Below, one piece after another: positions 1-64,000 of a DNA stretch of 64,000 bases. Position 1 is the stretch's first letter; each line of letters begins with the position of its first letter. The notes under the pieces are model-generated. The model saw nothing but the letters and a program-made list of their open reading frames with translations. It was not told the DNA's origin and made no database searches. The position numbers and the translations under genes were made by a program. This DNA is from Candidatus Latescibacterota bacterium (GTDB lineage: Bacteria > Latescibacterota > UBA2968), in the NCBI GenBank assembly GCA_965205975.1, contig OZ242195.1, positions 3,232,001-3,296,000 on the forward strand, written 5' to 3'.

Positions 1-883
1 CGTACAGCCGACCAATCTGACTGTCGATCATCGACACCCGCGCATAATAATAGCGCACCGCCATCGCCCAATCTTCCCACGTCAAATTTTCCTTATCCCA
101 GTGAATCTTCAAATGATGCGGACCGGGAATCTCCCGCGAAGGCCACTCGTAATTTCCCCACGGCGGAATCTCCACATCCCGATACCAGTCCAGAAACTCA
201 CCCGTCGCGTGATACGGCCCGTGCGGACCCCAAAAATTCAAACTGATAAAATACGGCAACTCGCGCTCTCGAAACGACCTGCTCATCTCAATCACATTAT
301 CCACCAGATACGCCGGTACCGTCGCCTCCGTTGGCACAGTCAACTCACCAACCCCATTGCGGACCCTCGTAGTCGCCTCAGCCCAGGGCTTCACGCCTGG
401 CTCATACCCCTTTGCCCGCGCCCATGCCCGATAATCCGAATAACTCGAACCAGCCCCGCCGTGCCCGGCAAAATCCTGCCCTTCATACCCGATACGCGAA
501 GGCGAAGACGGCCTATTCGACCCCTGAAATGTCTGCGTCTTCTCAGAACCGAGATGCCACTTTCCCGTATATCCCGTCCCATACCCCACCGCTTGCAAAC
601 GCCGCGACAACAGTTCGGGCCGATCCTCCAACTCGTGAACACTACACCCCACCTCGTGGATATTTGACGTAATCCCATGGGTATGCGGATACACGCCCGT
701 TTGCAGCGTCCCCCGCGCCGGACTACACACCGGATAAACCGTATAAGCATTCTCAAACAAAATGCCCTCTGCCGCAAGGCGATCAATATTCGGCGTGCGA
801 CAAGGCGTCTCGCCATAAGCCCCCACGCCCGACAGCCGGTGTTGGTCAGTCAGAATAAAAATAATATTGGGTCTATCAGTCAT
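1..883 (-). CDS. Sulfatase (Cys-type), 3' part runs off the window start
   Basis: Absent from the ORF track. Hand translation from ATG 883 gives MTDRPNIIFILTDQHR...YPVCSPARGTLQTG...GYTGKWHLG, containing the CxPxR formylglycine motif; GGAG RBS upstream. Confidence 0.9.
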   Translation of the reverse strand, partial: MTDRPNIIFILTDQHRLSGVGAYGETPCRTPNIDRLAAEGILFENAYTVYPVCSPARGTLQTGVYPHTHGITSNIHEVGCSVHELEDRPELLSRRLQAVGYGTGYTGKWHLGSEKTQTFQGSNRPSSPSRIGYEGQDFAGHGGAGSSYSDYRAWARAKGYEPGVKPWAEATTRVRNGVGELTVPTEATVPAYLVDNVIEMSRSFRERELPYFISLNFWGPHGPYHATGEFLDWYRDVEIPPWGNYEWPSREIPGPHHLKIHWDKENLTWEDWAMAVRYYYARVSMIDSQIGRLY

Positions 884-930
884 ACACTCGCTCCACTTGA
901 CCTATAATCATTGAATGGTTATCGTTTAAT

Positions 931-1203
931 ATGAAAAATTGCTCAGAAATAGGAGGTCATAAGACCGTGAACATTTTTGAAACCAACTGGTATCGAAACA
1001 TCAAATCCAAAATCATTCCTGGTGACAACCTCAGAATCTATCGCCAAAATCACAACATGACCCAGGCGGAATTGGGTCAAAAATTGGGCACTATACCCCG
1101 TCAGCATATTTCCAATATGGAACGAGGCATCCGGACAATCAGTTTAAAAAACGCCCGCAAATTAGCCGACGTTTTCGGTGTATCTCCCGAGAAATTCATC
1201 TGA
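931..1203 (+). CDS. XRE-family HTH protein (antitoxin-like)
   Basis: MTQAELGQKLG...QHISNMERG HTH_3 pattern. GTG 967 after AGGAGG is an alternative start. Confidence 0.8.
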   Translation: MKNCSEIGGHKTVNIFETNWYRNIKSKIIPGDNLRIYRQNHNMTQAELGQKLGTIPRQHISNMERGIRTISLKNARKLADVFGVSPEKFI

Positions 1204-1243
1204 TTAGCGGCCCAGTTTCAGTGCATTCAACCCAATAAATACT

Positions 1244-1576
1244 ATGACACATAAAGGATATGCTGCTCGTATTGAATACAGCGACGAAGACCATTGCTTT
1301 ATTGGTCACATAGCGGGCATCAACGATATCGTGGGTTTTCACGGCGATTCGGTTGCACAACTGCGTACTGCATTTGAAGAAGCTGTAGAGGATTATCTCG
1401 AAACCTGCGAAAAATTAAATCGCCCTCCACAAAAACCCTATTCTGGAAATCTGATGTTGCGCCTTCCCCCAGAAGTCCACGCAGCAATTGCCACAGCTGC
1501 TGAAGTCAGTGGCAAAAGCATCAACCAATGGACAACCGATACACTCGCCGATATCCTGCAGACACAATCATCTTAA
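1244..1576 (+). CDS. hicB: HicB-family antitoxin
   Basis: KGYAARIEYS...FHGDSV..L...FEEAVEDYL...KPYSGNLMLRLPPEVH (partial RNase H fold plus RHH). Confidence 0.85.
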   Translation: MTHKGYAARIEYSDEDHCFIGHIAGINDIVGFHGDSVAQLRTAFEEAVEDYLETCEKLNRPPQKPYSGNLMLRLPPEVHAAIATAAEVSGKSINQWTTDTLADILQTQSS

Positions 1577-2427
1577 GCCGCCACGGCTTTCTCACCCAAA
1601 TGCGCCTCAATCCACGCCTTCAACGGCACATCCTCGGGTTTGGGTGACGTATATCCAAAACCACCTGAAGGACTCGCCCCCAACAACTGCCTGCGAATGG
1701 GATCGCTGCGCTCCATAAAATGATCCACCGTCATATTGTCGCGGGGTCGCAACCAGCGGTAGCTATAGCCGTAAAACAGCGTACGCCTGGGCGAATTCCA
1801 ATAATTGGTACTGCTCGAATGCCAGATACGCCGATCAAAAATAACCGCACTACCTTTCGGCACACACACCTGCATACCGCCCTCGGGCATCTCCGAGCGA
1901 CTTTCGCCCGGAAACACATTGCCCAGATGCGAACCGGGAACCACAACAAAATTCCCTCGACCAGGCTCTGATGCATCCGTCAAAAAGAACGCCACCTTCA
2001 GCGAAATCCTCGGGCGCGGATTCGTCTCAATATCGAGATTGAGACGACCGCTATCCTGGTGAAACCCAAGCCCCGGTCCATCTTTCTCAAGCGACTTTCC
2101 AGGACCAACAGGAGGTGTCACAATCATGTGAGAATGATAAAGCTGAATATTCCAATTCAGCAACCCCCATACCTTTGGAAAAGTCTTATACCAATCGAGC
2201 AATTCCAAAAACAAATCATCCTGCCCGATAAAATCCAGCATATTCGACCGCTGATCTGGCCCCATGCCCTCTCGCTCTCGATACGCGCCATCCACGCGAT
2301 CTACAACCGGCACCAACTCATCCACCAGATCCTCTGGCAACACGCTCTCAAGAATAAAAAACCCATCGCGTTCAAACTTCAACCGCTCCTCTTCGGTCAC
2401 GCAATAATCCAGACATCTCGCGTCCAT
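1573..2427 (-). CDS. Phytanoyl-CoA dioxygenase (PhyH) family protein
   Basis: FERDGF N-terminus, FHQD (HxD), VVPGSH, distal WH. Confidence 0.9.
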   Translation of the reverse strand: MDARCLDYCVTEEERLKFERDGFFILESVLPEDLVDELVPVVDRVDGAYREREGMGPDQRSNMLDFIGQDDLFLELLDWYKTFPKVWGLLNWNIQLYHSHMIVTPPVGPGKSLEKDGPGLGFHQDSGRLNLDIETNPRPRISLKVAFFLTDASEPGRGNFVVVPGSHLGNVFPGESRSEMPEGGMQVCVPKGSAVIFDRRIWHSSSTNYWNSPRRTLFYGYSYRWLRPRDNMTVDHFMERSDPIRRQLLGASPSGGFGYTSPKPEDVPLKAWIEAHLGEKAVAA

Positions 2428-2510
2428 AACAATCCTCTTTTCAAAACTCCGTGTGAGTGGAAAACCCCTCTCCCGATTCCATCACCAGAATACTACACCT
2501 GCGCATCAAC

Positions 2511-3401
2511 TCATACAACCTCCTCTTCAAGCGCTGCCAAACGCGCCTTTTGCTCCACCAGCATGCGCTCTCGCTCGCGCCGAAACTCCGTGTAATACCG
2601 CTCTCGCTTGCCCGTAATGCGGTAATCCAATCGCTCGACACCCAGTGCCCGCAGCACCACCCTCTCCACCAGTGAAAAATCATCGGGATCCTCGCGATTG
2701 AAATTCATCTGCTCTTTAAATGCAACCGGCGGATTCGTAATAAAACGCGGACGCCCCGAAGGATTTGGCGCGGCAGAATGCAACATATACGGATGAATCA
2801 GATACACATCACCCGCATTACCCGTCGCCTCGACAAATTCCTCACATCCCTCAATCATCTTCCCAAACGAACCCGGTTCCAGCCCCTCGGGATGATCGTA
2901 CAAAAACCGCGCAACTTTGGGAACCGAATCCGGCGCGAGATACGTACCGCCGCTATTGGGCAACACATCATCCCACACAACCACCGTCAACAAACCCTGC
3001 TCTGGACTATCCAGAAAATGCCGGAAAAAATTCCCATCCTTGTGCCATCCCCCGTGCTTTGCCGACGGAACCCATGGATCATCGGCATCTTTGTGAAAAT
3101 TAATAATAAACCCATCCCCCCACGAAGGCTCACCCTCAATGCGCTCTGCCCCGCCCATCACATCGCATATCCCATCCCATGCTTTTGGCGCGAGATCGGC
3201 AACTGCCCGTCGGTTCATCGACGGCATGTGAATGCGGTCTTCGACCCAGGTCGTGGGATCATCCCTGTCATACCCCAAACGCAGATACGCCAGATCGAGC
3301 CAATCCTGAATCTCCGCCTTCTCAAAACACCCCTCTAACTTCACATATCCCTTCTCCACAAAATGCGCTGCCTGCGCGTCTGTCAATACCTTGAACGCCA
3401 C
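2511..3401 (-). CDS. PhyH-family dioxygenase
   Basis: FVEKGY, WHKDG, GGT, GDVYLIHPYMLH. Confidence 0.88.
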   Translation of the reverse strand: MAFKVLTDAQAAHFVEKGYVKLEGCFEKAEIQDWLDLAYLRLGYDRDDPTTWVEDRIHMPSMNRRAVADLAPKAWDGICDVMGGAERIEGEPSWGDGFIINFHKDADDPWVPSAKHGGWHKDGNFFRHFLDSPEQGLLTVVVWDDVLPNSGGTYLAPDSVPKVARFLYDHPEGLEPGSFGKMIEGCEEFVEATGNAGDVYLIHPYMLHSAAPNPSGRPRFITNPPVAFKEQMNFNREDPDDFSLVERVVLRALGVERLDYRITGKRERYYTEFRRERERMLVEQKARLAALEEEVV

Positions 3402-3439
3402 AACAACCTCCTGTGCAAAATCCTAATTTTGGGCAGGTT

Positions 3440-3467
3440 GAACTGCTACGCAGTTGTACATCGCTCG
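3440..3467. repeat. Family-4 mini-hairpin repeat (GAACTG...CAGTTGTAC)
   Basis: gaactgctacgcagttgtacatcgctcg; related copies at 8391, 13639 and 26703. Confidence 0.6.
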
Positions 3468-3477
3468 AAACCCGCCC

Positions 3478-4398
3478 CTACTGAACCTTCAAATGCTTAA
3501 AAAAGAACGCCAGCATCGCCTGATTCACATTCCCCGGCGGTGGCGACCCCATCTTCGGCAAATACATCTCCACCTCAACACCCGCTTCATCGCACCGTTC
3601 TTTGATCGCAATTGCATGTTTGGGATGATGAACATAATGACCGCGATTTTGGGGCACCCCACCCCTTTGACTACAAAACAAAAACACAGGAGGGTCATCT
3701 TTTGTAATCAACCCGCGCATATCCACATCCGCCCGAATCTGTTTGCCCTTTTCGGTCTCCGCTTCATCAAATGTAGCCAGGCCGTAAAACGACACATTCC
3801 TGGAATAAAATTTCTCAGCAGGCAAACCGAGCACAGACTCCCATTGAAATATATCATAGGAAAACTGACCATTGCGAGACCCCGCCGCCACAATGCGCGA
3901 AGACTGGCGAAGCACGGGATCTTCACTATCGGGATCGGCCAGATCATCGTGAAAAGCCAGCCAAATCGAAGTCCCCGCACCGGCAGAGCCACCATAAGAA
4001 GCGATGCGTTTGGGATCGACGTGCCACGCTTCGGCATTGTATCTGATAAACTGCACCGCACGCGCCGCATCGCGCAAAATATCCTGTATGGGTGCGGCGG
4101 ATCTGAACCTGTAATTAATCGCCGCAAATGAAACGCCCTTTTCCAAACACGCTTCGACAATCACATTGCCGCGAACACTCCTTTTGTCGCCATTGACAAA
4201 CCCACCCCCGTGAATAAAAATCAAAACAGGTGCTGGTACATCCGACTCGGCCCTCCAAAAATCCAGCACATTGCGCTCATAAGGTCCATACGCCACATTC
4301 TCCAGCGTGGGCGGCGTCCCTTTTCTCTCAGCCTCCTGAGCATATACACCTGTTGCCCCGAGTAAAATAAAGCATAAAATCCATCTCCCAACGCGCAT
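3478..4398 (-). CDS. Secreted alpha/beta hydrolase (HSL/BD-FAE-like esterase)
   Basis: Signal peptide, IHGGGF oxyanion motif, GGSAG nucleophile elbow. Confidence 0.88.
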   Translation of the reverse strand: MRVGRWILCFILLGATGVYAQEAERKGTPPTLENVAYGPYERNVLDFWRAESDVPAPVLIFIHGGGFVNGDKRSVRGNVIVEACLEKGVSFAAINYRFRSAAPIQDILRDAARAVQFIRYNAEAWHVDPKRIASYGGSAGAGTSIWLAFHDDLADPDSEDPVLRQSSRIVAAGSRNGQFSYDIFQWESVLGLPAEKFYSRNVSFYGLATFDEAETEKGKQIRADVDMRGLITKDDPPVFLFCSQRGGVPQNRGHYVHHPKHAIAIKERCDEAGVEVEMYLPKMGSPPPGNVNQAMLAFFFKHLKVQ

Positions 4399-4525
4399 TG
4401 CTTCCTCCTGTTCTTAATATCCAGCGATCAACTTCACCCCTACCCCAGTGGATTACTGGCGTTGTGCCTTCGGCGTGGCGGCTTACAACATGCCGCAATG
4501 ACGGTCTTCCTTTCCGCTTCATCCT

Positions 4526-5266
4526 TCACACTTCCCAATATTCCCACATATCATCCGGCGTCTCAAATTGCAACAGATCCCAATTTTTTGTGCTCATGCG
4601 ACTCACCAGAGCCATCCGTATCTGATCGCTGCAATTCGACGTACCGCTGTGAACCATATACCCGTGCCAGATACACGCAGTCCCGGCTCGCCCGACCAGC
4701 TCAACAGGTTCATTCAGATCAAAAATGCGGGTCATATCCCGCTCGACAATACCGCCGGGATGATGCATATTGAGACCCAGCAGGGAATGCGACTTGAAAA
4801 ATTCTGCAACAGTCTTATGACTACCGGGCCACAGTGTAAAACCGCCGCCACGCGGAGCCACATCACTCAGATAAACCGTCACCCCAATCGTGAACCCCAC
4901 GGTTGCACGCTCGCTCTTATTATATCCATCCAGATGTGGCAACTTGATCGCCCACTCATCACTGCCACTCGGATACACCAGAATCGTCGAAGGATCTGCA
5001 TCATCGCTCAAATCGCCAGCCAGTTCCCTGCACATCGCAAACAAATCCGTTTCGTAAAGCGTTGCGCGAATCGCCGGATGATCCCCACAATCTGGACTTC
5101 GCGGCCCAGCATCCACCCATGTCTGCGGATCATCGCGATCAGCTTCAATATAATGCCAAAGCGTATCAACCGCCTCTTGAATTTGACCCTCACGCAACAT
5201 ATTGTGTCGAATGAGATAGCCATTTTCCACAAAAAAAGCTTTATCCTCAACCGTCAACAGTGACAT
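4526..5266 (-). CDS. PhyH-family dioxygenase
   Basis: Start reassigned to MSLLTVEDKAFFVENGY because the track start overlaps the sulfatase. Motifs PHLDG, LWPGSH, WHGYMVH. Confidence 0.85.
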   Translation of the reverse strand: MSLLTVEDKAFFVENGYLIRHNMLREGQIQEAVDTLWHYIEADRDDPQTWVDAGPRSPDCGDHPAIRATLYETDLFAMCRELAGDLSDDADPSTILVYPSGSDEWAIKLPHLDGYNKSERATVGFTIGVTVYLSDVAPRGGGFTLWPGSHKTVAEFFKSHSLLGLNMHHPGGIVERDMTRIFDLNEPVELVGRAGTACIWHGYMVHSGTSNCSDQIRMALVSRMSTKNWDLLQFETPDDMWEYWEV

Positions 5267-5290
5267 ACCAACCCCTTCCGGAGATTCACA

Positions 5291-6610
5291 ATGCCCAAAC
5301 AACCCAACATCCTCTTTTCCATGTGCGACGACCAGCGACACGACTGCATGGGATGTGCGGGACATCCCTTCATCGACACACCTGCTATGGACCGCCTCGC
5401 CCGTGAAGGCATCCGCTTTGCCAACGGCTTCACCGCCATACCCCTTTGCGCGCCCAGCCGAGCCAGCCATCTTTCCGGTGTTTATCCTCACACCCATCAG
5501 GCAGCACACAACCGCGCACCGATTCGCTCCGACCTCGCAACCTGGCCCGAGCAATTACAAAAAGCCGGATATCGCACGGGCTTCTTTGGAAAAATACACT
5601 ACGGAACCGAAGGCATTGACCTGCCCGGCGGCGACCCCAAACCCGGCTTTGAGCGCTGGGTCAGCTTTCGCGGGCAGGGAGACTACGAAGACCCCATCTT
5701 TATCATCGACGGTGAAGAAGTCAAACACCGGGGATACAACACCGACCTCCTCGCCGACTACGTCGAGCAATTTCTCGACCAGGACGACGACCGCCCCTGG
5801 GCAATCTGCCTGTGGTACAAAGCCCCTCATGGCCCCTTCACCCCACCGCCGCGTCACGCCCATGCCTATTCCGACGACGAACTGCCCAAACCCAATGCCC
5901 TGGGCGCATCTCGCGATGGCAAAGCCAGAACCCTTCGCGAACGTCCTCACAGCTTCGAAGACAACGAACGCTACGACACCTTTATGCGCAACTACGTACG
6001 CACCGTGCGCGGCGTCGATGATGCCCTGGGCCGGGTGCTCGACAAAATTGATGCCATTGGACAAACCAACAACACACTCGTCGTACACACCAGCGACCAC
6101 GGCTACTTCCACGGCGAATTTGGCCTCGGCGACAAACGCTGGATGTATGACCCATCCATCCGCGTGCCCTATCTCATGCGCTATCCCGACCTCATCGCCA
6201 ACCCCGGGCGCGTAGAACACACCGACGCAATCAGCCTCGACATCCCGGCAACCATCATGGACGTATCTGGACTGGGCGTACCCGATCACTACCACGGCCA
6301 CTCCCTGCGACCACGCCTGACCGACGAAGGAGAATTACCTCGAGAAGACCTCTTCTTCGAATACTTCGAAGACCCGCCCTATCCCTATTTCCCAACAATG
6401 GTCTGCTTGAGAACCCAAACCGAAAAACTCATCCACTACATCCGCGAAGGCGAAGGCGACGAATATTACGATCTCGTCAACGACCCCGATGAATACACCA
6501 ACGCCATCGCCGACCCCGCTTATGCCCATCGCGTGGCCGACATGCAAAAACGGCTTTCAGACGCCCGGGAACGCTTTGCATTCACCGTTCCAGACCTGTC
6601 GGGCTACTAA
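5291..6610 (+). CDS. Sulfatase (Cys-type)
   Basis: PNILFSMCDDQR, LCAPSRAS, GKIH, TSDHG, DKR. Confidence 0.93.
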   Translation: MPKQPNILFSMCDDQRHDCMGCAGHPFIDTPAMDRLAREGIRFANGFTAIPLCAPSRASHLSGVYPHTHQAAHNRAPIRSDLATWPEQLQKAGYRTGFFGKIHYGTEGIDLPGGDPKPGFERWVSFRGQGDYEDPIFIIDGEEVKHRGYNTDLLADYVEQFLDQDDDRPWAICLWYKAPHGPFTPPPRHAHAYSDDELPKPNALGASRDGKARTLRERPHSFEDNERYDTFMRNYVRTVRGVDDALGRVLDKIDAIGQTNNTLVVHTSDHGYFHGEFGLGDKRWMYDPSIRVPYLMRYPDLIANPGRVEHTDAISLDIPATIMDVSGLGVPDHYHGHSLRPRLTDEGELPREDLFFEYFEDPPYPYFPTMVCLRTQTEKLIHYIREGEGDEYYDLVNDPDEYTNAIADPAYAHRVADMQKRLSDARERFAFTVPDLSGY

Positions 6611-6630
6611 GCGAATTAAGTTAAAAGCAA

Positions 6631-6659
6631 CCACAGATGAACACAGATGAACACAGAGT
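6631..6659. repeat. 10-bp tandem repeat (ACACAGATGA)
   Basis: ccacagatgaacacagatgaacacagagt; degenerate copy at about 24901-24928. Confidence 0.6.
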
Positions 6660-6735
6660 AAAAAACTAACATGTAGCGATCAGCTTTCAGCTTTTAGCTC
6701 CCCACTCAACACACCACAACCCAAAAGGAACACCC

Positions 6736-8256
6736 ATGATCGACCCCCCCAACCTCCTGCTCATCACAACAGACACCCAGCGCTGGGACACCCTCAACTG
6801 CATGGGCAGTCCCTTTGCACATTCCCCCCATGCAGATCGCCTCGCGGCCGAAGGCGTCCTGTTCACACAGGGACACACGCCCTCACCGGTATGCAACCCC
6901 TCGCGCAGCAGCCTCATCACCGGCCTGCACACCCCCATACACGGCGTATGGGAAAACGGCATGACCCGCCTCACCCACTTCCCAACCCTGCCCGACCTCC
7001 TCAAAGAACAGGGCTACACCAACATCATGGTCGGCAAACAACACTTTGGACAAACCCCCGACACCTTCGACATCATCATCGGCCAAGACGACTACAGAGA
7101 ATACATCCCAAATTATGGATTCACTCCCCAGGACTGCCACAAACAACCCACACCCGTACCCGAAGAACACTTCCTCGACACCTTTTTCGCCAAACAAACC
7201 ATCGAACAAATCGACCAGGTCGTCAAGCGCGATTCGGGTCCCTTTTTCGCCTTCTGCTCATTCCCCGCGCCGCATCCACCCGAATGTCCCCCGGGCGACT
7301 GGCTCACCTTTTACGACAACTGCGACAACCTGCCCGACCTCAATTACACCCACCGCGAAGAACAAAATCAGCCCACACACACCAAACGCCTGCTCGGCAT
7401 CAAACCCGAAAACGAATGCCATCCGGGCGAAGACCCAAACACCATCACATACTGGCGAGAAGCCATTGGCCGCATCTACGACCCGCAATACCGCGACACC
7501 ATCATGGAACTGCGAAAAATCTATTATGCATACGCCGCGTACTGCGACGCCTTGCTCGGCCGCATCCTGAACTACCTCGACCAGAATAACCTCCGGGAAA
7601 ACACCCTGATCATCTTCACGTCCGATCACGGACAACAATTCTTCGACCACGGCTTTAACGACAAACACAACTTCTACGATGAATCCTGGCGCGTCCCCTT
7701 TATCATGAGCCTGCCAGGCACCTTTCCGCAAGGAGAAACGCGAGACTTCGCCATCTGGAACGACATCACCACCACCCTCCTCGCGGCTGCCGGTACCGAA
7801 TGCCCCACCATGCAGGGCTTCGACCTCTTCACCCCACTCACCAGAGGCGAACAATCCCCTCGCCGCTGTGCCGTCGCCACCCTCTACAAATCCTGCGCCG
7901 TCGCCACCAAACGCTGGAAACTCGATTACTTTTTTGAAGAAGACGAAGGCCGTCTATTTGACCGCATCAACGACCCCCAGGAACAAAACGACCTCTACGA
8001 CCATCCAGACCATCTCGAAATCCGCAACGAACTGCGCCACGCCCTCTTATCCTGGCGCGGCGACATCGCCGACCTCAAAACAGTGCTGGAAGGCACAACA
8101 AAAAACAGGGGACCAAACGCCCGGGGATACACCATCGTAGCCCCTCGCATTGCCCCACACACCCATCAAATGCGCGGCACCGATGCCGAACAGCGCCTGA
8201 ATGAAAAATGTGAACGGATAGACGAGAAAAGCGCGAATAGACGAATAGACGAATAG
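6736..8256 (+). CDS. Sulfatase (Cys-type)
   Basis: PNLLLITTDTQR, VCNPSRSS, GKQH, TSDHG, DKH. The stop codon lies inside the 8-bp tandem array. Confidence 0.92.
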   Translation: MIDPPNLLLITTDTQRWDTLNCMGSPFAHSPHADRLAAEGVLFTQGHTPSPVCNPSRSSLITGLHTPIHGVWENGMTRLTHFPTLPDLLKEQGYTNIMVGKQHFGQTPDTFDIIIGQDDYREYIPNYGFTPQDCHKQPTPVPEEHFLDTFFAKQTIEQIDQVVKRDSGPFFAFCSFPAPHPPECPPGDWLTFYDNCDNLPDLNYTHREEQNQPTHTKRLLGIKPENECHPGEDPNTITYWREAIGRIYDPQYRDTIMELRKIYYAYAAYCDALLGRILNYLDQNNLRENTLIIFTSDHGQQFFDHGFNDKHNFYDESWRVPFIMSLPGTFPQGETRDFAIWNDITTTLLAAAGTECPTMQGFDLFTPLTRGEQSPRRCAVATLYKSCAVATKRWKLDYFFEEDEGRLFDRINDPQEQNDLYDHPDHLEIRNELRHALLSWRGDIADLKTVLEGTTKNRGPNARGYTIVAPRIAPHTHQMRGTDAEQRLNEKCERIDEKSANRRIDE

Positions 8257-8285
8257 ACGAATAGACGAATAGACGAATAGACGAA
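8235..8285. repeat. 8-bp tandem array (GAATAGAC) x6
   Basis: Counted directly; followed by GAACCCCGCCCAACCACC. Confidence 0.95.
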
Positions 8286-8308
8286 CCCCGCCCAACCACC
8301 TAAAACCT

Positions 8309-8340
8309 CTGGATTGCGGCTAAAACCATGCCGCAATGAC
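8309..8340. repeat. Family-2 palindromic repeat (CTGGATYGCGGC...TGCCGCRATGAC)
   Basis: Same-orientation copies at 23751, 48616, 53255, 54227 and 54421; interrupted copy near 4448. Confidence 0.85.
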
Positions 8341-8390
8341 GACTTTCATGTATACATTACCTGCTTCATTTGATTCGTTGACTCGTTGAT

Positions 8391-8420
8391 GAACTGCTGG
8401 CGCAGTTGTACCCCGTTCCG
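8391..8420. repeat. Family-4 mini-hairpin repeat
   Basis: gaactgctggcgcagttgtaccccgttccg, embedded in degenerate GATTCGTT 8-mers. Confidence 0.7.
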
Positions 8421-8429
8421 TTGAAACGC

Positions 8430-8465
8430 AAAAGACTCGGGCGCCTTTCCGCACCCGAGTCTTTT
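8430..8465. terminator. Bidirectional intrinsic terminator
   Basis: AAAAGACTCGGGCGC-loop-GCACCCGAGTCTTTT between convergent genes. Confidence 0.8.
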
Positions 8466-8487
8466 CACTTGAAACCAGCGCATCTAT

Positions 8488-10290
8488 CTACCGGTATTGG
8501 AACTCCGGCGACCCGATCAACATACTGACTACCTGAACGTCTTTGCGCACAGCATCTGCGGGAACCATCTCTTTTACCTCTGACGCAATAGCACTGGTAT
8601 CCTGTGCTGGCAACAGCAACTTGCTATACCTCGCCAATGCCTCTTCAGTCGTTGGCGTATGCTCGCTCTGCCTGGGCAACTGCTTCAGTACAACCCCCCC
8701 AATCCTGCCCATCGCCAGACGCACGCCAAAATTCAATCGCGCAATCAGCGTACCCGAATTTGCCCACGACTCGGCATAATCCGGAAAACCCGTAGGCGGC
8801 TCATAACCATATAGCGGCTCGCCCATGCGGTAAAACCAGCTCATCAGCGGCTGTGGATTCTTCACATCGGCTTCCAATGCACGAAGAGAACTCACCACCA
8901 GTTCTAACGGCGACTTCATCTTGCTGCGCTTCTTCGCTTCTGCCCAAAACACGCGGGACTGCGCCAGCGTAGCTATCACAGCGGCGATATCCCCATCGGT
9001 TTTGGTAAAGGTCTCCGCCATCGCATCAATCACATCATATGACGGTGCATCGTTTACAAACCGACGCGCCAGCTTGGTCGAAATAAAACGCGCGGTTGAA
9101 GGGTGATTGGACAGCATATCCAGAACGCGCTCGCCCTCTTCTATGCCACCCCCTGCCGGGAATGTCTCACCCAACACCACCTTGGCCTTTTTATCGTGCC
9201 AGGCATTGCGGAACAGAAATTCGCCCTGGCGAACGAGATTCTTATTGCCATTGGCAATTGCCCTATCGGTATTCTTGCGCCCATTGCCATAAGGCATCGC
9301 AGTCCACCCCGTCAACACGCGCGCAACCTCGGTAACATCCCGCTGCGTGTATCCACCATCCACACCCAGCGTGTGCAACTCCATCAACTCGCGGGCATAA
9401 TTCTCATTCAAACCATACTTGCGTCTTGGAGGCGTCTTCGGCTTCGCAACAGCCTTCGGAGGGGCTTTTGCCATCTCACCACCATCCATACCACCATCCA
9501 TACCGCCATCCATACCGCCATCCATACCCATCTCGCCCATTGCCACTTCCTTCTTTGGCTCAGGCTTTGCCTGATTCTGCTGCTGTGGCGTCGCCATACG
9601 CGACTGTGCATTATCCAGATAATGCAACATCGCCGGATGCTTCGCCGTCGCACCCAAAATCGTGCGGAACTTGCCCAGCACATTGGGGCGAATCGCATCG
9701 CGCTCATAAGCGAGCACGCGACTGCGCGCCCCACCATCGCGCGTGGTCACATTGAAATGATTAAACCAGAAATCCGTCAGCACCTCAGCGAGTTGATTCT
9801 CGCTATACACCGCCCGCATCACTTTCTGGCTCCGAAGCTCCTGATTAAAAAGCGCGCCATAGGGACGCAACCCGTGCTCCTCGCGATACGCTTTCATCTT
9901 TTCCCGCATCTCTTTGAGAGGCGTCGTCGCCGGATCCATCACCCCTTCTCTTTTCATCTGATTGCGAAGTTGACCATCTGGCATATAGATTTCGGCTATT
10001 TGTAACTGCGTCATTTTCAACGCCGGAAACGCTTCCAATCGCTTGTCCAGCTCAGCATCTGGCAAATTGCCCTTCAACTGCTGAGCCAGCCACTTCTCGG
10101 GACCCATCTGCGCCACTCTTTCCACTTCACCGGGCCGTGCACCAAAGGCAAAACGCTCTAAGAGATACGCCGCTGCCTGCTCCTTGCTCAGCCCTTCTTT
10201 TTTATAGGGCAATTTCAACCCGGCATCCGCCGCAGATCCCGAAAGCAACGCACCACAGCACAAAATAATAAGTGAAAAACGAAATATCAT
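8488..10290 (-). CDS. DUF1800 family protein (copy A), secreted
   Basis: FWFNHF, HPAMLHYLDN, NENYARELMELHTLG, SPEFQYR end. ATG 10290 follows GGAGG; signal peptide. Confidence 0.9.
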   Translation of the reverse strand: MIFRFSLIILCCGALLSGSAADAGLKLPYKKEGLSKEQAAAYLLERFAFGARPGEVERVAQMGPEKWLAQQLKGNLPDAELDKRLEAFPALKMTQLQIAEIYMPDGQLRNQMKREGVMDPATTPLKEMREKMKAYREEHGLRPYGALFNQELRSQKVMRAVYSENQLAEVLTDFWFNHFNVTTRDGGARSRVLAYERDAIRPNVLGKFRTILGATAKHPAMLHYLDNAQSRMATPQQQNQAKPEPKKEVAMGEMGMDGGMDGGMDGGMDGGEMAKAPPKAVAKPKTPPRRKYGLNENYARELMELHTLGVDGGYTQRDVTEVARVLTGWTAMPYGNGRKNTDRAIANGNKNLVRQGEFLFRNAWHDKKAKVVLGETFPAGGGIEEGERVLDMLSNHPSTARFISTKLARRFVNDAPSYDVIDAMAETFTKTDGDIAAVIATLAQSRVFWAEAKKRSKMKSPLELVVSSLRALEADVKNPQPLMSWFYRMGEPLYGYEPPTGFPDYAESWANSGTLIARLNFGVRLAMGRIGGVVLKQLPRQSEHTPTTEEALARYSKLLLPAQDTSAIASEVKEMVPADAVRKDVQVVSMLIGSPEFQYR

Positions 10291-10311
10291 TGCAACCTCC
10301 TTAAAAAAATT

Positions 10312-10350
10312 AAAAAACTCGAGTGCCATACTTCGACACTCGAGTTTTTT
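10312..10350 (-). terminator. Intrinsic terminator-like hairpin directly upstream of the DUF1800-A RBS
   Basis: mRNA AAAAAACTCGAGTGTC-GAAGTAT-GGCACTCGAGTTTTTT. Confidence 0.7.
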
Positions 10351-10423
10351 CTTGCAGCGGTGTAAACTGCACACGCGCAACACAACGTGTCAGTACAGCA
10401 TCAAATGAGTGGTCGATAATGGC

Positions 10424-11692
10424 TTACGTCATCACCTTAAACCGCTCACCTTCCCAACCTGGGAACATCGCAATATCGTGGGAACGATCGATATTCAGAT
10501 GCTTACCAGCCACATCGGCAAACACAGAACGGAAATCCGTCGTCACGGGCAAATCGCGCCGATCTTCGAGCGCATCTTTCACCAGCTTCTCAGGCACATT
10601 CCCGTGGATCTTTCCACCAGCCACGTTATTCCCCAGCACAAACAGACACGACCCGCGGCCGTGATCCGTACCCAGAGAACCATTCTGATGCACCGTGCGA
10701 CCAAATTCGGTCATCGTCATCAGCACCACATCGTCCTGATACGTACCCAGATCCGTCCAGAATGCCGCGATGGACCTGGACATCTCATCTGCTCTGCGCT
10801 GGAAAGAACCCGTCGTTGTACCCTGCTGCACATGGGTATCCCAACCGCCGGTCTCGGTAAAGGCAACCTCAAGCCCCACATCCGACTTGATCAGCAACGC
10901 GATCTGTTGCAGCCTGCGACCCAATGATGTATTGGGATAGTTCGCGCCTTCAACGGGCTTGTAATCCCTCACACCGATTTTTTCCAACAACTCAATCGCA
11001 TCAAAACTCTCCCGGCTCACCCTCTGAACCAGGCGTTTGGCACTCCGCGCATACATCGCCTCAAACCCTTCCTCCACCTGTTCGGCCCCCTGCGGATCAT
11101 TCGGCATCTGAATGCCAAAGGAACGCAGATCATCCACTGCTATCGAAGGCTCCTTCCCGTAAAATGCGCGCGGCAACGCTCTGGTCAATGCCACAGACCG
11201 GAAGGGCGTACCCTCGTGACCGAGCAAACCCACTGCCCGATTGAGCCAACCCGTCCGCGTACCCTTCACACCAGGCGTCCCATTCTCCATATAATCCTGG
11301 GCGTCAAAGTGCGAACGCGTCTTATTCGGCGAACCTACGCCGTGTACAATAGCCAGACGGCCATCCTTGTACAGCGGTGCCAGTTCCGCAAAAGAGGGAT
11401 GCAATGCAAAGCGACCATCCAGATCCGTCAGCTTGTTGTTCGGATCGGTCAGGTGCATAAACAAATTGGGGCGTGCCTCGGCGAGTGCCGGATCGTTAAA
11501 TGGCGTCACCGCCATCAAACCATCCATAGCCCCGCGCTGGAAAATCGTCACCAGCACCTTGCGACGGCTATGTGCCAGCGGATTATTCGCAGCATCAGCC
11601 GCGCGACTCAAAAACAGCGGCGTACCCCCAAACGAGGTAGAAAACAATGCCAAACCGCTGCCTTTCATAAATGCTCTTCGCGTCCATTCCAT
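10424..11692 (-). CDS. DUF1501 family protein (Tat signal)
   Basis: TRRAFMK twin-arginine motif; RGAMDGL, RSHF, GGWDTH, TEFGRT, GTDHG. Confidence 0.92.
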   Translation of the reverse strand: MEWTRRAFMKGSGLALFSTSFGGTPLFLSRAADAANNPLAHSRRKVLVTIFQRGAMDGLMAVTPFNDPALAEARPNLFMHLTDPNNKLTDLDGRFALHPSFAELAPLYKDGRLAIVHGVGSPNKTRSHFDAQDYMENGTPGVKGTRTGWLNRAVGLLGHEGTPFRSVALTRALPRAFYGKEPSIAVDDLRSFGIQMPNDPQGAEQVEEGFEAMYARSAKRLVQRVSRESFDAIELLEKIGVRDYKPVEGANYPNTSLGRRLQQIALLIKSDVGLEVAFTETGGWDTHVQQGTTTGSFQRRADEMSRSIAAFWTDLGTYQDDVVLMTMTEFGRTVHQNGSLGTDHGRGSCLFVLGNNVAGGKIHGNVPEKLVKDALEDRRDLPVTTDFRSVFADVAGKHLNIDRSHDIAMFPGWEGERFKVMT

Positions 11693-11713
11693 AACGCCAT
11701 CTCCTTTCCGAGT

Positions 11714-13507
11714 TTATCGGTATTGAAATTCCGGCGATCCCAGCAACATACTGATCACCTGAACGTCTTTGCGTTCGGCATCTGCGGGAACCGTCTGTTT
11801 AACCTCTGACGCAATAGCACTGGTATCCTGTGCTGGCAGTAGCAACTTGCTATACATCGCCAATGCCTCTTCCGTTGTCAGACCACTGCTATCACTGGGC
11901 AACTGCTTCAACGTCACCCCGTTAATACGGCCAGCGGCCAGATGGATACCAAAATTCATTCGCGCGATCAGCGTACCCGAATTTGCCCAAGACTCGGCAT
12001 AATCCGGAAAACCCGTAGGCGGCAAATAACCATACAGCGGCTCGCCCATGCGATCAAACCAGCGCATTATCGGCTGTGGATTCTTCACATCGGCTTCCAG
12101 CGCGCGAAGAGAACTCACCACCACTTCTAACGGCGACTTCATCTTGCTGCGCTTCTTCGCCTCTGCCCAAAACACGCGGGATTGCGCCAGCGTAGCCACC
12201 ACAGCGGCGATATCCCCATCGGTTTTGGTAAAGGTCTCCGCCATCGCATCAATCACATCATCTGAGGGTGCATCGTTCACAAACCGACGCGCCAACTTGG
12301 TCGAAATAAAACGCGCGGTTGAGGGATGACTGGTCAGCATATCCAGAACGCGCTCACCCTCTTCTATGCCACCACCTGCCGGGAACTTCTCGCCCAACAC
12401 CATCTTGGCCTTGTCGTCGTGCCAGGTTTTGCGGAACACAAATTCGCCCTGAAGAATGTTATTTTTATTTCCATTGACCATTTGTTTTTTGATATTTTCG
12501 CGCTGCCTTCCATAAGGCGCCGCAGCCCATCCCGTCAACACGCGCGCGACCTCGGTAACATCCTGCTGCGTGTATCCACCATCCACACCCAGGGTATGCA
12601 ACTCCATCAATTCGCGGGCATAATTCTCATTCAAACCGTACTTGCGCCTGCGTTGTTGTGGAGGCGTCTGCGCCTTTGCAGGAGCCTTCTCAGGAGCTTT
12701 CGCCATCTCGCCACCCATATCGCCATCCATCCCACCATCCATACCCATCTCACCCATTGACGCTTCCTTCTTTGGCTCGGGCTTTGCCTGCTCCCGCTCC
12801 GACGGCGGCGCCATACGCGACTGTGCATTATCCAGATAATACAACATCGCAGGATGCTTTGCCGTCGCGCCCAAAATCACGCGGAACTTGCCCAGCACAT
12901 TGGGACGAATCGCATCGCGCTCATAAGCGAGCGTGCGAGGGCGCGCCCCACCATCGCGCGTGGTCACATTGAAGTGATTGAACCAGAAATCCGTCATCAC
13001 CTCGACGAGCTGATTCTCGCTATACACCGCCCGCATCAGCTTCTGACCCTTCAGTTCCTGATTGGACAGCAGGCCATAAGGACGCAACCCGTGCTCTTTG
13101 CGATACGCGTTTATCTTTTCATTCATCTCTTTGCGAGGCGTCTTCGCGGGATCGATCAACCCCGCTTGCGCCACCATTCTGCGAATCCGCCCATTATTCA
13201 CATAAACTTTCGACATTTCTTCCTGGGTCATTTTCAGGGCGGGAAACGCTTCCAGACGTTTGTCCAACGCAGCATCGGGCAAATTGCCCTTCAACTGCTG
13301 CGCCAACCACTTCTCTGGACCCATCTTTGCGACCTTTTCCACTTCACCTGGACGCGCACCAAAGGCAAAACGCTCCAGAAGATACGCTGCAGCCTGCTCC
13401 TTACTCAGCCCCTCTGCCTTGTAGGGCAGTTGCAAATCGGCATTTGCCGGAGCCACCGCAAGCAGCGCACCGCAACACAAAACAGCGAGTGCAACGCGCA
13501 ATATCAT
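11714..13507 (-). CDS. DUF1800 family protein (copy B), secreted
   Basis: Close paralog of 8488-10290 with the same motifs; ATG after AGGAGG. Confidence 0.9.
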   Translation of the reverse strand: MILRVALAVLCCGALLAVAPANADLQLPYKAEGLSKEQAAAYLLERFAFGARPGEVEKVAKMGPEKWLAQQLKGNLPDAALDKRLEAFPALKMTQEEMSKVYVNNGRIRRMVAQAGLIDPAKTPRKEMNEKINAYRKEHGLRPYGLLSNQELKGQKLMRAVYSENQLVEVMTDFWFNHFNVTTRDGGARPRTLAYERDAIRPNVLGKFRVILGATAKHPAMLYYLDNAQSRMAPPSEREQAKPEPKKEASMGEMGMDGGMDGDMGGEMAKAPEKAPAKAQTPPQQRRRKYGLNENYARELMELHTLGVDGGYTQQDVTEVARVLTGWAAAPYGRQRENIKKQMVNGNKNNILQGEFVFRKTWHDDKAKMVLGEKFPAGGGIEEGERVLDMLTSHPSTARFISTKLARRFVNDAPSDDVIDAMAETFTKTDGDIAAVVATLAQSRVFWAEAKKRSKMKSPLEVVVSSLRALEADVKNPQPIMRWFDRMGEPLYGYLPPTGFPDYAESWANSGTLIARMNFGIHLAAGRINGVTLKQLPSDSSGLTTEEALAMYSKLLLPAQDTSAIASEVKQTVPADAERKDVQVISMLLGSPEFQYR

Positions 13508-13559
13508 AGCAACCCTCCTTAAAAAATTCCCCAAAGGGAATGGCATCTGTGAATATTTA

Positions 13560-13735
13560 ACTGATGTTACACATATCTGGCGTTTTTGTCATGCTGAGCG
13601 GAGTCGAAGCATCTTTTCCACCTGTGTTGGTAAGAGATGAACTGCCCTGAGAAACGGCAGTTGTACCCCGCTCCTTCGACTCCGCTCCGCTCAGAATGAC
13701 AGACACATCATATTGTATCTGTACGTAACGTCAGT
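13560..13735. repeat. MITE/BIME-like composite palindromic element (family 3) carrying a family-4 insert
   Basis: Outer inverted ends ACTGATGTTAC / GTAACGTCAGT; inner arms GTCATGCTGAGCGGAGTCGAAGCATCT and CTTCGACTCC...GCTCAGAATGAC; half copies at 26422 and 43866. Confidence 0.75.
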
Positions 13736-13822
13736 ATTTAATATAAAATATATCACAATGCCTAATGGTGCAATGCAATTATACAATTTTATACAACACT
13801 ATACAACTTTATACAATTCTTC

Positions 13823-15145
13823 TCAGAACAAATCTGCCGGAACGGGCCTGACAACAATCGAGTCTTCCCCAAAGCCTTCCAACTGCTGGGGATTCAGTGG
13901 GGCTTGCCTGTACTGCAGGGTATAAGTCCCACCGCCCTGTATCAGATTCACCGTCAAAATATCGCCCTCTTTGCTGAAATCCACATCGGACGCCGTCACA
14001 TACGTCAGATTTACGCCGTCCGGTGCACCGCCTCGCAACGTGCCATTGAGCACAGGCACGCCATTTTGAATCACATATCCCGCACGCCTGTTGAAAAACC
14101 GGGATTCATCGGCATGTGTGGAAAACTCGAGCGGCCTGGCAAATGTGATTTCCACAAAACCCTGTTCGATGACCACGCCATTCTCAATCAGGGGATCCAC
14201 CACGTCAGCGGCTGGCACATGGCCAGATGGTGCGCGGTGGCGCGGGCTGCGCCGCTCCAGAACAGGGAACCACTGGATGTCCAGTGAAGCCGGAATGCTC
14301 GGGAACGGGTCTTCGGAATCCATCCACGTGCCATTGAGGTGAGAATCTCGCAATGTCCATATCCCGGAATAAGGCGGATCATTGGTATTCAGTTCTGCAA
14401 CCACCTCTGCCGGAGGAACATAAACCGCATAGCGTATGCCCTGACCGTCTTCCATCCACATAACCATCTGATGGGGGCGAGGATCTTGCCAGGGCCAGGG
14501 ACTATTAAAATAGATGGCCGAACGGTTGTTGCGATTTTGGAACGAGCGGTTGTCTGGCTTATCAGCGTTTGGGATGGTAATGCGAACGCGCCCATTACCC
14601 AGCACCGTCACCTGGCTATATTCCTCGGCTCCGGGTAGCAAGCGTATCAGGGTATTAGGCTGGTTCAATGCCTCACCCGGACGCACCGGAAACGGACTCG
14701 TATAATTGGCCAAATTATTCCCCAACTCACCGACCAGCGGCAACCTGGGACCGGCCTGCCAGAGATAAAACGCACCATAAGCCAGCCTGATACGCTCCAC
14801 ATTGTTTTGTACATATTCAATGCGAAGCTGATCGCGCGAGCCTTCTGCGGTGCGCCAATAGTGCCGCACAGTCTTTTCATACGTCACAGCCGCCATCGGC
14901 GGTGCTGCAAGCGGTGGATTGTACACAAATACCACCGTGCCATAATCCGATGCTGCGGCCGTAAAAATGATATGCCGGGGCGTGCCCTGAGGCGGGTCGG
15001 CAACATCTATGGCACTGCCCCCATTCGTCCCGGAAATCAGCCGATAGCTGCCGCGCCATTCTTCGGCAGGTTCAACCGGGATATCCCGGGTACATCCCGT
15101 CGCGCCCACCAGGCCAATCAGACAAAGCAATAAAAACTTACGCAT
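13823..15145 (-). CDS. Hypothetical lipoprotein
   Basis: MRKFLLLCLIGLVGATGC lipobox; AGGAGG RBS; last gene of the TonB/PorV cluster. Confidence 0.75.
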   Translation of the reverse strand: MRKFLLLCLIGLVGATGCTRDIPVEPAEEWRGSYRLISGTNGGSAIDVADPPQGTPRHIIFTAAASDYGTVVFVYNPPLAAPPMAAVTYEKTVRHYWRTAEGSRDQLRIEYVQNNVERIRLAYGAFYLWQAGPRLPLVGELGNNLANYTSPFPVRPGEALNQPNTLIRLLPGAEEYSQVTVLGNGRVRITIPNADKPDNRSFQNRNNRSAIYFNSPWPWQDPRPHQMVMWMEDGQGIRYAVYVPPAEVVAELNTNDPPYSGIWTLRDSHLNGTWMDSEDPFPSIPASLDIQWFPVLERRSPRHRAPSGHVPAADVVDPLIENGVVIEQGFVEITFARPLEFSTHADESRFFNRRAGYVIQNGVPVLNGTLRGGAPDGVNLTYVTASDVDFSKEGDILTVNLIQGGGTYTLQYRQAPLNPQQLEGFGEDSIVVRPVPADLF

Positions 15146-15166
15146 CTTTTGATTCCTCCTGTCGGC

Positions 15167-15224
15167 GGGCGACCACAAGGGATCGCCCCTACAAGCATCG
15201 GGCGACCACGAGGGTCGCCCCTAC
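15167..15224. repeat. Two GTAG-type REP palindromes (family 1)
   Basis: GGGCGACCACRAGG(G)ATCGCCCCTAC-like units (GTAGGGGCG... on the - strand). Confidence 0.85.
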
Positions 15225-16232
15225 CTAGAACGTTCCCGAAAGCGTCAAACGCAGCGGTCGCTCTTTAATAGCACCGCCGATATCGCTATACGAAACATCC
15301 ACACTTATCTTGCGCTCTTCGCTCACATTGAGATTCAAACCCGCCCCCACGCTCCAGGTCTCCACATCGTACCTGAACTTATAACCGGCGCGAAGTGCCA
15401 GCAGATTTTGTATCCACAACTCGCCGCCAATGTGATCGCGCTCTCCCCAATCGCGGAAAAACACATGCTCATAAGCACCCGTCAGATAAAGCGGATCGCC
15501 TTGCTTACCCAGCAATTCCATCGCAACAGCCAGATTGTAGAAAAACGGCAGGCGATAATCCTCGGTCAGCACTTCCTTATTGCCACCGAGATTGCTGATG
15601 GTCATGCCCACGCGCAGACTCTTGAAACCCGTGTAAAAAATCGTGCCGATATCAAATGTCGTGGAACTCACATTGATGATGTGAAGCTGAGACCGCACAT
15701 AGCGCAGGCGAAAACCCATCGAAAACTTATCGGTCAGTTGCTTGGCAAAAGATCCCGCAACCGAAAAATCACCCAGCTTGATATTTCGCCCCGTGCCATC
15801 GGGTTGCATGGGCGTGGTCTCTTCCACATCGGGATAGGTAAACGTGCGAAAAGAGACACCCACAACGCCTATGGGAATGCGATAGGCAAAACCCCCAGCG
15901 CCCATTTTGGTGCCCACCAGCCACTCGTTATAAGAGGCCAGATACGCCATATTGTCGATATGTACCAGCCCTGCTGCATTCTGGAATATCGAGTGAATAT
16001 CTCGCGACGTGCCCACATTGGCATCGGCCATGCCCGCCAGGCGCGCAGATGCCGAAATTTTCAAAAGCGCGAACCCACTGCGCGCGATGCGGTTACCCCT
16101 ATCGCCTTCCGAGCGAAAATGCCCTTCCGCAGCTATGGGTTCCAGATCATCAAAGCCTGCCACATCCTGGGCCATGGCACTTTGAGGGCTGAGAAAAAGC
16201 GCGATAGCCGCTATCCAGATCAGATATTTCAT
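15225..16232 (-). CDS. PorV/PorQ-family outer-membrane beta-barrel
   Basis: Signal peptide; LLKISASARLAGMADA...SIFQNAAGL, LALRAGY, terminal F. Confidence 0.8.
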   Translation of the reverse strand: MKYLIWIAAIALFLSPQSAMAQDVAGFDDLEPIAAEGHFRSEGDRGNRIARSGFALLKISASARLAGMADANVGTSRDIHSIFQNAAGLVHIDNMAYLASYNEWLVGTKMGAGGFAYRIPIGVVGVSFRTFTYPDVEETTPMQPDGTGRNIKLGDFSVAGSFAKQLTDKFSMGFRLRYVRSQLHIINVSSTTFDIGTIFYTGFKSLRVGMTISNLGGNKEVLTEDYRLPFFYNLAVAMELLGKQGDPLYLTGAYEHVFFRDWGERDHIGGELWIQNLLALRAGYKFRYDVETWSVGAGLNLNVSEERKISVDVSYSDIGGAIKERPLRLTLSGTF

Positions 16233-16259
16233 AATTTGCTCCTCAATAATGACCAATGA

Positions 16260-19004
16260 TCAATTGACAATCACAAACAGACCCTTCTGGATCTGACCCT
16301 CACTCGAGGGATGGTGCGACTCAATCGCCCAGATATACGTACCCGCATTCAGACGACCGCGCGTATTGGCATTCAAACCCACCGTGTGCGTATCCCACTC
16401 GATCTCACCGCGCGCCACCGGGTTGCCCCGCTGCGGGTCGAGTGTATCAAAAGTCTGACGCCACGCCAGATCGCCCGTCAGCGTGTAGATGTACAGCGTA
16501 CACCGGCTCGGCACATTGACCCAGCGGATGCGAGGCGCGCCATAGCTGTGCTCATCCCTGCCCTGTACCCAGGGATTGGGCACCACCTTGATCGGCAGCG
16601 ACATGGACTCGTTTTCGTGGTTGAGCAAGGAAGAGGTCAACCGCGGCACAATGCCATCGGCAGGCCACAAGTACTGATTGCGCTCATCCGAATGCCCGGT
16701 TTCCAGACCCTGCTCATCAAACGCACGTACAGAATAGTGGTGAATAAAACCGATAGCGGGTTCTGGATCGATAAACCTGTAGGTACCCCAGCGGAAAGGA
16801 CCATCGACCTCTGCTTCGGCGGGATCCTCCTGGCCTTCTGCCCAGGGCTGATTGTCAAAAGAAGCACCTGCGGGTACGCCGGGCGGCAACTGGCGTTCGC
16901 CTTCGGGTCCCACGGCTTTGGGGATCGTCGCCAGCAATTTCCACGGACCAGCCCGCATAAAATCAGAGCGATAAATCCGATAACCCAGCACATCGGGACG
17001 GCCCAAGTCTGGATCGATCGCCGTATCGGCAATGCCAGACCAGTTTATTTCGATATTGCCTTCGAGGTTTGTAGCCCCATTGACCTTCACATCGGGTGGC
17101 TGGTTGAGCCCGTCAAAGCCCAGGTCATATAGCTTTTGCGCCTCATTGCCGTGTGCATAAATCGCTTCCAGACCCAATTCCAATTCGGGAACCAGACTCT
17201 GCTGCTGCCAATTCCACTCGTAGGGACGCGCATACCCTCTGGTATCTGCGCGATATTTTGCAGAATTGGACGCCATACCCCCTACATAAGCGATCACAAC
17301 TTTGGCCTTATCGCCAGGACCCAGGATATAGGGACCATAAACCTGTGCATCGATCCACGCACCCAGTTCCTCATTGTCGTGGTACTGCAACATTCGGTCT
17401 GTATCATTATCTCCGAGTACGCCGGCGGCATCGCTGTAGATGTCGAACAACTGATTCTCGCCGTGCGTACCGCCATGCGGATCATCGCCCAGTGCCGAAG
17501 AATACATACGCCATCTGAACACAGCGTGAGGCTGTGGACCTTGCGGCTGCACATAACCGCCCTGTCTATCCAGTGCATTGAACGGATGATCGGCTGTTCC
17601 CGTCGCAATCGGCATCATCCCGATATACTGCGGCGAAAGCAAGGTGCCATCTATAATATTAGATGTTGACACGTATTGATGCTGTGCGCGAGACCGGGTA
17701 TAAGGCTCTCCGTAGTCATCCCACAATCGGGCAACCGCATCGCCATCATAAATATACGTCAGGTGCATCGGCGCGCCCTTGTAGTTGTAGGCATAGTCCG
17801 GATGTTCGTAATTGTCCGCCTGTGTATAGCGCCAGTAATCGTCTTGCGTGGAGGGCTGCACAAAATTCCAGGCATTCGAGTTCGAACCGCCAGCAGGCAC
17901 CCAGTCGGCACCTGTCTTGCTGGCAATAAACCCGTTCTTGACCACGATATAAACTTCGTCGAGTTGTTTGGGATACCCGGGATCAGTAATGCCATCGCCA
18001 TCTGTATCGCCATTATTCCAGAATTCCATCTCCGTGATCAAAAAGTCGTCATAATCCCCCCGGGTCCTGATCGAAGACTGCTTGCCATTGGGAGATGGCA
18101 CCGGGATCATCACGTCATTATCCGTACCCGGCGTGGAATACGCATGCACCATCCGCTTCACCGAAATGCCCGAAGCCTGCGACCAGCCCGTCACCAGCAG
18201 ATTCTCGCCGAACAACTCGGGCGACAAACGCGGATCATTGTGACTGACGCCATTTGACCGCATCTGATTCAACCCGGCGCGCACCCTGTTGTAGGACGAC
18301 TCCAGCATCTGCTTGAACCCCTCATTGTTCAGCGGATAAAACCCAAAACCCCAGTTGTAATAATCCATTGGCTCCACTTTGTCGGGACCAGGCGGAAAAC
18401 CGCGTTGTCCCAAACCGCCATAGGTGGCGACAGCATACTGGTATTCCACAGGCTCGCCATTCACAAAATTGTGCGTGATCTTCATATTTCTCATGCGGGG
18501 CCAGTAAAGCGCGGCATTCTGTCCGTAATTGTACAGATTAAATGGACGACCGCCAGCCCGCCACACAGACCGCCAGATCGATGCAATGCTTTCGACATTA
18601 TTGCGCGGATTGTGCTGGATCGGGAAAACATCTGCGGAAGGCTGGCGGGGACCTCCCTGAGATACATATTTGCGCCCATCGTCTGTGCGCGCCATCACCC
18701 ACACGCCGTTGCCCCGCGAATTGTCCTGCCGGTTAAACCGGTTCACAATACCCGACCGATAGGTCGAGGTCCACCGTCCGGGATAAGCCATGCCCACTTC
18801 GGGACCAAAGATGTTGCCACCATCCAGCGAATGCCCCAGGGTGCCATTATTGCGCATCGACAACCAGAGTTTCGCGCGATTGGTCGTGCGGCGGCGCGTG
18901 CGCTGCTGCGCCTCGGCATCGATTATTGTCCACAACTCCGATGCACCCCAAAGCACCACAAAGGCGAGCAACACCCGCGTAAATCTCTTAAATATCCGTT
19001 GCAT
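16260..19004 (-). CDS. Large secreted protein with T9SS-CTD-like C-terminus
   Basis: Signal peptide; FN3-like GYRIYRS; C-terminal IKVVPNPW...IRWVNVPSRCTLYIYTLTGDL...EWD...AGTYIWAI. Confidence 0.75.
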   Translation of the reverse strand: MQRIFKRFTRVLLAFVVLWGASELWTIIDAEAQQRTRRRTTNRAKLWLSMRNNGTLGHSLDGGNIFGPEVGMAYPGRWTSTYRSGIVNRFNRQDNSRGNGVWVMARTDDGRKYVSQGGPRQPSADVFPIQHNPRNNVESIASIWRSVWRAGGRPFNLYNYGQNAALYWPRMRNMKITHNFVNGEPVEYQYAVATYGGLGQRGFPPGPDKVEPMDYYNWGFGFYPLNNEGFKQMLESSYNRVRAGLNQMRSNGVSHNDPRLSPELFGENLLVTGWSQASGISVKRMVHAYSTPGTDNDVMIPVPSPNGKQSSIRTRGDYDDFLITEMEFWNNGDTDGDGITDPGYPKQLDEVYIVVKNGFIASKTGADWVPAGGSNSNAWNFVQPSTQDDYWRYTQADNYEHPDYAYNYKGAPMHLTYIYDGDAVARLWDDYGEPYTRSRAQHQYVSTSNIIDGTLLSPQYIGMMPIATGTADHPFNALDRQGGYVQPQGPQPHAVFRWRMYSSALGDDPHGGTHGENQLFDIYSDAAGVLGDNDTDRMLQYHDNEELGAWIDAQVYGPYILGPGDKAKVVIAYVGGMASNSAKYRADTRGYARPYEWNWQQQSLVPELELGLEAIYAHGNEAQKLYDLGFDGLNQPPDVKVNGATNLEGNIEINWSGIADTAIDPDLGRPDVLGYRIYRSDFMRAGPWKLLATIPKAVGPEGERQLPPGVPAGASFDNQPWAEGQEDPAEAEVDGPFRWGTYRFIDPEPAIGFIHHYSVRAFDEQGLETGHSDERNQYLWPADGIVPRLTSSLLNHENESMSLPIKVVPNPWVQGRDEHSYGAPRIRWVNVPSRCTLYIYTLTGDLAWRQTFDTLDPQRGNPVARGEIEWDTHTVGLNANTRGRLNAGTYIWAIESHHPSSEGQIQKGLFVIVN

Positions 19005-19076
19005 AAGCTAACTCCTTATTAGATAGCGGTCAGCAATCGGCTTTTCCGCTGACTGCTGACCGCTGAAAGCTGAGCT

Positions 19077-22000
19077 TTAGAATCTCATCCGCAAACCAAA
19101 GTGGAACTCGCGAGGTGAATCCTGATACCGCAGATAATCACCCACATCGCCGTATTCGATATATTCGGGGTTGTCCGGCAATGGCGTGTAAATCACACCC
19201 CATTCCACGTATTCAGACCCCACTTCCACCAGCTGGTTATCCACGCGATACCAGATATGCGGATCTTTCTGGTTGAAGAGATTAAAGGCTTCGAAGAAAG
19301 CCGTCACACTCGCGCGCCTGTTGAACTTAAAGGTCTTCTCAAAGTTGAGATCTGTGCGCGTGTGAATCGGACCATTGTAGAAGCCTTCGCCGCCTCTTTC
19401 CGGCGGAGAATAGAAAAACCTGCGCCCCGTGAACAGGCGATACACCATATTCAGACGCAAATTTTCAAACGGGTTGAAGCCCACAAACCGCGGACCAAAC
19501 TTGTCGGGCGACGTAAACATAAAGGTCACCGTGCCAAAGTTGGTTCGGTTCAAATTGGCGGGCCGAAACTCCTGAGACTGGTTGAGGCGCTGCAACCAGG
19601 TCGAGGCGCCTTTGCCATCCCAGTTGAGCAGGCTGTTTTCCGGATCCAGCGACCAGTTGTTGCGCCCAGCAGCATCTTCGACCAGTTCGAGATGATTGCG
19701 CGCCTGACTGCCAAAAGCCTGTGCCCGCGTAAAGCGCGTAATACCATCCATGGGCCGCGGGAACTCCTCGCCCGTATCGCTGCCATTGACAATACCCGGA
19801 CCAGCGACACCTTCGTCGGTAAGAAAATCGCCGTCGCCATTGGAATCGTGCGTCCACTCATACCAGTAATGCGACAAAAAGTTGCCATCGTTGTCGATAT
19901 AGCCGGCATAGTTCCCAAAGTTCGACGGATTCTTGGTCGCCAGCCTGTCTGGATTGATATAGTGCGACCCGCGAACACCCGAGTTGCCATTTTCAACCCA
20001 CTGCACATTGTAGGCAATCGTAAACGCCGTCATGTAGTTGAATTTCTTTTTAACCGACAACTCAAAGCCGCGCGTGTCGCGGTTATTCGTCTGCCCCGAT
20101 GACTGCACGGATCGGTTGTGCTGCAAACCCTGAGACTGCATCCCGTAAACGCCACCGCTGCGGCGGAAGACCTGCTGCTTGTAATACGCCGTTATACCCG
20201 CCGTGTAATCCGTGATGAAGTTCCAGTCTGCACCCACTTCAAAACTCGTGGTTATCAGCGGCCTGATATTGGGCCAGCCCCACTGCCCCGCATCCACGAC
20301 ATCCTGTGTGTTGTACAGCTCGGACTCGTCGATTCGACCATTCTTGTTCACATCCAGAAAATCCTCTTCGGTGCGGTAGCTGTGTGAGAAAATCCACCAG
20401 AACTGCTCAATTTGTTCAAACTTGCCAAAGGTGAAGTGCATCGCGCTGCTCTCCGTAATCGGATGCGACACACCCACGCGCGGCGACAAGACGTGAATTG
20501 ATCCCGGACGATAGGTCGGAATGCCCTCGACCTTTGTCGGATCGTGATATTTGTAAAATGGGATAAAATACGCTGACTGTGGCATCTCGGTATTCGGGCT
20601 CCAGCGCAAACCGCGCAAGCCCACATTCACCACAATCCCCTCAAACTCCATTTTATCCTGGAAATATATGGCGTATTGACGCGGCACCACGCCGACATTG
20701 GGATTGTTGAACTGGCTGTAGTACCGATTGATCAAACCCCTGAAGTCGTTCTTGTTGCGCGAGAAACCCCAGTTGTCGTAGAACAAAAAGTCAATACCCG
20801 TTTTGATGAAGTGTCCCTTGGTCACCTGGCTCGAATAATCGACCTTGAGCTGGTAGCGGTCACGCTCTGAATTTGTCCAGTTCACCACCGGGCGGCCAAT
20901 GTAAAACCAACCAGACTCATTGCCAATACCCGGCTCGACATAAGGCTGATCTGTATTGAAGGGCAGTTCCGTATTTACCTCAGATGTACGAGAATACGAG
21001 AACCGGATTTCGTAAAATGTGCGCGCCGACAGCGTATGCGTCAAAGACGCGTAATTCATAAAATCGCGCGTGCGCAACTTGCCCGCCCCCGAGTATTCCG
21101 CAGGCACAAAGAGGTTGCGACCAGAAGAGTTCATATTCTTGCGCGAACCCTGTTCAATGCGCCGAATAACGCCCGCATTGTACCGAGAACGCTGATTGAA
21201 TATAGACCCATAGTTAAATCTGATGTTGTTACTCGGGCGATACGTCAACTTTAAGTTCGTGCGATTGTTAGGCAGTGATACCGCCGTGGGCGCGGGCAAA
21301 GACGAGGGATTGCGATTTACCGAAGACGTCAGCGTGAAGCCCAGTTTCCTCATAATCGGGCCGCCCAGCATTGCTTCGCCACGACCACCCCACACGCCCG
21401 TGTAATCCTGACGCACGTGAACCTTGCGCTGAACATCGTCGGTGGCAAACTGAGGATCCGTTATCTCGCCCGTCTGATTGTCGTGCCCCAATATCCCATC
21501 GGAACCCGGATACCACGCTTGCAAGTTTTCCCACTCGGGATTGCCCCACTGCATCCTGCCGCGATGCACGGGCGACTCATACACATTGTTGCCCCAGTGC
21601 TTTTGTCCGGGAGGCGTAATGCGATATTCGCCCCTGCCCGTGTATCTCTGACCGCCCTCTTTGGTCACCACCGAAACCACAGAACCCGCATTGCCGTACT
21701 CCGCATTCATCCCGCCACTCAACACCGTCAGTTCTTGCACGGCACTCGTGTTCACACCCTGAAACCGCGTAAATCCGGCACGCGCATCGTTATTCACCAC
21801 GCGCACCCCATCGACCATATACGCCGTCTCCCAGAAGTTGCCACCGCGAACACTCTCCTCTTCATCCGGGGTCACGCCCGCCTGCAACTCCACAAAGTCC
21901 GACATCTCGCGAACGATCGGCAGTGACTCAATCTCTTCTGCCGTAATAACGGATTTACTCTCCGTCTTGTCGTGCTCCACTGCCGGACGCTCGGCAACGA

Positions 22001-22355
22001 CGATCATCTCGCCCAATTGGAGCGCTTCTTCCTGCATCTCAAAGTTCACCGTCGTGGTATGGTCAACATTGACGATCACACCTGTGCGAACAGACTTTGA
22101 ATACCCCATCATAACGACTTCAACATCATAGGTCCCCGGAGGTATATTGATGATAAAGTATTCACCCTCTTCATCGGTGATCCCGGCGCGTTTCACGCCA
22201 TCGATATCGATCACCACATTGGCACCCGGCAGCGGATCACCTGTAATCTCAGTGACCAGTCCACTGATTTTACCCGTTGTGGCCGCTTCTGCCAATCCGG
22301 TGCTGATCACCAGGGCGACCAGCAGACCCAGACAACACAATAATCGCTTGCTCAT
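19077..22355 (-). CDS. TonB-dependent receptor with N-terminal carboxypeptidase-regulatory-like domain
   Basis: GKISGLV...PLPGANV; plug VRGG...YMVDG, GGMNAEYGNA; C-terminal FNLFN...PREFHFGLRMRF. Confidence 0.9.
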   Translation of the reverse strand: MSKRLLCCLGLLVALVISTGLAEAATTGKISGLVTEITGDPLPGANVVIDIDGVKRAGITDEEGEYFIINIPPGTYDVEVVMMGYSKSVRTGVIVNVDHTTTVNFEMQEEALQLGEMIVVAERPAVEHDKTESKSVITAEEIESLPIVREMSDFVELQAGVTPDEEESVRGGNFWETAYMVDGVRVVNNDARAGFTRFQGVNTSAVQELTVLSGGMNAEYGNAGSVVSVVTKEGGQRYTGRGEYRITPPGQKHWGNNVYESPVHRGRMQWGNPEWENLQAWYPGSDGILGHDNQTGEITDPQFATDDVQRKVHVRQDYTGVWGGRGEAMLGGPIMRKLGFTLTSSVNRNPSSLPAPTAVSLPNNRTNLKLTYRPSNNIRFNYGSIFNQRSRYNAGVIRRIEQGSRKNMNSSGRNLFVPAEYSGAGKLRTRDFMNYASLTHTLSARTFYEIRFSYSRTSEVNTELPFNTDQPYVEPGIGNESGWFYIGRPVVNWTNSERDRYQLKVDYSSQVTKGHFIKTGIDFLFYDNWGFSRNKNDFRGLINRYYSQFNNPNVGVVPRQYAIYFQDKMEFEGIVVNVGLRGLRWSPNTEMPQSAYFIPFYKYHDPTKVEGIPTYRPGSIHVLSPRVGVSHPITESSAMHFTFGKFEQIEQFWWIFSHSYRTEEDFLDVNKNGRIDESELYNTQDVVDAGQWGWPNIRPLITTSFEVGADWNFITDYTAGITAYYKQQVFRRSGGVYGMQSQGLQHNRSVQSSGQTNNRDTRGFELSVKKKFNYMTAFTIAYNVQWVENGNSGVRGSHYINPDRLATKNPSNFGNYAGYIDNDGNFLSHYWYEWTHDSNGDGDFLTDEGVAGPGIVNGSDTGEEFPRPMDGITRFTRAQAFGSQARNHLELVEDAAGRNNWSLDPENSLLNWDGKGASTWLQRLNQSQEFRPANLNRTNFGTVTFMFTSPDKFGPRFVGFNPFENLRLNMVYRLFTGRRFFYSPPERGGEGFYNGPIHTRTDLNFEKTFKFNRRASVTAFFEAFNLFNQKDPHIWYRVDNQLVEVGSEYVEWGVIYTPLPDNPEYIEYGDVGDYLRYQDSPREFHFGLRMRF

Positions 22356-22392
22356 TTACGACCCTCCATAAAAAATGGTGAGTGAATCTCTT

Positions 22393-23211
22393 TTACTCAA
22401 AATAATATTTAAAACTCACACCAGCATCCACTGTCCCGATCGGAAACGCCTTGTTCATTCCCCAGGCGGTCAATGGATTGATCTCGCCAAAAATGAGATT
22501 GTAGCGCACGCGAAAATCAAGCCCATAAGAAGCACCCAGCGATCCCTCAAAACCCGCACTGATGGGAATTGTCCACGCTGTCCGCGTATCCTCTGTGGGC
22601 ACCAACCCGTGCAATAACACCTGACCATTGTCAATTATGCCGATGTTATCCCTCTGAGCTTCGGTCAGATTCTTGGTATCCAGGGAAGAGTTCGGATTGC
22701 CCGGATACACCAGCGATATCTGCACACCGCCGCGATCCACCTCTTCTGGAATATCGCGATTGATCGGGGCAATCAAGCCACGCACCTTGTGGCTATAATC
22801 GTAAAACCCAAGGCCCAAGCCCAGATAAGGCGACCACTTGCGGTCGGACATGGTCTCGGCATTTTCCCTGAAAAACCACAGCCAGTTCGAAGCCACGCTA
22901 TTCCAGATCATCTCTGAATCGGCTTCAGGACTCGGGACCTGACGATCTTTGTATTCGAACGTGCGCCCGGGAAGATTTGAATTGCGGAACTTAGAGTAGT
23001 GATACTCCACCTCTGTGGTCAAACGCGGAGAAATCACATAACTCACATTCAAGCCGTACTTCAAATCACCAGCATACCAGCCGCTCAAAGGACCCGTTGG
23101 CTGGTGATAGTTCACCAATCCGCCAATAGCCCACAGGTCTGCATCGCGGGCATCTGCGGAAGATACAGCAAATAGAAAAACCCCGGCGTACAAACTCAGA
23201 AATCTTTTCAA
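22393..23211 (-). CDS. Outer-membrane beta-barrel protein (OmpA-like membrane domain)
   Basis: TTG start after GGAGG; signal peptide; PYLGLGLGFY and terminal AGVSFKYYF strands. Confidence 0.7.
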   Translation of the reverse strand: MKRFLSLYAGVFLFAVSSADARDADLWAIGGLVNYHQPTGPLSGWYAGDLKYGLNVSYVISPRLTTEVEYHYSKFRNSNLPGRTFEYKDRQVPSPEADSEMIWNSVASNWLWFFRENAETMSDRKWSPYLGLGLGFYDYSHKVRGLIAPINRDIPEEVDRGGVQISLVYPGNPNSSLDTKNLTEAQRDNIGIIDNGQVLLHGLVPTEDTRTAWTIPISAGFEGSLGASYGLDFRVRYNLIFGEINPLTAWGMNKAFPIGTVDAGVSFKYYFE

Positions 23212-23265
23212 AAGTGCCTCCTTGGGTTTGGGGTGAGCAAAAAAATGCCTCTTTTTTATTTCTAT

Positions 23266-23304
23266 GGAACACGAGTGCTGACCTCGTGGTCTAATCCTGC
23301 GAAA
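23266..23304 (+). promoter_or_regulatory. ECF-type promoter-like motif (GGAAC-N18-GTCTAA), copy of 33395-33433
   Basis: 35/39 identical to the sequence upstream of the ECF sigma gene; antisense to the OM operon. Confidence 0.5.
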
Positions 23305-23368
23305 TAGAGCATAGACAAATCAGCGCATAAACAGTACAACTGGTTTCGGGTAAACAAAAAGAGGGGAC

Positions 23369-23397
23369 AGTATAATGCCGAATAATCGGCAAGACAA
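23369..23397 (-). promoter_or_regulatory. Sigma70-type promoter of the OM operon with a palindromic spacer
   Basis: TTGTCT-N17-TATACT; the spacer contains TGCCGA-TTAT-TCGGCA. Confidence 0.6.
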
Positions 23398-23750
23398 GCG
23401 TTTTCTACAGCACGTACCAAGACAAATTATTCTTCCAAGAAAGCATTCAAGACCGGGTTGAAAATTGAGATTATCTTGCGTTGTTGCATGCAAAAAATAA
23501 GCTCAACAGATACAGTTTTGCATATATCTCATTAAAAAACAATGTTTTACGAAAAAAATATATTCAAAAAACTTATTGAATAAAACGTTCAAAATAAGAA
23601 CTTCTAAATTGCTATATTAAAGCGTAAGCAAATAGAAATAAAAGAGTTAAAATAACCTTGTCAACGAAAAGTTTGTTAAAATTTGTAACAGGGCAATTAT
23701 TTTGATTTTATAGGACTTACCGATCTTTAAAAAATGACAAGCAAAACCTT

Positions 23751-23836
23751 CTGGATCGCGCGGAACGGCACAGGGGCCGTCCCCTACAACACCTTGCCGC
23801 GATGACGGACACGGGCGAGGCATGCCTCGCCCCTAC
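23751..23836. repeat. Nested family-2 and REP cluster
   Basis: Family-2 arms interrupted by GAACGGCACAGGGGCCGTCCCCTAC, followed by GGGCGAGGCATGCCTCGCCCCTAC. Confidence 0.8.
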
Positions 23837-23850
23837 ATTGATGTGTAAGG

Positions 23851-24846
23851 TCAACGCATTTTTAACATCCGATTGATCTCTGCCCCATTCAACTTTCTTT
23901 CAAAACGCGGACCGTATTTGGCGACAACGCGCGAGGAAACATAAGTCGCGAGCCTCGCGGCCTGAGCCGCGTCATACCCCCGGGTCACGGCAAACAAATA
24001 CGCCCCGGCAAAAGAATCCCCCGCGCCATTGGTATCCACAGCATCTACCACAAAACCCGGCGCGTGAAATACATCACCACCATCGCAGACCCGGGCACCG
24101 TCTGCACCATACGTCAGAGCCAAACCACCTACGCGATGGCGCAACGCATCAAAAGCCTCTTCCGTTGTCTCGGCACCTGTAAATATCCTGCCCTCATCCT
24201 CATTGCAAAACAGCATATCCACGCCCGCATCGACCAATGCCGTCATTCTATCCTTAAAAGCAGCCACAATAGACGGATCGCTCAGGGTAAGCGCGACCTT
24301 TGTACCGTGCGCCTGCGCCACCTTTTGCGCCGCCTGTGCCGCTTCAAAGCCATCATCTGCCGCAATTAGATAACCCTCAATATAAATATACTGGCTGTCG
24401 GCAATCACACCATCCTCAACCTGCGCCACACCAAACGTACTCGTAATCCCCAAAAATGTATTCATCGTGCGATCTGCATCCTCCGTAATCATCACCAGAC
24501 ACTTGCCCGTAACCCCTTCCCCGCGATGTGGCGGATTGCACGCCACCCCCGCAGCACTGAGGTCGCGAAGATAAAACTCGCCATCCGTATCCTCAGCCAC
24601 CTTGCATCCGTAATATCCTTGTCCACCACAATTGGCCAACGCGATCATCGTATTGGCCGCCGAACCGCCCGATGAACGCGCCATCTCTTTCCCGCCCAAA
24701 GCATCGATCAACGCGCGCTGGCGATCTCCGTCAATCAACGTCATCACACCCTTGTCAATCCCCATCGCCTCAAAAAACGACGGATCAACCCGAAACTGAA
24801 TATCCACCAGCGCATTGCCCAGTCCATACACATCGTATTGACGCAT
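23851..24846 (-). CDS. Adenosine kinase-like PfkB-family kinase
   Basis: GLGNALVD, SGGSAANT, RTMNTFLG, DTNGAGD. Confidence 0.9.
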   Translation of the reverse strand: MRQYDVYGLGNALVDIQFRVDPSFFEAMGIDKGVMTLIDGDRQRALIDALGGKEMARSSGGSAANTMIALANCGGQGYYGCKVAEDTDGEFYLRDLSAAGVACNPPHRGEGVTGKCLVMITEDADRTMNTFLGITSTFGVAQVEDGVIADSQYIYIEGYLIAADDGFEAAQAAQKVAQAHGTKVALTLSDPSIVAAFKDRMTALVDAGVDMLFCNEDEGRIFTGAETTEEAFDALRHRVGGLALTYGADGARVCDGGDVFHAPGFVVDAVDTNGAGDSFAGAYLFAVTRGYDAAQAARLATYVSSRVVAKYGPRFERKLNGAEINRMLKMR

Positions 24847-25039
24847 AAAATCTCCTCAAAGAATCAACGAACCCCGCTCCGACACCCCCCAAAATGCAAC
24901 CACCGATGAACACGGATTAACACAGATGGAAAGGCGCGATCAGCGGAATGGTGTTATCAGCGCATGCCGCGCACATCAAATAAAAAACTCTATATGTCGT
25001 TATCCCACAATATTAAAATTATAGTGGTCAACAGGCAGC

Positions 25040-25065
25040 GGGCGACCACAGGGGGTCGCCCCTAC
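25040..25065. repeat. REP (family 1)
   Basis: gggcgaccacagggggtcgcccctac. Confidence 0.85.
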
Positions 25066-25077
25066 AAACCACAATAT

Positions 25078-26388
25078 CTATGGATGCAACCTGTTGGGCG
25101 TGCGGGACAAAAAGGTCGTCTCGCGCACAGAGGACAAGTCGAGCATAACCATGAGCAGGCGCGACAGGCCAAAACCAAATCCCCCGTGCGGAGGACATCC
25201 GTACTTAAAAAAATCGAGATAAAACTGGATAACCTCTAAATCCAGCCCCTTCTCTCTCGCCTGCGTCCTCAGAACATCGGGACGGTGTTCGCGTTGCGCC
25301 CCTGTGGTAATTTCCACACCGCGATAGAGCAGGTCAAAACTCCTGGTCAACTCAGGATATTCTGGATGACGCATATGGTAAAATGGCCGCACAGACACCG
25401 GGTAGTCTATCACAAAGACATAATCGCATCCCCGGGTCTTGCGGATATATTCACCCAGCAGACGCTCGCCCTTTGGATCGAGATCGCCTTCCCGCTCTGG
25501 CGCGTGGCCCTGTTCGGACAACACCGCCAATGCCTCGGCCATCGCGATCCGCGGAAAAGGCAGCGCTGGCACCGCGAGTTCAACATCGTAATTTTCGGCA
25601 ATCGCGTCACCGTATGTCTTTCCCGCACAGCATAAATGACATGCTGGAGCCATTGCTTCTTCAAATGCCATCACATCCTCGTGACTATCAATCCATGCGA
25701 TCTCGACATCCACACTGGTAAACTCCGTCGTATGGCGCGAAGTAAATGAGGGATCGGCGCGAAAAACGGGCGCAATCTCAAACACGCGATCAAAACCAGA
25801 CGCCATCGCCATCTGTTTGTAAAACTGGGGCGATTGCGCCAGATAGGCCGTAGAATTGAAATACGGCAGCGCAAACAACTCAGCCCCCGATTCACTGGCA
25901 GTACCCATCAGTTTTGGGGAGTGGATTTCGATAAAATGATTCCGCATCCAGTACTCGCGCATCGCCATTTCAACAGCAGTCTGTATCTCAAAAATCAACC
26001 GATTGCTCGGAACGCGAAGATCGAGATGTCGCCAATCCAGCCGATGATCTATACCCGATACATTTTCGGAAAACGGATCCAGAGGCAACGGCGATTCAGC
26101 TACATTGACGACACTCAGGCCCTCAAGCTGAATCTCAACACCCCCCAGACGAACACTGGGATTTTCTACAACACGTCCACTTATGGATATCGCCGATTCT
26201 CGCGTAAGAGCCGAAACCCGCTCAGCCAACGCCCCTGTCTTTTCGTGAACAACCTGTACACTTCCCGTGCGATTTCTCAAAATGAGAAACTGGACATGCT
26301 TTTGGTCGCGCAGGGCATGCACCCATCCCTGAAGGGTAACGGTTTGGCCGATATATTTGGACAGTTCAGATATTGCAATGTATTTCAT
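25078..26388 (-). CDS. aspS: Aspartate-tRNA(Asp/Asn) ligase, archaeal-type (no GAD insert), probably non-discriminating
   Basis: 436 aa; OB-fold GWVHALRD; LAQSPQFYKQM, motif 2 FRAD...RHTTEF, motif 3 PPHGGFGFGLSRL. Confidence 0.93.
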   Translation of the reverse strand: MKYIAISELSKYIGQTVTLQGWVHALRDQKHVQFLILRNRTGSVQVVHEKTGALAERVSALTRESAISISGRVVENPSVRLGGVEIQLEGLSVVNVAESPLPLDPFSENVSGIDHRLDWRHLDLRVPSNRLIFEIQTAVEMAMREYWMRNHFIEIHSPKLMGTASESGAELFALPYFNSTAYLAQSPQFYKQMAMASGFDRVFEIAPVFRADPSFTSRHTTEFTSVDVEIAWIDSHEDVMAFEEAMAPACHLCCAGKTYGDAIAENYDVELAVPALPFPRIAMAEALAVLSEQGHAPEREGDLDPKGERLLGEYIRKTRGCDYVFVIDYPVSVRPFYHMRHPEYPELTRSFDLLYRGVEITTGAQREHRPDVLRTQAREKGLDLEVIQFYLDFFKYGCPPHGGFGFGLSRLLMVMLDLSSVRETTFLSRTPNRLHP

Positions 26389-26421
26389 GACAGACTCCTT
26401 TTATTTCAGGTAATGTGGAAC

Positions 26422-26485
26422 AGATGCTTCGACTCCGTTTCACTCCGCTCAGCATGACAAACACCCAGACCTGCGTAACGTCAGT
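26422..26485. repeat. Family-3 half element
   Basis: AGATGCTTCGACTCC...GCTCAGCATGAC...TGCGTAACGTCAGT. Confidence 0.8.
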
Positions 26486-26492
26486 CAGGTAC

Positions 26493-26528
26493 AAAAAAAG
26501 CCCGTTGTCGAAAAATACGACAACGGGC
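26493..26528 (-). terminator. Attenuator terminator upstream of aspS
   Basis: Perfect 11-bp stem GCCCGTTGTCG / CGACAACGGGC followed by U7. Confidence 0.88.
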
Positions 26529-26557
26529 ACTATACTCTAATACTGGCACAAAACGAC

Positions 26558-26647
26558 CTATGCCGGTCCAGCCCGTCGCCGGATCGGATTATTATCGTCA
26601 TTATTATTGCCAGTAAACTGAGCGATTTGGAAATAGCGTATATGCAT
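26558..26647 (-). CDS. aspS leader peptide, Asn/Asp-rich (29 aa)
   Basis: MHIRYFQIAQFTGNNNDDNNPIRRRAGPA*; in-frame alternative ATG at 26656; contains the antiterminator strand at 26571-26581. Confidence 0.8.
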   Translation of the reverse strand: MHIRYFQIAQFTGNNNDDNNPIRRRAGPA

Positions 26648-26702
26648 GGTATTCATCCAAAAAATTATTAGATATTGGGGTGGCTTGGTGGGGTTCGTCT
26701 AT

Positions 26703-26764
26703 GAACTGGCCTGAGAAGCGACCAGTTGTACCCCGCTCCGTCTATTCGTCTATTCGTCTATTCG
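26703..26764. repeat. Family-4 insert inside a GTCTATTC 8-mer array
   Basis: gttcgtctat[gaactggc...ccagttgtaccccgctc]cgtctattcgtctattcg. Confidence 0.75.
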
Positions 26765-26771
26765 TGATTTT

Positions 26772-27506
26772 TTAAACTTTTCTCCCGCCAAAAACAGCGA
26801 GTTCAAACAGCTTGAAATAACAATCTACATCTGAAAAACCAATAGCTCTGAGCCATTCGCATTGATCTTCAACAGACGCGAGAATATTCGCCTGTTTATC
26901 ATCGCGATAATAATAAGCCCGCGCGATTTCATCGCGAGATGCATTTGGATCTCGCTGCGTCACAGAATCGTAAAGCGCGTCAATAAAGCGATCTGCAAAA
27001 CGCGACTCAACCCACTTCGACGGAGAGCGGACATGCTCGACATTGACAAACACGCCATTGGGAGACAGCAGATCAAAAATCTCGCCATAAACCTCGCGCT
27101 TGCGTTCATCGCTCTGATGATGAATTGAAAAACCCGATACAATCGCATCATAAGGCGCGTCATCTGCAACCAGACTGAGCCAATCGGACGTCGCATAATC
27201 CCCAATAACAAAACGATGCTGTGACGCCGTTCCCCCAAACCGCTTCCGCGCAGCCTCAATCATAGCCTCAGAAAAATCCACAAACACACCGCGTGCATCC
27301 GGGTGGTATTCAATAACCGCAGCACCGAGTATGCCATCCCCACACCCCAGATCCAGAACAGTATTGACCCTGTGATCATCCGCATTGATCACCCGACACA
27401 TAACGGCAATCTGCTCATCGGACAGCGGAATTGCCTGCCGAATATTTTTCAAATATTTCTGCGCCAGATCCCGCGCCTGCCAGGCAGTGTCTTTGCGTTT
27501 GCTCAT
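26772..27506 (-). CDS. Class I SAM-dependent methyltransferase
   Basis: VLDLGCGDG, VDFS, YDAIVSGFSIHH. Confidence 0.9.
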   Translation of the reverse strand: MSKRKDTAWQARDLAQKYLKNIRQAIPLSDEQIAVMCRVINADDHRVNTVLDLGCGDGILGAAVIEYHPDARGVFVDFSEAMIEAARKRFGGTASQHRFVIGDYATSDWLSLVADDAPYDAIVSGFSIHHQSDERKREVYGEIFDLLSPNGVFVNVEHVRSPSKWVESRFADRFIDALYDSVTQRDPNASRDEIARAYYYRDDKQANILASVEDQCEWLRAIGFSDVDCYFKLFELAVFGGRKV

Positions 27507-27535
27507 ATCAAGTAGTTATGGTAAAACAAAATAAC

Positions 27536-27559
27536 GGGCGAGGCATGCCTCGCCCCTAC
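27536..27559. repeat. REP (family 1)
   Basis: gggcgaggcatgcctcgcccctac. Confidence 0.85.
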
Positions 27560-27584
27560 AGTTGTTCACACTTCCCCAGCCTGT

Positions 27585-29165
27585 TCAATACCCCACTGCC
27601 AGACCATCCTTGCGAGGATCGGAAGCCGCGCAATAACCGTCATCCAATTTATAAATAAGCTGCCCCCCGCCATATCCAATAGCCTGCGGAACTTGGATAT
27701 CGTGCCCGCGGGCGCGAAGATCGTCCAGCACGCCGGCATCCACGCCCGGTTCAATCCCCACACTCAAACCCCCAAAAACCTGCCATCGGGGCGCATCGCA
27801 CGCAGCCTGCGGATTTTGACCATAAGCAAAAATCCGGATCATCATCTGCGCGTGACCTTGCGGCTGCATATGCCCTCCCATAACGCCGAAAGCCATCACC
27901 GGTTGGCCCTCTCGGGTCGCAAACGCCGGAATAATCGTATGATACGGTCGCTTGCCCCCATCCACGCGATTGGGATGGCCCTCCGTCAGAACAAAACCCG
28001 CGCCCCGGTTCTGCATACTAATACCCGTATCCGGAATCACAATCCCAGATCCAAAACCCATATAATTGGACTGAATAAACGAAACCATCATCCCATCTTC
28101 ATCCGCAGCCGTGAGATAAACCGTATCGCCACGCGGCATGCCAAAAGTGGGCATCCCCGCCTTTTTCAGATCAATTAATCTCGCGCGCTGAGATAGATAA
28201 TCCGGATCGAGCAACTGCGCGAACTCAACATCCCGCGTATTCGGATCAGACACGTACCTGTGCGTATCCGCATACGCCAACTTCATCGCCTCAATCTGCA
28301 GATGTAAGCTATCCGCCGAATCAACCGCATACCCGGACAAATCCCAATTCTCCAATATGCCCAGTGCAATAAGCGCCGCAATACCCTGACCATTTGGCGG
28401 AATTTCGTGCAGCGTGTAATCCCCGAAATCCATCGTCATTGTATCCACCCAATCCGCCCGATGCTCCGCCAGATCTTCTTCTGTCATCGCACCGCCCGTA
28501 CTCCTTGCATGCGCCGCGATCTTCTCTGCCAGATCACCCGAATAAAAAGCCTCTCCTCTCGTCTCCGCAATCCGCCCAAGCGTACGCGCCTGTGCGCTAC
28601 ACACAAATTTTTCGCCAATTTTCGGCGCGCGACCCAAAGGTGCAAAAGTCGCCATCCAATCGGGCATATCGCCGTAATTATACACAGCCTGTGCCCAGCT
28701 ATGTCCCGTAATAGGCGAAACCACAAAACCATTGCGAGCATAGTGAATCGCGGGTTCAAACAACGCCTCAAACGGCAACACGCCAAACCGCTCTGAAAGT
28801 GCGGCCCACGCCGAAACACAGCCGGGCACAGTCACGGCATCCCAACCCTGCTGGGGCATTTGAGCATGCGCGGCAAACAACTCGGGCGACCACGCTTTTG
28901 GGGAACGTCCCGATGCGTTGAGACCATATATTTGTTCACCATCCCACAAAATGCAAAACGCATCGCTACCTATACCATTCATATTGGGTTCAACAACCGT
29001 AAGCACCATCGCTGTCGCCAGAGCCGCATCTGCGGCATTGCCACCTTTGAGCAACATCTGCAACCCAGCCTGCGCAGCCAGCGGTTGAGAAGTCGCAACC
29101 ACATTGCGCGCCATAACGGGCATGCGTTGTGAAGCATACGGAAAAGACCAGGACAATTCGGGCAT
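27585..29165 (-). CDS. ggt: Gamma-glutamyltransferase family protein
   Basis: GGNAADAA, PPNGQG, autocleavage site GD-TVY, NRG, KRPYHT, GVMGG, SDPRKDG. Confidence 0.93.
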   Translation of the reverse strand: MPELSWSFPYASQRMPVMARNVVATSQPLAAQAGLQMLLKGGNAADAALATAMVLTVVEPNMNGIGSDAFCILWDGEQIYGLNASGRSPKAWSPELFAAHAQMPQQGWDAVTVPGCVSAWAALSERFGVLPFEALFEPAIHYARNGFVVSPITGHSWAQAVYNYGDMPDWMATFAPLGRAPKIGEKFVCSAQARTLGRIAETRGEAFYSGDLAEKIAAHARSTGGAMTEEDLAEHRADWVDTMTMDFGDYTLHEIPPNGQGIAALIALGILENWDLSGYAVDSADSLHLQIEAMKLAYADTHRYVSDPNTRDVEFAQLLDPDYLSQRARLIDLKKAGMPTFGMPRGDTVYLTAADEDGMMVSFIQSNYMGFGSGIVIPDTGISMQNRGAGFVLTEGHPNRVDGGKRPYHTIIPAFATREGQPVMAFGVMGGHMQPQGHAQMMIRIFAYGQNPQAACDAPRWQVFGGLSVGIEPGVDAGVLDDLRARGHDIQVPQAIGYGGGQLIYKLDDGYCAASDPRKDGLAVGY

Positions 29166-29183
29166 GGATCTGCATCTCCTATA

Positions 29184-29645
29184 TCAGTTCAAAGTAATTT
29201 CTTTTTTAACATCATTCATCAAATCATCGCCATCAACAGATTCGCGCAGAGGCTCTGTAAAATTCAACCGATACCCATTGGGATCCATAACAATAACCTC
29301 GCGCGCATTCCACGGGCGATCGTGCGGACCGGAAATCTGGACATTGCCATCGCGCCGCACCCGTTTGGCAATCGCGTCAACCGACTCGCGCAACACCGTA
29401 AAATTGAGCGTAACACCCGCGCCCCGGGTGCTTGAAATCAAAACATTTGGCCCCTCCTCCATCAGAATCAAATCCGCATGAGGTGCCCACCGCAAATGCG
29501 ACATAATCGGATCGCCATTCGCACCCGGCATCTGTGAAATTAGAGAAAAACCGAGCGCATCGCAATACCATCGCGTAGATATGTTGAGATCGTGAACCAT
29601 CAAAGTTGTATAGGACGGCATCTGGTAGTCGAAATCGGATTCCAC
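29184..29645 (-). CDS. VOC (glyoxalase/bleomycin-resistance) family protein
   Basis: WYCDALGF...DRPWNARE...DPNGY; start codon uncertain. Confidence 0.85.
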   Translation of the reverse strand: MESDFDYQMPSYTTLMVHDLNISTRWYCDALGFSLISQMPGANGDPIMSHLRWAPHADLILMEEGPNVLISSTRGAGVTLNFTVLRESVDAIAKRVRRDGNVQISGPHDRPWNAREVIVMDPNGYRLNFTEPLRESVDGDDLMNDVKKEITLN

Positions 29646-29687
29646 CTCGCATGTCCTTTCTCCCCAAAGGGGTAGATAGCCACCAAC

Positions 29688-29720
29688 AAAAAAACCCGCC
29701 GAAGATGCTTCGGCGGGTTC
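29688..29720 (-). terminator. Attenuator-like intrinsic terminator upstream of the VOC gene
   Basis: AACCCGCCGAAG-CAT-CTTCGGCGGGTT followed by a U-tract. Confidence 0.85.
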
Positions 29721-29749
29721 GTTTTGTAAGACTATTATGTACTTTAAGT

Positions 29750-29932
29750 CTATCGTCTCATTTTGAACCCGCCAATAATATTTTTGTCATTACCCGTGAA
29801 AACCGCGAGATTAATGCCACCATCCGGGCACACATGGCCAGTGGTACGGACAAATGACATCTGCACGGATGCACTGATAGCGCAGTTATCCATCATTTGC
29901 TGGGTATTATTCTGGTGGGTTACAAAAATCAT
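29750..29932 (-). CDS. Putative leader peptide / small ORF (60 aa)
   Basis: Lies between a promoter and a terminator; its 3' end (TGGCGGGTTC) is complementary to the terminator 5' arm. Confidence 0.45.
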   Translation of the reverse strand: MIFVTHQNNTQQMMDNCAISASVQMSFVRTTGHVCPDGGINLAVFTGNDKNIIGGFKMRR

Positions 29933-29973
29933 GTTACTCTCACTATATCTGCGAACAGAACTGAACGGTGCAG

Positions 29974-30002
29974 AAGATATATCGGGGACACAGTAAAGTC
30001 AA
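29974..30002 (-). promoter_or_regulatory. Sigma70-type promoter
   Basis: TTGACT-N17-TATCTT. Confidence 0.65.
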
Positions 30003-30016
30003 GTGGGTTTTTCGCA

Positions 30017-30799
30017 CTAAGGTAGCTTTCGATGAAACACGAGATCTGCAAACGCGCCTGTCACCTTACTACCCGTATTATCTGAATCGGACATAAGGTA
30101 CACGCGCACAACCTCTGCGGGTTCTTCATCGGGATAAAAGCGCTTGAAATCCCGGTAAAAATCGCGCGACTCCCCAACCCATTGATTCACATTTTGATCC
30201 CCGCTCTCGGCAACAATGCGATACCACTTAAACTTGAAAAATCCCAGAACAGACGTCACCTGTGTCAGCGAAGTCTCCTCGGGAATAGTACGCGTCCAGA
30301 GATAGGCAACCTCCCGCAACTTTCCTTTGGTATTGAGAACCGAAATACCGATCTTCGCTGCAAAATCATCGCCCGATTTCTGAATCTTGCCTTTGTGATC
30401 CGCCGTACCGCTATCATCAATCGTATTGCTGACCCGCCATCGCCACGAAACATAGGGATACTCAGTTGCAGATATGAGATCATATTGCCCCTGCGCCTGT
30501 TCGCGGACATCCTTCCCAAATCCCCTGGGCGGGCGGTCACAGCGCTTGATCCAACCCTGACTGCGATCAACCGACAACGCCGTGCCATTCTTCGTCGGCA
30601 CCTGCCAGAAAAGTGCCGCCGCATGATCGCTGTGAATCGCAAACACCCCATCGCGATGTTGCCCCGTAACATTTTCCCCGCAATCGTCCCAATCGCGCCG
30701 CAACCAATCGCCCCCCATATCCACGGCAACGCGATCCTGCGCTTGCGCAATACATGGAAAAACGAAAAAGCCTATCATCAAAAAAATATTACGAATCAT
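30017..30799 (-). CDS. DUF3047-like secreted protein
   Basis: Signal peptide; PYVSWRWRV, GDDFAAK, YLW, RDFYRDF, MSDSDNTG. Confidence 0.8.
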   Translation of the reverse strand: MIRNIFLMIGFFVFPCIAQAQDRVAVDMGGDWLRRDWDDCGENVTGQHRDGVFAIHSDHAAALFWQVPTKNGTALSVDRSQGWIKRCDRPPRGFGKDVREQAQGQYDLISATEYPYVSWRWRVSNTIDDSGTADHKGKIQKSGDDFAAKIGISVLNTKGKLREVAYLWTRTIPEETSLTQVTSVLGFFKFKWYRIVAESGDQNVNQWVGESRDFYRDFKRFYPDEEPAEVVRVYLMSDSDNTGSKVTGAFADLVFHRKLP

Positions 30800-31003
30800 A
30801 TTTACCTTTTGTTGAAATGTTGAAAACTAATTAAAACCACTCTTCGCGTGTGGATCAAATTCACACCTGTTGTGAAAACACCACATGAAAGCGCGGTTTT
30901 AGCGGAAATTGTATTCAGTATAGGAAAAAATGCAATTTTTATGCCAATAAAAAAGCGCGACGGGAAAAAACCCACCGCGCTTATGCGATCAAATGGCAAA
31001 GCA

Positions 31004-31027
31004 GGGCGAGGCATGCCTCGCCCCTAC
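31004..31027. repeat. REP (family 1)
   Basis: gggcgaggcatgcctcgcccctac. Confidence 0.85.
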
Positions 31028-31047
31028 AAACGTTGTGCCGTGATACG

Positions 31048-31674
31048 CTACATCTCTGATGACTCTTCACTTTGCTCGGACTTCTCCTCCGTCTCAGATT
31101 CCTTTTTCATCTGATCGCGATCTCCCCCACGGCGACCGCGAAACCAGCCGCGACCTCTGAACCGGGGACCATCGCCATCTCTGAAACCCGGACCACGGCC
31201 TCTGAACCCAGGTCCCCCACGGCCCCTGAAACCCGGACCACCGCGCCCGCGAAACCCCAGGCGTCCACCTCGCCGTCTCTCACCGAGCTTCTCCTTTTGT
31301 TCAGCCGTCAGCAAATTTTTAACATCCATACTGTGCTGAATCTCGCGCGCCATAATTTTGCCCTGCGCCGTCGTCACCGCATCGACCTTAGTCTGAATAT
31401 CTGAAGCCGATGGATTGTCCTGCTTCCGAATCTCACCCAAATCGATCCGCGCCTTTTGATGTGCCGCACGTAAATCAATCATCGCCTTTTGATGGGCAGA
31501 ACGCAGATCAGACATCTTTTCCTTCTGCTCATCCGTCAGTTCCAGCGCCGCCAGACCACCGCGCATACCGCGACGTTTGGCCTTTTGGGCGTCTGCATGT
31601 TTTACAAAAGCGACACTTCCAATAATTCCAATCACAAAAACACCGATAACTGCGTAGATAATTTTGCGTTTCAT
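31048..31674 (-). CDS. Spy/CpxP-family periplasmic chaperone with a Gly/Arg-rich tail
   Basis: Two LTxxQ motifs (LTDEQ, LTAEQ); signal/TM segment. Confidence 0.85.
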   Translation of the reverse strand: MKRKIIYAVIGVFVIGIIGSVAFVKHADAQKAKRRGMRGGLAALELTDEQKEKMSDLRSAHQKAMIDLRAAHQKARIDLGEIRKQDNPSASDIQTKVDAVTTAQGKIMAREIQHSMDVKNLLTAEQKEKLGERRRGGRLGFRGRGGPGFRGRGGPGFRGRGPGFRDGDGPRFRGRGWFRGRRGGDRDQMKKESETEEKSEQSEESSEM

Positions 31675-31848
31675 GATACCAACTCCTCATAGTTAAACAG
31701 CAGTTTCTCTGTATGCTGTCTGTTTGTAGTAAAAAACCGAACAACCCTCGGCTGTGCTCAGGCCGGCATCTGTTCACAACGCGAAAGTCGCGAGTCAGAA
31801 GCTGTCTTAATCCCCCCAGAGAATACATCGAGATTTTTAAAACAGCTT

Positions 31849-32280
31849 CTATGGTGGGCCCCTACGAGAACCGGGTGGACGGTCTCCCGGGGGACCTCTG
31901 CGGCCGCCACCTCGGCCGCGGAATCCTTGACGTCTGTTTTTTTCCTCAAATTTTGCAAACTGTTCAGGCGTGAGAATCGTCTTCAACTTCTCGCGCAACT
32001 TCTGCTCCTGCGACCGCATATCTTCGCCAATCTGTCGGCGCATCGTATCAATCTCACGCCGGTGTTCCTGAAATGCAACTCGCACAGCGCTTTTTTGTTC
32101 ATCCGACAAAGCGAGATCACGACCCATTCGATCAATCATGCGATTGTAGTCATAAGGCCGCCCGCGCGGACCTGGCTGACGCAAAAATCTACGATCGGCA
32201 ACAACGCCACACACCAGCCCCAGGGCAAAAATGCCCAGAAATAAAAGAACGGCCTGTGTGCGGGGAGAAAAAGAAAACAT
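31849..32280 (-). CDS. Membrane-anchored Spy/CpxP-like protein
   Basis: TM helix, LSDEQ and LTPEQ motifs. Confidence 0.75.
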   Translation of the reverse strand: MFSFSPRTQAVLLFLGIFALGLVCGVVADRRFLRQPGPRGRPYDYNRMIDRMGRDLALSDEQKSAVRVAFQEHRREIDTMRRQIGEDMRSQEQKLREKLKTILTPEQFAKFEEKNRRQGFRGRGGGRRGPPGDRPPGSRRGPP

Positions 32281-32300
32281 GATAGTCCCTTTGCAGTCGT

Positions 32301-32699
32301 TTACTCGGGATAGATAATCAGGCTATCGGGTTGCACCTCCGACAGCACCATCTCGGTTTGCGAATCTAAATAATCCGACACCGTATTTGCCTCGGTATCT
32401 CCATTATCTATTAACACCATAAAAATAACAGCAGCGGCAGCGGCCAATGGCACAAGGCGTTTACCCGCCCATACCAGGCTATTCCATAAACTCTCTTCCC
32501 GAATCTGTGCCTGAACGCCATCCCACAACCCCGGCGAAGGCGCCATCGAACGCTGACTCAGGCGTCTCTGCACATGGCGAAGCAAATCGTATTCGGCGCG
32601 AAACTCTGCATCTTCTGCTATCCGCGCTTCAATTTCGCGCGCTTGCTCCGCAGACAAATTACCATCAACATAGAGCAACAATTTATCGCGATCAGTCAT
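32301..32699 (-). CDS. Anti-sigma factor (single TM)
   Basis: LLLYVDGNLS...IEARI motif, LAAAAAV TM; ATGA overlap with the sigma gene. Confidence 0.8.
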   Translation of the reverse strand: MTDRDKLLLYVDGNLSAEQAREIEARIAEDAEFRAEYDLLRHVQRRLSQRSMAPSPGLWDGVQAQIREESLWNSLVWAGKRLVPLAAAAAVIFMVLIDNGDTEANTVSDYLDSQTEMVLSEVQPDSLIIYPE

Positions 32700-33289
32700 A
32701 TCTCCTCCCCTTGCCATTCGCGGTACAGCGGCAAAAGCAAATCTCGTAAACGCGCCCGTGCCCGCGAAAGCCTCGACTTAACAGTGCCGACCGATACATC
32801 CAAAACCTCGGCAATTTCTTCTTGAGAAAAACCCTCTATATCCTTGAGAACCACCACCGCGCGATGCTCGGGCGACAGATAATCGAGCACCTTCTGAATC
32901 TCCTCGCGCAAACCAATGCGCTCAATATCATTTTGCGGTTTATCTGTACCCAAAAACCGATCCAGCGCCATATCGCTCGCCTCTTGCATCCCCTCGATAG
33001 AAACACGGTCGGGCCGCCGTTGCTCGCGCTGGGCAAACGTGAGACAAACATTGGTGGTAATGCGATACAAATATGTGTAAAAACTCGACCGCCCTTCAAA
33101 ATTTTCCAGTGCTTTATACACCCTGACAAACGCCTCTTGCGCCGCATCCTTTGCCGCTTCTGGATCGCCGAGAATCGAACACGCCAGACCGTAAATTCGG
33201 TCTTCATAACGTTCAACCAGATGGCGAAAAGCCTGCACATCGCCCTTTTGGCATAGACGAATCAGATCTCGTTCATCAAAATCAGCCAT
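32696..33289 (-). CDS. ECF RNA polymerase sigma factor (RpoE-like)
   Basis: DAAQEAFVRVY, FYTYLYRI, EEIAEVLDVSVGTVKSRLSRAR. Confidence 0.93.
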   Translation of the reverse strand: MADFDERDLIRLCQKGDVQAFRHLVERYEDRIYGLACSILGDPEAAKDAAQEAFVRVYKALENFEGRSSFYTYLYRITTNVCLTFAQREQRRPDRVSIEGMQEASDMALDRFLGTDKPQNDIERIGLREEIQKVLDYLSPEHRAVVVLKDIEGFSQEEIAEVLDVSVGTVKSRLSRARARLRDLLLPLYREWQGEEI

Positions 33290-33342
33290 TTATTTTTATT
33301 CCTATGAGTATGAATAGACATCCAATCTTATCTTTTTGTGTG

Positions 33343-33391
33343 TTCGCTGATTCGTCTATTCGTCTATTCGCTGATTCGTTGATTCGTCTAT
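33343..33391. repeat. Degenerate 8-bp array (ATTCGTCT/ATTCGCTG) in the sigma 5' UTR
   Basis: Read directly from the sequence. Confidence 0.8.
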
Positions 33392-33394
33392 CCG

Positions 33395-33433
33395 TTTCGC
33401 AGGATTAGACCACCAGATCAGCGCTCGCGTTCC
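33395..33433 (-). promoter_or_regulatory. Putative autoregulatory ECF promoter
   Basis: GGAAC-N18-GTCTAA about 115 nt upstream of the sigma ATG and just after the ilvB terminator. Confidence 0.6.
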
Positions 33434-33442
33434 CTATAAAAC

Positions 33443-33472
33443 AAAAAAATGGACATCGCATTCGATGTCCAT
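33443..33472 (-). terminator. ilvB terminator
   Basis: ATGGACATCG-AATG-CGATGTCCAT followed by a U-tract. Confidence 0.85.
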
Positions 33473-33490
33473 GGTTGGCGGGATCGAGAT

Positions 33491-33568
33491 GGGAGACCAC
33501 GAGGGTCGCCCCTACATTATGATTTTCCATCTACACATACATCGGGCAACCACGAGGGTTGCCCCTAC
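33491..33568. repeat. Two REPs (family 1); the second supplies the ilvB TAG
   Basis: Units at 33491-33515 and 33544-33568. Confidence 0.85.
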
Positions 33569-35331
33569 TCCGTAATAATATCGGCAAATGTCATACCCGA
33601 GGGAATCATGGGCAGCACATGCTCTTGATACGGCACAACCACATCGAGCAAATAGGGACCGTTGGAAGAAATCATGCGATCAATAGCCGGCACGAGATCC
33701 TCCTTGCGTTCCGCCCGTTCGGCTGGCACGCGGAACCCCTTTGCTATCGTCACATAATCGGGAAAAATCGCGTGACTCGGCGGAATATTCATATCTTCAT
33801 GCGCCTGCGCCGCTTCCGGATCCCCAATAAACGTATGCCCGCGATTGCTCTTATAAAAACGATCCTCCCACTGCACCACCATGCCCAGATGCTGATTGTT
33901 GAGAATCATAGTCTTAACGGGAATTTTCTCCGCATACAGCGTCGCCAACTCCTGTACATTCATCGCAAAACTGCCATCGCCATCAATATCAACAACCAGC
34001 GCGTCGGGAAACGCCAATTGCGCTCCCAGCGCAGCGGGCAAACCAAAACCCATCGCCCCCAAACCGCCCGACGTGAGCCAACGGCGCGGCTCATCAAAAG
34101 GATAAAATTGCGCCGCCCACATCTGGTGTTGCCCCACCCCTGTAGATATAATGGCCTTCCCGTCCGTCATCTTATAAAGCATCTCAATCGCATACTGGGG
34201 CAAAATAACATCTTCGACATCCTTGTAATTGAAAGGATATTTCTCCCGCCACGTTTCAATCTCATCACACCAGACCTGATAATCGCCCGGTACAACAACA
34301 CTGTTCAGCTCTTGCAGGGCATATTTGATATCGCTCACAATCGGCAAATGAGCCACCTTATTTTTATTGATCTCAGAAGGATCAATATCGATATGCACAA
34401 TGCGACCGTGTTTGCAAAACTCTTCGAGCTTACCCGTCACCCGATCATCAAAACGCACCCCAAAAGCCAGCAACAAATCGGCGTGATTGATGGCGTAATT
34501 GGCGTAAACCGACCCGTGCATACCCAGCATCTGCAAAGACTGGGGATCTGTTTGCGGAAAAACACCCAGCCCCATCAACGTCTGCGCCACGGGAATACGT
34601 GTTTTTCGAGCAAACGCGCGAAGCTCTTCCGACGCATCTGCAGTCACAATCCCCCCGCCAGCATAAATAAGAGGGCGTTTGGATTCTAAAATCGCCTGCG
34701 CAACCTCTTGAATTTGCGCACGGCTGGCGTGCAAATGTTTGGGGGTATAGCTGCGAATAGAAACCGTATCTGGAAAAACGGGCACACAAACACTTTGCTG
34801 CACATTTTTGGGAACATCGACCAGCACAGGACCGGGCCGCCCAGACGAGGCAATAAAAAACGCCTCTTTGACAACGCGGGGAATATCTTCAATGCGATCC
34901 ACGAGATAATTGTGCTTCGTAATCTGCCGCGTAACCTCAATAATCGGAGTCTCTTGAAAAGCATCGCGACCAATAACAGCAGTGGAGACCTGACCCGTGA
35001 TGGCAACAAGTGGCACAGAGTCCATTTTGGCATCGGCCAGCCCCGTGACCAGATTGGTAGCACCTGGTCCAGACGTTGCCATACACACCCCGACTTTGCC
35101 CGAGGCTTTGGCATATCCCTCAGCCGCAAAAATTTCGCCCTGTTCGTGCCGGCACAACACAACCTGGATATTGGAACGCGTGAGGGACTGGTGCATTTCC
35201 ATACTGGCCCCTCCGGGATAGCCAAAAAGAACTTCGACCCCCTCGCGGATGAGACTTTCAACCAGAATATCGGCACCGCTCATTTCGCCGGGAGTGGAAC
35301 CAGATGCCGGAGTCTGGGGATTGCTCGCCAT
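33565..35331 (-). CDS. ilvB: Acetolactate synthase large subunit
   Basis: [36 protein letters not shown]...NN TPP motif; ATG after AAGGAG. Confidence 0.95.
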
Positions 35332-35354
35332 TGCAAAAATCTCCTTTGTTAGAC

Positions 35355-35389
35355 AAAAAAAAACCGCCATTGCATTGTAGCGATGACGG
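35355..35389 (-). terminator. ilvB attenuator terminator
   Basis: CCGTCATCGC-TACAAT-GCAATGGCGG followed by U9. Confidence 0.8.
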
Positions 35390-35427
35390 GACAAGATGTT
35401 TTTTCGATACGACCATCAATCCCATCA

Positions 35428-35508
35428 TCACATGGGTACAAGTACTACAACACGGCCTACAACAGCCGTTGTAATTGCAATGTGGGATGTGGTGATCTGA
35501 TGTGTCAT
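35428..35508 (-). CDS. ilvB leader peptide (26 aa)
   Basis: MTHQITTSHIAITTAVVGRVVVLVPM*: 6 Val, 3 Ile, 1 Leu, 5 Thr. Confidence 0.85.
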   Translation of the reverse strand: MTHQITTSHIAITTAVVGRVVVLVPM

Positions 35509-35538
35509 AACTCTGCGCTCTCTTTCAATGAGGAAAAG

Positions 35539-35567
35539 AAGATACAGGCTTAGTCCAGTTCTGTCAA
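35539..35567 (-). promoter_or_regulatory. Sigma70-type promoter of the ilv leader
   Basis: TTGACA-N17-TATCTT. Confidence 0.75.
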
Positions 35568-35589
35568 GAAAACTCGTTAGTTAAAAGCA

Positions 35590-35647
35590 GGGCGAGGCAT
35601 GCCTCGCCCCTACATGGCATTGGCGGGCGAAAATTTTTCGCCCCTAC
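35590..35647. repeat. Two REPs (family 1)
   Basis: gggcgaggcatgcctcgcccctac and gggcgaaaatttttcgcccctac. Confidence 0.85.
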
Positions 35648-35650
35648 ATA

Positions 35651-36415
35651 TCACGTATCTTCCATCATATTAATCCGGTCTCGCAGTTCGGCAGCGCGTT
35701 CAAACTCTTCGTTGTCAATTGCTTCCATCAATTCTTTCTTCAGACGCTCAGACTCCGTGAGGGGGCGCTGTTGCTCAAGCTCGTTGAGCAATTCGTTCAG
35801 AGATTCAACAGAGCGTTTTTTTTCAACGTCAAATTCTTCCGCTTCTACTTCTTCCAGATTTTCGATCTTGTCGAGCACATCGCGAATAATGCGCATGCCC
35901 TCCGTAAAATTGTTCTTTTGCGATTCAATCATCACGCGCGCAATCGCGTGAATTCGCAAAACATAAGGCCACCATTTTTCGAGATTGAGACGATCGTTTT
36001 CCGCAGCAGCGTATTGGTTGACAAAACGAAACAGCCTCATGTTGCGCTCTGTATCTCGAATAACGCGGTCATAATCTCGTATTTGGAGTAAAAAAATATA
36101 CCGCTCGTAGAGCAGTCGGCTCTCATCAAAGAGTTCACGACAGTGCGCCTTTTTCAGTGAAAAACCATCGGATGTACCGTGTTCTTCAATGAAATGATGA
36201 AGCCTATCAGTAAAATGATCCAGCACAAACGCATTATTGTGCGGTTTGCGCCCATCGGGACGCCCGTCGAGCTCCATCTGTAGAATGCCTTGAAATGGAC
36301 CCTGATCTATGCGCACCTGAATTTTTTCAACGCCTTTGGACGAGAAAATTTTGCGAATGCTGTTTTTGGGATCATAGGGCCAGTGCTTCAGCAAAGGGCC
36401 AATATCTTCGGTCAT
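35651..36415 (-). CDS. UvrB/UvrC-motif (UVR) domain protein
   Basis: C-terminal LMEAIDNEEFERAAELRDRI; GRPDG motif. Confidence 0.8.
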   Translation of the reverse strand: MTEDIGPLLKHWPYDPKNSIRKIFSSKGVEKIQVRIDQGPFQGILQMELDGRPDGRKPHNNAFVLDHFTDRLHHFIEEHGTSDGFSLKKAHCRELFDESRLLYERYIFLLQIRDYDRVIRDTERNMRLFRFVNQYAAAENDRLNLEKWWPYVLRIHAIARVMIESQKNNFTEGMRIIRDVLDKIENLEEVEAEEFDVEKKRSVESLNELLNELEQQRPLTESERLKKELMEAIDNEEFERAAELRDRINMMEDT

Positions 36416-36629
36416 GGCAAGTTCCCTGATGTGTGGGAGAGACCTCCCTTGAACTGCTGACGGCGGAAGAATACCCGAACCTGTTGTGCCATAGGTTTCA
36501 ATCTAATTGCATTTGATTGCAGACGCAAGTATCATGTAGAGTGCGTAGTAATCCTTCTACCCATCACGTCTCACCGCCTTTAACGTCTCACCCGTTTCTC
36601 TCGTTTCATCTATATATAAAGGGAAAAAA

Positions 36630-37961
36630 ATGGGAACAGAAAAAAACACAGGATCAGTCGCAGAGTTTTTCAAATTTAACGCGCAAAACACAGATTGGCG
36701 CACTGAAACGACAGGTGGTATAACGACATTTGTGACAATGGCTTATATCGTAGCCGTGAACCCGGGCATCTTATCCGACGCATTGGGCAAAGATTTATTT
36801 CCCGAACTGTTATTCGCAACGTGTGCTTCTGCAGCCATCGCAACAATACTAATGGGCCTTCTGGCAAATTATCCCTTTGCCCTGGCGCCGGGAATGGGCC
36901 TCAATGCGTTTTTTACCTACACAATTGTACTGGGCATGGGCGTACATTGGAAATTGGCCCTGGGCGTAGTCCTCGCCTCCGGACTCTTGTTTTTATTATT
37001 AACTGTATTGCGAGTGCGCGAGGCCATTATCACAGCAGTGCCCCAACCTCTCAAGCTCGCCGCTGCCGCGGGTATTGGACTATTCATTGCATTTATCGGA
37101 TTTAAGAATGCGGGTTTTATTGTCGATGATCAAGCCACGTTGGTCAGCCTGGGCGATGTACGCACGGGACCTGTTGGATTGGCACTGGTGGGACTTTTTG
37201 GTACGGCCATTATGCTGGCGCGCGGCATCCGCGGTGCAATTTTACTCGGCGTAATCGGCGTCACCTTATTATCCATGATTATGGAACTCACGCCCTGGCC
37301 AACAGGTATCACAAGCCTTCCCGTTTGGCCCACCCATCTCTTTGGAGAAGCCATCTATCATCTGCCCCTCGCATTTCACACCGCAGTAATAGAACTCGTC
37401 TTTGCTTTTCTCTTTGTCGATCTATTCGACACCATGGGCACGCTGGTGGGATTATCCGAACGCGTGGGATTCCTGGATAAGCGAGGACGATTGCCGCGCG
37501 CCAACAAAGCACTGCTATCAGACTCTATTGGAACTGTATGCGGCAGCGTATTGGGCACCTCAACAGTAACGACCTATATCGAAAGCGCCGCGGGCATATC
37601 CTCGGGCGCACGCACGGGCTTTGCCAGTCTGGTAACCGGCGGCCTGTTCATCTGCACCTTATTTTTCACACCTCTGGTGCAGGCCATACCGTCCTTTGCC
37701 ACAGCACCCGCGCTCATCGTCGTAGGCGTCATGATGATGGCCCCGGCTGCTCGCATTGCCTGGGACGATATGTCGGACGCCGTACCCGCTTTTTTAACAC
37801 TGATAGCCATTCCCTTAACATTCAGCATTGCCGATGGATTGGCACTTGGATTTATAGCCTATCCCATAATCAAAAGACTGAGCAAAAAAGGCTCCGAGGT
37901 ACATTTTTTTATAGATGTGCTGGCCATCATATTTATTCTCAAATATGTCTTTATGTCTTGA
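36630..37961 (+). CDS. NCS2/AzgA-family purine permease
   Basis: TTFVTMAYIVAVNP, APGMGLNAFF, FDTMGT, YIESAAG..SGARTG. Confidence 0.93.
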   Translation: MGTEKNTGSVAEFFKFNAQNTDWRTETTGGITTFVTMAYIVAVNPGILSDALGKDLFPELLFATCASAAIATILMGLLANYPFALAPGMGLNAFFTYTIVLGMGVHWKLALGVVLASGLLFLLLTVLRVREAIITAVPQPLKLAAAAGIGLFIAFIGFKNAGFIVDDQATLVSLGDVRTGPVGLALVGLFGTAIMLARGIRGAILLGVIGVTLLSMIMELTPWPTGITSLPVWPTHLFGEAIYHLPLAFHTAVIELVFAFLFVDLFDTMGTLVGLSERVGFLDKRGRLPRANKALLSDSIGTVCGSVLGTSTVTTYIESAAGISSGARTGFASLVTGGLFICTLFFTPLVQAIPSFATAPALIVVGVMMMAPAARIAWDDMSDAVPAFLTLIAIPLTFSIADGLALGFIAYPIIKRLSKKGSEVHFFIDVLAIIFILKYVFMS

Positions 37962-38080
37962 AAGTTCCAAATACTGAAATGTTTGCGTGACATTTGCACC
38001 ATTTCGTTTTATTATTTTATTGCAACCAACAATATCCAATTGACACCAAATTATCCGCGACAACCTTCAAGGAGAGTTTC

Positions 38081-40939
38081 ATGCGTGCATTATTTATGAC
38101 TTTTTTTCTACTGTGGAGCACATGCTCGGTCATAGCTCAGGATCTCGGTAGCTTGACTGGAAAAGTGGAAGATGAAACGGGAGAAGCATTATTCGCAGCC
38201 AATGTCATAGTTAAAGGACCTGCTATTGAAGGCACTCGGGGCGCAATCACCAACGACCAGGGAAACTATCGCATTGAACGCTTGCCGCCGGGCATTTACG
38301 AAATCACCATCAGTTATATCGGATATGAAACCCTGGTTGCAACTGGCGCAGAAATCCGCGCAGGCGAAAGCATGACGCGAGATTTCAAACTGACCGCCGT
38401 AGCCCTCATCGGTCAACAAGTCGTCGTATCGGCATCGCGTAAACAGGAAAAAGCCCTGGACGCGCCCGCTTCAATAGCAACGATCGAAGCAGCCGAAATC
38501 AGAGATCGAGGCGTCCTGTCACCGACTGAACATATCAAGACCCTGCCCGGCGTTGACTTTTCCAAAACGGGCATCTCACAAAGCAACGTGGTGGTCCGCG
38601 GATTTAACAACGTATTTTCCGGCGCATTGCTCACACTCGTTGACAACCGCATTGCCCGCGTCCCTTCCCTGCGTTTCAATGCCTTTGATATGATCCCCGT
38701 TACCGGTGACGACATCGAGCGTATTGAAGTGGTTTTGGGACCCGGATCCGCGCTTTACGGTCCCAACACCTCCAGTGGCGTCATGCACATTATCACCCGC
38801 TCGCCATTTGGATCAGAAGGCAATACAATTTCCATATCTGGCGGGCAGCGCAGTGTGCGAAAATTATCACTGCGACACGCCAGCAGCCTCAACAACAAGA
38901 TCGGGATCAAAATTTCGGTTGGGCAAAGTTCAGCCCATGACTGGGAGTACATCGATCCTCTGGAAGTGGAATCACGCGGTTTTAATCCACGCGATTACAA
39001 CGCAAAAAAGACATTGGGAGAACTGAGACTCGATTTTCGACCAACAGATGACCTGACAATCATAGGATCAACGGGTTATACAAAAACAAGCGGTATTGAA
39101 TTGACGGGCCTGGGCGCGGGTCAGGCAAAAGACTGGACCTATAATTTTTATCAAGGCCGCCTGCTCTATCGCGAGTGGTTTGCACAGGTCTTCTTCAACG
39201 CCAGTGATGCAGGTCAAACGAGAATGATCGCAGCCGACGACCCAATTGTAGATAATTCATATTTGATGGTTCTGCAATTGCAACACAGTGCCAATTTGGG
39301 ACAGAAACAACACTTTGCTTATGGCGCTGATGTTCTGCGAACCCGACCCAAAACAGGGGGCACAATAAATGGCATGCATGAAGACATTGATAACATCGAT
39401 GAATACGGGGTCTATTTGCAAAGTGAAACCAGCCTGAGCGATCAAATCGAGCTGGTATTGGCCGGACGCATAGACAAGCACAGCCATGTTGAAGACCCAT
39501 TTTTCTCACCCCGCGCAGCACTGGTCATCAAACCCAGGCCACTCAACACCCTGCGATTGACGTACAACCGCGCATTTAGCACGCCTTCGACCACCAACTT
39601 ATTTTTGGACCGAATCGGCCTCCCCGATCCCTTTGGGTTCGGGGCATTGCAATCGTCATTGGGATTTAATCCAGCAATTGACGTTCGCGCGCAGGGCACC
39701 GCCGGTACCGGATTCACATTTCGCAGAGATGGCAATGGACTGCCCATGTTTCGCTCACCCTTCGCGCCCATCGCGGGCTTGTCAAATGACCACTACTTCG
39801 CCCTGCACGATCCGCAAGGCACCAATTTGATGTGGGGCGCTGCCAGATCAATAATAATGAGTATCCTTTTGGCGGAACTGGAACCTCTCGCAACAGGGCT
39901 TTTCGTAGATCGGCTTGGACTACCACAAGAACAAGCTGCTGCGGTAGCCGCACAACTGGTCGAAGACTTCCCCGGGATCATTCCAGAACAACTGCAGGGC
40001 TTGCAAAATACAGCCGGGACACTGAATACAGCAACGGCGAGTTTTGATCCCGAGCCCGACCTCGCCAATGCAGTGGCAGACATAAACAAAATCGAATCGA
40101 CCATCTCGGAAACCTTTGAAGTGGGATACAAAGGCGTCATCAATAACAAACTCATTCTCGCAGCCGATGTCTATCTAAGCAGAAAAAGAAATTTCACCAG
40201 CCCGTTGCGGATTGTAACACCCAGTGTGTTTCTCGCAGCCGGTCCCTTGAACGAAGCTCTGGAAAACGGAATTACCGAGAACTTAAAAGACCCTGCCAAT
40301 GCGAGTCTCGCAATTGCCATCGGTCTTTTAGATCAGCTCAACCTGCCGGATTTGGGCCTGGTTGGCAATGGCAACGGAACAGGCATAGATGAATTGACGC
40401 AGTTATTTGTATCCAACGCCGCGGGGATTCCCTTTGGCACCATGTCTGCCGAACAGGCATCAGACCCCACTGCGGTCATGGTCGCATATCGCAATTTTGG
40501 TCGCATAACGCTCTACGGTGCCGACCTATCGTTTGCGTATTATCCAAACGAAATATGGACTTTTACCGGCAATTACTCTTATGTCAGCGACGATTGGTTC
40601 CCCAATTTAGACAACATCGGCGACATAGCCCTCAATGCACCCAAGCACAAATTTAATATCGGTATCAATTGCCAACTACCCAATACCCCGATCACCATCC
40701 GCGGGAAATTGAGCTATCGCGGGGGTTTCCCCATGCAATCGGGTGTATATGTCGGCGATGTAGATGCTTATACTGTTTTGGACCTGAATGCCGCATATCA
40801 GTTGCCACTCTCAAATGATCGCTTCAAGATCACCTGGAATGTGGAAGCCAGCAACGTGTTAAACCAGGAATATCGCTCATTTATCGGTGCGCCATTTATT
40901 GGACGCCTAATCTTAACTGGCCTGAATATTCGGTTCTAA
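38081..40939 (+). CDS. TonB-dependent receptor (paralog A)
   Basis: ATG after AAGGAG; VVVSASR, VVRGFN, IERIEVVLGPGSALYG, terminal F. Confidence 0.92.
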   Translation: MRALFMTFFLLWSTCSVIAQDLGSLTGKVEDETGEALFAANVIVKGPAIEGTRGAITNDQGNYRIERLPPGIYEITISYIGYETLVATGAEIRAGESMTRDFKLTAVALIGQQVVVSASRKQEKALDAPASIATIEAAEIRDRGVLSPTEHIKTLPGVDFSKTGISQSNVVVRGFNNVFSGALLTLVDNRIARVPSLRFNAFDMIPVTGDDIERIEVVLGPGSALYGPNTSSGVMHIITRSPFGSEGNTISISGGQRSVRKLSLRHASSLNNKIGIKISVGQSSAHDWEYIDPLEVESRGFNPRDYNAKKTLGELRLDFRPTDDLTIIGSTGYTKTSGIELTGLGAGQAKDWTYNFYQGRLLYREWFAQVFFNASDAGQTRMIAADDPIVDNSYLMVLQLQHSANLGQKQHFAYGADVLRTRPKTGGTINGMHEDIDNIDEYGVYLQSETSLSDQIELVLAGRIDKHSHVEDPFFSPRAALVIKPRPLNTLRLTYNRAFSTPSTTNLFLDRIGLPDPFGFGALQSSLGFNPAIDVRAQGTAGTGFTFRRDGNGLPMFRSPFAPIAGLSNDHYFALHDPQGTNLMWGAARSIIMSILLAELEPLATGLFVDRLGLPQEQAAAVAAQLVEDFPGIIPEQLQGLQNTAGTLNTATASFDPEPDLANAVADINKIESTISETFEVGYKGVINNKLILAADVYLSRKRNFTSPLRIVTPSVFLAAGPLNEALENGITENLKDPANASLAIAIGLLDQLNLPDLGLVGNGNGTGIDELTQLFVSNAAGIPFGTMSAEQASDPTAVMVAYRNFGRITLYGADLSFAYYPNEIWTFTGNYSYVSDDWFPNLDNIGDIALNAPKHKFNIGINCQLPNTPITIRGKLSYRGGFPMQSGVYVGDVDAYTVLDLNAAYQLPLSNDRFKITWNVEASNVLNQEYRSFIGAPFIGRLILTGLNIRF

Positions 40940-40991
40940 AGCTATCTCTCCCATATAGAAAAATCCGGACCATTGCGGTAAGGAGGGTTGG

Positions 40992-43853
40992 ATGCGCGTA
41001 TTGTATATCCTTGCTTTCGTACTGTGGAATGCTTACTCGGTCGTAGCTCAGGATTTCGGCAGCTTGACGGGCAAAGTGGAAACCGAGGAAGGAGAAGCAT
41101 TATTCGCGGCCAATATCGTAGTCAAAGGACCGGCCATTCAAGGCACTCGGGGCACAATCACCAATGAACGAGGTAGCTATCGCATCGACCGCTTACCGCC
41201 GGGCATTTACGAAATCACCATCAGTTATATCGGATATGAAACCATCGTCACAACCGGCGTAGAAATCCGCCCCGGTGAAAGTATAACGCGAAATTTCAAG
41301 TTGGCCGCTGTAGCCCTCATTGGTCAGCAAGTCGTCGTCTCGGCATCCCGCAAACAAGAAAAAGCTCTGGATGCACCCGCTTCAATTTCAATAGTCAATG
41401 CCTCTGAAATCAGAAATCGAGAAGTCTTGACCATGAGTGAATACGTCAAGACTCTGCCCGGCGTTGACTATGCTCAAACAGGCATATCGCAAGGCAGCAT
41501 GGTCGTTCGCGGATTCAACAAGGTATTTTCTGGTGCACTGCTCACACTCGTTGACAACCGCATTGCCCGCATCCCATCGCTACGCTTGAATGCTTACGAT
41601 CTAATCCCCCTTACCAGTGACGACATTGAACGCATCGAAATCGTTCTGGGACCCGGATCCGCACTTTACGGTCCCAACAGCGCCAATGGCGTGATGCACA
41701 TTATCACCCGCTCCCCGTTTGGATCAGAAGGCAATACAATTTCCATATCTGGCGGCCAGCGCAGTGTGCGAAAATTATCACTGCGACACGCCAGCAGCCT
41801 CAACAACAAGATCGGGATCAAAGTCTCGGGTGGATATGTTGCAACCCACGACTGGGAATATGTCGATCCTCTGGAAGTGGAAGCGCGGGGTTTTAATCCA
41901 CGCGATTATAGCACAGAAAGGACAAATGGAGAATTCAGGCTCGATTTCCGCCCAACAGATGAGTTGACACTGATAGGGTCGGTGGGCTATTCAAAAATGA
42001 GCGGCCTTCAACAGACGGATTTGGGCGCGGGCCAGGCAAAAGACTGGACCTATAATTTTTATCAAGGCCGCCTGCTCTATCGCGGGTGGTTTGCACAGAT
42101 CTTCTATAACACCAGCGATGCTGGTGACACGGAACTGATCACAGCCGGTGACCCAATTATAGACAATTCACATTTGATGGTCTTGCAACTGCAACACAAT
42201 GCCAGCCTGGGCCAGAAACAACACTTTGCTTATGGTGCCGATGTACTGCTCACCCGGCCCAAAACACAGGGCACAGTACACGGCATGCATGAAGACAATG
42301 ACGACATCGATGAATACGGGATCTACCTGCAAAGCGAAACCAACCTGAGCGATCAAATCGATCTGATATTGGCCGGGCGTATCGACAAACACAACCATAT
42401 CGAAGATCCGTTCTTCTCTCCCCGCGCAGCACTGGTCATCAAACCCACACAGGAAAATACCCTGCGATTGACGTATAACCGCGCATTTAGCACCCCCTCA
42501 ACCCCAGACTTATTTGTAGATCGAATCGGCGTCCCCGACGTCTTTATGCTGGGGTCAAATTTAAGTCCGATATTGGGATTTAGTCCAGCAATTGACCTTC
42601 GCGCACAGGGTAATGCCGGCACGGGATTCACATTTCGCAGAGACGACAATGGCCTACCCATGTTTCGGACGCCCTTTGCGCCCATAGCGGGCTTGCCAAA
42701 AGATCACTACTTCTCTCTGCACGATCCCCAGGCCACCAATCTGATGTGGCGCGCTGCCAGAGGAGTAATACTGGACGGTCTATTAGCGGAACTGGAACCT
42801 CTCGCAATAGAGCTTCTCGGAGACGGGCTTGGGCTATCACCAGATCAGGCTACTGCAATGATCGAACAACTCGTCGAGATCTTTCCCGGAACTATCCCAG
42901 AACAACTGCCGGGCTTGCAAAATACGGCTGCGACACTGAATGCAGAAACGCAGGGATTTGATCCCATACCCGACCTCGCCAATGCGGTGACAGACATAGA
43001 AAAACTTGGACCCACCATCACAGAAACCTTTGAATTGGGATACAAAGGCATCATCAAAAACAAACTCATTCTGGCAGCCGATGTCTATCAGACCAGAATC
43101 AAAAATTTTGTCAGCCCGTTGCGGATTGAAACGCCCAACGTATTTCTCGCACCCGGTCCCTTGAACGAGGCTCTAACAGACGCGATTACCGAAAACTTGA
43201 AAGACCCCGCCAATGCAAGCCTTGCACTCGTCCTTATTTTTTTAGATCAACTCAACGAGCCAGAGTTCGGGTTGGTTGGCAATGGCAATGGGACAGGCAT
43301 AGATGAATTGACGCAGTTATTTGTATCCAACGCCGCGCTGATCCCATTTGGCACCATAGTACCCGAACAGGCATCGGACCCCACTGCAGTAATAGTCGCA
43401 CCTCGCAATTTCGGTAACATAACGCTCTACGGTGCTGACCTATCTTTTGCGTATTATCCAAACGAAATATGGGCTTTTACCGGCAATTACTCGTATGTCA
43501 GCGAGGATATGTTTCGCAATTTAGACAACATCGGCGACATAGCCCTCAATGCGCCCAAGCACAAATTTAATATCGGTATCGATTGTCAATTGCCCAATAC
43601 ACCGCTCACTATTAGTGGAAAATTGCGCTATCGCGGTGGTTTCCCCATGCAATCGGGTATATATGTCGGCAAGGTAGATTCTCATACTATTCTGGATTTG
43701 AATTTGACCTATCAGTTGCCACTTTCAAATGACCGCTTCACGACCTCCTTAAATCTGAATGCCAGCAATGTGCTAAATCAAGAATACCGATCATTTGTCG
43801 GTTCGCCCTGGATCGGACGCCTGATTACAAGCAGCTTACATGTTCGATTCTAA
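40992..43853 (+). CDS. TonB-dependent receptor (paralog B)
   Basis: Collinear tandem paralog of 38081-40939. Confidence 0.92.
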   Translation: MRVLYILAFVLWNAYSVVAQDFGSLTGKVETEEGEALFAANIVVKGPAIQGTRGTITNERGSYRIDRLPPGIYEITISYIGYETIVTTGVEIRPGESITRNFKLAAVALIGQQVVVSASRKQEKALDAPASISIVNASEIRNREVLTMSEYVKTLPGVDYAQTGISQGSMVVRGFNKVFSGALLTLVDNRIARIPSLRLNAYDLIPLTSDDIERIEIVLGPGSALYGPNSANGVMHIITRSPFGSEGNTISISGGQRSVRKLSLRHASSLNNKIGIKVSGGYVATHDWEYVDPLEVEARGFNPRDYSTERTNGEFRLDFRPTDELTLIGSVGYSKMSGLQQTDLGAGQAKDWTYNFYQGRLLYRGWFAQIFYNTSDAGDTELITAGDPIIDNSHLMVLQLQHNASLGQKQHFAYGADVLLTRPKTQGTVHGMHEDNDDIDEYGIYLQSETNLSDQIDLILAGRIDKHNHIEDPFFSPRAALVIKPTQENTLRLTYNRAFSTPSTPDLFVDRIGVPDVFMLGSNLSPILGFSPAIDLRAQGNAGTGFTFRRDDNGLPMFRTPFAPIAGLPKDHYFSLHDPQATNLMWRAARGVILDGLLAELEPLAIELLGDGLGLSPDQATAMIEQLVEIFPGTIPEQLPGLQNTAATLNAETQGFDPIPDLANAVTDIEKLGPTITETFELGYKGIIKNKLILAADVYQTRIKNFVSPLRIETPNVFLAPGPLNEALTDAITENLKDPANASLALVLIFLDQLNEPEFGLVGNGNGTGIDELTQLFVSNAALIPFGTIVPEQASDPTAVIVAPRNFGNITLYGADLSFAYYPNEIWAFTGNYSYVSEDMFRNLDNIGDIALNAPKHKFNIGIDCQLPNTPLTISGKLRYRGGFPMQSGIYVGKVDSHTILDLNLTYQLPLSNDRFTTSLNLNASNVLNQEYRSFVGSPWIGRLITSSLHVRF

Positions 43854-43865
43854 CGCTGGTGGAAA

Positions 43866-43927
43866 AGATGCTTCGGCTCCGTTCCACTCCGCTCAGCATG
43901 ACAAAACGCCTGACATGCGTAACATCA
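43866..43927. repeat. Family-3 half element
   Basis: AGATGCTTCGGCTCC...GCTCAGCATGAC...TGCGTAACATCA. Confidence 0.8.
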
Positions 43928-43933
43928 AAAATG

Positions 43934-43967
43934 AAAAAATCCGAATCGCAATGATTCGGATTTTTTT
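43934..43967. terminator. Bidirectional terminator
   Basis: AAAAAATCCGAATC-GCAAT-GATTCGGATTTTTT between convergent genes. Confidence 0.85.
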
Positions 43968-43979
43968 ATTCTCAGCGAT

Positions 43980-45170
43980 CTACCCAAGCGGCTGATACGG
44001 CCGGGATTCTGGATCGCGTTCGGGAAGCCCCAAACTGTCCCAAAAAATTGTGTGCTCAAATGGCGCAAGGCGAAAATCCGGAATGGGAACTGGCGCACCG
44101 CCCAACTCGGCGGATTTATTTGCCAAAATCCCCGGCAGACAGTATTCAATAGCGCGATACACATCAATCGGCGATGGCTTGCCAGCGAGAATAGACTGTG
44201 TAAAATGTCGGGCGAGTTTTAAGTCTGCACCGCCGTGACCTGCAGAAGTATCATCGCCATGTGCGCCAAGACCAACGGGTAAAACCTCCCAACCACTGCG
44301 ATGATCTGCCCCTCGGGAAAATCGACGAGCGTGTTTTTCATAGCTAAACCATTCGGCACCGCCCTCAACGCCAAAAATGCGATATCGGTGTTCAGAAGGT
44401 CGAGCCGTATTCAGCGTAACCATAATTTTAATAAGCGCACCCTTCGCTGTTTCGAACACCGCGATCTGGCCGTCGGAACGCAGAGGCGCGTCGGCACTAC
44501 GGAATGGCGCGCTGCGACAAGAGACAGAAACACAGCGGTCATCAATCACTTCGAGCAATGGCCCCAGGTCATGCGTCAGATATTGAATAGGAGGTTGATC
44601 GGCACGCCAGATCGGCATTGTATCCGCATAACCGGCTGCTCGCGCTCGAGTCGGCGTATGCCGCGAACTATCGGGGCGAAAAAGCGTACCCGGCAAATGG
44701 TGAATATATTCGCCTTCGGCAATGGAAATAGGGCCAAAGCGATCTTCGGCAACCCACTTGCGGAAATAGCGAAAAAAATCCCAATAACAGGTATTTTCTC
44801 CCAGCATATACGTTTTGCCCGTGTATTCAACGGTTTGGCGCAAATTCATACACTCTTCTTGCGTATAAGCACCGGGAACTTCAGAAAGCACATGACAACC
44901 CGCGCGCATCGCCTGGCAACCGTGTTCCACCTGTAATTTGCCATTTGTAGCAACCACAATAGCATCGGGTTTGAGATCGAGCAAATCGTCAAACTCGGGC
45001 AAAATCGGAGCCGATGCACCAACCGACGCTATATGTTGCTCGGCGCGTTCTCTCAAGCGTGAAAAGCGGTCGCAAGCACCAATAACCTCAGCCTCTTCCA
45101 GAGCGAGAAAATTCCTGAAATGCGTAAAACCGCGACCGAGGCCCAGAATACCAACTTTGAGTTTGTCCAT
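43980..45170 (-). CDS. Gfo/Idh/MocA-family oxidoreductase
   Basis: KVGILGLGRG, HVLSEVP, HGGAD. Confidence 0.88.
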   Translation of the reverse strand: MDKLKVGILGLGRGFTHFRNFLALEEAEVIGACDRFSRLRERAEQHIASVGASAPILPEFDDLLDLKPDAIVVATNGKLQVEHGCQAMRAGCHVLSEVPGAYTQEECMNLRQTVEYTGKTYMLGENTCYWDFFRYFRKWVAEDRFGPISIAEGEYIHHLPGTLFRPDSSRHTPTRARAAGYADTMPIWRADQPPIQYLTHDLGPLLEVIDDRCVSVSCRSAPFRSADAPLRSDGQIAVFETAKGALIKIMVTLNTARPSEHRYRIFGVEGGAEWFSYEKHARRFSRGADHRSGWEVLPVGLGAHGDDTSAGHGGADLKLARHFTQSILAGKPSPIDVYRAIEYCLPGILANKSAELGGAPVPIPDFRLAPFEHTIFWDSLGLPERDPESRPYQPLG

Positions 45171-45190
45171 AGTTAAACCCCTCAATATGC

Positions 45191-45315
45191 GAATCTACGA
45201 ATCTACGAATCTACGAACCCCACCCATCCTCCCAAAATCTGTGTGTATCGCCATTCGTCTATTCGTCTATTCGTCTATTCGTCTATTCGTCTATTCGTCT
45301 ATTCGTCTATTCGTC
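45191..45315. repeat. Facing 8-bp arrays: (GAATCTAC) x3 and (ATTCGTCT) x7-8
   Basis: Counted directly; the second array supplies the pheT stop codon. Confidence 0.9.
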
Positions 45316-46999
45316 CACCAGACACAACGCGAATATCAACCTCAAATGCACTGACGGGATAATTTATACCCCAGGTTTCGAGAACGCTGGGATGCACTTC
45401 ACCAATAAGCCCGTAAACGCGCTCACCTATGTGGATCTCGCCACTGCGACCAGGCAAAAATGTGGGATGATCAATCGGCGCAATAGTATATTCAAAATTA
45501 AAATAATAGGATAACACCTCGAGAAAGCTCTGAACACCGGACAAATTGGCCTCGTCACTCGCTTCGAGCGCGCAAAGATGAATATCTGTGCGCGTACCGT
45601 AATCTTCCCCCGGCGCGAGAACCCCCACCTCACCCACTTCAAAAATCCGATGCGGGTACAACGCACGGCGGCTTGTCGCTTCGGTCTTCAACAAACCGGG
45701 CAACAAAGACCCTCGAATCGCGCTGTAATTTTCGGACATGGGATTTGAAATCGAAATAATCTTTGCATCCGGATTATTCATATCCACGGTCTGTTCTTTT
45801 TGGGAACAAAGAATCGGCAAAAAGACCTCTTGAAATCCGCTCCCAACCATGAGATTGCGAAATCGGTCTGCAAGATCCTCTTCTGATGCGGCTTTGCCAA
45901 CCGTAAAATCCCGGGGCATTTCGGGTTCAAAAGCCTCGTACCCCACACCGATCACAACATCTTCCACAACATCGACGGGATGCAAAATATCATCGCGATA
46001 AGGTGCTGGACGCACTTTGATACTCCGCTCTTGCATGTCAATATCCCGATAACCCATCGCGCTGAGCGCGGTCTGAATCTGCCTTATCGAAATATGTGAC
46101 CCAACCACTCTGTAAATCTCATCCACATCGACCTGCAACGGCTCAGTCAGATCATAGGGACACGTCACAACCTGTCCCCTCGGTGTGTGAAATGGATACC
46201 GCACCGTCACGGGATAAATGCGACCGCCCCGATCAGCCATATTGACCGCCATAATCGCCATAGACAAAAGAATAGCGTCGAGTTCGGGACCCGTTGCTTC
46301 GCAAAACAAAAACGCATCCCCCACCTCAACGCGCCCCAGACTCTGGCTATTAATCACAGGCGGCATCGAAAGAACCTCGCCGCGCGAATCGCGGATCAGG
46401 GGAAACCTATCCTTCCCCTCGAGAAGATGTGCATACATCCTGCCCGTGGGATGATCGGACAAAATCTGTCGCAAAGACATCTCATCTTCAAACTCCAGAG
46501 GAACAAAAGCCGTCACATCGGGATCAACCGCATCGTATCGCACCGGATACACAATATCGGACGCATCGTAAATCCCAATCGCAACAACACTGCGACCTCG
46601 CCCATATCCATCGGCGAGTTTTTCCTGCGCCTCGATAAGCGCGTCAAGTGCCGCATCATCAATCGCAATACCCTCACACGCAAAAGCGGCAATATAGGGA
46701 CGGACATCTCGCAACCCGGGATCGACAATAACCTCCCGTTCCTGCGAGACGCCAGACGCATCAAAAAAAGAATAGTCTGGCTGAACATTCTCCCGATGGC
46801 TTTTGAGCAACCGCGCAAGCCCCTCTCCCGACCACAAATCGGGACGATTGGTATCCTTGAGCTGAATGCGAAGCGTATCGCCCTCTTCAGCATCAATCTC
46901 GGCCTTCGCAGTTTCAAGCGCAGCACTCAGGCTCTCCGACGAATAAACCTGCCCTGCGAGACGTTCAAAATCGGGTTTATTAACTGTAATCGTTGGCAT
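45299..46999 (-). CDS. pheT: Phenylalanine-tRNA ligase beta subunit, archaeal/eukaryotic short type
   Basis: 566 aa; DTNRPDLWS, MPPVINS, YRDDILHPVDVVED, YPHRIFEVG; lacks bacterial B2/B8 domains. Confidence 0.93.
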   Translation of the reverse strand: MPTITVNKPDFERLAGQVYSSESLSAALETAKAEIDAEEGDTLRIQLKDTNRPDLWSGEGLARLLKSHRENVQPDYSFFDASGVSQEREVIVDPGLRDVRPYIAAFACEGIAIDDAALDALIEAQEKLADGYGRGRSVVAIGIYDASDIVYPVRYDAVDPDVTAFVPLEFEDEMSLRQILSDHPTGRMYAHLLEGKDRFPLIRDSRGEVLSMPPVINSQSLGRVEVGDAFLFCEATGPELDAILLSMAIMAVNMADRGGRIYPVTVRYPFHTPRGQVVTCPYDLTEPLQVDVDEIYRVVGSHISIRQIQTALSAMGYRDIDMQERSIKVRPAPYRDDILHPVDVVEDVVIGVGYEAFEPEMPRDFTVGKAASEEDLADRFRNLMVGSGFQEVFLPILCSQKEQTVDMNNPDAKIISISNPMSENYSAIRGSLLPGLLKTEATSRRALYPHRIFEVGEVGVLAPGEDYGTRTDIHLCALEASDEANLSGVQSFLEVLSYYFNFEYTIAPIDHPTFLPGRSGEIHIGERVYGLIGEVHPSVLETWGINYPVSAFEVDIRVVSGGRIDE

Positions 47000-47018
47000 T
47001 TTTACTCCTGCTATTCAC

Positions 47019-48560
47019 TTACCGCGTATTCCTGACCAGATCCAAATCCGTACTGAACAAATCGCGAATATCGTTAATACCCAGCGCGACCATCGCCATT
47101 CTATCAACCCCCAGACCCCAGGCAATCACTGGCACATCCACACCCAGAGGTCGTGTAAGCTCAGGCCGAAAAAGACCCGCGCCCCCAAGCTCCATCCAGC
47201 CCAGAACGGGATGCTTCGCCTGAAGCTCTACTGAAGGCTCGGTAAAAGGAAAATAATCGGGCACATAGCGCACATCTTCGGCCTGTGCGATCTCAAGCGC
47301 GAACAACTTGAGCAAACCGAGCAAACTGCGAAAATTTATCTCCTCGCCCAGAACAATACCCTCAGCCTGAAAAAAATCTGCCGCGTGCGTGGCATCGACA
47401 TCATCCGGACGAAAACAACGCGCAAGAGCGAAATACTTACCCGGGATATTCGGCTCTGAAGCGAGCGTACGCGCCGAAAGCGCAGTGCCCTGACTTCGCA
47501 AAATAAGGCGGCGAGACTGCTCGGGATTGAACTCATAACGCCACCCGCGCGAACCTGTCTCGCCCCCGCTCTGATGCGCCTCAGCCACCCTCGAAAAATA
47601 GGGTTCCTCTGCCTCTCGGGATTGCGTTGGCTCCGTAACATAATACGCATCGTGAATATTGCGCGCCGCGTGGAACTGCGGCATAAAAAGGGCATCCATA
47701 TTCCAGAACTCGGTCTCCACCAGAGAACCTTTCATCTCTTCAAAACCAAGCGCCATCAACCGGCGCCGCACATTATCGAGATACGCCCGATAGGGATGGT
47801 GCTTCCCAATAAGCACGCGCGGCGGCTTAATCGACAAATCATATCGGCGAAAAGACGCGCCCTGCCAGGTGCCCTTCTGAATCATTTCCGGCGTAAGCCG
47901 AGAAACTTCATCACCCGTAAGATTGGCTTTGACAACCTCCACAAGCACGCGCCGCCCTTCTTCAGTAAGACAATAAACCCGCTCCGTGCGCTCGTCCAAA
48001 CGAACAGGTGCCCTGCCCCCGCCGCGCTTGCGGGCATTGGCTTCGATATACTGGACAACATCACCGGGAAAATTATCAATCTCAATTCCGGTATCGGAAA
48101 ATTTGTCAAAAAATTCTGGCATAAGTCGATCAATAAAAAAAGAAGCCCGATTCGCATCGACAATAACAACAGCCCCCTTATCCAGATCGATAATCCCATC
48201 CTTTTTCAAACCGCCAAACGCACTGCCCCAGGCCCCTCTGTCAAACCGCTCGTCGGCTTGCAAATCCTGGATCCCAACGCGCTCTGCACTCGCCCGGGTC
48301 AAAAGTGCCGTCTCTGGCGTCGCGCCCTTTGTTGCAAAATCCCGTCCCACTTCCGTAAGCGAAACCGTTGCACGCGTATTTTCCCCGGTAACTTCGAGCA
48401 ACTGCTTGGAAATCAGCCACTCGACCGCGCGCCGAACCTGTCCCTCGCCAATACCCGCCCCCTTTTGAAGTTGTGCATCGGACTGCTCGGCACTGGCATT
48501 ATTTTGATATGCACGCAAAATGCGAATTTCGAGAGCATGTAAAGATGCGAGATCAATCAA
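47019..48560 (-). CDS. pheS: Phenylalanine-tRNA ligase alpha subunit, archaeal-type (long N-terminus)
   Basis: 513 aa; FWNMDALFMPQFHAAR, FRPDDVDATH, YFPFTEPS, AWGLGVDR; TTG start after AGGAG. Confidence 0.93.
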   Translation of the reverse strand: MIDLASLHALEIRILRAYQNNASAEQSDAQLQKGAGIGEGQVRRAVEWLISKQLLEVTGENTRATVSLTEVGRDFATKGATPETALLTRASAERVGIQDLQADERFDRGAWGSAFGGLKKDGIIDLDKGAVVIVDANRASFFIDRLMPEFFDKFSDTGIEIDNFPGDVVQYIEANARKRGGGRAPVRLDERTERVYCLTEEGRRVLVEVVKANLTGDEVSRLTPEMIQKGTWQGASFRRYDLSIKPPRVLIGKHHPYRAYLDNVRRRLMALGFEEMKGSLVETEFWNMDALFMPQFHAARNIHDAYYVTEPTQSREAEEPYFSRVAEAHQSGGETGSRGWRYEFNPEQSRRLILRSQGTALSARTLASEPNIPGKYFALARCFRPDDVDATHAADFFQAEGIVLGEEINFRSLLGLLKLFALEIAQAEDVRYVPDYFPFTEPSVELQAKHPVLGWMELGGAGLFRPELTRPLGVDVPVIAWGLGVDRMAMVALGINDIRDLFSTDLDLVRNTR

Positions 48561-48615
48561 AAGAAACTCCTTATGTAGCGATTAGCGATCAACCCATCCA
48601 ACCCCCAGCCCCTTT

Positions 48616-48648
48616 CTGGATCGCGGCTCAAAACCACGCCGCGATGAC
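48616..48648. repeat. Family-2 palindrome
   Basis: ctggatcgcggctcaaaaccacgccgcgatgac. Confidence 0.85.
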
Positions 48649-48671
48649 GGCTTTCATTGTCTTGCTTACCA

Positions 48672-48938
48672 ATAAAAAAGCCCCTTCGTCATCATAGGGA
48701 CGAAAGAGCTTTCGCGGTACCACCCTATTTGCGCTTAAAAGCACCACTCAGCGGATGGCCATCACCATCCTGTCCATTATCGGCGGACCCACCGGCTCGG
48801 CTTAATAGGAAACTGTCTCTCCATTCGGCTTTGCAGCTCGGGAGGGAACTTCGCCTGTGCATCCTGCAGATGTGCTTTCAGCCCAGGACACATCCTCTCT
48901 GTGCAGTTGGGAACAGGCTACTTTTCTCCGTCATAGCT
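48672..48938 (-). ncRNA. T-box riboswitch (Phe) controlling pheS-pheT
   Basis: Stem I with GA motif, AGTA, AGAGA and GCTGAA; specifier UUC at 48846-48848; T-box AATAGGGTGGTACCGCG (48713-48729) with partner TCGTCCCT; terminator plus U6. Confidence 0.93.
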
Positions 48939-48948
48939 TTAAAGGCAA

Positions 48949-48977
48949 AACATAGAAATTTGCGCCACAAGTGTCAA
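48949..48977 (-). promoter_or_regulatory. Sigma70-type promoter of the T-box leader
   Basis: TTGACA-N17-TATGTT. Confidence 0.7.
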
Positions 48978-48993
48978 GCCGAAAGTCGCAAAT

Positions 48994-50907
48994 CTATCCG
49001 TCAACCGTTTTTCCAAATACACTCACAAACAGGAGAAAATCGGGAAAATCAACACTGCCGTTCCTATCGATATCGTATTGGGCCTCGGACGATCCAAATG
49101 CACTCACAAACAGGAGAAAATCAGCAAACTCGATTATGCCATTGCCGTCAAAATCCGATTTGACTTCCACAGAAAGCGGCTGAACAACGCCAGAAATCGT
49201 CAGCATAAACTTCGCGCGATCCGGATCATTACTCAAAATACTGATATTACCCGAAAACTCGCCCTCCATGGGCTTGGGAAACGTAATCGTAATCGTCGCC
49301 GAACTATCCGGAGATAGTGTAAACATAGAAGGCTCAAACGTCAAACCCGACACATCGCTCTCAATACCCGTAATCTCCAAAGGCGCAGTTCCCGTATTCG
49401 TAATCGTAAAAGTCTGCTGAGCCGTCTTTTCGGCATCAATACTCCCGAAATCAATTGCGGGTGCCCCCACAACCAGCACTGGCGCAGGTGCCGCCTGCAC
49501 AATCACAGAAACGGATAATGTTTGTGTTGCACTATTCGGATCATTACTCGAAATCGTGATATTACCCGAAAAAGTGCCCTCCGTCGAACTCGGAAACGTA
49601 ATCGTCACCGTCTGTGAACCGTCAGGTTCCAATGTGAACATCGTAGTATCAAACGTCAGACCCGACACATCGCTCTCAATACCCGTAATCTCCAGCGGTG
49701 CAGTACCCGTGTTCATAATCGCAATCGTCCGTTGACCTGTTTGGCCTGCCTCAATAGCACCGAAATTAACAGCCGTTTGCTGAACCGCAATCGCTGGCAC
49801 AGGTCGCGGCTGAACGGTCACAGAAACGGATAATGTCTGTGTTCCACTCTTCAGATCATTACTCGAAATCGTGATAGTACCCGAAAACGTACCCTCTGAC
49901 GAACTCGGAAATGTCACCGTCACCGTCTGTGAACCATTGGGTACCAGTGTGAACATATAAGGCGTAAACGTCAAACCCGACACATTACTCTGAATACCCG
50001 TTATCTCCAACGGCGCAGTACCTGTATTCCTGATCGTAATCGTCCGTTGAACTGTTTGACCTGCTTCAATAGTGCCAAAATTAACTGCTGTTTGCTGCAC
50101 AGAGATCGCTGGCGCGGGGGGCGGTTGAACAATCACAGAAACGGATAATGTCTGTGTTGCGCGATCCGGATCATTACTCGAAATCGTGATATTCCCTGAA
50201 AATGTGCCCTCCACAGAACTCGGAAATGTCACCGTCACCGTCTGAGAACCGTTGGGTGCCAGTGTGAACATTGTAGTATCAAACGTCAGACCCGACACAT
50301 CGCTCTCTATACCCGTAATCTCAAGAGGAGCAGTGCCAGTGTTCTCAATCGTAATTGTCTTTTGAACCGTTTGTGCAAACGCAACAGTACCGAAATCAAG
50401 CGCTGTTTGCTGCACAGAGATCGCTGGCGCAGGTGGCGGTATTTGCGCCAACAGTTCAGTAACCTTGGCTGCTGCTGCAGAAATAGAAGATCCTAGGCCG
50501 CTTCTGGAAAATTTCACAGTCCCATCGGGGCCAACCACAACGAGATGATCATGCCCAGCCGGAGCAGAACCACCTGCTTGTATAAGCATGGGAAAGGTGA
50601 TGCCTCTGCTAAAACCCTCAACCTGAGTACGACTACCATCCCAGGTATCGAGACCGAGCATCACAATATTGCTGCTTTGTGGATCTTTTTTTAAGTCTTG
50701 CCATAACTGTTCGAGTCGCGGCACCGCCGCTTGACAGGTTGGTCAGCCATACCCAATCATCGCAAGCACCAGCACTTTACCGCGATATTGGGAGGCACTA
50801 TATGTCTTGCCGTCAAGGCCCGTTAAAGAAAAATTAACCGTTTGTGCATAAGTGGTCCCAACGAGCAAAAGCAGAACCATCGGGATGGACAATAGATATT
50901 TGCACAT
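48994..50907 (-). CDS. Putative secreted selenoprotein: TlpA/Prx-like thioredoxin fold (UPTC) + 4 Ig-like (choice-of-anchor D/ASH-like) repeats + dockerin/EF-hand-like tail, 637 aa
   Basis: MCKYLLSIPMVLLLLVGTTYA-QTVNFSLTGLDGKTYSASQYRGKVLVLAMIGYG-TGA(50743-50745)-PTCQAAVPRL continues in frame into track ORF 48994-50724; hairpin after the TGA. Confidence 0.82.
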
Positions 50908-50963
50908 GGCGTTTATCCTCAGACATTGCCAAAAAAATCATTCACAAAGCCCGCCGCGAACAA

Positions 50964-53183
50964 TCAGTTGAGCTTTTTGCCAAAGTGATTGACAAAGATG
51001 AGAAAATCCGATATACCGACCACACCATCGCCATCGATATCGTATTTGGGATCGGATGTTCCAAAAGCACTCACTAAAAGGAGAAAATCGGCAATAGCGA
51101 TTACGCCATTGCCGTCAAAATCCGATCTGGCTTCCTCAGAAAGCGGCTGGACAATTCCAGAAATCCTCAGCGTATGCGCCGCGCGATCCGGATCATTGCT
51201 CAAAATATTGATAAGCCCCGAAAACGTGCCCACCATGGATTCGGGAAACGTAATCGTAATCGTGCGTGAACTATTGGGTGCCAATGTGAACATCGTAGTA
51301 TCAAACGTCAAACCCGACACATCGCTTTCAATACCCGTAATCTCCAACGGCGCAGTACCCGTATTCGTAATCGTAAAAGTCTTCTGAGCCGTCTTTTCAG
51401 CATCAATACTCCCGAAATCAATTGCGGGTGTCCCCACAACCAGCATCGGCACAGGTTCCGTCTGCACGGTCACAGAAACGGATAAGGTCTGGGTTGCAGT
51501 ATTTGGATCATTACTCGAAATCGTGATAGTACCCGAAAACTCGCCCACCGTCGAACTCGGAAACGCAATCGTCACCGTCTGCGAACCGCCAGGTGCCAGC
51601 GTGAACGTCGTAGTATCAAACGTCAAACCAGACACATCACTCTCAATACCTGTTATCTCCAAATCTGCGGTACCCGTATTTGTAATCACAATCGTCTGCT
51701 GAACCGATTGGGCAAACGCAACAGTACCGAAATCAACTGCCGTTTGCTGCACAGAGATCGCTGGCGCGGGGGGCGGTTGAACTGTGATAGAAACGGATAA
51801 GGTCTGGGTTGCAGTATTCGGATCATTACTCGAAATCGTGATAGTACCCGAAAATGTACCCTCCGTCGAACTCGGAAACCTGATCGTCACTGTCTTCGAA
51901 GCATCAGATTCCAGTGTAAACATCGTAGTATCAAACGTCAAACCCGACACATCACTTGTAATACCCGTAATATTTAAGGACGCAGTACCCGTATTCGTAA
52001 TCGCAATCGTTTCCCGACCAGTTTGACCCACGACAATAGGATCGAAATTAACTGCTGTTTGCCGAACACTGATCGCAGGCACAGGCGGCGGTTGGACTAT
52101 GATAGACACGGATAATGTGCTTGTTGCACTATTCGGATCATTGCTCGAAATAGTGATATTACCCGAAAACGTGCCCTCCGTCGAACTCGGAAACGTAATC
52201 GTCACCGTCTGTGAACCGTTGGGTTCCAGCGAGAACATCGTAGTATCAAACGTCAAACCAGACACATCACTCTCGATACCCGTAATCTGCAGCGTTGCAG
52301 TACCCGTATTCTCAATCGTAATTGTCTGTTCACCTGTTTGACCCGCGACAATAGGATCGAAATTAACTCTCTCCTGCACGGAAATCGCTGGCACAGGGGG
52401 CGGTTGCACGCTCACAGAAACGGATAATGTGCTTGTTGCACTATTCGGATCATTACTCGAAATAGTGATATTACCCGAAAACGTACCCTCTGCAGAACTC
52501 GGAAATGTAATCGTCACCGTCTGCGAACCGTTGGGTTCCAGTGTGAACATCGTAGTATCAAAAGTTAGACCCGACACATCGCTCTGAATACCTGTAATTT
52601 CCAGCGTTGCAGTACCCGTATTCGTAATCGTAATCGTCTCTTGACCCGTTTGGCCTGCGTCAATAGTGCCGAAATCAACTCTCTCCTGCACGGAAATCTC
52701 CGGTGCAGGTGATGGTATTTGCGCCAACAGTTCATTAACCTTGGCTATTGCGTTACTCCGGACAGTGGAGGAACTCAAACTGCGACCCGAAAACGCCACA
52801 GTCCCATCTGGATCAACGACAACGAGATCCTCACGACTAAAACCTGTGCCACTTGCGGATAGAAGCAATGGAAAGGTGACTGTCGCACGGCTGCCAAAAT
52901 TCTCAAGCTGAGTCTTATTGCCATTATAAACATCAAGACCGAGCATGGCAACATTGGAGTTACTGCTATAATTTCCCCATAAACTTTCGAGTGACGGACC
53001 CGCCGCTATACAGGTCGGTCAGTTATACCCGATGACCGCAAGTATGAGCACCTGACCGCGATAGTCAGAGGCGCTATATGTACTGCCGTCGGTGCCTGTT
53101 AGAGAAAAATTAACTGTTTGTGCAGAGGCAGACCCAACGAGCAAAAGCAGAATCATCGGGATGGACAATAGATATTTGCGCAT
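50964..53183 (-). CDS. Putative secreted selenoprotein paralog: thioredoxin fold (UPTC) + 5 Ig-like repeats + dockerin/EF-hand-like tail, 739 aa
   Basis: MRKYLLSIPMILLLLVGSASA-QTVNFSL...AVIGYN-TGA(53019-53021)-PTCIAAGPSLESLW joins track ORF 50964-52946 in frame; TGA is codon 55, as in the paralog. Confidence 0.82.
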
Positions 53184-53254
53184 GGCATTTATCCTTATAT
53201 ATTGGTGCAAGTGAAGATATATTAAGTGATGGTGCAGTGGACGGTCAAAACCTT

Positions 53255-53287
53255 CTGGATCGCGGCTCAACTTCATGCCGCGATGAC
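53255..53287. repeat. Family-2 palindrome
   Basis: ctggatcgcggctcaacttcatgccgcgatgac. Confidence 0.85.
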
Positions 53288-53363
53288 GGCTCTCCTGTAC
53301 TATAGGTATCAACGCTTAAATCTAACAGAAGTTTCTCCACAGGTCAACCACAAGGAGTGAGCG

Positions 53364-54203
53364 ATGGGCATCCTCACAGAACAAAAAAAATCGTTCTTTG
53401 ACACCTTTGGATTTCTCGCATTTCCGGAGTTATTGTCAGATTGCATCGACGAAATTATCGATGCATTTGAAACGGTATGGGCACAACGGGGTGGTGGACA
53501 CAACGGGCAACCGCATGACGGCAAACGTCGATCGTGTATTGTGCCATTTATCGACCAGCACGAACGACTGTGCGCCCTCTTAGATGATCCGCGAATAAAA
53601 GAAATTCTGGTCGGCTTACTCGATGAAAATTTCAACTACATGGGATCAGACGGAAATTATTATGCCGGAGACACGCAATGGCATTCGGATGGCTGGGGCA
53701 AGGAAATACGATTTGTAAAAATCGCCCTGTACCTGGATCCCCTAACGCGCGACACGGGCTGTCTGCGCGTCATCCCCGGGAGTCACCATCTCAAAGATCA
53801 ATATGCAAATAATGTCGAAAACACCGTCCGAAATTCCCCAGATCAATGGGGCATACACGGACCAGATGTACCTGCACTACCACTGGAAACCAATCCCGGC
53901 GACGTCGTCTTATTTAATCACAACTTAAAACACGCGGCCTTTGGAGGCAGTCCACGTCGGCGGATGTTCACCATCAACTGCAGCGAACGCTTCCCTGAAG
54001 ATGAAGAACATATTGACCTATTAAAAACACAGATTGCCGCACGCGCGCGGTTCTGGAACGATCGCGCTTATGGAAAAATCATGCTCGCAACCGCTGGACC
54101 CGAACGCAAAAAACATCTGGAACAAGTCATAGCACACGACGACCACCTCGCCGAACTCTCAGCCCGCGCAAGAGAAGAAATGCCCGAGCCATCGCGAGGA
54201 TAA
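53364..54203 (+). CDS. PhyH-family dioxygenase
   Basis: FFDTFGF, WHSDG, VIPGSH, GDVVLFNHNLKH. Confidence 0.9.
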   Translation: MGILTEQKKSFFDTFGFLAFPELLSDCIDEIIDAFETVWAQRGGGHNGQPHDGKRRSCIVPFIDQHERLCALLDDPRIKEILVGLLDENFNYMGSDGNYYAGDTQWHSDGWGKEIRFVKIALYLDPLTRDTGCLRVIPGSHHLKDQYANNVENTVRNSPDQWGIHGPDVPALPLETNPGDVVLFNHNLKHAAFGGSPRRRMFTINCSERFPEDEEHIDLLKTQIAARARFWNDRAYGKIMLATAGPERKKHLEQVIAHDDHLAELSARAREEMPEPSRG

Positions 54204-54226
54204 CGGGTTCTGTCGCGTTTAGATTA

Positions 54227-54259
54227 CTGGATTGCGGCTCAAAACCATGCCGCAATGAC
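54227..54259. repeat. Family-2 palindrome
   Basis: ctggattgcggctcaaaaccatgccgcaatgac. Confidence 0.85.
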
Positions 54260-54292
54260 GAGTGTCAGAATGTCCACCTATTAAAAACCCAC

Positions 54293-54328
54293 AAAGCCCT
54301 GTGATCTCGAATCGCGGGGCTTTTTTTT
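54293..54328 (+). terminator. Intrinsic terminator
   Basis: AAAGCCCTGTGAT-CTCGA-ATCGCGGGGCTTTTTTTT. Confidence 0.8.
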
Positions 54329-54420
54329 ATTTAGGAATCCGTGCTTTCGAGTCACATATATATAGCGGGTGGAAAAACAAGCGGACAGCGGTCAGTAGTC
54401 AGTGGTCAGCTAAAAATTTT

Positions 54421-54453
54421 CTGGATCGCGGCTCAAAATCATGCCGCGATGAC
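54421..54453. repeat. Family-2 palindrome
   Basis: ctggatcgcggctcaaaatcatgccgcgatgac. Confidence 0.85.
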
Positions 54454-54493
54454 AGACCGTCCCCAGCACAACAATCGTCTATCCGGAGTCATA

Positions 54494-56380
54494 ATGAGCA
54501 AACGCGATGCAGAACAAGTGCAAAAAGTATTGTCTGGCGACCAGGCTGCTTACGAACCGCTGGTCAAGGCGTATCAAGGACGCATCTATGCCTTCGTGGC
54601 TGGTCGAACCCGCAACTTTTCCGCGACAGAAGACATCGTACAAAATGCGTTTGTGGAGGCATATATGCACCTCAAGTCTCTAAAATCGCCCGAAAAATTC
54701 TCAGGTTGGCTGCGGGGAATTGCACTCAATCTATCGAACAAATGGCTTCAACAAAAACGCCCAGTCGTCTCAATGGACGACACATCACAAGATGTGACAC
54801 CTGAAATATCGGAATTTCCATTGCCAGACCTACCCGACGAAGCACTGGAAAAAACCGAAACAAAAGAAGCCGTCATAGCCGCTATTGATACATTGCCAGA
54901 CATTTATCGGGAAGCGGTATTGCTCCACTACATGGAAGGCATGACCTATCCCGAAATCGCAGCCTTTCTCGACATCCCCGAAAGCACAGTAACCGGACGC
55001 CTTCAGGTTGCGCGCAATCGCTTGCGCGACGAATTGATGCCGCTGGTAGAAGACACGCTCCGCGAAAAACGTCCAACACCTCAATTAACGCGCAAAATAA
55101 TGGCCGCATTACCCCCGCTATTGTACGCAGTGCCAACGCAGGCGAGCCTGCTCGCCAAACTGAAAGGAACAGGCATGATAAAAATAATGGGTATCATCGG
55201 CGCAGGAATCGCGGGAACGGGATTGTATTTTGGTGGGATTTCGGCAGTATGGAATTTAGGACAAGAAAACACTGAGCCATCCCAGGTGCCCCAAATACAG
55301 CTCGAATTGGAAAACCTCGCTCAAAATGAGCAATCCGTTCCTGAGAAAACTAACGAAACAGAGGGCGTAGAATCTTCGCCACAAGAAGTCCAATCCGATT
55401 CCAATACAAGTGGCGACACACAAACAGAAAAACTGGACTTCAGAATGGAAACTTCGCCACAAGATTCACTGGTAAAAATAGTGTACTGGATCCCAGAAAC
55501 GATTTATTCAGACTCCGTCTTTGCAGAAATTGATTTCTTCAATATTCACGGTGCAAGGGCTGCCAAGCCGGTCAAAAAAACACACGCACCCGGCTCTTAT
55601 ACGGCGTTTTTATCCAAACGGGGATTGCCTGATGGCAGATACCTGGTAAGGTTATCCGCAACACAGCAATCCCTGAAAGAACATCAAGAGGTACATCACG
55701 CATTGGAGTTGGTCTGGAGATACAGATATCAATATGAAGGCAATGTACAACAAAAGATGGACTTTAAAATAGTAAGTTCGCCGGGGGATTCAATAATGGA
55801 AATTGCGTATTGGATTCCAGAAACGATTTATTCAGACCCTGTCTTTGTAGAACTCGATTTCTATAACAGTCACGGTGCAAGGGCTGCCAAGCCGGTCAAT
55901 AAAACACACGCACCCGGTTCTTACACGGCGTTCTTGCCTAAACGGGGACTTCCCGACGGAACATACTTTGTGAGATTAAGAGCAGATCGGTCAGAAGAAA
56001 ATGCGGAGCGACGCTCATTGAAGCTGATTTGGCCATACAGAAATCAACCAGAACCCAAAGACCCAATAGACTTCAAAATAGAAACTTCGCCACAAGATTC
56101 ACTGGTGAAAATCGCGTATTCGATTTCGGAAATGTTTTCTTCACACCCCGTCTTTGTAGAAATCATTTTCTTCAATAATCAGAATATGATGGTAGCCAGG
56201 CCGGTCAACAAAACACACGCTTCCGGTTCTTATACAGCATTCTTATCCAAACGGGGGTTACCTGATGGAACATACTGGGTGAAGATGACAGCCGGACGAG
56301 ATTTCACATTACAGGGATCTCCTCATTCTCCTTATACCGTGCGTCGCAGAGAGAATCTAATCTGGACAAAAAGAAAGTGA
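54494..56380 (+). CDS. ECF sigma factor fused to a TM segment and three FlgD-Ig/T9SS-CTD-like repeats
   Basis: EDIVQNAF, FSGWLRGI, EIAAFLDIPESTVTGRL; hydrophobic segment IMGIIGAGIAGTGLYFGG; three repeats of I.Y.I.E...V..EI.F.N...A.PV.KTHA.GSYTAFL.KRGLPDG.Y.V. Confidence 0.85.
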   Translation: MSKRDAEQVQKVLSGDQAAYEPLVKAYQGRIYAFVAGRTRNFSATEDIVQNAFVEAYMHLKSLKSPEKFSGWLRGIALNLSNKWLQQKRPVVSMDDTSQDVTPEISEFPLPDLPDEALEKTETKEAVIAAIDTLPDIYREAVLLHYMEGMTYPEIAAFLDIPESTVTGRLQVARNRLRDELMPLVEDTLREKRPTPQLTRKIMAALPPLLYAVPTQASLLAKLKGTGMIKIMGIIGAGIAGTGLYFGGISAVWNLGQENTEPSQVPQIQLELENLAQNEQSVPEKTNETEGVESSPQEVQSDSNTSGDTQTEKLDFRMETSPQDSLVKIVYWIPETIYSDSVFAEIDFFNIHGARAAKPVKKTHAPGSYTAFLSKRGLPDGRYLVRLSATQQSLKEHQEVHHALELVWRYRYQYEGNVQQKMDFKIVSSPGDSIMEIAYWIPETIYSDPVFVELDFYNSHGARAAKPVNKTHAPGSYTAFLPKRGLPDGTYFVRLRADRSEENAERRSLKLIWPYRNQPEPKDPIDFKIETSPQDSLVKIAYSISEMFSSHPVFVEIIFFNNQNMMVARPVNKTHASGSYTAFLSKRGLPDGTYWVKMTAGRDFTLQGSPHSPYTVRRRENLIWTKRK

Positions 56381-56387
56381 GGTCAGC

Positions 56388-57671
56388 ATGTATTTCAACA
56401 AGTGCAAACTGGTAGCAAGTCTGGCAATATGTCTAATTGCATATTCCCCGTGTCTTGCACAACAGCCAACCCATTCCAAAGAAGAAATGAATCGCTTTAA
56501 TCAATTTAGGAGCGGATACCCTCCCGAGACCACAGAGCAGTATTGGGAAGGCATTCGGGGATTGGAGCAACTGCTTGCAGATTATCCCAATACCTTTTTG
56601 AAAGGCGACATCTCCATCACCCTGTTGGGTTATTACCAACACGTCACCGATGATCCACACCTGTTGATTGAACTCTCTGAAAAAATGCTCGCATCGCAAA
56701 TGTATTCCAGCGGCGCTTACCAAACGGCTGCTCGGGTACTCGTAGATAAGAAAGTTCGATCTGATAAAACGCTTCTATATGCACAAAACGCATTAAAAGA
56801 AGCATTGCAGAACCAGGAAAAATGGGGGAATAATGGTCGAGGAGAACTCATCTGTCGCGATCTATTGGCGCGTGCTCATCAACTCCTTGGACAACACGAC
56901 CGTGCTGTCCAAAAAATAAAAACCGCGATACGCGGTTGGCAAACCCGAGAAGATTTAGGCGACCTGGAACTGGCATCTCGGCAGGCATCAGTAGATAGGG
57001 CAAAGACCCACTTGCTTCGGATCTATAACGACCAAAAAGCATGGACAGAGGCTTATGAACTCGCCTCAGAACTATTGCTCACGTCGGTCATCCGCACGGA
57101 TATAGCAGAACTGTGGAGCCAGGCTTATGTTGGCAAGCAAGGCTCAGGTGCAGGAATGAGCAAAGCATACGCTGCCTTAAAATCCGAGTGGGATAAGAAA
57201 ATTATCCAACGCGTCGAAAAAAAACGCATATCACGCCCTGCACCGGCCTTTGAAGTCCAAAAGCTGAACGGTGAAAAAATCATTTCAGAGGACTTAAAAG
57301 GCAAAGCTGTGGTACTAACATTTTGGGCGGGATGGTGTAGCCCGTGCATTGAAGAACTGCCCTATCTTCAAAAGCTCAAAGCGCAATTTCTCAAGCAAAA
57401 TGTCGAATTTTTAGCTGTAAATATCGACCAAGACAGCTCAATGCGCCGGGATATGGTCGCCAGCTTTCGCTACCAGACCGCACCGCTCTTAACCTTTGCA
57501 TTGGGCGATCTGGAAATGCGAAAAGCGTTTGGATCCGCCGAGATTCCATATACCTGTATCATCGACCAGAACGGACAGATTCGGTATGAACGCAAGGGAT
57601 TGGGTGCAGATTTCAGCGTGGCAATGGCACATCAAGTGCAATGGGTCATCGGAATGGGTGAAGCACAGTGA
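56388..57671 (+). CDS. Secreted TPR-like + TlpA thioredoxin-domain protein
   Basis: Signal peptide, helical N-terminal part, PAPAF...LKGKAVVLTFWAGWCSPC...ELP. Confidence 0.88.
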   Translation: MYFNKCKLVASLAICLIAYSPCLAQQPTHSKEEMNRFNQFRSGYPPETTEQYWEGIRGLEQLLADYPNTFLKGDISITLLGYYQHVTDDPHLLIELSEKMLASQMYSSGAYQTAARVLVDKKVRSDKTLLYAQNALKEALQNQEKWGNNGRGELICRDLLARAHQLLGQHDRAVQKIKTAIRGWQTREDLGDLELASRQASVDRAKTHLLRIYNDQKAWTEAYELASELLLTSVIRTDIAELWSQAYVGKQGSGAGMSKAYAALKSEWDKKIIQRVEKKRISRPAPAFEVQKLNGEKIISEDLKGKAVVLTFWAGWCSPCIEELPYLQKLKAQFLKQNVEFLAVNIDQDSSMRRDMVASFRYQTAPLLTFALGDLEMRKAFGSAEIPYTCIIDQNGQIRYERKGLGADFSVAMAHQVQWVIGMGEAQ

Positions 57672-57740
57672 TCAGGAGGAAAAAAAGGAGCTCGGGAGCG
57701 AAAGCAGATTATGAGTAGCGAATTGAGAGGAGATGCTATT

Positions 57741-57911
57741 ATGAAAAAACCGATATCTACTTATGAGCGACTGATGCAAGATCCACAGTTTAGAGAAGAA
57801 TACAAAAAGGAATACAAAAAATTGGCTCTTTCGGAATTGCTTCTGGCACTCATGGAAGGGGATGACAAATCGGTCCGAAAATTGGCAAAAGAAGCGGGTT
57901 CATTGATATAA
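57741..57911 (+). pseudogene. Truncated XRE-type antitoxin fragment
   Basis: STYERLMQDPQFREEY...SVRKLAKEAG ends mid-HTH; GGAG RBS. Confidence 0.55.
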
Positions 57912-57944
57912 ACTACTACTTGTAGCGTAATTAAAAATAGAAAT

Positions 57945-58343
57945 TCACCAAATGGTTTTAACTTCTGATTGTTGAATTCGATAATCTGTTGTGACAAGTG
58001 GTAGGCCGAGGTGCTGTGCTGTTGCTGCAATCATACGATCTGGCATATCGGGTATTTGATCGCGTGGGATATTTTCCAACTGTTCTGCAATCGCAAGATC
58101 AAAAGGGGCAACTTTGAATCCCGAATCGGATCGGTGCAATGTAGCTTTCAAATCAATCAAATTCTGTCGAGGCAATCGATTTTTCTCAGTCAAGTATATA
58201 ACCTCGACAATTGTTACTGATGACACATAGACTGGATGACCCGATGTAATTGCCTCTCGAATAGCCTGACGCGCAACAGATGAGAGGTCTGATGACCGTG
58301 CTAAGAACCAGATAAATGAATGCGTATCTACAACCAGAGACAT
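57945..58343 (-). CDS. vapC: PIN-domain toxin
   Basis: VVDTHSFIW, SSVTIVE, DMPDRMIAATA, LVTTD. Confidence 0.9.
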   Translation of the reverse strand: MSLVVDTHSFIWFLARSSDLSSVARQAIREAITSGHPVYVSSVTIVEVIYLTEKNRLPRQNLIDLKATLHRSDSGFKVAPFDLAIAEQLENIPRDQIPDMPDRMIAATAQHLGLPLVTTDYRIQQSEVKTIW

Positions 58344-58348
58344 TGCGC

Positions 58349-58615
58349 CTAATCCTTTGAACCAAATTTATGCCACATCTCTTTTCGGGCTTCGGCTATG
58401 TCTCGAGCGGTTATTGGATCCATCTGATCCCACAAGCCTTCGGGATTAAAGAGCTTGCCTTGATCAAATTCAGACGAATCTGGTGCGTTTGCCATAGGAA
58501 CGAGTTGAAAGGCCGAACCATCTTCCTGCGTAATAAACACTTTCTTTCCATTGGCCGCTTCTTTGACTAATGCTGCAAGACAGTTTTCCGCCTCTGTAAG
58601 ATTAATTTTGTGCAT
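58349..58615 (-). CDS. Phd/YefM-like antitoxin
   Basis: INLTEAENCLAALVKEAANGKKVFIT; directly upstream of the PIN toxin. Confidence 0.75.
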   Translation of the reverse strand: MHKINLTEAENCLAALVKEAANGKKVFITQEDGSAFQLVPMANAPDSSEFDQGKLFNPEGLWDQMDPITARDIAEARKEMWHKFGSKD

Positions 58616-58779
58616 ATTCTCATCCCTTCGGTATTCTCTAACGGCTGAGCGTTGTTCCCAGATGGTAATTATCCTCAAAAACAAAAAGTGTAGCAATAGC
58701 GCGATTTTGTCAACCGCATTTCAAAATAGTTCCTACTCACTCCAAAGAACATATGAATCGGTTTTGCTTTTAAAATTTC

Positions 58780-59709
58780 CTAATTATTGAGAATCTCATC
58801 AATCTCCGCCATCTCCTCATCACTGAGGTCCCAGCCAACCGTCGCGGCATTTGCCGTAACCTGCTCGGGCGTGGTAGCCCCGGCAATCACAGAGCACACA
58901 CAGGGATTGGCGAGAAGCCATGCAAAAGCCAGATCGAGAATCGTGTGATCGCGTTCCCGTGCAAATTCTTCCAACGCCTCCAGAATATCAAAATTCTTAT
59001 CCGTGAACATACCGCGGTCGCCCTCTGCCAAACGCGTGCCCTCGGGCGCTGATTCATCCCGGCGATACTTACCCGTAAGAAAACCACTGGCAAGGGGAAA
59101 ATAGGGCAAAATGCCAATACCGTAAGACTTGCAAAACGGCACAAGCTCTGCTTCAACCTCGCGGTCGAGCATACTATAGCGGGGTTGCACAGTCGAAAAC
59201 GCAACCAGATTCTTTGCGCGCGAAGTCCATATCGCCTCGCAGACCTCCCACGCCATAAAATTGGAACAGCCGATATAGCGCACCTTGCCCTGAGCAACGA
59301 GATAGTCAAGCGCGTGCAAAGTCTCCTCAATAGGCGTATTGGAATCCGTCTGGTGAATCTGATAAAGGTCAATATAATCCGTATTGAGACGTCTGAGACT
59401 CTCCTCCACCTCTTTGAGAATATGGTAACGCGAATTGCCGCGCATATTCGGTCCATCCCCCATACTCATCGACACCTTAGTCGCCAGAATAAACGCATCG
59501 CGCTTACCCTTAATCGCCCGGCCAATATAGGACTCCGACAGCGACCCCCCGTACATATTAGCCGTATCGATCAACGTAATACCCTCATCCAGCGCCCGAC
59601 CCATAACACGCGCCGTAGCCCTGGCGTCGAGGCGCCTGCCAAAATTATTCGTACCCAACCCAATAGCCGAAACCTGAAGCCCTGAATTGCCGAGTTGCCG
59701 ATATTCCAT
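58780..59709 (-). CDS. Aldo/keto reductase
   Basis: MEYRQLGNSGLQVS, DTANMY, LATK, DYIDLYQIH, GKVRYIGCSN. Confidence 0.93.
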   Translation of the reverse strand: MEYRQLGNSGLQVSAIGLGTNNFGRRLDARATARVMGRALDEGITLIDTANMYGGSLSESYIGRAIKGKRDAFILATKVSMSMGDGPNMRGNSRYHILKEVEESLRRLNTDYIDLYQIHQTDSNTPIEETLHALDYLVAQGKVRYIGCSNFMAWEVCEAIWTSRAKNLVAFSTVQPRYSMLDREVEAELVPFCKSYGIGILPYFPLASGFLTGKYRRDESAPEGTRLAEGDRGMFTDKNFDILEALEEFARERDHTILDLAFAWLLANPCVCSVIAGATTPEQVTANAATVGWDLSDEEMAEIDEILNN

Positions 59710-59723
59710 TTTAAAACTCCTCC

Positions 59724-60905
59724 TCAAAAAATATCACCCTGATACAACTGCTGCAAAAACTCTGCAACGGGCAAAACATCCACACCATCAAAATGATAGC
59801 TCCGCTTGCCCGTATAAACCCCCACCATGCGATCAACGCAAATCTGTGGAGATTGACTCATATCGCGCATCTGGCGTTCCCAGCGTCTATCCCACCGGTC
59901 AGACAGCTTAACTTCGAGACACACCACATGCGCCCGAGAAGATACTGTTCGCTTCCGCGTTTCAACAATAAAATCGATCTCCCCCCCTGTAGCTGTGCGA
60001 TAAAATGCAATAGAACGGTGTTTTTCTCGCGTGTGATTGTACACGCGCAACTCGTGATAAATCAACGTCTCCAACGCCGTTCCCAACCAGGCGCGGTCAA
60101 GCGGATCATCGAGCAAACCCGCTGCTGCACGCGCAACACCCGGATCAAACCAGTAGAATTTGGGTCGGGTCTGCTCTCGAACTTTAATATTCGGGCGATA
60201 AGCCAAAAGTTTGTGCCCTAAAAGCGTATCTTCCAGAATCGAAAAATAGATATCAATACTGCTGCGAGAAACCGCCGCATCTCGCGCCAGACTTTGCGCG
60301 TTAACCTGTTGGGCATTAATCTGGCCAGCAATACCTAAAAATCGGAGAAAAGGGGGCAGATTGCGCACAACCCCCTCTTCTTTAATCTCCTCTTTAATAT
60401 ATGTATTGACATACGCATCCAGAATATCGCGGGCATACTTGCGATCTAATTGCACCGTGGGCAACAAACCGTATTGCAGTGAAAAATCGAGATCAAAAAG
60501 CGCGCCGAGTTCTGCGCTACTAAACGACTCCATGTGGCGTGTAATTGCTCGTCCTGCAAGCAAATTAGTACCGCCCCGTCGCAATTTGCGCGCAGAAGAA
60601 CCGCAAAGCACAAACCGCCACCGTTTATTTTCAATCAACCGATGAACCTCATCCAGCAAAGCGGGAATTTTCTGGACTTCATCCAGAACAACCCAGGTCT
60701 GCTCTGGACGATCGCCGATCAGAGCCTCGAGGTGATGGGGCGACTGAGAGAGCGCGAGATAAAGTGAAGAATCGAGCAAATCGAGATACATCGCATCGGG
60801 CAAAACCTGGCGCAAATAGGTACTCTTGCCTGTTGAGCGCGGTCCAAAAAGAAAAAACGAGCGATCTGGTAATACCAGAAGGCGTTTTAATAAAGTATTT
60901 TCCAT
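59724..60905 (-). CDS. AAA+ ATPase (AAA_14 + DUF4143)
   Basis: GPRSTGKS, LDEVQK, LAGRA, PKFYWFDPG, EIDF...EVK. Confidence 0.88.
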   Translation of the reverse strand: MENTLLKRLLVLPDRSFFLFGPRSTGKSTYLRQVLPDAMYLDLLDSSLYLALSQSPHHLEALIGDRPEQTWVVLDEVQKIPALLDEVHRLIENKRWRFVLCGSSARKLRRGGTNLLAGRAITRHMESFSSAELGALFDLDFSLQYGLLPTVQLDRKYARDILDAYVNTYIKEEIKEEGVVRNLPPFLRFLGIAGQINAQQVNAQSLARDAAVSRSSIDIYFSILEDTLLGHKLLAYRPNIKVREQTRPKFYWFDPGVARAAAGLLDDPLDRAWLGTALETLIYHELRVYNHTREKHRSIAFYRTATGGEIDFIVETRKRTVSSRAHVVCLEVKLSDRWDRRWERQMRDMSQSPQICVDRMVGVYTGKRSYHFDGVDVLPVAEFLQQLYQGDIF

Positions 60906-60999
60906 ATTGCAAATTTACAAAACTATTGTAAAAAAACAATGCAAATTTACAAAACTATTGTAAATTTGCAATCTAACAGAGGCAAACTCGTATGTAAAA

Positions 61000-61818
61000 T
61001 TAAAAGGAATAAGATGCAGAAAGGGACAAAGGCGTGTGAGAGCGATTGAATTTAAGGCGGTCCAATGGGATAGATTGCCAGGTCTCATAGCTGGCGAGTT
61101 TGCCAATAATACTGCCGATACCGGCACCGACCCCAGAAATAACAACCGTTTTGGGACTCAGAACAATATTGGCAAGAGCGGACCATCCGGCCTCATTACT
61201 CCTGTTCAAATCGGACGAAGAAAAAATGACACCAATACAAAAACCCGTAACCAGACCGGCTTTGAAACCCTTCCCGATATGGGATGTCTTGCTCAGATTA
61301 ATCGACAGTTGATCGAGTTCCGAAGCCGTCAGGATTTTATACTCATCGCGATTATGTGTATCCGCCAAAACGATCAGAGAGTCGCTCACACTCGCAATAA
61401 TACCCCCAAACTGACTATCTGCTGCTTCCGCAATACCAACAACAGCCCGGTGCCCGGGTATAACGCCAGTCCGGGTCAAAAATCGACGCGCCTGAGGATT
61501 GAACTGCACGGCGATTCTTTTCGTCTTCTTTACGCGCAAATGATCAATAGACCGGTAAGGAATGCGGCGTCTATAGGGCAATTGATTTGTGATGATTGTA
61601 ACCGCATAACCCTGCGTGCGATTGACATAGCCTCGAAAACGCTTTTTTTGCGCGCCGGAAAAATACGCACCCTCGACATACGTCCCGATATCGAGTTTTT
61701 TTACTCTTTCACTCACATCACTCGCATAACTCTGCGTACAAAGCTGTCCCAGCAGAAATATCAGAAGTATCAAACAGGTCTTAAAAGCGCGAAAAAAAAA
61801 GAAAGACAAGATAGGCAA
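61000..61818 (-). CDS. Hypothetical exported/membrane protein
   Basis: Signal-like N-terminus and glycine-zipper segments; start uncertain. Confidence 0.55.
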   Translation of the reverse strand: MPILSFFFFRAFKTCLILLIFLLGQLCTQSYASDVSERVKKLDIGTYVEGAYFSGAQKKRFRGYVNRTQGYAVTIITNQLPYRRRIPYRSIDHLRVKKTKRIAVQFNPQARRFLTRTGVIPGHRAVVGIAEAADSQFGGIIASVSDSLIVLADTHNRDEYKILTASELDQLSINLSKTSHIGKGFKAGLVTGFCIGVIFSSSDLNRSNEAGWSALANIVLSPKTVVISGVGAGIGSIIGKLASYETWQSIPLDRLKFNRSHTPLSLSASYSF

Positions 61819-61835
61819 TCCGTGAATGGAAAATA

Positions 61836-62198
61836 TTACGTTTTGTCTTTGGATGGAATATAGCGGTTGGCGAGTTCGACATAATCCTCGCGAATCGGCG
61901 AGAAAATATCGAGAGCCACACAGGGACCATCTACTGCCTCGGCCCGGTGCGGCACATGGGCGGGAATCAGAAAAGCTTCGCCGGGTTCAACCGTGCGGGT
62001 CTCACCATCAATCGTGAACTTCATCCTCCCCTCAATCATCATCCCCCCCTGCTCGTGGGGATGGCTGTGCATCGGCACGACAGCACCCGCGTCAAATTCA
62101 ACGCGAGAAAGCATCAAATTCTCCCCATAAGGCGTCCGAATGCGCACGCCTGGTGACACTTCGTTAGCGGGATACTTGTTCCAATCAATAAATGACAT
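61836..62198 (-). CDS. Cupin domain protein
   Basis: HSHPHEQ...IPAHVPH...DIFSP. Confidence 0.9.
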   Translation of the reverse strand: MSFIDWNKYPANEVSPGVRIRTPYGENLMLSRVEFDAGAVVPMHSHPHEQGGMMIEGRMKFTIDGETRTVEPGEAFLIPAHVPHRAEAVDGPCVALDIFSPIREDYVELANRYIPSKDKT

Positions 62199-62227
62199 CT
62201 TGTTAAGCCTTAGAAAAGTTTGACTTT

Positions 62228-62674
62228 CTATCCTGCAGACGCACGCGCCTCCGCGTCAATCGCGCCAAAGAGTTGCCGCGTCATCAAACGGGCTGCACTG
62301 GCGTGCATGCGTTGTCCCACAGCGGCGATTGGCCCGCCGATTTGCACATCGCCCTCAAACGAAATCCGCGTATTCTCGCCTTCAGGGGCGAGTTCCACAA
62401 TACCCTCCCCCTTGACGAACCCGGTCGTGCCCTTGATATCGACCACCATCGTATAGCGCTCGGGCGGTTGAATATCTGAAAGCGTGACACTACCCGCATA
62501 TTTGCCGCGAACGGGACCAATCCCTGCGGAAACAGCCATATCGTAAACCCCATCTGCTCTGTGTTCCAGCTTATCGCAGCCGGGCATACAACGAGCGAGA
62601 ACCTCGGGATCGACAAGCAACTCAAAAGCGCGCTCAACCGACGCGCCAATGGTATGTGTACCCGTGAGTTTCAA
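62228..62674 (-). CDS. coxG: CoxG/SRPBCC family protein
   Basis: TTG after GGAGG; DPEVLARCMPGC, GG.IAAVGQR. Confidence 0.85.
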   Translation of the reverse strand: MKLTGTHTIGASVERAFELLVDPEVLARCMPGCDKLEHRADGVYDMAVSAGIGPVRGKYAGSVTLSDIQPPERYTMVVDIKGTTGFVKGEGIVELAPEGENTRISFEGDVQIGGPIAAVGQRMHASAARLMTRQLFGAIDAEARASAG

Positions 62675-62691
62675 AACGCCTCCTAAAAAAA

Positions 62692-62726
62692 TACAGCCCC
62701 CTTCCCCGAAAGAGAAGGGGGCTGTA
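62692..62726. terminator. Intercistronic hairpin between the FAD subunit gene and coxG
   Basis: TACAGCCCCCTTC-loop-GAAGGGGGCTGTA, with a U-rich tail on the - strand. Confidence 0.6.
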
Positions 62727-62729
62727 AAA

Positions 62730-63587
62730 TCAAGCTGCGCGTTCAATTGCCTGGCTCAATGCCCGTTGGGCAAACACGCGAGCCAAATGGGCGCGGTAAT
62801 CGCCAGACGCGTGGTGATCTTCCTGAAATTCTTCTACACCATCAGTCGCATGGGCCGCTGCATCGGCAACAGCGTCAATACCCTGACCCACAAGCGCGTC
62901 TTCGACCGCCTGTGCGCGGTACGCCGCAGGCGCAACACCTGTAACACCTACAGCCACAGAAGCGCAGTTGCCCGCATCATCCAGCGTCACCTGAGCCGCA
63001 ACGCCTGCAAGGGCAAAACCGGACGCAGATTGTCGCATCTTGACATACGCACCACCCGAATTCGCGGGCGGCGTAGCAATGCGAATACCAGTAAGGACCT
63101 CGTCGGGTTGCAAATCTGTGATAAAAAGATCCACAAAAAAATCAGACGCAGCAACCGCGCGTTCACCATTAGGGCCAGCAATATCGAATTGTGCATCGAG
63201 GGCGAGCATAGTCGCAGGCCAATCCGCAGCCGGATCGGCATGGGCGATACTCCCGCCCACCGTGCCCCGATTCCGCACCTGCGCATCGCCAATCTCTGCA
63301 GCGGTCTCGGGCAAAAGTGAACATTTCGAAGGCAACAAGCGATGGCTTTCCACAGCATAATGCGTGGCCAGCGCACCAATGGTAATGGTCTCATTGCCCG
63401 CCGTCACTCTTTTCAAGCCAGCAACACCGCCCAGGTCAATAACGACCGAAGGCGCAGCAAGACGCAATTTCATAGACGGAATCAGACTGTGACCGCCCGC
63501 CAGTACTTTGGCATCATCGCCGAACTCTTGCACCAGACGCATCGCGCTTCTCAGAGTTTTGGGTGCGTGGTAATCAAAGGGAGTCAT
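62730..63587 (-). CDS. Xanthine dehydrogenase/CO dehydrogenase family FAD-binding medium subunit (CoxM-like)
   Basis: LAGGHSLIP, IGDAQVRNRGTVGGS..HADPAAD. Confidence 0.9.
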   Translation of the reverse strand: MTPFDYHAPKTLRSAMRLVQEFGDDAKVLAGGHSLIPSMKLRLAAPSVVIDLGGVAGLKRVTAGNETITIGALATHYAVESHRLLPSKCSLLPETAAEIGDAQVRNRGTVGGSIAHADPAADWPATMLALDAQFDIAGPNGERAVAASDFFVDLFITDLQPDEVLTGIRIATPPANSGGAYVKMRQSASGFALAGVAAQVTLDDAGNCASVAVGVTGVAPAAYRAQAVEDALVGQGIDAVADAAAHATDGVEEFQEDHHASGDYRAHLARVFAQRALSQAIERAA

Positions 63588-63590
63588 CTT

Positions 63591-64000
63591 TCAAGTCTCC
63601 TGCATGAGTTTCCAGAGTTTTTCAGGACGCAAAGGCAGATCGATATGCCGCACGCCAAAAGGTTTCAGCGCGTCAATCACCGCATTGGCTATCGCGGGCG
63701 TAGAACCAATTGTACCCGCTTCGCCCACACCTTTGACACCCATCGGATTAACGGGTGAAGGCGTAACCGTATTTGCCAATTCAAAGCGCGGGAAATTGTG
63801 CGCTTTTGGCAAGGCATAATCCATAAATGAACCAGTGATCATCTGCCCGCTTTCATCGTAAATAGCTTCCTCGTAAAGGGCCTGTCCCACACCCTGTGCA
63901 ATACCGCCGTGTACCTGGCCCTCAACAATCAACGGATTGATAATATTTCCGCAATCGTCAACGGCAATATAACGCTGTATCTCGACCTCACCCGTATCGG
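63591..64000 (-). CDS. Xanthine dehydrogenase/CO dehydrogenase family molybdopterin large subunit (CoxL-like), C-terminal part
   Basis: Frame open to the window end: DTGEV..RYIAVDDCGNIINPLIVEGQVHGG...KGVGEAG. Confidence 0.9.
   Translation of the reverse strand, partial: DTGEVEIQRYIAVDDCGNIINPLIVEGQVHGGIAQGVGQALYEEAIYDESGQMITGSFMDYALPKAHNFPRFELANTVTPSPVNPMGVKGVGEAGTIGSTPAIANAVIDALKPFGVRHIDLPLRPEKLWKLMQET

Follow-up and report, generated by a model that had tools for sequence, protein, structure and literature searches.

We identify two tandem genes, in a genome of an uncultured bacterium of the Latescibacterota group, that almost certainly each encode a single selenoprotein, with one internal TGA read as selenocysteine (Sec). 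Each product joins a signal peptide and a UxxC redox head of thioredoxin fold to a stalk of Ig-like repeats and a dockerin-like tail. Judged from aligned sequences, the head is a subfamily without the thioredoxin cis-proline, having Asp, Glu or His in its place. [quoted passage not shown]

Results

Organization of the gene pair

The window, the whole stretch of 64,000 nucleotides that was analysed, carries both genes on the reverse strand, with the following parts.

50964..53183 (-): gene B, predicted 739 aa with TGA read as Sec; signal peptide, UxxC head, 5 Ig repeats, dockerin-like tail
53121..53183 (-): B signal peptide, aa 1-21; basic start, hydrophobic core, A-S-A cleavage before Gln, without lipobox
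53019..53021 (-): B in-frame TGA, predicted Sec55 in U-P-T-C58
52993..53004 (-): B candidate SECIS core, 4-bp stem, GGUC loop, starting 19 nt past UGA
52704..53120 (-): B head, same fold as A, Glu at the cis-proline position by alignment with A
51144..52703 (-): B stalk, 5 choice-of-anchor-D / ASH-HYDIN-type Ig repeats
50967..51143 (-): B dockerin-like tail, Pfam Dockerin_1
48994..50907 (-): gene A, predicted 637 aa with TGA read as Sec; signal peptide, UxxC head, 4 Ig repeats, dockerin-like tail
50845..50907 (-): A signal peptide, aa 1-21, by eye
50743..50745 (-): A in-frame TGA, predicted Sec55 in U-P-T-C58
50718..50730 (-): A candidate SECIS core, 5-bp stem, GGU loop after 17 nt
50428..50844 (-): A head, TlpA/ResA-like thioredoxin fold (AhpC-TSA/Redoxin), Asp at the cis-proline position
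49174..50427 (-): A stalk, 4 choice-of-anchor-D / ASH-HYDIN-type Ig repeats
48997..49173 (-): A dockerin-like tail; model matches type II dockerin 2y3n_B

Gene A lies downstream of B across a gap of 56 nt, and the two likely form one operon; a promoter and terminator scan returned 9 promoter-like sites against 6.5 ± 2.7 by chance. The heads are 60% identical, and both signal peptides were assigned by eye from sequence. An earlier sequence-only reading had described each paralog as split by a single in-frame TGA at codon 55, and both reading frames bear this out: the one internal TGA stands in the context IGYG-U-PTC in A and IGYN-U-PTC in B, and the genes end on stop codons of their own (TAG in A, TGA in B). 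Contigs from one DNA run, possibly that of the source sample, span both internal TGA codons with 0 differences (records 26, 28).

The internal TGA is almost certainly read as selenocysteine

The Sec machinery on which that reading depended is all present in this genome (G000), with selA, selB and selD above cut-off and a tRNA-Sec; selD carries an in-frame TGA of its own, and selA was found in 57 of 61 related genomes. Among 64 distinct homologous heads from fetched loci, the Sec55 column holds TGA in 56, a Cys codon (TGT or TGC) in 8 and no other residue, which argues that the TGA at codon 55 is not there by chance. Five of the eight Cys-codon heads belong to dockerin-tailed members of the family, and Cys occupies the column in 161 of 167 representative domains. 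The TGA thus sits where the first Cys of a TlpA/ResA-like motif belongs, as had been claimed, and homologues carry Cys there and never Trp. The prediction that gene callers would miss the head also holds: all 30 of the "longer" database matches cover just 53-71% of it, as expected if callers begin past the TGA.

We find it barely credible that the TGA instead ends translation, encodes Trp or marks a decayed pseudogene, with the halves made separately or not at all. In favour of a stop, more long open frames of this genome close with TGA than with any other codon (690/1748), and gene B itself terminates with it. Against a stop stand the conservation of the internal TGA across a class and in Eisenbacteria, where it alternates solely with Cys codons, and the frozen codons that follow it; it also falls inside one domain, so that separate translation would cut the head in two. 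Recoding to Trp was rejected, since the sole tRNA with a TCA anticodon is tRNA-Sec and TGA is a common stop.

Codon constraint marks a SECIS-like hairpin

The codons 3' of the TGA are held fixed as a SECIS-like hairpin. Where Gly-Pro occupies +7/+8, GGT-CCG encodes it in 47 of 52 TGA forms, compared with 1 of 4 Cys forms and 261/2615 genome-wide, and G at +19 is present in 56/56 TGA forms. Pairing in the hairpin reaches 72.4% against 66.4 ± 1.0 in shuffled sequences (0/500), above every slid control, and the GGU loop closure of A recurs in selD of the same genome. The published geometry asks for a hairpin 16-37 nt past the UGA, a G opening a loop of 3-9 nt and a stem of at least 4 bp (PMC13188914). 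The candidates in A and B fit it; 343 of 690 ordinary TGA ends pass the loose rule as well, and we dropped it as evidence: it is the codon constraint that discriminates. The core hairpins are weak (A -7.1, B -2.5 kcal/mol, against published values of -7.5 or lower). Longer folds reach -13.3 (A) and -16.2 kcal/mol (B), that of B in another register, the lowest-energy fold of B being a different hairpin from the candidate core. A genome-wide hexamer screen for read-through TGA codons was too noisy to define a selenoproteome and served as a source of leads only.

A thioredoxin-fold head without the cis-proline

The sequence-only reading had called the head TlpA-type. Its thioredoxin fold and UxxC position stand; it is not a standard TlpA. 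The predicted model (pLDDT 93) has ResA, DsbF and 2ls5 as closest folds (Z 16.5-17.2), with UxxC at the start of helix 1, and 33 of 34 heads match AhpC-TSA (PF00578). The cis-proline before strand beta-3 that marks TlpA, ResA and CcmG is absent: in 63 locus heads the column, located by aligning sequences with 3kcm, holds D in 23, E in 18, H in 13 and P in 2, and Asp occupies it in 132 of 167 representative domains. Scores stay below the cut-offs of the ResA, TlpA and DsbE models (28.9 bits against 170 for the curated ResA model). The head falls outside every NCBIfam selenoprotein model (TUGYCR comes closest, with 21.6 bits against a cut-off of 100), and ESM Atlas returned generic AhpC/TSA clusters only. 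A peroxiredoxin identity was rejected: the PxxxTxxC/U motif is absent, Sec is first in UxxC, and an acid or His, not Arg, stands at the cis-proline position.

In a quick tree the head subfamily forms a separate branch (SH-aLRT 99); its 88 rows comprise 35 locus heads, all Pro-type and dockerin-type representatives and ~30% of the rest, and it gives no order of tail swaps or of Sec/Cys changes. Passages of PMC2757866 and PMC2665069 describe the cis-proline as normally aiding protein-substrate binding and blocking metal binding; its loss weakens the case for a plain disulfide reductase.

Stalk repeats and dockerin-like tail

The stalks are as the earlier reading had counted them, 4 repeats in A and 5 in B of ~100 aa each, with a spacing of 104-105 aa. 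The last repeat of A is divergent, 56-61% identical to the other repeats and 81% to the last of B. Relatives have 0-14 repeats, including stalks of 11 and 14. Cys or Sec occurs in A and B at positions 2, 55 and 58 only, and the repeats have neither. The repeats match the OS_HP2 / DUF1573 model NF041425 (123 and 134 bits), scores summed over 4-5 repeats; with no Sec in an Ig domain, membership of that family was rejected.

The tail carries the paired DxDxNG..DF motif of a duplicated calcium loop and helix. Its model in A superposes on type II dockerin 2y3n_B (TM 0.84, rmsd 1.6); Pfam Dockerin_1 scores 25.6 bits in B against a cut-off of 22.9, and A falls below it. The proposed dockerin-like anchor holds as to fold and motif, though not special to A and B: the tail is a generic tag, found on about 60 proteins of this genome.

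Neither A nor B has a T9SS tail, and one is found in 1 of 59 dockerin ORFs of the genome (2/60 by pattern). Such a tail is present in relatives: TIGR04183 is above cut-off in 8 of 12 Cys-type representatives tested, and C-terminal in 3 of 3 tested TGA-type orthologues of a sister family (f3) and in 1 of 2 Eisenbacteria TGA forms. That one and the same head comes with either tail points to dockerin tags doing the job of secretion tails in this lineage. The genome has SprA and PorV homologues above cut-off, a PorU-like gene with a match below its cut-off, and 13 T9SS-tail matches; searches for the GldM motor found none in it, and control searches were silent too.

A conserved 268-aa protein at G000:C1:1293573-1294379 combines a cohesin-like domain with a T9SS tail and is, by its domain content, a candidate socket for the dockerin tail. 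Its cohesin score is 23.1 against a Pfam cut-off of 24.1; matches to PDB entries are weak (E 0.19-0.67), yet 8/8 are cohesin-bearing proteins. All three cohesin-like domains of the genome lie in T9SS-tailed proteins. In 53 genomes of two families (f1 and f2), each with 22-107 dockerin and 6-27 T9SS-tail matches, a cohesin-like domain was found in 53/53; five f3 genomes have 1-17 dockerins and 18-78 T9SS tails, with a weak cohesin-like match (3) or none (2), and these co-occurrences, drawn from three related families, are not independent cases. One genome of a fourth family has 44 dockerins and no cohesin-like match. The adaptor is linked to dockerin genes at 1 of 30 loci, against a background of 4%. 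Together, the T9SS-tailed orthologues and the candidate cohesin socket lend support to surface display.

Distribution

The head was matched in 55 of 61 related genomes, and the family is common in an uncultured class. A GTDB scan with a single head gave no match, and one with an alignment of closer rows gave 24 loci. Six RNA runs labelled sponge metagenome contain 5-7% of the words; in three of them, related-strain contigs cover parts of the stalk, tail and B-type head and next to none of A's TGA region, transcription or its level not being readable from contigs. The family was not found in the literature searched on selenoproteins, Latescibacter, dockerin/cohesin and T9SS, which was mostly open-access text.

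Discussion

We propose that UGA55 would be decoded as Sec by SelB acting on the hairpin ~19 nt downstream; the machinery and the codon constraint are observed. The signal peptide would deliver the chain to the periplasm. The calcium-binding dockerin may bind a cohesin-like domain, in the 268-aa adaptor or in either of two large T9SS-tailed proteins, a docking suggested by tail swapping and co-occurrence, and the protein would reach the surface carried along through T9SS or be captured there. The head likely acts as an oxidoreductase: by analogy with thioredoxin-fold chemistry, Sec55 would attack a disulfide or small oxidant as the oxidised substrate, and Cys58 would resolve the selenenyl-sulfide, with stalk length setting the reach of the head. 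A role against host oxidants or on extracellular disulfides, as the sequence-only reading suggested, may follow. Counting against a surface reductase, we know of no extracellular electron donor. More tentatively, and with somewhat less conviction than for the docked oxidoreductase itself, we suggest that A and B are the first members of an outer-surface selenoenzyme family whose non-canonical thioredoxin active site lacks the cis-proline, in a lineage where a dockerin plug replaced the T9SS tail on most proteins of the surface; tail-less cargo proteins by the dozen would ride on, or be caught by, one small cohesin-T9SS adaptor, and 0-14 repeats would tune reach to host or matrix.

Other functions and locations would fit parts of these data. 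With the same Sec and docking, the head could be a trap for metals or metalloids (Hg, As, Cu), liganded by Sec55, Cys58 and whichever acid or His takes the place of the cis-proline. We consider this unlikely, though it draws on the Asp, Glu or His seen at that position in 54 of 63 locus heads, on the prevalence of Asp in the representative domains, and on the report, in parts of PMC2757866 and PMC2665069, that cis-proline keeps CxxC thiolates from binding metal. A trap would also need no electron supply outside the cell, and 6 of 34 heads show weak SCO1-SenC matches; however, ResA/DsbF-type oxidoreductases are nearest in fold and Sco ranks below them, and no metal-resistance genes flank the pair within the window.

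Electron supply would equally cease to be a problem if the proteins were periplasmic TlpA-like reductases that never pass the outer membrane, fed by a DsbD/CcdA-type carrier and tethered or oligomerised by the dockerin. ResA and TlpA relatives do work in the periplasm, and A and B lack a T9SS tail. We nevertheless hold this location to be rather improbable, given orthologues in which a T9SS tail occupies the same position, the confinement of this genome's cohesin-like domains to T9SS-tailed proteins, and stalks of 11 and 14 repeats that, by an estimate from Ig-domain size, would be longer than the periplasm is wide. Far less probable still, the head would be a reductive dehalogenase of the deiodinase kind, with halogenated aromatics of a sponge host as substrates. 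Related strains do occur in runs labelled sponge metagenome, and NCBIfam deiodinase_rel matches 5 of 12 Cys-type relatives weakly (30-69 bits against a cut-off of 250). An aromatic-acid-Arg motif (Y-D-R) at the cis-proline position presumably recalls deiodinases, but the Arg is mostly absent in Latescibacterota heads, the Pfam deiodinase model matches 0 of 34 heads at E 0.1, and no deiodinase is among the fold matches listed.

If the docked surface oxidoreductase is correct, a bacterial selenium enzyme beyond the outer membrane would apparently occupy an undescribed site, raising the questions of what the head reduces or binds and how it is re-reduced. The family is widespread and hidden, since databases hold the headless stalk only. 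The same head with a T9SS tail or a dockerin amounts to a natural swap experiment, and a dockerin in place of a secretion tail, if true, would account for some 60 proteins in each genome. The many Cys members of the cis-proline-less subfamily with T9SS tails offer an easy bench entry.

Comparison with known systems

[quoted passage not shown] A and B resemble these thioredoxin-fold proteins in having Sec first in CxxC, the same Pfam families and a SECIS-like element directly after the UGA; they differ in adding a signal peptide, a stalk and a dockerin (or, in relatives, a T9SS tail) and in lacking the cis-proline. The comparison is with the text and Table 1 of that 2026 review, the text containing 0 occurrences of "secret" or "signal peptide". 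The OS_HP2 / DUF1573 selenoproteins of the same table share the Ig-type repeat model, but their Sec lies within the Ig domain, in a UGC motif.

With ResA, TlpA, CcmG and DsbF (PDB 1st9, 3ios, 2ls5), A and B share the fold, the N-terminal beta-hairpin, the position of CxxC and an export signal. They have Sec for the first Cys, G-Y/H-x-U-x-x-C rather than W-C-x-x-C, and Asp, Glu or His for the cis-proline, and they fall on a separate tree branch; where those proteins have an N-terminal membrane anchor, A and B have a soluble signal peptide and a C-terminal anchor.

The tail and the Ig module before it are like the type II cohesin-dockerin systems of cellulosomes (PDB 2y3n, 2b59). Sections of PMC8542988 propose a cellulosome-like complex for Ca. 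Stygibacter (Cloacimonadota), in which, as here, cohesin-like domains are joined to a surface-sorting C-terminal domain. Unlike in cellulosomes, the cargo of A and B would be a selenium redox protein and not a hydrolase, and the candidate socket, as predicted from sequence, is a single-cohesin protein of 268 aa.

Results

Two read-through genes in tandem

The paralogs lie 56 nt apart on the minus strand.

50964-53183, minus strand: gene B, 739 aa, one internal TGA (codon 55) in translation
48994-50907, minus strand: gene A, 637 aa, one internal TGA (codon 55) in translation

As the sequence-only reading had claimed, a single in-frame TGA at codon 55 splits each gene, in the shared context G-Y-G/N-[TGA]-P-T-C. 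Its proposed domain order also held: read-through joins a signal-peptide-like N-terminus (judged by eye in both), a redox head above cut-off for the AhpC-TSA and Redoxin models, a stalk of four (A) or five (B) repeats that hit choice-of-anchor D and ASH/HYDIN-type Ig models, and a tail with paired calcium loops. A and B share 60% identity in the head; the tail-adjacent repeat, the most divergent one, is common to both at 81% identity. Contigs from a DNA run, which may be that of the source sample, read across the two TGA codons with 0 differences. A third Sec paralogue in the source genome, G000 (G000:C1:3042841-3044070), has two repeats and a dockerin-like tail; in complete homologues the number of repeats ranges from 0 to 14. 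The modelled tail is a structural match to type II dockerins (2y3n_B, TM 0.84, rmsd 1.6), and such tails are generic in G000 (59 ORFs by HMM, 60 by pattern).

Around the pair, a T-box leader (window 48693-48943, minus strand; Rfam RF00230, 109.6 bits, gathering 93) directly follows gene A, upstream of pheS/pheT. Allowing up to 5 mismatches, a 38-nt intergenic repeat (plus strand; window 48615, 53254, 54226 and 54420) has four copies in the window, one on each side of the pair, and 14 across the genome. Window 54341-57671 (plus strand) encodes an ECF sigma factor with three fused repeats that match no Pfam family, then a TPR and ordinary Cys TlpA protein.

The internal TGA as selenocysteine

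The internal TGA of A and B is almost certainly decoded as selenocysteine. The sequence-only reading had named Sec machinery and homologues with Cys at the TGA column as checks, and both were found. G000 (5.56 Mb, one contig, 98% complete) encodes selA, selB, selD, which has an in-frame TGA of its own, and tRNA-Sec, its only TCA-anticodon tRNA; selA is present in 57/61 related genomes. Head matches (E 1e-8) occur in 55 of these 61, a count that also takes in paralogues of a more distant type and a few matches to ordinary TlpA proteins. Among 64 distinct heads, drawn from the best 30 loci of the 61-genome search, 20 picked regions, 24 GTDB-scan loci and one own locus, the site is TGA in 56, a Cys codon in eight, and Trp or any other residue in none. 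The Cys-codon heads comprise five dockerin-tailed family members, two ordinary TlpA proteins and one broken head. Beside this alternation, a true stop at codon 55 is scarcely credible.

Downstream, GGT-CCG is used in 47/52 TGA forms having Gly-Pro at +7/+8, compared with 1/4 Cys forms and 261/2615 Gly-Pro pairs genome-wide, and nucleotide +19 is G in 56/56 TGA forms. This frozen stretch folds as a short hairpin whose loop is GGUC, with double changes at two stem pairs and a geometry that agrees with the published bacterial SECIS model, as far as the consulted part of its source describes it (PMC13188914). Pairing is 72.4% vs 66.4+/-1.0 in shuffled alignments (0/500) and above every slid control, although the 43 distinct rows are kin and the statistic is hence no probability. 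Against the hairpin evidence, 343/690 ordinary TGA ends also satisfy a loose SECIS rule, the core hairpins of A and B are weak, and B's lowest-energy fold lies in another register; what carries the Sec case is therefore conservation, together with Cys alternation and codon constraint, rather than fold energy.

Elsewhere in G000, four further AhpC/TSA-family genes have an active-site in-frame TGA (G000:C1:4716027, 1533641, 392750 and 3426787), for a total of 7/24 AhpC/TSA-family matches; one TGA-bearing gene adjoins selD and tRNA-Sec. Candidate read-through genes with G-loop hairpins lie at G000:C1 1214906 and 4358871.

Distribution and annotation

Standard gene callers had been expected to miss the head, and all 30 longer database matches span just 53-71% of it, so the selenium head is being missed in databases; the named ones are choice-of-anchor D proteins. 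Close relatives in the databases bear Gemmatimonadota MAG labels, and the 24 GTDB-scan loci are titled Latescibacterota/Latescibacteria (16), Gemmatimonadota (3), Eisenbacteria (4) and uncultured bacterium (1). Related-strain contigs occur in three RNA runs labelled sponge metagenome, which indicates neither transcription nor the habitat of G000. Four Ca. Eisenbacteria loci (L094, L096, L097, L098) pair a Sec head, encoded with the same GGT-CCG codons, with a tail of T9SS/FlgD type. In L068 and L136 (G060) the frame changes between Sec head and T9SS-like tail, which may reflect assembly errors.

Secretion tails and a candidate socket

A T9SS type A sorting domain follows the head directly in 8/12 Cys-type representatives tested, in 3/3 tested TGA forms of f3, a sister family in the same class, and in 1/2 Eisenbacteria TGA forms. 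G000 has SprA, PorV homologues, 13 sorting-domain matches and a PorU-like gene below cut-off; a GldM search found no match, with controls also silent. Its three cohesin-like domains all lie within T9SS-tailed proteins. Two of these are large, each also with a dockerin motif; the other is minimal:

G000:C1:1293573-1294379 (L102:4574-5380): cohesin-tail protein, 268 aa, solely signal peptide, cohesin-like domain and T9SS tail

It is kept across the order at 50-98% identity, often in several copies. High per-genome counts in the table should be read as minima, and the families do not count as independent trials.

Table. Dockerins, T9SS tails and cohesin-like domains in families of related genomes
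f1 and f2 (53 genomes): dockerins 22-107, T9SS tails 6-27; cohesin-like domain in all
f3 (5 genomes): dockerins 1-17, T9SS tails 18-78; cohesin-like match weak or absent
f4 (3 genomes): dockerins 44-63; cohesin-like match in 2/3

On the simplest reading of these sequences, the dockerin took the place of the secretion tail, and the cohesin-tail protein is a putative socket, a candidate for about 60 dockerin-tagged proteins. Against this, its cohesin assignment is borderline and its gene is unlinked to the dockerin genes.

L061:316-3861 (G010), which lies about 2 kb from the gene of a cohesin-tail adaptor, joins the same Sec head and a dockerin to leucine-rich repeats and an end resembling HExxH metallopeptidases, with no Ig stalk (domains named by eye). 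Upstream of a PorV-family gene (window 15225-16256, minus strand) are encoded a 914-aa protein that matches no Pfam family and a 1092-aa TonB-plug protein. Two secreted proteins (G000:C1:2006768-2007511 and 3586148-3586882) combine an N-terminal dockerin with an ordinary Cys TlpA domain and, by their domain content, would be a second kind of redox cargo under the same tag.

Discussion

We propose that A and B are surface-docked selenium oxidoreductases, a reading that as a whole chain we favour slightly. Its parts, putative surface docking and predicted redox turnover by the head, are each probable. In the predicted cycle, the target of Sec55 would be a disulfide or small oxidant, and the resulting intermediate would be resolved by Cys58. 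That A and B are instead periplasmic reductases is improbable: the sorting domains on homologous heads point to the surface.

The remaining alternatives concern the chemistry of the head. Its model (pLDDT 93) has ResA, DsbF and 2ls5 as nearest folds (Z 16.5-17.2). A dehalogenase is very improbable. The cis-proline column, located by alignment with 3kcm, holds Asp in 23, Glu in 18, His in 13 and Pro in 2 of 63 locus heads, and Asp in 132/167 domains of the best 150 representatives; proline forms stand apart from the head subfamily in a quick tree (88 rows, SH-aLRT 99). In the parts of the sources consulted, cis-proline is reported to aid substrate binding and prevent metal binding, and peroxiredoxins to have Arg there (PMC2757866, PMC2665069). 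A metal or metalloid trap, rather than a redox enzyme, is consistent with this column and unlikely overall; the ResA- and DsbF-like fold is consistent with the oxidoreductase that we prefer.

Judged by model and alignment, the head would work like a TlpA-type CxxC domain, which it resembles in fold, yet is no strict member because it satisfies none of the curated NCBIfam families and mostly has Asp, Glu or His in place of cis-proline. Literature searches limited to main texts listed nothing on this selenoprotein family. UxxC thioredoxin-fold selenoproteins are already known, with several in Table 1 of a 119-family survey (PMC13188914); in the portion consulted, none of these entries bears a name marking it as secreted, T9SS-tailed or dockerin-tagged; the survey's text has no match to 'secret' or 'signal peptide'. 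The A/B family is real, widespread and apparently undescribed, and its kind is already known. For the docking, the part consulted of an earlier study proposes cohesin-dockerin pairing with a C-terminal surface domain beyond clostridia, in Cloacimonadota (PMC8542988).
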